Positions 1 to 26,699 are shown, counted from the first letter of the stretch. The stretch is 26,699 nt of DNA from an uncultured virus (IMG/VR IMGVR_UViG_3300025327_000020) (IMGVR_UViG_3300025327_000020), one strand, 5' to 3'. Program-made: numbers and translations. Notes: generated by a model not told the origin, from the letters alone.

Positions 1-566
1 AGCCCTCCACCAACGGTACTATTAGTATGGGTGCGCGGTTCAAGGGTGCCTCAGCGACAGACCTGCGTGTATTCGTGGGTTGGGCCGAGACGGTTGCCTT
101 GGCCGAGCCCATTAACCCGTTCACTCTGAGTGGCTCGACTCTGACTTCAAACGATGCTGGTAACGCGGTTGGTTTCTACGCTGACACGGGTGCCACCACG
201 GATGACTTCAGATTCCACTACTCACTGGACGGGGCAGAGGCCACGACCGCTGCCCTCGATTTTGCTCGTGAGGGCTCGACCACGCTTGGTGCCTTGGGTA
301 TCCGCGCTGGTTGCACTATCACTGCAGATTCGTGGTACGTCGCTAAGGTCGAGATTGCTCCTAGCGGTAAGTGCTCTGGCTACTTCGGTGGGCCTGGGAT
401 GGGGAACCAGCTTGGGTTGACCCCTGTTGCCGAACTTAGGGCAGGTACTTTCGACCAGACGGCGCTAGTTTACCCCGTGCTGTATCTCCTGGCGGAATCT
501 ACAGGTGACCCTCTTCTGGAGTGTGACTACTTCTGGGCACGGGGCTTCCGTGAGTGGACTACGTAA
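1..566 (+). CDS. Putative virion structural protein, 5'-truncated by the window edge
   Basis: The frame of ORF 27..566 is open back to position 3. The product is Gly/Ala/Thr-rich and beta-like, and lies in the structural gene block. Confidence 0.6.
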   Translation, partial: PSTNGTISMGARFKGASATDLRVFVGWAETVALAEPINPFTLSGSTLTSNDAGNAVGFYADTGATTDDFRFHYSLDGAEATTAALDFAREGSTTLGALGIRAGCTITADSWYVAKVEIAPSGKCSGYFGGPGMGNQLGLTPVAELRAGTFDQTALVYPVLYLLAESTGDPLLECDYFWARGFREWTT

Positions 567-574
567 CAATTGAA

Positions 575-643
575 TAGCAAGGCTTACGAGGGGTGAGCCT
601 AGTGAAATCACCCCTCACCTATCAAGTGCAGCCTTAGCTGCTA
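575..643 (+). other. Intergenic RNA stem-loop structure
   Basis: Perfect 9-bp stem GAGGGGTGA (588-596)/TCACCCCTC (608-616), enclosed by AAGGCT/AGCCTT and TAGC/GCTA. It ends just before the GGAAAGG RBS of the next gene. Confidence 0.55.
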
Positions 644-658
644 GGAAAGGAAAACGAA

Positions 659-1207
659 ATGGCAACAAGTCCTGTTCATAAGGGATGGTTGCGTGATATT
701 CATAATGGTCGCCTCGCGGCTGTTTACAACGGCACTGAGGTTTTTGACTTTGATGCAAACGATTTGGACGTAGCAGTTGCCGCTATCTTTTCGGCTGATG
801 TTAAATTTGAACTAACCATTACTGCTGGTGCAGATGGTGTTGGTGCAGATGGGGAGCAGCTTACCTCTGGTGGTGCTGCTGCCGAGTGTGATTGGGCCGC
901 TGCCGCCTGCCTCCGTGAATATAAGAATGTTCAGGGGGAACGAACCGATGCACAGGAAGTGCTCTCTCAGATAATTGCAACTCCTGTGTATGACTTCCAG
1001 TACAAGAGTAAGGCTGAGAGTGATGAGCATGTTATCTCTACGGGCGACCTAACCACTACATACACGGGAATCATGGCTGACGAAGCTCCGTGGGCAACAC
1101 ATTACAAGGGGCGGATTCTTAACCCCATCAACACGTTTGGGTACACCGTTTTGGCTATCAAGGCTCTGAACGAGAAGATTGCCAAGCTTGAGACGATGGT
1201 TAGTTAA
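659..1207 (+). CDS. Small fibre/spike protein with C-terminal intramolecular chaperone (Peptidase_S74-like) domain
   Basis: Motifs CLREYKNV...PVYDFQYK...GIMADEAP...LAIKALNEKIAKLE match the S74 chaperone pattern, including the terminal coiled coil. Confidence 0.75.
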   Translation: MATSPVHKGWLRDIHNGRLAAVYNGTEVFDFDANDLDVAVAAIFSADVKFELTITAGADGVGADGEQLTSGGAAAECDWAAAACLREYKNVQGERTDAQEVLSQIIATPVYDFQYKSKAESDEHVISTGDLTTTYTGIMADEAPWATHYKGRILNPINTFGYTVLAIKALNEKIAKLETMVS

Positions 1208-1211
1208 TATC

Positions 1212-1328
1212 ATGAACGTACCTATAGAGTTTCTATTTCAACTATATGGTGAGGCTATGGTCAAAATCCGTCTATTGGAAAATGAAATTCTTAGGTTGTC
1301 CGAGCCAGAGAAAGAAAAGGAAGAATAG
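1212..1328 (+). CDS. Small hypothetical protein (38 aa)
   Basis: ATG1212-TAG1328, MNVPIEFLFQLYGEAMVKIRLLENEILRLSEPEKEKEE. It fills the gap between genes and is below the ORF-track cutoff. Confidence 0.6.
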   Translation: MNVPIEFLFQLYGEAMVKIRLLENEILRLSEPEKEKEE

Positions 1329-1516
1329 TGTTCTTCGAGGTAGCGACAGAGGAGGATGAGGCTCGCCTAGCCGAGATTCTCAAACGTGAAGAGAAACTAC
1401 TCAAAACTAGGCAAAACTTAGATGAAAGGATAAGGGAGAAAAACGGTGGAAGGGCTTACGTTTCCAGCGACCGTAGTGTACGCCGACGAATTGGCATACG
1501 GTCTATCCGAAGTTAA
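1328..1516 (+). CDS. Hypothetical protein (62 aa, charged)
   Basis: GTG start overlaps the previous stop, with AAGGAAG upstream. It overlaps the next gene by about 70 nt. Confidence 0.45.
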   Translation: MFFEVATEEDEARLAEILKREEKLLKTRQNLDERIREKNGGRAYVSSDRSVRRRIGIRSIRS

Positions 1517-1850
1517 CCTCCTCTCTCCTCTGTCGGATGCCATCACGGGAGTGGGGCAGACAATGCGCCGCTACCAAATCATCATAGTAAATCGTAACGA
1601 CCAATTGGCTGAATACCGAGAGGACTTGGGTTTGGCCTCAGACTTCGACGCTATTCAGTTCCGTATTCCCAGCTTTTGGGTACATACAGTGGGAGAGCTA
1701 AAGGAAATGGCTGAAACCCTGCGACTGAACGAGCCAAGTTACTTGCACGAGGCGATACCAGTGCCAGATTCCGAGAAGTTCTGGCGAAGGTACAACGACT
1801 TGAACGAGGGAATTAGGGCATACAGAAAGGGGAAAAAGCACTATGCCTAA
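1446..1850 (+). CDS. Hypothetical phage protein
   Basis: 134-aa ORF with GGGAG RBS and a stop overlapping the next start. Confidence 0.7.
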   Translation: MEGLTFPATVVYADELAYGLSEVNLLSPLSDAITGVGQTMRRYQIIIVNRNDQLAEYREDLGLASDFDAIQFRIPSFWVHTVGELKEMAETLRLNEPSYLHEAIPVPDSEKFWRRYNDLNEGIRAYRKGKKHYA

Positions 1851-2436
1851 GGACAATCAGAACATGGCACCTGACTCCGACGACAACGAGGAAATCATTG
1901 CCTTCCTTCAGGGAGACATGGACAGGGCACAGGAACCAGGGGATATGCCGCCTGGAACTATTGTAGACACAGGAAAGAGTGAGGAAACTCCCTTCCCAAG
2001 TGTGGTGGCGTCTGTTGAGAGTGCGGGGTATGTAACTCTGTACAATCGTCAGACGGGTGACCCCAGTATTATCAACATTAACAACTTGTCACCCAAACTG
2101 AAGCAGCGGTATAACGATGGGCCGTTCACAGGGGAGCTAGTATTCACTCTTCGTGACCCTGGTTTCCGACCTCCGAAGGGTACGGAACTCTGTTGGCTAC
2201 ACGCTGACCATCCCCGTCGGGCTGAGTTTGACAAGTATGGCTTTGCGGTGTGTCCTGCAGGTAGTCTACAGTCGGAATACCAGCGAGACCGACACGCTGA
2301 GAAGAGGCACAACACGGAGTTTGCAATCATTAAGGATATGCTGAGGCGCGAGAAGGACTCACAGCGAGATGACATCGAGGCGCAAGACCGTGAAGAGCGT
2401 CGCAAACTGCTAGAGATTCTAGCGAATAGAGGGTAA
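1843..2436 (+). CDS. Hypothetical phage protein (possible Cys/His metal site)
   Basis: 197-aa ORF with CWLH...VCP...RHAEKRH and tight gene packing. Confidence 0.75.
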   Translation: MPKDNQNMAPDSDDNEEIIAFLQGDMDRAQEPGDMPPGTIVDTGKSEETPFPSVVASVESAGYVTLYNRQTGDPSIININNLSPKLKQRYNDGPFTGELVFTLRDPGFRPPKGTELCWLHADHPRRAEFDKYGFAVCPAGSLQSEYQRDRHAEKRHNTEFAIIKDMLRREKDSQRDDIEAQDREERRKLLEILANRG

Positions 2437-2439
2437 ATT

Positions 2440-2736
2440 ATGGCTCGATTTTCAATGACACCAGGAGATTACCACGCGTATGAAACTGTGACTGTTGCTG
2501 GAACAGCAGTGGAGTTAACGGACGCTACTAAACTTAATGCCACTTTTGCTACAATTACTGTTGAGACCGCACAGATAAGGTTCACATTAGACGGAACTAC
2601 ACCCACTGCTACTGTGGGGCACTTGCTAGAGCCTGGGGACGTTCTCACTCTCGACAGTGCTGAACAGATTACACAAGCACAATTCATCCGTGTGGGTGCG
2701 ACTAGTGGCACAATTCAAGTGAGTTACGGGAACTAG
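2440..2736 (+). CDS. Small beta-rich virion protein
   Basis: 98 aa, Thr/Ala/Val-rich, with an IRFTLDGTTP motif and GAGGG RBS. Confidence 0.7.
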   Translation: MARFSMTPGDYHAYETVTVAGTAVELTDATKLNATFATITVETAQIRFTLDGTTPTATVGHLLEPGDVLTLDSAEQITQAQFIRVGATSGTIQVSYGN

Positions 2737-2738
2737 CG

Positions 2739-3179
2739 ATGAAGATAGAACGTTCAGCACCAGGAGCCCCAACTTACGTAGCCCGTGGAAACTGGAACTT
2801 TACAGATGACACTGGTGCTACTGGAGCATATACTATTTTCACCGTCACTGGAGATGTATTAATCCAGACCTTTGGTATCTGTAATGTCAGCCTAACTGGG
2901 GCAACAGCTACAATTCAACTTGGTGTCTCTGGTGACACAGCGGCATTTGTAGCCCTAACTACTGGAACAGACTTGCTTGCTGATGAGGTGTGGATAGACG
3001 CTACTCCCACTCTGACGAAGGAGATACTAGACCCAGCTGCAATACCCAGAACATGGATTGTGGCTAATGGCCAAGATGTAATACTCACCATTGCTACAGC
3101 TGCTCTAACGGCTGGTGATATAGACTTCTACGCTCGCTGGAGTCCTCTTTCTGCAGATGGTATGGTGGTTGGTGGATAA
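2739..3179 (+). CDS. Putative virion structural protein
   Basis: 146 aa, Thr/Ala/Gly-rich beta protein. TAATG coupling to the next gene. Confidence 0.7.
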   Translation: MKIERSAPGAPTYVARGNWNFTDDTGATGAYTIFTVTGDVLIQTFGICNVSLTGATATIQLGVSGDTAAFVALTTGTDLLADEVWIDATPTLTKEILDPAAIPRTWIVANGQDVILTIATAALTAGDIDFYARWSPLSADGMVVGG

Positions 3180-3475
3180 TGGCGTGGGTAGTTGATGAAG
3201 ACACAAGCTTTGTTGTAGGTGATAGTCCTCACGTTATAACAATCAACGCGGACTCCACTCTGCACAAGTACCCCCCTGTCAAGGGCTACATTGCCTGCGA
3301 TGGGACAGGCAACATACTCATAGAAATGGCCAGATTTGGCACTGGTTATGAAGACCAATTCACCTTAAAGACTGCTGAGGTAGTGGAGTTTGAGGGAGAA
3401 ATTGGACTAGTACGAATCACCTACTCAGGAACAGACTCAGCTTATCGCTGTGTGGTTCAAACACTAATCAATTAG
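3179..3475 (+). CDS. Putative virion structural protein
   Basis: 98-aa ORF translationally coupled to the previous gene. Confidence 0.65.
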   Translation: MAWVVDEDTSFVVGDSPHVITINADSTLHKYPPVKGYIACDGTGNILIEMARFGTGYEDQFTLKTAEVVEFEGEIGLVRITYSGTDSAYRCVVQTLIN

Positions 3476-3479
3476 GGAC

Positions 3480-3508
3480 TTGACAAACTAGTGAAAATGT
3501 GTTATAAT
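3480..3508 (+). promoter_or_regulatory. sigma70-type promoter
   Basis: TTGACA (3480-3485), 17-nt spacer, TATAAT (3503-3508), with a TG extended -10. Confidence 0.9.
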
Positions 3509-3537
3509 AAAGCTGTATACGGCGGGGGTCTTTATAG

Positions 3538-4818
3538 ATGAGACTCAAGAAACTTCCATCTTACTTCGCCACGTCAGGACATACCCACTCTATCTATGTC
3601 TTGACTGCTGACCACGGGGGCACTACTCCGTCTGGGCACCACTCCAACACCAACGATGTTACCGCTGCTGCTGTCCTCGCCGACACCGCGCTGGTTCGCG
3701 GCTCAGGTGGGGCTAGGGGTGTTCAGGATTCCCTTGTCCTTTGCGATGCCGGAGGTAACGTTACGGGGGTCGGTCAGCTTACAGCAGTCAGTTTCGCCAC
3801 CACACCTACGTCACCGACTAAGTTCATAGGTACTTATTCTGGGTCAGATACACCCAGCTTGGCCCCATTTTTCGTTCTCCGTAGGGCCAGAGACGGCACC
3901 CCAACTTACATTGTAACAGCGGGCGACTACCTGGGAGGGTTTCAGTGGGCTGGAGGCGCTACTGAAGTCCCTGCCTACGGGACGGGGGCGGCGCTGTACG
4001 CCATAGCGACTGAAGCGTTTGGTGTTCTTAATTACGGCACCAAACTTGAGTTCTGGGTCTGTCCTAACGGCTCGCCGACAGCGGCGGTGAAGATGCGGCT
4101 AGACCAGGACGGCAAACTGTACGCGCTCGGCGGCCTGGATGTGACGGGGAACATTGTTGTCTCCGGTAACGTAGATGGGGTGGACGTAGGAGCGCACGAC
4201 GTTGCGACAACTGGAGTCCATGGTGCGGGGGCGAATACGCTCTTGCACTCGGCCTCGGCTGCGGGGGGAGACGCTACGGGAACACTAGGGGCGTTGGTTA
4301 TCGCTGATGATAGTCACGGGCACACAAGTACCACCGTAACGACACACAGTACGGCCCACGCTAATGACCACACCCGCTCCCACGACCTCGAAGGCGCGTC
4401 CGACCACACCACATCTTCAGGCGTGGACGGCCACTTCATGCGGCAGACTGGGGTGACAACCTATGCCTTTGAGGCAGACTACTACACCATCAACTTCATC
4501 ATCAATGGCGGCGGCGCGGCTATCACAACTGGAGTCAAGGGCTGGGCTGAGGTTCCTGGGCCTGGGGTACTGGAAGAGTGGCGCATCCTGCTATCGGCTG
4601 CCGAGAACATCACCGTGGACATTGACTATGACACCTACGCGAACTTCCCCACGGTGGGGAACAATTTAGTAGCGCCGTCCACAACGGGTGTGCAGAAAAA
4701 CGAAGCCACGGGGCTTTCCGCCGCGATACCCGACAAGAGCATCCTCGAATTTGATGTGACGGGCGCTCCTGCCACAGCACAGATGTGTACCGTAGCACTT
4801 AGAATAAGGAAGACATGA
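3538..4818 (+). CDS. Tail fibre-like protein
   Basis: 426 aa, Gly/Ala/Thr-rich with His-rich segments (GHTH, DSHGH) and fibre-like motifs (KLEFWVCPNG...KMRLDQDG; GLDVTGNIVVSGNVDGVD). Confidence 0.7.
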   Translation: MRLKKLPSYFATSGHTHSIYVLTADHGGTTPSGHHSNTNDVTAAAVLADTALVRGSGGARGVQDSLVLCDAGGNVTGVGQLTAVSFATTPTSPTKFIGTYSGSDTPSLAPFFVLRRARDGTPTYIVTAGDYLGGFQWAGGATEVPAYGTGAALYAIATEAFGVLNYGTKLEFWVCPNGSPTAAVKMRLDQDGKLYALGGLDVTGNIVVSGNVDGVDVGAHDVATTGVHGAGANTLLHSASAAGGDATGTLGALVIADDSHGHTSTTVTTHSTAHANDHTRSHDLEGASDHTTSSGVDGHFMRQTGVTTYAFEADYYTINFIINGGGAAITTGVKGWAEVPGPGVLEEWRILLSAAENITVDIDYDTYANFPTVGNNLVAPSTTGVQKNEATGLSAAIPDKSILEFDVTGAPATAQMCTVALRIRKT

Positions 4819-5600
4819 GAGTAGTTCTCACTAACCAAGACTTGACCGGCCAGGTACTTGACGCCTCCACACGACCGGACGGTCATGCCCGCGAGTCTCT
4901 GGTTCGGGGTTGCACGTTCGACCTCGGCACTCGTTTTGTGGGGGACATTCGCGGTACGGACTTCATAGGCAACACCGGCCCTGCTGATTGGCGAGCCGCC
5001 CAGACCTATAGTTGTTACTGGCGGGGCAATCAGAACCTCTCCGGCTCTCTGTGGCCCGCCGACATCGGGTCTCTACACCACGAGCCCGTGGGCACCATCA
5101 TCAGAGACAGGGTGGCCCTAGTCGCTGCTACTGCCAGGCCCAAGGTCATAGCCGTTGCTAGCTACGTGTTGGGGGGCGATTATGCCAGAGCCTCCTGGGA
5201 CACCTCCAAGACCTACTGGTGGGACGGGCTTACGGTCACGCAGAGGGAGAAACTGGCAGCAGCCTTCCGTCTGGTGTTCCAACCTTACCCTGGGTTGGCC
5301 GAGCGGTTTGAGGAGTTGGTCAAGGCACTCAAGGAGGGGACACCGCTATTCCAGGGCGCGCCCCTGGCGACGGACGTGTCGTGGCCGGACGGAGCTAGCA
5401 TTCATCTGGACGCTATGAACCTACCCGCTCTACCTGAGCCCAGCCGCTATGCGCTGGCCCGCTGGCTGGAGGCCCAAGCTGACTTGCAACAGCCCGCCCC
5501 CCATCACTGTTTTGTCTACTCTGCTCTACCTCCAATCGTGCGGCCCCTACCCCAACCTGATGACTGGCTGAACCCAGGCTGGCATTGGCGGGGGTACTAG
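4815..5600 (+). CDS. Hypothetical protein in the tail-fibre cassette
   Basis: 261-aa ORF with ATGA overlap to the upstream gene and AAGGAAG RBS. Confidence 0.7.
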   Translation: MRVVLTNQDLTGQVLDASTRPDGHARESLVRGCTFDLGTRFVGDIRGTDFIGNTGPADWRAAQTYSCYWRGNQNLSGSLWPADIGSLHHEPVGTIIRDRVALVAATARPKVIAVASYVLGGDYARASWDTSKTYWWDGLTVTQREKLAAAFRLVFQPYPGLAERFEELVKALKEGTPLFQGAPLATDVSWPDGASIHLDAMNLPALPEPSRYALARWLEAQADLQQPAPHHCFVYSALPPIVRPLPQPDDWLNPGWHWRGY

Positions 5601-5601
5601 G

Positions 5602-6978
5602 ATGAGCCGTAGCTGGCTACACGTAGGGGGCGGCTGGGAGCATGGCCCCATCCGCTATCTCTATTCCGCCAATGACACGCAGACAAAGACGTTCATCACA
5701 GGCCCCAACTGGAACGTAGGGGGGTCTGGCCCTCCCGCTCCTGAGAAGTCCACTAAGCGCAGTGGCTACTTCGCTCATCGGATGCTCGGCGGCGGTTTCT
5801 CGTCTGGCATTGACGCCCGCTGTGGCCATGTGTTCGCCCGCACCAAGGACTGGTTATTCTGGGTTGTCCCCGTGGCCATCATCGGCTTTGACACACCCCC
5901 AACTGTCGGCAATGATTACCTTGCTGCCCGTTGTACTGAGCATTGGGCACCGGCCACTGGGGACAAATACCTGGGTGTAGGTGTCGCTATCGTCTCGGCT
6001 GGCCCGCCCGCCACCTTCCAATTCACCATCCAGCGTTTCACCAACACTGGTGCCTTCGATGTTAAACTGGGCGGCAACAGTGCTACCTTCACAGCCGGGA
6101 CGACGGTACGCTATATCGTCCTGGCCCTGAACACAGCGGGCGGGACAGACAACTGCAAGCTATGGGTGGACGGGACGGCGGGAGCGGCTGTTACCTCCGG
6201 CACTGTTCGCACCTCTGGCCATCTCCTGCCTGACTCCCGAAAGGTTGCGGGCGCTAAGGGTGCTGATACTGGTATGCAAGTGGTGGCCGATGACTGGTGC
6301 AGCGCCGAGGGAGACGCTGAGGCCGACCGCCCAGGGCTGAATCTACGGACGATATGTTACCAGGCCCGCAAGAACGTCACGGGCGAGAACGCCTGGACGG
6401 GCTCGCACCTGGACGTGGATGACGAGAAGGACGCAGGCGTGGGGGATGCCAACACCGACACCAACGTTTGCACCCCTGGGGCCGCCGACCAGCTTGAGAT
6501 ATTCGGCTTTCCCGACCTGGTGGACGAGGCTGGACAGACAGCCACGGTGGAGGCCGTGCTGCTGTGCTGGGAGCAGGTCATATCGACCTTTAGGGGTGAA
6601 GGTTTTGCTCCTGCCTATGAGGGCCACTACCCCCACGCCCGCACTACCAGCAGCAGCCTGACCGACCTCAGCGGCGATTACGGTAGCGGCTATAATGCCA
6701 ATGGCACGCCTTCGCGGCTTTGGTTCTCCCGTCTGATGCGTACCACGCCGGAGGGCTCCGCCTGGACGCCGACCCTGTTCAACGCCCTCCAGGCTGGTCT
6801 GAAGTCGCGGAACACCGAGGAGATGGGGGAGTTCTATGCCATCCCCATTGGGGACTATATCGATGCTCCTGCCGATACGCCAACCCCACCTGGAGACCCT
6901 CTTTGGGAAGACCCACCGGCTGCGGCTGCGGTCAGTCTAGCCATCCCGCGTCGGATTAATACACTACTGAGAATGTAA
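5602..6978 (+). CDS. Putative virion/receptor-binding protein (possible lectin/LamG-like beta-sandwich)
   Basis: 458 aa, Gly/Thr/Ala/Trp-rich. YIVLAL...CKLWVDG...VVADDW resembles a LamG-like pattern (inference). Confidence 0.6.
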   Translation: MSRSWLHVGGGWEHGPIRYLYSANDTQTKTFITGPNWNVGGSGPPAPEKSTKRSGYFAHRMLGGGFSSGIDARCGHVFARTKDWLFWVVPVAIIGFDTPPTVGNDYLAARCTEHWAPATGDKYLGVGVAIVSAGPPATFQFTIQRFTNTGAFDVKLGGNSATFTAGTTVRYIVLALNTAGGTDNCKLWVDGTAGAAVTSGTVRTSGHLLPDSRKVAGAKGADTGMQVVADDWCSAEGDAEADRPGLNLRTICYQARKNVTGENAWTGSHLDVDDEKDAGVGDANTDTNVCTPGAADQLEIFGFPDLVDEAGQTATVEAVLLCWEQVISTFRGEGFAPAYEGHYPHARTTSSSLTDLSGDYGSGYNANGTPSRLWFSRLMRTTPEGSAWTPTLFNALQAGLKSRNTEEMGEFYAIPIGDYIDAPADTPTPPGDPLWEDPPAAAAVSLAIPRRINTLLRM

Positions 6979-6989
6979 AGGAGGAAATT

Positions 6990-7472
6990 ATGGGACGGAT
7001 GTACGTATGTGAGTTCGCGGACGTATCAGTTACGGCGGCGGATGGGAACGTGGACTTCTGGGAGTTGAAGCCCGCGACCAACAAACCCATCCGCATTCAT
7101 GCGGGCTATGTAGGGCAGACGACACTCGACCAGGACGCCAATGAGCAGATGTTAACGATACAGATTCTCCGGCTTCCTGCCACAGTAACCGACGCCACTG
7201 GTGGGACAACGGCAGTGATAAGCCCACTCGACACCAACGATACCGCCGCCGGTGTATCAGGGGTTACGGTGGCCGATGTGGTAGCGACATCAAGTGGAAC
7301 TATCATTGACATCCACTCTGAGACATTCAACAACCGCTCAGGCTGGGTTTATCTACCGACGCCAGAGATGCGAGTCCGTGCCCTTGCGGGTGAGGCGATT
7401 TGCGTCAGGCTCACCACCGCTGTCGCTGCCACGACCACGTTCTCAGGCACGGTCTACATAGAGGAGTTGTAA
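6990..7472 (+). CDS. Putative virion structural protein
   Basis: 160-aa Thr/Ala-rich beta protein with a strong AAGGAGG RBS. Confidence 0.75.
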   Translation: MGRMYVCEFADVSVTAADGNVDFWELKPATNKPIRIHAGYVGQTTLDQDANEQMLTIQILRLPATVTDATGGTTAVISPLDTNDTAAGVSGVTVADVVATSSGTIIDIHSETFNNRSGWVYLPTPEMRVRALAGEAICVRLTTAVAATTTFSGTVYIEEL

Positions 7473-7582
7473 TGCACGTCTATCGCCGCCCCCACTTCTA
7501 CCGAGCGCGGAGATTATGGATTGGCACCGTCACCGCTGCCCCGCCTGCGGGCTTTCCGTACTCGCAGGTAATCATATGCTAG
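7472..7582 (+). CDS. Small hypothetical protein (36 aa)
   Basis: TAATG coupling and GAGGAG RBS. MHVYRRPHFYRARRLWIGTVTAAPPAGFPYSQVIIC. Confidence 0.55.
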   Translation: MHVYRRPHFYRARRLWIGTVTAAPPAGFPYSQVIIC

Positions 7583-7592
7583 GGAGAGGATT

Positions 7593-7817
7593 GTGGACAT
7601 TAACATACTACAAAATTTAGAGAATATTACTCAGGCTCAGGCGGAACTGATAGAGCGATTGACCTCTAAGAGTATCTTTGGTTTCTTCCAGCGTAGACGA
7701 GTTCGGAAGATGTTACAAGGCAAACAACTGGTACGTAGATTACGGGAGGATGAATTACGCGCCCATGTCCTCCGTCTCAAAAAGGAGTTGGCAGAGATGA
7801 GAGTAGAGAGAGCATGA
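7593..7817 (+). CDS. Hypothetical basic helical protein
   Basis: 74 aa, GGAGAGG RBS, ATGA overlap with the next gene. Confidence 0.65.
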   Translation: MDINILQNLENITQAQAELIERLTSKSIFGFFQRRRVRKMLQGKQLVRRLREDELRAHVLRLKKELAEMRVERA

Positions 7818-8029
7818 ATGTAGAGATAATCACCGCATTGGGTGCAATCCCTGTAGGTATCGTAGGGATGTACTTGATGTACAGGATTGTTGGAAATCAT
7901 CTCGACCATAATACTGAGGTTCTCGATAAGCTTACTAAGTCTATTGACCGAAGCACTGAAGTCAGTAACGTATTCTTTGCATGGTTGAAGGGTAGACTGG
8001 ACGTGGGGCGTGCCAGAGAAGATAACTAA
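7814..8029 (+). CDS. Holin-like membrane protein (BhlA-like layout)
   Basis: 71 aa with one N-terminal hydrophobic segment (IITALGAIPVGIVGMYLMY) followed by a coiled-coil-like tail. Confidence 0.5.
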   Translation: MNVEIITALGAIPVGIVGMYLMYRIVGNHLDHNTEVLDKLTKSIDRSTEVSNVFFAWLKGRLDVGRAREDN

Positions 8030-8171
8030 AGTCAAGGGAGGATACAGAGTCAGCACCCCGCATGGAGTGAAGGCTAAGAAGACTAGCAAGAAAAAGGCCA
8101 AGTCTCAAGCACGTTTGCTCCGAGCAGTTGAGCACGGATGGAAGCCCACGGGAAAGAAAGCCAAGAAGTAA
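8010..8171 (+). CDS. Small Lys-rich protein (53 aa)
   Basis: GTG8010-TAA8171, MPEKITKVKGGYRVSTPHGVKAKKTSKKKAKSQARLLRAVEHGWKPTGKKAKK. TAATG coupling to the next gene. Not in the ORF track. Confidence 0.7.
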   Translation: MPEKITKVKGGYRVSTPHGVKAKKTSKKKAKSQARLLRAVEHGWKPTGKKAKK

Positions 8172-8464
8172 TGATAGAAGCAGTGCGAAGATTCTACAGA
8201 TTCTTTTGGATTCACACATCTGGTCGCCCCTGGACATACGAAATTCGTGACTGGACAGAGAGACATCGAATATGGGGCGCTCTAATAACAGGTGGTGTTA
8301 CGACTGCCTTCTTTACTGGACAGATGCTACTAACTATATACTTCGGGTATTGGTCTATACCATTCATGGTGTGGGCTGACTTCATGGCGTTTGTTGCGGG
8401 TCATTTATTTTGGGACAGCGAAGGTACGTACATTCAACTTAAGGAGAAATTTCGTAATGGCTAA
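8171..8464 (+). CDS. Membrane protein with two hydrophobic segments (97 aa)
   Basis: Likely start is ATG8171, coupled to the previous TAA. Hydrophobic stretches IWGALITGGVTTAFF...LLTIYFGY and SIPFMVWADFMAFVAG. Confidence 0.7.
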   Translation: MIEAVRRFYRFFWIHTSGRPWTYEIRDWTERHRIWGALITGGVTTAFFTGQMLLTIYFGYWSIPFMVWADFMAFVAGHLFWDSEGTYIQLKEKFRNG

Positions 8465-8858
8465 GTCTAGAACACCACTGACAGTTCCTCAGATGACTCC
8501 AGTTGAATGCGCTTGGTTAGGGGCCTTTCTAGAGGCTGATGGGAATGCTAATGTTTATCATAATAGGGGAGGCTCAAAGAACACAACAAGCTTGGTTCTT
8601 AGGATAAGCCAATCTATCGTGAACCCAGAGCCTATTTCAGCGGCTTTACGATGTACTAACGCTGGTTCGGTATCTGTTTCTAACATTCAGTATAACTCCG
8701 AGATACGTCCAGTTCTCCAATGGCAGGTTGATAGTAGATTGAATGCAGTCTGTTTGGCAAAACAACTAGCTCCCTACTCACCTAAAGTTAAAGATGCCTT
8801 AGATAAATGGTTAGCTTGGGACACCGACGGCGCCTACATTCACATGAAAGGGACATAG
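8457..8858 (+). CDS. Free-standing LAGLIDADG homing endonuclease-like protein
   Basis: Motif AWLGAFLEADG, then LRISQS and LQWQV. AAGGAG RBS precedes ATG8457. Confidence 0.8.
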   Translation: MAKSRTPLTVPQMTPVECAWLGAFLEADGNANVYHNRGGSKNTTSLVLRISQSIVNPEPISAALRCTNAGSVSVSNIQYNSEIRPVLQWQVDSRLNAVCLAKQLAPYSPKVKDALDKWLAWDTDGAYIHMKGT

Positions 8859-8860
8859 TA

Positions 8861-8971
8861 ATGCCAAAGAAAAAGAAGAAAGCTAACAAGAATGGCACGC
8901 ACAAGATGCCAAACGGTATGATGATGTCAGATGCAGAGATGAAGAAGCACCGAAAGAAGATGATGAAGTAG
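8861..8971 (+). CDS. Small Lys/Met-rich protein (36 aa)
   Basis: ATG8861-TAG8971, MPKKKKKANKNGTHKMPNGMMMSDAEMKKHRKKMMK. Not in the ORF track. Confidence 0.6.
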   Translation: MPKKKKKANKNGTHKMPNGMMMSDAEMKKHRKKMMK

Positions 8972-8992
8972 TGACCAATCCCTGGAGGCCCA

Positions 8993-9118
8993 ATGCGGTA
9001 CAACTTTTGCGGGAAATGTCACAAGATGAAAGTCAAGGGGACAGACTGCACTTACTGCAAGGTAGTCAAGAAGTCCTGGTGGAGTAAAGTATGGCAAACT
9101 ATTCTGCGACAGAGCTAG
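8993..9118 (+). CDS. Small zinc-ribbon-like protein (41 aa)
   Basis: GGAGG RBS. MRYNFCGKCHKMKVKGTDCTYCKVVKKSWWSKVWQTILRQS contains two CxxC motifs. Confidence 0.6.
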   Translation: MRYNFCGKCHKMKVKGTDCTYCKVVKKSWWSKVWQTILRQS

Positions 9119-9127
9119 ATAGATACA

Positions 9128-10435
9128 ATGAGTAATTACCCAACCGTAACAAGAAAAGCACTAAGACAGAACATCATCAAGAAGTTCTATAAGCCTAGGC
9201 ACCCCATTGTCTCCGCTACCACAACCACAGCCAGTGATACCACGACTCTGATTGACAGTGTGTTGGCTCCAGCAGGACAGACTGAGGACTACAGGGGTGC
9301 ATGGGTATTGATTACGGAAGTTGGAGCATCTGGCCCAGCGGTGGGAACCGTTGCTCGTGTGACCAATACATCTTTCTCTGGAAGTAACAGCACTCTTACC
9401 ATTGCCCCAGCGTTTAGTGCAGCCTTGCTTACGGCGATGGACTATGAATTGCACTACAAGTATCACCCAAATTACATAGAATTCCTCATAGATGAAATCT
9501 TAGGAAACCTAGAGAATCCTTACTATTTCCCGCTAACTCTAATCACCGATGGTGACATGGAGAATGCCCCAGCTACCAGCTTTACAGCCTCTAATGCAAC
9601 CCTTGCCAACGAGACAACTACCGTCCTGCATGGTCGAAAGGCACTCAAGATAACCGCAACTGCTGCCAACGGTCATGCGCGGTCAGCTACCGTGAACCTA
9701 CCTAATTCTACTCAAGTCTTATGTGCTGCCGATGTATTTATTACAAGTGGAGACTCAGCAAAGTTGACACTGTATGATGTAACCAACAGCGCCGTGCTTG
9801 AGACCGCCGAATCAGCCTCCACCGGATGGGTGAGATTGCAGTTCACGGCTACAATGCCATCAACCTGTGAGCAGGTGCGGTTGAATCTTGAGTCACAGGC
9901 TAACACAGACATTACATACTGGGACAATGCAATTTTACTGCCTTGTTATCAAACACAGTACACGCCGCCGGATGAGATAGAATATGCGGAGGATATTACG
10001 GGGCTTTACTTCTGGCCCAAGGGTGCAGACATTGCAGGAAGTGCCGAGGATTTCTCGTTCAGACTTCATGAGGGCGGGCTACAGACATTCAGTCAATGGC
10101 ACAGTGAAAGGGACGAAACTGCTGTGGTTCCGTGGAGACTGAGTATTGACCAGCCTCCTATCACAGAACCAATATTCATTCAGACTTTGGTGGACTACGC
10201 GGCTCTTGCCTCGGATACTGCAACTACTACCGCTCCTGCCCTCTTGGTTGAGGAGCTAGTCTTGGCCGAGCTATACGATGATATGGCCGACGAGGAGGAA
10301 GAGAATGGTAATCTCCAGTCTGCCAACTCTTTCCGCACCCGTGCTGCACGCACACGGCAAGGAGTGAGCCCTATCTATCGGAAGTTCCGCCCACAACAGA
10401 CTTTTGTAAAGGGGGCACGTCTTGGCAGCGGGTAA
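9128..10435 (+). CDS. Putative head-tail adaptor/tail protein with internal carbohydrate-binding-like domain
   Basis: 435 aa. The N-terminal TRKALRQNI helix and helical C-terminus flank a CBM4/9-like segment (LITDGDME...ALKIT...GWVRLQFT...YWDNAIL). Confidence 0.55.
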   Translation: MSNYPTVTRKALRQNIIKKFYKPRHPIVSATTTTASDTTTLIDSVLAPAGQTEDYRGAWVLITEVGASGPAVGTVARVTNTSFSGSNSTLTIAPAFSAALLTAMDYELHYKYHPNYIEFLIDEILGNLENPYYFPLTLITDGDMENAPATSFTASNATLANETTTVLHGRKALKITATAANGHARSATVNLPNSTQVLCAADVFITSGDSAKLTLYDVTNSAVLETAESASTGWVRLQFTATMPSTCEQVRLNLESQANTDITYWDNAILLPCYQTQYTPPDEIEYAEDITGLYFWPKGADIAGSAEDFSFRLHEGGLQTFSQWHSERDETAVVPWRLSIDQPPITEPIFIQTLVDYAALASDTATTTAPALLVEELVLAELYDDMADEEEENGNLQSANSFRTRAARTRQGVSPIYRKFRPQQTFVKGARLGSG

Positions 10436-12608
10436 GACGCAACGGCTGAAGATTTGGCGAGACTGGAGTGATGGGGTAGGATTCCTCGATGACAGTCCTG
10501 ATGCAAATGGATTGTATTATGCGTCAGGGATTCTCGGTATGCTTGGGGAATTGCGTCCTGCTCCGTTGAAGAATACTGTTGCTGTTGGTATCGATTCTTC
10601 TAGGCATTTTCAATACTTCTTTGAGGAGCCTGTAGCAACAGCGAACCCTGTTTTTGACGCAAGTTCGTCTGGGTCTACCAATAACGTTAATACCCTAACA
10701 GTCTCTCACACCATTGCTAATCAGCCAAATCAAGTCCTTTTTGTCTGGGTGTTTGTCAATAGCACACTTGCTTGGTTTGAGTCTGACCTTACAATTACTT
10801 TTAATGGCGACACCTTGATTAATGCTGTAGATGAGGCGTATAGTTCGAGCTTCGCAGGTATATTGTATTACCTACCTAATCCTGACATTGGAGCACATGA
10901 TATAGTTGCCACCGTCAGTAATGGGGGAACCGCAGATATTATACTCATCGCTGCTAGTTATTACAAAACAAGCCAAACCGCTCCTATCCGAGCAACCTTT
11001 TCAGCCGATGGCCTTGGCACCAGTATTGCCAAGACGGGGATAGTTAGTTCCACTAGCGAAATTATGGTAATGGGAAGCGCAACCCCAAATAATCTTACTG
11101 ATACTCAGGACGGAGCGGAAACTCTAATCGCAACGATTCTTAATGCAGGTAATGATATGAGAAGTACCGCTAGTTCTAAGGTGGGAGCAGCCAGCGGCTC
11201 AATGACTCACACGTTGAGTGGTGCCGGAGGAGCATGGATAAGTCTGGGAGGCTCTATTGTTGGCGCTGCGCCTGGCCCAAGCCATCTCTACGCGATGAGC
11301 GGAGGGCGAGTGGGTAATACCTCTTGTTTCCTCGATAAGTTTGACCTTTTCAATAGTGCCTTCGCTACACAGGAGTCTGGCTTTTACGCGCTAACCAATC
11401 TACTAAAAACTGGACAACCCACACGCTATCAAGGCTTCTGGTGGATACCAGATGGGGATGAGTTCGACCCTCGGAAGTTGACTCCCGCCACCGGAGGGTG
11501 CTCTGGTGAACTTGCGGCTTCAAGTGCATGGACAGGCGGTGGAGCCGACCATCTTGGTAATATGAACGGGCAGATGATAGCTGGGTTGAAGGACAATGGA
11601 TACGCTATTCTGTCCGTCAATGGTACTCCAACCACTACAGCAGATTGGGGTTCTTATTTCACAGTTGGTGATAAGAATGAACGGCCCGCCGCAATCTCAG
11701 GGCTTAGTGGGCTGTCGTTCGTCCTAACAGTAGAGGGTCTCCTATCCTTCAATACTCAAGGCCGTTCAGGTCTTATCTTCGAGGATTTCCGTTCGTGGCG
11801 CAATGTGTTTGACAATATTCCAATGCCATCATGGAGAGGAGGTCTTCTGATACCCCACCCCACAGGACTCCTCTACTATACCCCTGGGGAAATACCAGTC
11901 AATATAGGTATTGAGGCGAAGTCTGGTGTAGGTTCCATCCCACCGTCGGGAGCAACCGAACTACACGGCGGGCGATACATGGGAGTACACGCCACTGGTG
12001 ACTATGTATGGGCAGTGTATCAACCACTACTTAGTTCTACGGCTGCCTTAATTCTATGTGGATACTCTAAGACCAGAGACCCACGGAATCTAACCTGGCA
12101 AGTAGTGTCAACCACAACCCTGCAAGATGCTCAACATCTCTTGGGTATCTTCGTCTCTGCTCAGAGTCAGCCAAATTCATCCACGTACAATACTCCTTGT
12201 GTCTGGTATGGGGACACGGGCAACCTATCTTACAACATCCTTGACCCACGAGCAGGCCCATTCCGTTCTCGGACAGACACTCACAAGGTAATCACAAGTG
12301 GCAATGCCTTTCTCAGTGAGATTACTCTACCTGAGCCAATGGATTTGGACAGAGTAACCTTAGTGGTTCAAGACATGGCAGCGGGAGATGAGTGGCAAAT
12401 ATCTGCCATAATCAATAACGATGGGAATGACATAAATCTAGGAGCGCCGATTGTAGGGGATGGATGGCACAGTCGCCCGTTCGGAGTGCGGGGACAGAAC
12501 GTCTATCGCATTATGTTCCACCTTACATGGATAGCCACATCATCTAGTGCAAGAGTACCGCCGACTATCCGCTTGATGGAACTATGGGGGAGTCCGCCCA
12601 TTGCCTAG
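10422..12608 (+). CDS. Large tail/virion structural protein (possible tail tube/nozzle)
   Basis: 728 aa with a TTG start overlapping the upstream gene. N-terminal WRDWSDGVG motif and beta-rich composition, located after the adaptor-like gene. Confidence 0.6.
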   Translation: MAAGKTQRLKIWRDWSDGVGFLDDSPDANGLYYASGILGMLGELRPAPLKNTVAVGIDSSRHFQYFFEEPVATANPVFDASSSGSTNNVNTLTVSHTIANQPNQVLFVWVFVNSTLAWFESDLTITFNGDTLINAVDEAYSSSFAGILYYLPNPDIGAHDIVATVSNGGTADIILIAASYYKTSQTAPIRATFSADGLGTSIAKTGIVSSTSEIMVMGSATPNNLTDTQDGAETLIATILNAGNDMRSTASSKVGAASGSMTHTLSGAGGAWISLGGSIVGAAPGPSHLYAMSGGRVGNTSCFLDKFDLFNSAFATQESGFYALTNLLKTGQPTRYQGFWWIPDGDEFDPRKLTPATGGCSGELAASSAWTGGGADHLGNMNGQMIAGLKDNGYAILSVNGTPTTTADWGSYFTVGDKNERPAAISGLSGLSFVLTVEGLLSFNTQGRSGLIFEDFRSWRNVFDNIPMPSWRGGLLIPHPTGLLYYTPGEIPVNIGIEAKSGVGSIPPSGATELHGGRYMGVHATGDYVWAVYQPLLSSTAALILCGYSKTRDPRNLTWQVVSTTTLQDAQHLLGIFVSAQSQPNSSTYNTPCVWYGDTGNLSYNILDPRAGPFRSRTDTHKVITSGNAFLSEITLPEPMDLDRVTLVVQDMAAGDEWQISAIINNDGNDINLGAPIVGDGWHSRPFGVRGQNVYRIMFHLTWIATSSSARVPPTIRLMELWGSPPIA

Positions 12609-13122
12609 CTACGAAGAACAAATTGCAGCCCTAGCCCGAAAGATGGACAGGCTGGAACAAATGCTACAATCACAGCCTAACTCTCGTTATGACCGACGCA
12701 TCCCTGAATTGGCTACCAACTATGACGTGGAAGACTCTATTTTCCGCCCCACACTAACAGGAAAGGCCACAGCAAATCTTACACTAACCACTGGCGCTCA
12801 AGCTGTTGTAGGCACCACCATCACATTATCTCCTGGTGGTATTTGGCTAATAACGGCTAGCTCATTAATGCGAGACAGTAGCGGTGCCACTGAAGCTAGA
12901 GAGGTTTACGTGGAGCTAAACATCTCTGGCGCGGGTCAGACACCCATAATGACCGGAATCCTCGCTGAAGGGTGGATGGGCTTTACTACTGGAATGGCGT
13001 GGATTGTAACAGTAACCAATAATGAGGCTGCCCAATTGCGCTCGTGGAAGAGTGGTGGCACGCAATCCACAAGCATTATTGCCGCATCCACCCTAATTTC
13101 AGCAGTGTGGATAGCGCCTTAG
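12601..13122 (+). CDS. Putative minor tail protein
   Basis: 173 aa with an N-terminal coiled coil (IAALARKMDRLEQ) and a C-terminal beta-sandwich-like region. Confidence 0.6.
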   Translation: MPSYEEQIAALARKMDRLEQMLQSQPNSRYDRRIPELATNYDVEDSIFRPTLTGKATANLTLTTGAQAVVGTTITLSPGGIWLITASSLMRDSSGATEAREVYVELNISGAGQTPIMTGILAEGWMGFTTGMAWIVTVTNNEAAQLRSWKSGGTQSTSIIAASTLISAVWIAP

Positions 13123-13138
13123 AACCGTGGTATAACTT

Positions 13139-13912
13139 ATGAATGCTGATTACCCAGGAGCCATTGTCGTCGAGGCCGCTAACTACGGATACAGCGGCGC
13201 TTTCAATCGTCCTCGTGCTTGGGCCCTGCATACACCAGAAGAACTTGCTGATTCAGACCCTCAGACCCCATACTATTTCCATAATACAACTAGAGAGGCG
13301 TCCACAACATACTTCGTATCCTACTTGGGCTTTGTGTTCCAGTGTGTGCCTGAGTCCGAAGGCGCTTACGCTAATGCTGTGGAGGGTAAACCTTACCCCA
13401 GTTGGGCAGACTCAACCATCAACCTGAACCTCCAAACACTATCTGTAGAAATAGAAGGATTTGCCACTGATATTCACCTTACAATGCCACGGGGCTCTCC
13501 TCAGTGGAAGGCTCTAGTTGACCTTATGGCTCACCGATGCAAAGCCTTGGGAATACCACCAGATAGAACATTTGGGCATTATGAGGTCAGTATATATCGG
13601 GGAGACCCAGGACAATTGGACATACCACAGTTAGTAGCGGACGTAGTAGCAAAGATGGAGGAAGATATGCCAAAACTAATTCATTGCATAGATGGTGGTA
13701 AAGTCTATGTCGTGGGAGAAGTTGGTAAGCGCCATATCGACGACCAAGCAGAACTGGGTATTTATATCAGACTGTTTGGTGCGTGGATGGATGTCTACCA
13801 AGCAGAGGCCGACATGATACCGGATGTCCCCAGTGTCACAGGAAATGCTGTAGATGTTGCATCTATAGCTAGCGCGGTTGCCAACGAACTAGCACGACGT
13901 ATGGTGACGTAG
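13139..13912 (+). CDS. Endolysin, N-acetylmuramoyl-L-alanine amidase (Amidase_2)
   Basis: Zn-amidase motifs ALHTPE, ASTTYFV, SVEIEG and FGHYEV...GDPG, plus a C-terminal extension. Confidence 0.85.
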   Translation: MNADYPGAIVVEAANYGYSGAFNRPRAWALHTPEELADSDPQTPYYFHNTTREASTTYFVSYLGFVFQCVPESEGAYANAVEGKPYPSWADSTINLNLQTLSVEIEGFATDIHLTMPRGSPQWKALVDLMAHRCKALGIPPDRTFGHYEVSIYRGDPGQLDIPQLVADVVAKMEEDMPKLIHCIDGGKVYVVGEVGKRHIDDQAELGIYIRLFGAWMDVYQAEADMIPDVPSVTGNAVDVASIASAVANELARRMVT

Positions 13913-13913
13913 A

Positions 13914-13947
13914 TAAAAAGAGCGGGAGGCTTATAAAAGACCCCCGC
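13914..13947 (-). terminator. Intrinsic terminator at the convergence of the two gene blocks
   Basis: On the - strand, hairpin GCGGGGGTCTTTTATAAGCCTCCCGC is followed by TCTTTTT. Confidence 0.7.
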
Positions 13948-13961
13948 GAATCACTAATTCG

Positions 13962-13990
13962 ATTATACCACATTCAGAGGCGTTTGTCAA
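13962..13990 (-). promoter_or_regulatory. sigma70-type promoter
   Basis: TTGACA (13990-13985), 17-nt spacer, TATAAT (13967-13962), with TG extension. Confidence 0.85.
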
Positions 13991-14115
13991 GCCCCCTGGC
14001 GATAAATCTTTGACAAGGCATAGATTAGGAACAACGGTGCTACTGCCAGCGGTGCCCACCACTGCCCGTTCATACCCGCCACTGCTGCAACGGACAGTAC
14101 ATAGAATCTAAGCAC
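13987..14115 (-). CDS. Small hydrophobic protein (42 aa)
   Basis: GTG14115-TGA13987, MLRFYVLSVAAVAGMNGQWWAPLAVAPLFLIYALSKIYRQGA. It overlaps the upstream stop. Confidence 0.45.
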   Translation of the reverse strand: MLRFYVLSVAAVAGMNGQWWAPLAVAPLFLIYALSKIYRQGA

Positions 14116-14278
14116 GGTAGATTACCTTAAAATACCCCCCGCCCGTGCTCTCCAAAGCTTCTTCTCTCTCCTTCTTTTCCAAATAGTGCTCGCAGAACTT
14201 AATGTGCCGTTTGTTTCGTCTCTGACAAGGCAAGATATGGCCGTTGTAGTTTGTCCCTTTATGTCTTTTCCACTGCAT
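14108..14278 (-). CDS. Hypothetical protein (56 aa)
   Basis: ATG14278 is coupled to the nrdJ TAA (TAATG), with a GGAGG RBS. Confidence 0.6.
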   Translation of the reverse strand: MQWKRHKGTNYNGHILPCQRRNKRHIKFCEHYLEKKEREEALESTGGGYFKVIYRA

Positions 14279-15852
14279 TAAGAACAACCTCCTCCACAAT
14301 CAGGACACATAAAGCATGTACCGTCAGGCACCGACTCACTATGGTTACAAGCGGAGATAGACTCATCTACCTTGGCCCGAAGAACCTGCTTCTCCCTACA
14401 CCCATCACGGAACACTGTGACACCCTTGCAGCCTCTTGCCCATGCACGCTTATACGAGTTTAGTACATCATCTACTGTCGCAGCGTTGGGCATATTGATA
14501 GTCTTCGATACGGACTGGTCAACATGCTTTTGAAAGATAGCTTGGTGTTCTAGGTGCCACTTCCAATCTATCTCATGCGCTGTCTTAGGTCGAAACTCCG
14601 AGAATTTCAGTGTTGGGTTAATCTGCTCGTGCAACTGTGTACCGTCACCCATAGTCCGAACCCAAGAGTCAGAGAAATGTGGCTCAATCCCTGCGGAGCA
14701 ACCAGCAAGCAGCGAGATGCTGCCAGTTGGTGCAATAGCTGTCCTACACGCATTACGATAAAGAGTCCTCGTCTCCCCTTTGTAAGCAGGGGCAGGGCCC
14801 CGAACTCTGGCAAGACTAGCACTCGTTGAATCAGCCACCTTCTGTACTGTTGACATAACCTTACCCGCCAAGTCCAAAGCAGTCTGACTATCATACGGTA
14901 TTCTCAACTGCGCCAACATATCGGCCCAACCCATCACACCAAGGCCGAGCTTCCTAGTCAGACGCACAGCCTCGGTTATATCTTCGTGAGGGAACTGGTT
15001 ATGCTCAAGTATGTCATCGAGGAACTGAATAGCCGTGGCAACCGTGGCCTGTAGTTCAGTAAACTTGACACGACCATCATCAGCAAACTTGGACAAGTTT
15101 ATACTGCCCAAGTTACACGCCTCATTGTCCAGAAGGGGAATCTCACCGCACGGGTTAGTGCCTGTAAGTTTGCCCAACCACGGCGTAGGATTATCTCTTT
15201 CCGCAGCATCAATGAAATAACACCCTGGGTCTCCAGTTGCCCACGCTACCTCGGCCATAAGACCAAGTAACTTCTCGGCCTGTGTGCCCCCCACCATCAC
15301 CTCTTCCATGAACTTGTCTGTTAGTGCAACAGAAACATTGAAAGTCCGAAGACCATCGGGATTCACGGCCTTCATAGTGATAAACTCTTCAACATCAGGA
15401 TGGTCACAGGATATGATAGCCATCTGTGCGGCCTCTCGCTTGCCCGACTGGGTGACAACTTCGCCCAACGAGTTGAACATCCTGATAAATCCCACAGGGC
15501 CACCAGCGGTATTACCCGTGCCCAACACTGGGGCACCCTTGCCTCGCACTTCGGACAACACATACCCCACACCCCCTCCCCATTTCTGCACCAGCGCAGC
15601 TTTCTTTGCCACGTCCATGATACCAATCATGTCATCAGGAACGTCGAACTTGAAACAAGCGGACAGTGTACCTCTGCCTGTACCAGCATTGAAAAGGGTT
15701 GGACTGTTAGGGAGAAATTCTAAGTCTCGCATCATGCGATAGTAACTTGGATTGCCGAAGCTGACTCGTTGCAGCATCTCATCGGGTGTCTCTCTCTCCA
15801 TGAGATACCGTTTTTGGAGCACTAGCAAAGCATTGCCGTTGAAGTTGGACAC
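14278..15852 (-). CDS. nrdJ: Class II (adenosylcobalamin-dependent) ribonucleotide reductase
   Basis: Motifs FLPNSPTLFNAG, LSACF, TNPCGEIPL, ACNLGSINL, IAPTGSIS, SVSKTIN, KGVTVFRDG and C-terminal CxxCxxC. No beta-subunit gene is adjacent. Confidence 0.9.
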   Translation of the reverse strand: MSNFNGNALLVLQKRYLMERETPDEMLQRVSFGNPSYYRMMRDLEFLPNSPTLFNAGTGRGTLSACFKFDVPDDMIGIMDVAKKAALVQKWGGGVGYVLSEVRGKGAPVLGTGNTAGGPVGFIRMFNSLGEVVTQSGKREAAQMAIISCDHPDVEEFITMKAVNPDGLRTFNVSVALTDKFMEEVMVGGTQAEKLLGLMAEVAWATGDPGCYFIDAAERDNPTPWLGKLTGTNPCGEIPLLDNEACNLGSINLSKFADDGRVKFTELQATVATAIQFLDDILEHNQFPHEDITEAVRLTRKLGLGVMGWADMLAQLRIPYDSQTALDLAGKVMSTVQKVADSTSASLARVRGPAPAYKGETRTLYRNACRTAIAPTGSISLLAGCSAGIEPHFSDSWVRTMGDGTQLHEQINPTLKFSEFRPKTAHEIDWKWHLEHQAIFQKHVDQSVSKTINMPNAATVDDVLNSYKRAWARGCKGVTVFRDGCREKQVLRAKVDESISACNHSESVPDGTCFMCPDCGGGCS

Positions 15853-15914
15853 GGGTACAGTTATCCTTTCGATAAACTATTAGGCTATTGGCTCTCCGAG
15901 CGGGGGAGGACTCT

Positions 15915-15943
15915 ATTATACACCATCCCTCGTTGTTTGTCAA
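15915..15943 (-). promoter_or_regulatory. sigma70-type promoter for nrdJ
   Basis: TTGACA (15943-15938), 17-nt spacer, TATAAT (15920-15915). Confidence 0.9.
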
Positions 15944-15945
15944 GG

Positions 15946-16055
15946 GGTGGGGCCTACCACTCTCCTACCACCCACCCTTCGCCTCTGCTTCTCCTCAGTC
16001 ACCATTAGACTGCCTCAAGGCGTCACCAATACACAGAAGCGGTTTGATAGGCCCC
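15946..16055 (-). ncRNA. Unassigned ~110-nt long-hairpin RNA
   Basis: 11-bp terminal stem GGGGCCUAUCA/UGGUAGGCCCC followed by ACC. Inner stems are CGCUUCUG/CAGAGGCG, UAUUGG/CUAAUG, GAC/GUC and GCC-UUGA-GGC. It starts 10 nt after the tRNA-His CCA. Confidence 0.55.
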
Positions 16056-16065
16056 GATATTTATC

Positions 16066-16143
16066 TGGAGTAGGGGATGGGACTCGAACCCACAACTTGC
16101 TGAGTCACAGTCAGCCGGTCTACCATTTGACCGCTACCCCTAC
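16066..16143 (-). tRNA. tRNA-His(GTG), atypical
   Basis: Acceptor GTAGGGG/CCCCTAC, D stem GGTC/GACC, anticodon arm GCTGA-CTGTGAC-TCAGC, T arm GTGGG-TTCGAGT-CCCAT, and encoded CCA. Confidence 0.9.
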
Positions 16144-16147
16144 TTTT

Positions 16148-16229
16148 TGGTGGAGCCGGTGGGTGTCGAACCCACGTCCTGAGTACGTCCTTTTCAGGCT
16201 TTACTACTCAGTCGAACCCTCGCGGCCCC
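16148..16229 (-). ncRNA. Minimal tmRNA-like RNA (tRNA-like domain only, 82 nt, no tag ORF)
   Basis: GGGGCCG-CGAGGGUUCGAC-UGAGUA-GUAAAGCCUGAAAAGGACG-UACUCA-GGAC-GUGGG-UUCGACA-CCCAC-CGGCUCC-ACCA. It has G3.U70, A73, a stemless D loop ending UUCGAC, and the GGAC linker of tmRNA. Confidence 0.85.
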
Positions 16230-16230
16230 A

Positions 16231-16614
16231 TTAATAACTAGCGTAGTTACTCCACTTCGTAATATACTCGTTAGGAACTCGTTTCCTCACTCCTGGTCTT
16301 TTGCCGTAAGCAGGCTTTTTCCAGTAGCAGTCCCCGCACACCGACACCCACCTCCACGCTGTCAGATTTTGCTTATCCGCTTCTGCAGAATCGACGGTGA
16401 TGGCTGCCTGCCACTGCACCATGGGGCCGACGAACTCCTTGCCGCAGCAATAGCATTGTTCAGGGGGGGTGGTTCGTTGGTGCTTACCTCCACGGTTCAT
16501 GTCTTTTATCCATTCCTTTTCCTCCTCTTGGGACATAGTGGGATGAGTATGTAGTTCTTTAGTACATTGTCCACGAGTAAGAGTACACTTTCCAATTACT
16601 ATTCTATAAAACAT
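16231..16614 (-). CDS. Hypothetical Cys-rich protein
   Basis: ORF with CYCCG...VCGDC. Start is ATG16614 or TTG16620, and the stop lies 1 nt upstream of the mini-tmRNA. Confidence 0.6.
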   Translation of the reverse strand: MFYRIVIGKCTLTRGQCTKELHTHPTMSQEEEKEWIKDMNRGGKHQRTTPPEQCYCCGKEFVGPMVQWQAAITVDSAEADKQNLTAWRWVSVCGDCYWKKPAYGKRPGVRKRVPNEYITKWSNYASY

Positions 16615-17120
16615 TGGCAAGTAGGGCAGTGACGAACTTTATTATGAGTTTGTGTTTCCATCGTTGCCCACCTAATGTTACTTGGTTCATAATTACCCTG
16701 CCCATCTATGCGGTCTAGTCCTCCATCCGCCCAATCTGGTCTCCACCCTACATCAGAAAGGAAATTCGCAAAGCCGTTTTTTCCAAGCCAGCTATCGCAG
16801 ACTATGATTCCTCGCCCACCATAATGATGATAGGCAGGGTCGTTTGTCCTGTAGCATCTCGACCTCATACTTATCCAAGTATGATATTCTGTTGAAGTAG
16901 TTAATCCATGTTTGACAGCGAGGTTAATAGTAGGGTTTCCATGTCTGCGTATTCTCATGTGATGCTTGCTGCAATAACCATCGCAGAACGCTTTCTCTAG
17001 ACATTTTTCAATCTTGCAAAGAGGGCGACACTCGCGGGTACAAAATCTTTGATTATGTATATTTGGGGTAAAGTCTATTCCACATGACTCACAGCTTTTA
17101 TTAGCATATTCTTTCCCCAT
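16599..17120 (-). CDS. HNH endonuclease with N-terminal zinc fingers
   Basis: WISMRSRC...YGGRGIIVCDSW...LDRIDGQGNYEPSNIRWAT is typical of phage HNH proteins. Confidence 0.85.
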   Translation of the reverse strand: MGKEYANKSCESCGIDFTPNIHNQRFCTRECRPLCKIEKCLEKAFCDGYCSKHHMRIRRHGNPTINLAVKHGLTTSTEYHTWISMRSRCYRTNDPAYHHYGGRGIIVCDSWLGKNGFANFLSDVGWRPDWADGGLDRIDGQGNYEPSNIRWATMETQTHNKVRHCPTCQCFIE

Positions 17121-17122
17121 GT

Positions 17123-17866
17123 CTAGTATACCCTCAACGGCGTCGCGCCAAGATTCCTGAACTTCACCAGATACTCGAATATCCGCTCAAGCTCCTCCAC
17201 ATCCTTCTGGCAGTGGTCAACAATATATTTCATGGCCGTGCTATTGCCCTTCATTGCAGCGTTCCACACAGAGCCGATAAGACGCGTCTTGTTTGATTCA
17301 CCCAGGAGTGTTTCTCCGACGGCCTGTTGACGGTTGCTATGCATAGCCAGTTGGCTCCGTGCCGTATAGTACAAGTCCACATGTCGAATGTGAGATAATG
17401 GCGCGTGACCTGATACGAGCAGTCTTGTTTGCAGAAAGGGCAAATCAAAGCCAGTTCCATACCATGTGATGATGTAGTCATATTTCATCAACTCCTCACG
17501 GATTCTGTCCGCCACTGTTCCGTCCCCTTGTCGTCCCGCAACGAATGTCTTTGTGTTTCCACCGACATTCTTAACACATCCGCAAAGAATTTCTCCGATA
17601 CTCGCGTTGAGGTTGGAAGTCTCAAGGTCAAAAGTAGCGAAAGATTTGTTCTCCAATATCCACGCGTTTTTCGCCTTGTTCTCCTCTGCACGGAGCAGCT
17701 TCTTTGTCTCCTGTGCCTGCCATGTCTGCTCATCATATAGTGGTTCCTCTGTCACTGCCTGTCGGCGTACATTCTCCATGTGCCGCTTGCATTTCTGCGA
17801 ACAGTAGGTTTGGTTGTGTACTTGAGGCTCAAACGCAACCGAGCACTCATTACTTTGACAAATCAT
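17123..17866 (-). CDS. RNase H-like (DEDD, RNase_H_2/YprB-type) exonuclease with N-terminal zinc finger
   Basis: Motifs FDLETS, WYGTGFDLPFL, HVDLY and HCQKDV. Confidence 0.8.
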   Translation of the reverse strand: MICQSNECSVAFEPQVHNQTYCSQKCKRHMENVRRQAVTEEPLYDEQTWQAQETKKLLRAEENKAKNAWILENKSFATFDLETSNLNASIGEILCGCVKNVGGNTKTFVAGRQGDGTVADRIREELMKYDYIITWYGTGFDLPFLQTRLLVSGHAPLSHIRHVDLYYTARSQLAMHSNRQQAVGETLLGESNKTRLIGSVWNAAMKGNSTAMKYIVDHCQKDVEELERIFEYLVKFRNLGATPLRVY

Positions 17867-18452
17867 GCAGTTCCTCCGCGACCTTCAACGCCCGCTCCAA
17901 ATTAAACACTCGATGTAGACCTGGCTGCTTAGGGAGATGGACGTTGTATTGGTACGTTGGCATCACAACCTGGATACCGCTGTCCAATAACTCCTGTGCG
18001 TACTTCGGGCTGTCATCTATCATCACGTTAATCTTCAGCAGCTTGCAGTGTTCGGATTTCTCTTCACCCTTCTTCACCCGTATGATGAAAGCATTGGGCA
18101 TCCCATAGTTCTCCAACCACTGATGAGTCTGCTTGGCAGAATTGCCGCCGTCTCTCCTCGTGATGAACACGATAGGGTGCTTGTTGTATATCTCTCGTAG
18201 ATAATCCATGTTGTACAGGGGCTCAACACCTAGCCAAAAATTGCCATTGTCCAGTGTGAGTATGGACTTCCACGTTGCCTCTATTATCCCACTATGTGCG
18301 TACCACTCATCCCACTTCCACGATTCCACATCCATGTAATCGACAATCGGTGCCTCATCGGGGAATAATCTATTTGCGCGGGTGGAGAACGCCTTGACAA
18401 AGTTACAAACTACTCCGTCCATGTCGCAGCCTATGATACTCAAGGCTTCCAC
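17850..18452 (-). CDS. HAD-family 5'(3')-deoxyribonucleotidase (NT5C-like)
   Basis: Motifs CDMDGVVCNF, VFITRR, EKS, MIDDSP and YN. Confidence 0.85.
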   Translation of the reverse strand: MEALSIIGCDMDGVVCNFVKAFSTRANRLFPDEAPIVDYMDVESWKWDEWYAHSGIIEATWKSILTLDNGNFWLGVEPLYNMDYLREIYNKHPIVFITRRDGGNSAKQTHQWLENYGMPNAFIIRVKKGEEKSEHCKLLKINVMIDDSPKYAQELLDSGIQVVMPTYQYNVHLPKQPGLHRVFNLERALKVAEELHDLSK

Positions 18453-18874
18453 CTTCTTTGTGCTTCCTTAAATTTCAAGTAATAATTTTCTTGCGTACTT
18501 AACATCTCCTCAGTTCTTCCTCTGCCACCTGGATTAGAGGGACAGTCTTGTCTATATTGTAAGGCTAACTCAAATAAATGCTTCTTGATGAAAAGAGAAG
18601 GAGAGATATGACTAAAAAATCTATCCAAATCGTTAGAGATTACTCTCCAAACACCACACCCATCCTTACGTATACCAACGGTACCCCCATAAAGTAACTT
18701 AGTGCTCTCCAGAAGAGGAATACATCTGTTAGTTATTTGTCCCACAAGACTATACGTTGGCTTTCCGCTAGTGCTTCCGGTCATGGATTTATATAAGGAT
18801 AGACTACCTTCTCCATCGAAAATCCCAGCAAGATAAGCTACTCCAAAAAACTGTGGTTTGTTTTCATGCTCCAT
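18440..18874 (-). CDS. Free-standing LAGLIDADG homing endonuclease-like protein
   Basis: Motif YLAGIFDGEGS, plus YGG, WRV and PSLFIKK. It overlaps both neighbours. Confidence 0.85.
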   Translation of the reverse strand: MEHENKPQFFGVAYLAGIFDGEGSLSLYKSMTGSTSGKPTYSLVGQITNRCIPLLESTKLLYGGTVGIRKDGCGVWRVISNDLDRFFSHISPSLFIKKHLFELALQYRQDCPSNPGGRGRTEEMLSTQENYYLKFKEAQRRWKP

Positions 18875-19344
18875 TTATACAGTGCATCCAATCTGTGTGC
18901 TAACATTCCCTGTAGACAGTGTGCCACGCGGACTGTACCTTGACAGGAGACGAGGAGATTGTCGAAATCGATGTCACCCCAAGGCTCGTAGCCTGGGCGC
19001 TTGTATTCTTTTCTGTGGTCGATGAGAAGGATTGGGAACGCTCCTCCTTCCACTGCTTTGCGAAGTCGCCCAAGTTGCGAAGATAAGCGCGAAAGGTCTC
19101 TCGCATCTGCGGGTGTTTTCCGTTCGACAATAACGAGTCCGAGTTTAGAATTCCATCTATAATCTCCAAGTGGGATTCTCTCGGTGACTGTTGCATACCC
19201 CATCCCGTTGAGGAGAAGTTGTGTAAGCCGGTCAAGGTCTTCTCTGTCGTCGATGGTGATGATACGCTCGCGCCTTTGGCGTAGTAGCTTGCCCCCATAG
19301 TTGAAAGCCTCTCCTGCAATCTCTTTCTTTTGTTTTCCATTCAC
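18838..19344 (-). CDS. ERCC4-domain nuclease (possible resolvase)
   Basis: IDDRE...LGDY...VERKTPAD matches the GDxnERKxxxD signature. Confidence 0.8.
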   Translation of the reverse strand: MNGKQKKEIAGEAFNYGGKLLRQRRERIITIDDREDLDRLTQLLLNGMGYATVTERIPLGDYRWNSKLGLVIVERKTPADARDLSRLSSQLGRLRKAVEGGAFPILLIDHRKEYKRPGYEPWGDIDFDNLLVSCQGTVRVAHCLQGMLAHRLDALYKWSMKTNHSFLE

Positions 19345-19535
19345 GTCACTCTCCTTGGTCTGAACGTGTAAGCAAGAGCCGAGCCAGGTATCTCGTACTT
19401 TCCTTCTTCTGCGTTAATAATTATTGTATATTGTGTTCTCTGAAACCTGAATAAGTCGGCTACTATCACCTTACCTGTGGTCAGGTGTACTTCTATTTGT
19501 TCGGCTGGTTTTCGTTCTTCTTCTTCGTCTCTCAT
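19341..19535 (-). CDS. Hypothetical protein (64 aa)
   Basis: Likely start is ATG19535 (MRDEEE), with AGGAG RBS and TAATG coupling. Confidence 0.6.
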   Translation of the reverse strand: MRDEEEERKPAEQIEVHLTTGKVIVADLFRFQRTQYTIIINAEEGKYEIPGSALAYTFRPRRVT

Positions 19536-19615
19536 TACTCTCCTATCGGGGGCAGTAGCACACGCACTGTGAGGAATATAAGCCAGATAAACATTGCTCC
19601 AACTATGAAATCCAT
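19535..19615 (-). CDS. Small membrane peptide (26 aa)
   Basis: MDFIVGAMFIWLIFLTVRVLLPPIGE, with TAATG coupling at both ends and GGAG upstream. Confidence 0.6.
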   Translation of the reverse strand: MDFIVGAMFIWLIFLTVRVLLPPIGE

Positions 19616-20169
19616 TACTTCTCCAACTCTTCAGCGGCGGTAGCCCACGCATCTAGGGGACTTTGCCCACTCTCTATCCGCTTTTCGGCTATGAATTCAA
19701 TAGAAGCGAATTCTTTGCCAAGTTCGTTTGCCCTAATTATAACGAAGGCTCTTATCTCCGCTGCGTCCTCTGGCAAATCATCGTCTGCCCCAAGGTACAA
19801 ATCCAACGCAACCCCCCACCGAGCACATGCTCTACGCAGTGCCTTAGATGTGGCCGACTGCAACGCATCTCCATAAGAGGCGTTCGGATTACTCTGTTGG
19901 TACTTGTGTGACCCATATGCCTGCTGCGAACCTTCTGGTGTAGCTACTTCAACCATCACCAGAACCTCTCCACCTTGTATCTTAGGGTCAGCGATATATC
20001 TTAAACTCCAATTGGAACCAAAGGCTTCATTCATCCTCCGCGCTACCCATGCCCAAGGGACATACGAAAGACTCATACCTCCAGGGCCAGGACGTTTGTA
20101 GATGGCAGTCTTTGGTGTTTTCTTGCCTAGCACTTTGCTAGGTTCGTATGGTATTATTGCTTTATCCAT
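19615..20169 (-). CDS. Rad52/22-family (Sak-like) single-strand annealing protein
   Basis: KRPGPGGMSLSYV...RRMNEAFGSNWS...ALQSATSKALRRACARWGVALDLY. AAGGAG RBS precedes ATG20169. Confidence 0.85.
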   Translation of the reverse strand: MDKAIIPYEPSKVLGKKTPKTAIYKRPGPGGMSLSYVPWAWVARRMNEAFGSNWSLRYIADPKIQGGEVLVMVEVATPEGSQQAYGSHKYQQSNPNASYGDALQSATSKALRRACARWGVALDLYLGADDDLPEDAAEIRAFVIIRANELGKEFASIEFIAEKRIESGQSPLDAWATAAEELEK

Positions 20170-20983
20170 ATGTCTCCTTACATGTCGGTTGGTAAATACA
20201 ATAACCACACGGAAAGGATTTCGTTACCCCGTCCTTCTTGAAGGGCACCCCATCATACTCCCGTGGTGGTGCAGCGTCTGACTGCGCATCTTCGTGAATC
20301 ATATCCCCCCTTGCCAAACCTACTAAGATGTCCTGTTCCCTTTTTTGCACAATCTCAAGATACACGAGGGGAAGGTCGTAGCTCTTACCATACTTCTTCC
20401 ACTGTCGCATGAGAGATTGGAGTAGGGCTGGGTCTGCAGGGGAAGCAAGATAGAGTGCCCAATCCCGCCCACTGGCATGTAGATATAGCTGGCACTGCAT
20501 GTATTCGTTCGGCTCTTCATAGGCAATTCCGTTTCCTTCTATCAGTTTCTTGTATCCCCATCCGGTCTTGTCTTTTAGTTCTAGCAGTGCGTTGTCTCCG
20601 ATATAGCCATCGGGATGCGCTCGCATATGTAGTCCACAAGACCACGGCTTGTCTGGCAGAGTAACCGGAAGCCCTGCCGATGACAAAATTGCCATCCAAT
20701 ACGGCTCTATGACTACCCCTGCCGCTGCTCTCTTTAGCCATGCGGCAGGAATAACCACGTCCGGCTCGTACTCTCGTACCTTGAACCACTGCTGCAAACG
20801 GCAATCCATGACCGAGGATGGGGAGGGAACAGTATGTATCATGGCAAGATGCTTGGCCAAATACTGTGGCATCTGAGTACCAAGTTCTCCGAGTAATCGG
20901 AGTGATTCTTCACTCCCCATCTCTTCAATGGCAGCGTAGATTTTCTGTCGAAGGTCGTCTAGGTTGGGTGGGTCAAGGCGCAT
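20162..20983 (-). CDS. Cas4-like PD-(D/E)xK exonuclease
   Basis: Motifs SPSSVMDC, HPDG, LLELK, QCQLY and C-terminal CxxCxxxxxC (1+3 Cys Fe-S staple). Confidence 0.8.
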   Translation of the reverse strand: MRLDPPNLDDLRQKIYAAIEEMGSEESLRLLGELGTQMPQYLAKHLAMIHTVPSPSSVMDCRLQQWFKVREYEPDVVIPAAWLKRAAAGVVIEPYWMAILSSAGLPVTLPDKPWSCGLHMRAHPDGYIGDNALLELKDKTGWGYKKLIEGNGIAYEEPNEYMQCQLYLHASGRDWALYLASPADPALLQSLMRQWKKYGKSYDLPLVYLEIVQKREQDILVGLARGDMIHEDAQSDAAPPREYDGVPFKKDGVTKSFPCGYCIYQPTCKETYG

Positions 20984-21866
20984 CATTCTCCTCACCATAT
21001 TCCGACTCTGCCTGCAACGCACCCTCCGGTGAGTTAGGAGCGCCACCAATCAGTGCATCAAATGCTTTCTTCTTCATATCCTCACGCTTCTTCTCGCACT
21101 GTTTAGAGGTCTTTGAAGGGTCAACGACGAAGTCAAATACCTGCTCTTCAAGGAACTGATAGATAGTCTTCGGGCTGACAGACCACATCATGTGAGTAAT
21201 AGCATCTGCTGAAAAGCCAGCAAAGGCCACCGCAATACGGGCCGTCACACCTATGACTTCCCCTGTTTCTTGACTAAGCACGGCACCACCAGAGTTTCCG
21301 TAAATACCAGGGGCAGTGGTAAGGGTATATGGGTAATTGTCAATAGTGAAATCGAAACCTCCAATATGTCCTTCTGTCACCAGCGGAGGGGCACCCAAAC
21401 CACAGCCAACAGTATAAACTGGGGTGAAGATAAAGAGCTTCTTCTCTACATCACTGGGCTTAATGATTGGTGCTACGAACTCAACCTTCTGAGTTGCACG
21501 TAGTCTAAGCAAAGCTAAGTCCTTCTGGTCATCCCATGCCATAAGGTCAGCGCGTTTGGTCATAGCGTCTGTGATACGAGATAGATTCTCATACCCGAAG
21601 AACTCAACCATGCCCTCTGACCTCTTCTCTACCTTGATGTCCCGCCCCACTGTCGGATGCCACTTCTCCTGAACATCGATGAGAGGAGATATAACATGAT
21701 GATTCGTGAGAATATAGGTCTCAAACTCCTTTGCCTTCGGGGTGACAGGGGCAGAGTACACAACGATACCACTGCCCCCATTGCCCCCACCGCTGCTACT
21801 GGGAGCCACTACCCGTACAATGGGGTAGAGAAACTTCTCATGCTTGGCTCTGATTTGGGCGTCCAT
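20973..21866 (-). CDS. Trypsin-like serine protease (S1C/HtrA-like domain, no PDZ)
   Basis: Motifs GSGIVV, YILTNHHVI (His), DLALL (Asp) and GNSGGAV (Ser). Confidence 0.85.
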   Translation of the reverse strand: MDAQIRAKHEKFLYPIVRVVAPSSSGGGNGGSGIVVYSAPVTPKAKEFETYILTNHHVISPLIDVQEKWHPTVGRDIKVEKRSEGMVEFFGYENLSRITDAMTKRADLMAWDDQKDLALLRLRATQKVEFVAPIIKPSDVEKKLFIFTPVYTVGCGLGAPPLVTEGHIGGFDFTIDNYPYTLTTAPGIYGNSGGAVLSQETGEVIGVTARIAVAFAGFSADAITHMMWSVSPKTIYQFLEEQVFDFVVDPSKTSKQCEKKREDMKKKAFDALIGGAPNSPEGALQAESEYGEENDAP

Positions 21867-21867
21867 A

Positions 21868-22635
21868 CTATATAATCCCTGCTTCCTTCAATGCTGGAAC
21901 CAACTTACCGCCAGCGGCGAGTCCAAGGATGGACGCACCGTTGAGTGTCTTGCCTGTGCCTATGGACTGAATTGCACGAAGAACGGCACCACGGTCGTCT
22001 AGGTCAACGTTCCTGAGAATTTCCCCAACCTTCGCAGCCACATCCTCATTACCATTGTCAGTAATTTCAATGGTAGTAATAGCAGTAGCTACACCAACGC
22101 TAACTGGATTACCCTGTTCCCGCTCTTCACGAGACGGCACTGTGCGAACGTCTCCATCATACACGAAGTCCTTACCAAGTCGCTCAACTGGCATCGGTGC
22201 AGGACGACCAGTGGGGAATTCGATAGGCTCAATGATGAATGTCTCACCAATCTCTTCACCTGTGTAATCTGGCGAATCAGGATAGGCTACAATGCCTAGC
22301 CCTGCGAATGCCTGAGCACACACAAAGGGGCGCTGAGTCTTGTCCATCAATTGGTCGCTATCGCCTCTATCGTATGTCCCGTCCTGTTGCTTGCCCAAGG
22401 ACTGCCATACTCGACTACCGAATTCAATCCTCAGTGGATTACCATCAGAAAACTGGGCGTCCAACGTCTCATAAACGATGTGCCAGAAATCTACATAAGT
22501 ACCGGCAGAGATGCCAGACTTCTCCTTGAGTTTCAGCGGCATGTCTACAATCTCGTTGGTCACGAGTCTTGCAAAGTTACGCCGAGGGAACGAGCGTCGG
22601 TCGGGAGCAGCCAATGGGTCTGCTGTCTTTGTCAT
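21868..22635 (-). CDS. Hypothetical protein, possibly ssDNA-binding
   Basis: 255-aa ORF, first gene after a strong promoter in the recombination operon. The function is inferred from context only. Confidence 0.6.
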   Translation of the reverse strand: MTKTADPLAAPDRRSFPRRNFARLVTNEIVDMPLKLKEKSGISAGTYVDFWHIVYETLDAQFSDGNPLRIEFGSRVWQSLGKQQDGTYDRGDSDQLMDKTQRPFVCAQAFAGLGIVAYPDSPDYTGEEIGETFIIEPIEFPTGRPAPMPVERLGKDFVYDGDVRTVPSREEREQGNPVSVGVATAITTIEITDNGNEDVAAKVGEILRNVDLDDRGAVLRAIQSIGTGKTLNGASILGLAAGGKLVPALKEAGII

Positions 22636-22815
22636 TAAAATGGGTATCCTTTCTCTCCTGAATGAATTATCCTTACCTGTTTATTCGGTTGTAGATTCTT
22701 GCTGTTTCACCTCCTCCTTTCTTGTTACAATTGGCTGGTAGGATAGACCCTGCCCATTGCGGGATTGCTACTGCCCACCACTTCCGCCACCGCATCCATT
22801 TCGAGCACCACACAC

Positions 22816-22844
22816 ATTGTACCATGCGGCGGCGGATTTGTCAA
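22816..22844 (-). promoter_or_regulatory. sigma70-type promoter
   Basis: TTGACA (22844-22839), 17-nt spacer, TACAAT (22821-22816), with TG extension. Confidence 0.85.
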
Positions 22845-22851
22845 GTCCTTA

Positions 22852-23268
22852 CTATTTGCCTTTAAGCGTATGCAATTGTACCCCTAGAGTTTCCCGTAAC
22901 TCGAAATCTCCTTCCTTCAATTTCTTTCTGGTGCCACCTTTTTTATATGTTGGAAATCTCAACGCTAATTCAGCCTGTTCCTGTTTAATTACCAAATATG
23001 GTCGCATCTTTTTTAGAGCGGACTGTGCTTCTACACCGCACAAACTATAAACCCATATAGGTTTCCTGTTATAGCTATCTTTATTCCTAGGTTCATAAGG
23101 CCCGTTCAGTCTTCCTCCGAACAAGTTTAGCAGAACAAGCAGAGAGCGGTTGTCTGTAGAATCTATAGTTACTCTAACTATATGCCCGTAAGATGTATTC
23201 TTTGTTATATTGATACACCCCTCACCGTCTACATATCCAGCCGCCCAAGCTGTTTCTGTTTCTTTCAT
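22852..23268 (-). CDS. Free-standing LAGLIDADG homing endonuclease-like protein
   Basis: Motif WAAGYVDGEGC, plus LFGG and MRPYLVIKQEQAELAL. ATG23268 overlaps the polymerase TGA. Confidence 0.88.
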   Translation of the reverse strand: MKETETAWAAGYVDGEGCINITKNTSYGHIVRVTIDSTDNRSLLVLLNLFGGRLNGPYEPRNKDSYNRKPIWVYSLCGVEAQSALKKMRPYLVIKQEQAELALRFPTYKKGGTRKKLKEGDFELRETLGVQLHTLKGK

Positions 23269-25385
23269 TCCCAATATCTCGCCCTTTTCACGCTTATGTC
23301 AATGCCAGCGTTCGGCAAATAATGATGTCCTACTTCTAACATTATATCACAAACGCGCTTTGCTGTCAAGTCCCCCTCCTTTCCTTTAGGAATTACGTAG
23401 TGAAGTGAGTCATGGATTGTATTGACGAACTCAAGTCGTCCAGGTTCGTACCCAATCGCACCTATCGCTGCCTTCGTGATGTACGAGGCATGACTTTGTG
23501 CGGGATGATTGAGTGCCTGCCTCTTGGCACTCGCAGGGTCAAAAGTGTGAATGCGCTTCCTGTGAAGAAAGGGCGCTGGCGACTCACTATACCCTGTTGC
23601 TTGTACCATTGCCCAATGCGATTCCCCCCATTCGCGTTGGCCAGGATATGTACGGTCTTGAACTTGCATGAGTTCGGCACAGGTAGCCACGGGTAATCCG
23701 GTGATGTGTGCGAGCTTATCTGCTTCTGCACCGTACCATCTGGCAAAGTTCCAAGTCTTACCCACGCTTCGCTCAAGTCCGAGAAGTTTAGCTGTCTCTG
23801 CGTGGAAATCACGGCCCTCCTTTAGCTCCTGAATCATTCGTTTATCTTGGCTTATCTCTGCAATACACCTCAATTCTATCTGAGAATAATCTGCCATCAG
23901 TAGGTCATGTTTGGCTGGAGCACGTAGACAACGCTGCAAAATCGGGTGGAGGTTCTGCATGTTTGGGTCGTGTGACGATAGCCGACCAGTAGAAGCACCA
24001 CCAACGTCGTCTCCGTGCTCACCAGATGCCAGGGTCAGACGGTACAGACCAGATACGATATCTCGTTGCCGATATGGGTAGAGATAAGTCGTTAGGGCCT
24101 TGGTCACTTCCCTGTGTTTGAGAACTAGGTGTGCCTCTCCACTATCTAAGTCCTTGAGTGTGTCTGCTTGTGTGTCCTTGGTTGGGAAGACTTGCAAAAG
24201 TTGTGCGGGACTACGCATGTTTATACCTGGGTAAATCTGCTCAAATGTACGCTCAAGTATGCTTTGTTCTAACTCCGCCACGGCAATGGAATCCTCTAGT
24301 TTTTTCTTGTCTATCTCGTAACCACTGAACAGACTTGCATAGGTTAGCACAGGTATTATTGCCCTATCAATATCATAAGCCGTGCCAGGAAGCTGAGGTC
24401 GAAAATGCTCAAACAGTCTTTTGGTTAGGAAGACATCTTGAGCATTGTACTGTTCCTTGCCACATTCTTCACGGTTCTTGTAATCGTAGACTTTAACACC
24501 GAACAGTTGATTTGACAGGCCCTTGAGGGATAAGTCTTCATAGCCTAAGACATAGGCCATTGCCATTGTGTCGTGTATGTCTGTTACCTCAAGCCACTTA
24601 GGGTCATGCCGTGTGAGCACAGGGTAATCGAAGAGGGCGTTGTGGAAGATGACACTCTCCGGCCTTGGTGGTCTCTGACTTCTATCAAAAGAAAGGATGG
24701 CATGCGTGTTACCTTGATGTAGCATGCTCCATTCGGTAATGATAGCGGTGCGAGGGTCAAGTCCACCTTCGGTCTCAATGTCAAGAACCAGTGTATCAGT
24801 CGTGTTATGGGGTTCAAGGACATGGTAAGGGTACTCAATCTGTTCCTCTCCTTTCACACTTGCTAAGATTCGGCGTTGCAGATTCATGTTACGGGTATTC
24901 GCCGCAGTACCTTGATTATACAAGAACGATGCGGGATGATAGGCAGCGTAAGCAGTATAGCCATCCTGTTCCACCTTCTTACCCACAATGTCCTTCATTG
25001 CGAAGTTGCCAGAGAAAGCTAGTTTGCAAGCATACTTACCTAAAAGTAACAACTTCTTGACACCGACTGCCTCTAACTCTGCATCGAGTATAGGTCGCCA
25101 GCGTTCAAGGTCTTCCTTCGAGGGCTTGGCAATCTTACCATGAGCATCGTAACCAGGAAAGGTCTTGCTCATGTTCGTGACATAGTATGATGTGAGTCCT
25201 GCCTCCCTCATCATACCATCGAGCACGGCACCAGCACGGCCTATAAAGGGGCGGCCTTTACGCTCCTCTTCAGGGCCAGGACACTCTCCAATTGCTATTA
25301 GTTCATAGGGTGGTTCTCCCCTAAACTCTCCTGGTACACCCCCCTCAGCACGAATTATGTCCTGTATTTCTGTTAGGGTATCCAA
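23265..25385 (-). CDS. polA: Family A DNA polymerase with N-terminal uracil-DNA glycosylase-like domain and 3'-5' exonuclease
   Basis: UDG part: GECPG...RPFIGRAG...YVTN...YHPA. Exonuclease: LDIET, HNALFD, YNAQD. Polymerase: TGRLSS, DYSQIELR, KTWNFARWYG, IHDS. Confidence 0.92.
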   Translation of the reverse strand: MDTLTEIQDIIRAEGGVPGEFRGEPPYELIAIGECPGPEEERKGRPFIGRAGAVLDGMMREAGLTSYYVTNMSKTFPGYDAHGKIAKPSKEDLERWRPILDAELEAVGVKKLLLLGKYACKLAFSGNFAMKDIVGKKVEQDGYTAYAAYHPASFLYNQGTAANTRNMNLQRRILASVKGEEQIEYPYHVLEPHNTTDTLVLDIETEGGLDPRTAIITEWSMLHQGNTHAILSFDRSQRPPRPESVIFHNALFDYPVLTRHDPKWLEVTDIHDTMAMAYVLGYEDLSLKGLSNQLFGVKVYDYKNREECGKEQYNAQDVFLTKRLFEHFRPQLPGTAYDIDRAIIPVLTYASLFSGYEIDKKKLEDSIAVAELEQSILERTFEQIYPGINMRSPAQLLQVFPTKDTQADTLKDLDSGEAHLVLKHREVTKALTTYLYPYRQRDIVSGLYRLTLASGEHGDDVGGASTGRLSSHDPNMQNLHPILQRCLRAPAKHDLLMADYSQIELRCIAEISQDKRMIQELKEGRDFHAETAKLLGLERSVGKTWNFARWYGAEADKLAHITGLPVATCAELMQVQDRTYPGQREWGESHWAMVQATGYSESPAPFLHRKRIHTFDPASAKRQALNHPAQSHASYITKAAIGAIGYEPGRLEFVNTIHDSLHYVIPKGKEGDLTAKRVCDIMLEVGHHYLPNAGIDISVKRARYWE
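23341..23369 (-). promoter_or_regulatory. sigma70-type promoter inside the polA 3' end
   Basis: TTGACA (23369-23364), 17-nt spacer, TATAAT (23346-23341), with TG extension. Confidence 0.8.
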
Positions 25386-25615
25386 GCGTTCTCCTCTGGT
25401 GTGTCAATAAATCCAAGGGTTATATCAAAGGGGCCTAGTCTAATACATAATCCCATTTCATCGAAATGGAACAGGTAGTCTTTATCTCCTTCATGGGCAT
25501 CGAAGAAGAAATAGAATCCTAGCCCCCAATCATACCAGTAAATTGAAGCTGTGAAGAAAGGTCTGATAGTACTCAAATTATGAGGCAGACGTCTAATCCA
25601 GAGTGGCAGTTTCAT
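25373..25615 (-). CDS. Hypothetical aromatic-rich protein (80 aa)
   Basis: AGGAG RBS. It overlaps the polA start. Confidence 0.6.
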   Translation of the reverse strand: MKLPLWIRRLPHNLSTIRPFFTASIYWYDWGLGFYFFFDAHEGDKDYLFHFDEMGLCIRLGPFDITLGFIDTPEENAWIP

Positions 25616-25754
25616 TCTCTTGTTCTCCTAAAACGAACGGATAATCAACTTCCACCGCAGGTAACTCAGTCCATAGCACCCACGGGAACAGAACCACAAT
25701 CCAAGATTCTAGGTACCGGCGGAATTTTCTAGACATAAGGATAGATTCAATCAT
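25593..25754 (-). CDS. Small hypothetical protein (53 aa)
   Basis: ATG25754-TAG25593, MIESILMSRKFRRYLESWIVVLFPWVLW..., with GAGG upstream and overlaps at both ends. Confidence 0.45.
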   Translation of the reverse strand: MIESILMSRKFRRYLESWIVVLFPWVLWTELPAVEVDYPFVLGEQENETATLD

Positions 25755-25860
25755 CTTTCCTCACCCTCCACAGTACGAACAGTTCCATCCCTACCACAGC
25801 CACCGTAAGTCCGATGAACACGCCTGTTAGGAACAGAGATACTTCGGCGATGTCACGCAT
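25747..25860 (-). CDS. Small membrane protein (37 aa)
   Basis: Likely start ATG25860, MRDIAEVSLFLTGVFIGLTVAVVGMELFVLWRVRKDD. Confidence 0.55.
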   Translation of the reverse strand: MRDIAEVSLFLTGVFIGLTVAVVGMELFVLWRVRKDD

Positions 25861-26092
25861 CTCCAAACTCCTCTCCGCAGTGTGGGCAACGGCGAGTTTT
25901 TTGAATATGAATCCCATATTCCACAACATTGCGGCTCTGATACTCACTTGCAGCTTCTATGGCCTCTAGCTTTGTGTCAAACATTGGAGAATCAAATCCG
26001 ACCGGGCCAATTCCTTCACTAGATGCACTTTCATCTGTGAAAGTCCATTGTCCTTCCACTTTACGCACACAAAGGTAATTATCGCTACTCAT
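25853..26092 (-). CDS. Hypothetical protein with C-terminal CxxC (79 aa)
   Basis: Start ATG26092 with GAGGAG RBS; contains CPHCG. Confidence 0.6.
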   Translation of the reverse strand: MSSDNYLCVRKVEGQWTFTDESASSEGIGPVGFDSPMFDTKLEAIEAASEYQSRNVVEYGIHIQKTRRCPHCGEEFGDA

Positions 26093-26369
26093 GATTCTCT
26101 CCTCTCTCCCAACGCTCATACTCTCGTTGAGCCTCAATTGCGCGGTCTCTTATGTCCGCATACGCATCTCCTTCCCACTCTGACTCCTCGGCTGCCAGAA
26201 GTGCGATGTCATAGAGCGCATCGAGTAGGCCTTCAACAATATCGTCCGCTGTATAAAGGCCCCCGCGCAATTCTGGCTCTATTATACACCCTTCCAGCAC
26301 TTTTGTCAAGTCCTCTGCGCAGTGGCAGAATGATGTGGTATGTCCACAGTTGTCGCATTCAACACTCAC
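26085..26369 (-). CDS. Hypothetical protein with N-terminal Cys cluster (94 aa)
   Basis: Probable GTG26369 start with GGGAG RBS. CDNCG...CHC and an acidic C-terminus. Confidence 0.55.
   Translation of the reverse strand: MSVECDNCGHTTSFCHCAEDLTKVLEGCIIEPELRGGLYTADDIVEGLLDALYDIALLAAEESEWEGDAYADIRDRAIEAQREYERWERGENHE
26281..26309 (-). promoter_or_regulatory. sigma70-type promoter (intragenic)
   Basis: TTGACA (26309-26304), 17-nt spacer, TATAAT (26286-26281). Confidence 0.8.
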
Positions 26370-26699
26370 AGCTTTCTCCCCCCAACTGCTCATCCTGCTT
26401 GAGCATGTCTGCTTCGGTGAGGGCTCGGACATCCAACCACCAGCAAATGTCTGGGCTGTCATGCCCAGGAGAGTCGCAGCCTCCGTGCGGGACAAAGCGA
26501 TGCTCAATTACACCCATCGCTCTCCTCTGTTTCTCTACCAGTGCCCGCGAGGCGTCCAGTTGTCGCTTCAAGTGAAGGCCACAAGCAGGGTCACCATCTA
26601 CACTACACTCTAAACCCTCCTGTAACCAGCCGTTGTTGATAGTGCAGTCTCGCGCCGCTTTGTATGCTGCCACCTCAGCCTCCACTCTGTCTCGTTGAT
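26359..26699 (-). CDS. Hypothetical protein, probably 5'-truncated by the window edge
   Basis: The frame is open to the window end. Cys-containing, and overlaps the next gene. Confidence 0.55.
   Translation of the reverse strand, partial: QRDRVEAEVAAYKAARDCTINNGWLQEGLECSVDGDPACGLHLKRQLDASRALVEKQRRAMGVIEHRFVPHGGCDSPGHDSPDICWWLDVRALTEADMLKQDEQLGGESCEC

What the first reader, a model, noticed from the sequence alone, without database searches (positions are those of the whole stretch)
16148..16229. Phage-encoded mini-tmRNA: intact tRNA-like domain with the whole mRNA/tag domain missing
Seen in sequence: an 82-nt RNA with both tmRNA ends. It has the acceptor stem GGGGCCG/CGGCUCC with a G3.U70 wobble, A73 and encoded CCA, a stemless D loop CGAGGGUUCGAC, the GGAC linker and a canonical T arm. 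Where tmRNA normally has roughly 270 nt of pseudoknots and tag ORF, helix 2 (UGAGUA/UACUCA) is simply capped by CCU-GAAA-AGG, a GNRA tetraloop. There is no anticodon loop and no D stem, so it is not a tRNA-Ala. Established: G3.U70/A73 specify AlaRS charging, SmpB binds the elbow of the tmRNA tRNA-like domain, and tag-less tmRNAs are known from jakobid mitochondria. Inference: the RNA could be (i) an SmpB decoy that shuts down host trans-translation, or (ii) a rescue RNA that enters stalled ribosomes and accepts the peptide without adding a degradation tag. Either would help a phage facing tRNA- or mRNA-cleaving defences. The intact pairing and tetraloop cap argue for selection rather than decay.
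Basis: partly seen in the sequence, partly recalled or inferred. Interest (0 to 1): 0.93.

Follow-up and report, generated by a model that had tools for sequence, protein, structure and literature searches.

The report
Phage tag-less mini-tmRNA gene
This uncultured phage carries a real 82-base gene that copies only the alanine-accepting, tRNA-like end of the bacterial ribosome-rescue RNA (tmRNA); one such RNA is already published from mycobacteriophage DS6A, and it probably competes with the host's rescue-and-tag system.

Summary
Window 16229..16148 (minus strand) is an 82-nt RNA gene. It matches both ends of the Rfam tmRNA model (61.7 bits, E 4.7e-22), with 310 interior positions replaced by 19 nt. 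It does not score as a tRNA or as mt-tmRNA.

It sits in a replication-gene operon of a phage with no detected integrase, 4 nt upstream of the phage's only tRNA (His).

It is not a new kind. Mycobacteriophage DS6A has an 83-nt 'TLD only' tmRNA with the same architecture and the same acceptor stem (PMC4131195, PMC11915505).

I found more than 100 further 61-92-nt examples in uncultured viral contigs. Helix 2 covaries strongly (91.5% paired versus 40% after shuffling). G3.U70 and A73 were kept in 32 of 32 cases where my search did not force them.

Of 59 carrier records, none encodes SmpB, an ArfB-type release domain or Pth, and 5 encode a tyrosine integrase.

The best reading is an alanine-charged competitor of host tmRNA for SmpB and stalled ribosomes, which blocks tagging. 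Function is untested.

This scan has already reported the same kind on other DNA at least seven times.

Verdict: real, and a new member of a known but barely described kind.

The parts
16148..16229 (-). Mini-tmRNA gene (tRNA-like domain only), 82 nt including the encoded CCA
   Evidence: RF00023 61.7 bits, E 4.7e-22, model 1-374 with 310 interior positions deleted. Identical in G001 and L002-L004.
16223..16229 (-). Acceptor stem, 5' strand GGGGCCG (RNA positions 1-7); G3 is the G of the G3.U70 pair
   Evidence: Read from sequence. The 3:70 pair is G.U in 32 of 32 family members found without specifying the acceptor.
16211..16222 (-). Unpaired D-loop analogue CGAGGGUUC plus GAC (RNA 8-19). The GAC faces the GGA of the linker, as in the Rfam tmRNA consensus.
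   Evidence: Alignment to RF00023; parse.
16180..16210 (-). Helix 2 (UGAGUA/UACUCA, 6 bp) enclosing a 6-nt/3-nt internal loop and a CCU-GAAA-AGG hairpin (RNA 20-50). This takes the place of the pseudoknots and tag reading frame.
   Evidence: Folds. Helix 2 positions 1-5 are 91.5% paired across 85 family members versus 40.3% after shuffling partners.
16176..16179 (-). GGA-C linker (RNA 51-54); the A is invariant in the family
   Evidence: Invariant column A53, not forced by the search pattern. Linker types.
16159..16175 (-). T arm GUGGG-UUCGACA-CCCAC (RNA 55-71)
   Evidence: alignment. The T stem is 100% paired, with double-sided changes in 3 of 5 pairs.
16148..16158 (-). Acceptor 3' strand CGGCUCC, discriminator A73 and encoded CCA (RNA 72-82)
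   Evidence: A73 in 32 of 32 unforced cases.
16066..16143 (-). tRNA-His (GUG), 4 nt downstream on the same strand; the only tRNA found in the phage
   Evidence: ARAGORN. RF00005 41.9 bits. It is the only RF00005 match in the 43.2-kb record G001.
16231..16620 (-). 129-aa ORF of unknown family. Its stop codon ends 1 nt before G1 of the mini-tmRNA, so the RNA lies at the 3' end of the replication-gene transcript.
   Evidence: no PHROG or Pfam match. No promoter-like or terminator-like site between this ORF and the RNA genes.
15915..15943 (-). Promoter-like site with a perfect consensus (TTGACA-17-TATAAT) downstream of the RNA genes and upstream of the ribonucleotide reductase gene. It marks the end of the unit that holds the two RNA genes.
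   Evidence: 12 of 12 matches. This is a consensus match only.

Best explanation
Window 16229..16148 (minus strand) is a functional gene for a tmRNA reduced to its tRNA-like domain. It is the same kind of RNA as the 'TLD only' tmRNA of mycobacteriophage DS6A.

Proposed mechanism, all inferred:
- It is transcribed at the end of the phage's replication-gene operon together with tRNA-His.
- It is cut out by the host's tRNA-processing enzymes.
- It is charged with alanine by host AlaRS through G3.U70 and A73.
- It is bound by host SmpB at the elbow and at the GAC/GGA base of helix 2, and delivered by EF-Tu to ribosomes stalled on broken mRNAs.

The phage supplies no SmpB, so the RNA must compete with host tmRNA for SmpB and for stalled ribosomes. 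It has no resume codon or tag frame, so every ribosome it engages escapes SsrA tagging. The net effect is to suppress the host's rescue-and-tag pathway during infection.

Shown here: the gene, its family, selection on its structure, and selection on the alanine identity marks. Inferred: expression, charging, SmpB binding and the effect on the host.

My odds that it is a real, selected TLD-only tmRNA are about 0.95. The confidence below is for the competitor mechanism.
For: Identity:
- RF00023 matches at 61.7 bits with both ends and the interior deleted.
- The tRNA and mt-tmRNA models do not match it.

Precedent:
- DS6A carries an 83-nt element at 28478-28560 with the same layout and the same acceptor stem.
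- PMC4131195 (passages read) lists it as 'TLD only'. It says a similar molecule, chargeable or not, strongly inhibits tmRNA, perhaps by titrating SmpB (citing Mao et al. 2009).
- PMC11915505 (passages read) says the DS6A form inhibits endogenous tmRNA when expressed in E. coli.

Family:
- A pattern that specified only the D-loop analogue and the T arm gave 35 viral loci, of which 32 are minis.
Of these, 111 pass a filter of 7 of 7 acceptor pairs and at least 4 of 5 T-arm pairs. They comprise 84 distinct sequences of 61-92 nt.

Selection on structure:
- Helix 2, which was not used for selecting sequences, is 91.5% paired versus 40.3% (maximum 47.2%) in 1000 shuffles, with 4-6 pair types per position.
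- On a model-based alignment of 94 sequences, 97.6% of cells are paired versus 69.7% shuffled and 43-55% with partners slid. 17 of 22 pairs show changes on both sides.

Selection on charging:
- G3.U70 and A73 are kept in 32 of 32 minis found without specifying the acceptor, while pairs 4-7 vary with compensation. Three of the 32 are this same phage.

Competition rather than added capacity:
- 0 of 59 carrier records of at least 10 kb encode SmpB.

Not an integration relic:
- The near-identical record G001 (91% complete) has no tyrosine integrase.
- 5 of 59 carriers have one, including 3 of the 17 that are at least 90% complete.
Against: - Nothing here shows that the RNA is made, charged or bound by SmpB.
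- The key inhibition experiment (Mao et al. 2009) could not be read. I know it only through two citing papers, which describe it slightly differently.
- If titrating SmpB were enough, and the cited work says charging was not needed, the strict retention of G3.U70 and A73 is unexplained. That pushes the mechanism toward the ribosome, where the outcome could as well be productive rescue.
- The fate of a ribosome holding peptidyl-Ala-TLD with no message is unknown. A second round by host tmRNA could still add the tag.
- The element is not conserved in the phage's relatives. In 77 loci around homologues of the neighbouring exonuclease (29-81% identity), only one had any match to my model, and that one is off-type. 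It is therefore an accessory gene.
- The single-sequence minimum-free-energy fold does not give the T arm.
- My family set was collected with sequence patterns that fix parts of the D-loop analogue, T loop and acceptor end, so conservation at those positions is circular.
Confidence: 0.5

Rival explanations
1. Tag-free ribosome rescue that helps the phage. The charged mini-tmRNA, with host SmpB, takes the nascent chain from stalled ribosomes. The peptidyl-Ala-RNA is then released by drop-off plus peptidyl-tRNA hydrolase, or by an ArfB-type factor. Ribosomes are freed without the 10 or so extra codons of tag translation, and phage proteins are not marked for proteolysis.
For: - The alanine identity marks are strictly kept (32 of 32), as expected if peptidyl transfer matters.
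- TLD-only tmRNAs persist with a nuclear SmpB in jakobid mitochondria and are thought to help there (PMC11915505, passage read).
- 19 of 111 family loci have a tRNA within 100 nt, a lower bound, and here tRNA-His lies 4 nt away. That fits a translation-support cassette.
Against: - No carrier brings its own release route: 0 of 59 encode an RF-1/ArfB-type domain and 0 of 59 encode Pth.
- None brings SmpB, so no rescue capacity is added beyond what host SmpB allows.
- The only reported experiment found inhibition of tmRNA (PMC4131195, PMC11915505).
Confidence: 0.25
2. A pure SmpB sponge. The RNA only soaks up SmpB in the cytoplasm and need be neither charged nor reach the ribosome.
For: [quoted passage not shown] The SmpB-facing GAC/GGA base of helix 2 and the elbow are conserved.
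Against: A sponge has no need for G3.U70, A73 or a CCA end. Yet G3.U70 and A73 are invariant where not forced, and CCA is encoded in 55 of 111 loci. A G-C pair at 3:70 would stabilise the stem and is never seen in that set.
Confidence: 0.1
3. A tRNA-like RNA that does something outside trans-translation, for example a decoy or substrate for host enzymes that act on acceptor ends, or a processing signal for the operon.
For: - It sits directly between an ORF stop codon and a tRNA, so its excision shapes the 3' end of the upstream mRNA.
- One relative (L296) has a different tRNA-like RNA, with G3-C70 and no UUCGAC, at the same place after the exonuclease gene.
Against: The features conserved across the family are exactly the tmRNA-specific ones (UUCGAC, GAC/GGA, no anticodon arm, G3.U70). 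They score as tmRNA, not tRNA.
Confidence: 0.1
4. A relic: a decaying copy of a captured host ssrA gene, or an attachment-site remnant, with no function.
For: Phages often integrate into ssrA and carry its 3' end (PMC10865867, PMC9004378, passages read). The element is absent from relatives of this phage.
Against: - Both halves are present and pair perfectly.
- The deletion is clean, and the family of more than 80 distinct sequences shows compensatory changes in every helix.
- No integrase was found in G001.
- In three bacterial genomes that hold both a full tmRNA and a mini, the variable acceptor and T-stem positions differ, so the mini is not a recent deletion of the resident gene.
Confidence: 0.03

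Closest known systems
'TLD only' (CDS-less) tmRNA of Mycobacterium phage DS6A (JN698994, 28478-28560; tmRNA Website tmID 11587; PMC4131195, PMC11915505, both citing Mao et al. 2009)
   Same: - Both are phage-borne and about 80 nt (83 versus 82 nt).
- Both tmRNA ends are joined by a short helix 2 with a small hairpin, and there is no tag frame.
- The acceptor stem is identical, GGGGCCG/CGGCUCC with G3.U70 and A73.
- Both lie among replication genes; in DS6A the element sits just upstream of a DNA polymerase III gene.
   Different: - The DS6A D-loop analogue reads GGUCGAC rather than GUUCGAC, and its linker is GCAC rather than GGAC.
- CCA is not fully encoded in DS6A.
- DS6A scores below the Rfam threshold (43.2 versus 61.7 bits).
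- DS6A is temperate, with an integrase (PMC10865867 table, passage read). No integrase was found for this phage.
- The two phages are unrelated at the sequence level.
Mitochondrial tmRNA of jakobids and oomycetes (Rfam RF02544 mt-tmRNA), and the ~65-bp CDS-less plastid tmRNAs of Mallomonadaceae (PMC11915505)
   Same: tmRNA reduced to the tRNA-like domain with no tag reading frame, working with an SmpB that is encoded elsewhere.
   Different: These are organellar and vertically inherited, and they serve as the cell's own rescue RNA. The RF02544 model gives no match to this element at E<=10.
Full-length one-piece tmRNA (SsrA, Rfam RF00023), including the phage-encoded copies (mycobacteriophage Bxz1 group, Bacillus phage G; PMC4131195)
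   Same: Both tRNA-like halves match, covering 39 of 41 conserved consensus positions by my count.
   Different: About 290 nt are missing: all four pseudoknots, the resume codon and the tag frame.
Engineered tmRNA TLD fragments used for structural work (TLD-SmpB crystals; alanyl-TLD-SmpB-EF-Tu on the ribosome, PDB 4ABR/4ABS as cited in PMC3968760)
   Same: The same minimal design: the two ends closed by a short helix 2. These fragments show that such an RNA can bind SmpB and EF-Tu and enter a stalled ribosome.
   Different: They are laboratory constructs. I did not compare sequences.
tRNA-Ala
   Same: G3.U70, A73, the T arm and the CCA end.
   Different: The element has no D stem and no anticodon arm. 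The tRNA model does not match it.

Membership tests
tmRNA (Rfam RF00023), tRNA-like domain | Match to the covariance model above its gathering score, covering both the 5' and 3' ends | tested here: met
   61.7 bits versus a gathering score of 47; model positions 1-374. It scores 53.1 bits when only 301 nt are scanned.
tmRNA (Rfam RF00023), tRNA-like domain | 7-bp acceptor stem with G3.U70, discriminator A73 and a CCA end (alanine identity) | tested here: met
   Read from sequence. Charging itself was not tested.
tmRNA (Rfam RF00023), tRNA-like domain | No D stem; conserved UUCGAC; GAC/GGA non-Watson-Crick base of helix 2; 5-bp T arm with a UUCGA-type loop | tested here: met
   alignment and parse.
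Full tmRNA (functional SsrA) | mRNA-like domain: resume codon, tag reading frame ending in a stop codon, pseudoknots | tested here: not met
   Only 31 nt lie between the GAC and GGA, and they fold into helix 2 plus a hairpin. A GCC-UGA in the interior is chance: GCN+stop occurs in 5 of 85 family interiors versus 5.6 expected from shuffles.
Phage TLD-only tmRNA (DS6A type) | Both TLD halves contiguous, joined by a short capped helix 2, total about 60-100 nt, no tag frame | tested here: met
   82 nt. A model built from the window's sequence and structure finds DS6A full length at 48.3 bits, and finds 94 of 97 family sources.
Phage TLD-only tmRNA (DS6A type) | Encoded by a phage genome | tested here: met
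   The window encodes a virion protein, endolysin, DNA polymerase, ribonucleotide reductase and HNH endonucleases. The nearest record is a 43.2-kb viral contig.
Phage TLD-only tmRNA (DS6A type) | Inhibits host tmRNA function / binds SmpB | not testable with these tools
   Known only from citing statements in PMC4131195 and PMC11915505. The primary paper is not held.
mt-tmRNA (Rfam RF02544) | Match to the covariance model | tested here: not met
   No match at E<=10 in G001, which holds the identical element.
tRNA (Rfam RF00005) | Cloverleaf with D arm and anticodon arm; match to the model | tested here: not met
   The only RF00005 match in G001 is tRNA-His. ARAGORN makes no call here.
ssrA-derived attachment site (attP) | The 3' part of ssrA next to an integrase gene | tested here: not met
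   Both halves are present. No PF00589 match in G001, which is 91% complete. Serine recombinases were not searched.

The most novel reading that the evidence does not exclude
Phage mini-tmRNAs may be a widespread counter-measure aimed at the host's ribosome-rescue system. An alanine-charged RNA would use host SmpB to enter ribosomes stalled during infection and take the nascent chain without adding a degradation tag. That would shield phage proteins, or disable a host response that depends on tmRNA-SmpB. If so, it would be a viral RNA that reprogrammes translational quality control rather than decoding. The strict retention of G3.U70 and A73, together with the lack of any phage SmpB, fits this reading, but nothing tests it.
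Probability: 0.25. Interest if true: 0.7.

Novelty: new member of a known kind. Interest (0 to 1): 0.45.

Why it matters
Trans-translation is found in nearly all bacteria and is a drug target. A small natural RNA that competes with tmRNA would be a ready-made probe of that pathway.

In the library I could search, the literature names one phage example, DS6A, and one heterologous experiment. The data here show that the form is common and diverse in uncultured phages, is under selection for structure and alanine identity, and is missed by the usual annotation tool: ARAGORN called 7 of 111, and DS6A's copy is unannotated in GenBank.

That makes a concrete question testable with simple constructs. 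Do phages switch off, or bypass, SsrA tagging during infection, and does charging matter?

For this window alone the gain is modest. It is one more member, from an uncultured groundwater phage with no known host.

Tried and rejected
- **Expression:** The look-up of sequencing runs listed no RNA holder for window 15600-17200. All six listed runs held next to none of its words.
- **Isolated relatives:** there was no megablast match of the region in 50,697 phage records. blastn of the 82 nt found only a 29-nt T-arm match in a Streptococcus phage. The DNA polymerase is at most about 25-28% identical to isolates. No host could be inferred.
- **Host through the tmRNA 3' half:** a phylum-wide pattern search failed on a parameter, and I did not pursue it after obtaining handles.
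- **RNA-repair context:** the PHROG 'polynucleotide kinase' hit at 17850-18452 is an NT5C 5'-nucleotidase by Pfam. The idea was dropped.
- **One-codon tag (GCC-UGA in the cap):** it is not conserved, occurring in 5 of 85 interiors versus 5.6 expected.
- **GNRA cap as a conserved feature:** only 5 of 39 tetraloop caps are GNRA.
- **Phage-encoded partners:** SmpB, an RF-1/ArfB-type domain and Pth were each found in 0 of 59 carrier records. Many of these records are fragments, but the 17 that are at least 90% complete also score 0.
- **Syntenic conservation:** close relatives found with the exonuclease protein alone were only the same phage. A profile of 28 homologues gave 80 loci, 3 of them the same phage. 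The other 77 gave one off-type match to my model. Rfam found nothing in the 12 closest.
- **Bacterial genomes:** These were mostly chance matches in GC-rich coding DNA or parts of full tmRNAs. Only 2 passed my strict filter, and Rfam confirmed 3 minis among the 9 loci I checked.
- **MAFFT alignment A1:** it misplaced the 5' acceptor register, so it was not used for pair counts.
- **Mao et al. 2009:** the paper is not held.
- **Literature on the breadth of the phage family:** four searches found only PMC4131195 and PMC11915505. Subscription journals are not covered.

Full report
**What is there.** On the minus strand at 16229..16148 lies an 82-nt sequence that the Rfam tmRNA model (RF00023) matches end to end at 61.7 bits, against a gathering score of 47, with E 4.7e-22 for the window. 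The model's 310 interior positions are replaced by 19 nt. By my count from that alignment, 39 of the 41 upper-case consensus positions are matched.

The parts are as follows:
- an acceptor stem GGGGCCG/CGGCUCC with G3.U70, A73 and an encoded CCA
- an unpaired D-loop analogue, CGAGGGUUC, followed by GAC
- a 6-bp helix 2, UGAGUA/UACUCA
- an asymmetric internal loop
- a 3-bp stem capped by GAAA
- the GGA-C linker
- a T arm GUGGG/CCCAC

ARAGORN does not call it. The tRNA model hits only the neighbouring tRNA-His, and the mitochondrial tmRNA model gives nothing.

There is one weak point. The minimum-free-energy fold of the single sequence pairs the D region with the T-arm 3' strand, and its z-score is only -2.8. 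The tRNA-like fold therefore rests on comparison with related sequences.

**Context.** The window is phage DNA. It encodes a virion protein, an amidase endolysin, DNA polymerase, an RNase H-fold exonuclease, an NT5C nucleotidase, an ERCC4 nuclease, a Rad52-like protein, a Cas4-like exonuclease, HNH endonucleases and a ribonucleotide reductase.

The RNA gene starts 1 nt after the stop codon of a 129-aa ORF at the end of the minus-strand replication module. It is followed after 4 nt by tRNA-His. A perfect-consensus promoter-like site for the reductase gene comes next.

The nearest held record, G001 (43.2 kb, 91% complete), carries the identical element. It has no full-length tmRNA, no tyrosine integrase, no SmpB, and no tRNA other than tRNA-His. 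Four other assemblies are 100% identical over about 2 kb here, so the short form is not an assembly collapse. The phage is very distant from any isolate, and I could not infer a host.

**It is a known kind.**
- Hudson, Lau and Williams 2014 (PMC4131195, passages and table 2 read) list 'Mycobacterium phage DS6A (TLD only)'. They state that a similar molecule, chargeable or not, strongly inhibits tmRNA, perhaps by titrating SmpB, citing Mao et al. 2009.
- The 2025 tmRNA database paper (PMC11915505, passages read) repeats this and adds CDS-less plastid tmRNAs.
- I located the DS6A element at 28478-28560. It is 83 nt, scores 43.2 bits (below the Rfam threshold), is unannotated in GenBank, and lies just upstream of a DNA polymerase III gene.
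- It has the same layout as the window's element and the same acceptor stem.
- I could not read Mao et al. 2009.
- Four literature searches found no other paper on phage TLD-only tmRNAs in the held library.

**It belongs to a large family.**
- A pattern fixing only UUCGAC, a 20-50-nt gap, GGACG and the T arm found 35 viral loci. Three were false: two tRNAs and the interior of one full-length tmRNA. The other 32 are minis whose acceptor stems lie outside the pattern.
- I searched the 34 held viral records behind these 35 loci (one was not held). In 28 of them the Rfam model scores a 72-100-nt match above threshold, and 3 more minis score below it. All 7 records that are at least 90% complete hold a match.
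Of these, 111 pass a filter of 7 of 7 acceptor pairs and at least 4 of 5 T-arm pairs, giving 84 distinct sequences of 61-92 nt.
- ARAGORN calls only 7 of these 111.
- CCA is encoded in 55 of 111.
- A tRNA lies within 100 nt in 19 of 111, a lower bound because some flanks are short.

**Selection.**
- Helix 2 was not used to choose sequences. Its first five pairs are 91.5% canonical, versus 40.3% (maximum 47.2%) in 1000 partner shuffles, with four to six pair types per position.
- I built a covariance model from the window's sequence and structure. It found 94 of 97 sources full length, including DS6A.
- On that alignment 97.6% of cells are paired, versus 69.7% shuffled and 43-55% when partners are slid. 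17 of 22 pairs show changes on both sides. This alignment is fitted to the model, which favours the structure.
- In the 32 minis found without specifying the acceptor, 3:70 is G.U in 32 of 32 and position 73 is A in 32 of 32, while pairs 4-7 vary with compensation. Three of the 32 are this same phage.
- The cap is not conserved. Short members have only a helix 2 hairpin, and only 5 of 39 tetraloop caps are GNRA.
- A possible one-codon tag (GCC-UGA) is chance.

**What the carriers do and do not encode.** I examined 59 carrier records of at least 10 kb, 17 of them at least 90% complete.
- 5 have a tyrosine integrase, 3 of these among the 17.
- None has an RF-1/ArfB-type domain.
- None has Pth.
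- None has SmpB.

The RNA must therefore work entirely with host factors, and it must share the host's SmpB with the host's tmRNA.

**Distribution.**
- The element is accessory in this lineage. In 77 loci around homologues of the neighbouring exonuclease, only one matched my model. That one (L296) is a different tRNA-like RNA with G3-C70 and no UUCGAC.
- No full-length tmRNA sits at that place in the 12 closest loci.
- In bacterial genomes the same pattern mostly gave chance matches. A few minis occur in metagenome-assembled genomes.
- In three such genomes that also hold a full tmRNA, the variable positions of the mini differ from the resident gene, so the mini is not a fresh deletion of it.

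**Mechanism.** The following is established knowledge, taken from passages read in the reviews PMC8012679, PMC3985003 and PMC3968760:
- AlaRS charges the tRNA-like domain (TLD).
- SmpB fills the place of the missing anticodon arm.
- EF-Tu delivers the complex to an empty A site.

From this, and from the retention of the alanine marks together with the absence of a phage SmpB, I infer a charged competitor of host tmRNA that engages SmpB and stalled ribosomes without offering a tag frame (confidence 0.5).

The alternatives are productive tag-free rescue (0.25), a pure SmpB sponge (0.1), some other tRNA-like role (0.1) and a relic (0.03). None of the functional steps is shown.

**Earlier notes of this scan.** The scan has already reported this kind on other DNA at least seven times, each time naming DS6A as the closest known. 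I reached the same reading from my own calls before I looked those notes up.

**Verdict.** The element is real and under selection.

Noticed in passing
window 16066-16147 (-): The phage's only tRNA (His, GUG) has U at the discriminator position and an A just 5' of G1. That gives a possible A-1:U73 pair where bacterial tRNA-His, as I recall, usually has an encoded G-1 opposite C73.
   Followed up: no
window 15915-15943 (-): A perfect-consensus sigma-70 promoter-like site (TTGACA, 17 nt, TATAAT; 12 of 12) lies just upstream of the ribonucleotide reductase gene, directly after the two RNA genes.
   Followed up: no
L296 6859-6947 (+): A 48%-identical relative of the exonuclease gene is followed, at the place where the window's lineage would have its mini-tmRNA, by an 89-nt tRNA-like RNA. 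It has a G3-C70 acceptor, a UUCAACU T loop, an encoded CCA, no UUCGAC and no GGAC. ARAGORN does not call it.
   Followed up: partly
L173, L181, L185, L192, L202, L205-L207, L214, L219, L225, L226, L238, L240, L251, L258, L263, L266, L275 (the pattern match in each; e.g. L173 2001-2072): About 19 genomes labelled Eremiobacterota, Baltobacteraceae, Vulcanimicrobiota or unclassified bacterium share a 72-73-nt tRNA-like RNA. It has a G3.U70 acceptor, a UCGA-UGGUG-UCGA D hairpin and a variable stem-loop in place of a normal anticodon arm. ARAGORN gives Ser, Ile, Asp or nothing for different members, and Rfam tRNA scores 29.6 bits for L185. Three of the 5 genomes I checked also have a normal full-length tmRNA.
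   Followed up: partly
G083:C14:72494-72559 and G083:C10:392994-393059 (L287, L288): One Opitutales metagenome-assembled genome holds two nearly identical 66-nt mini-tmRNAs on different contigs, besides its full-length tmRNA.
   Followed up: no
G031 (record behind L035), 5551-6608: Next to a 100-nt mini-tmRNA (5963-6062, 60.4 bits) there are two weaker, longer tmRNA-model matches (5551-5849 at 31.6 bits; 6353-6608 at 15.6 bits). This may be an array of tmRNA-like RNAs.
   Followed up: no
JN698994 28478-28560 (L041 1501-1583): The published DS6A TLD-only tmRNA carries no feature in the GenBank record. The stretch between gp33 and gp34 is blank.
   Followed up: yes
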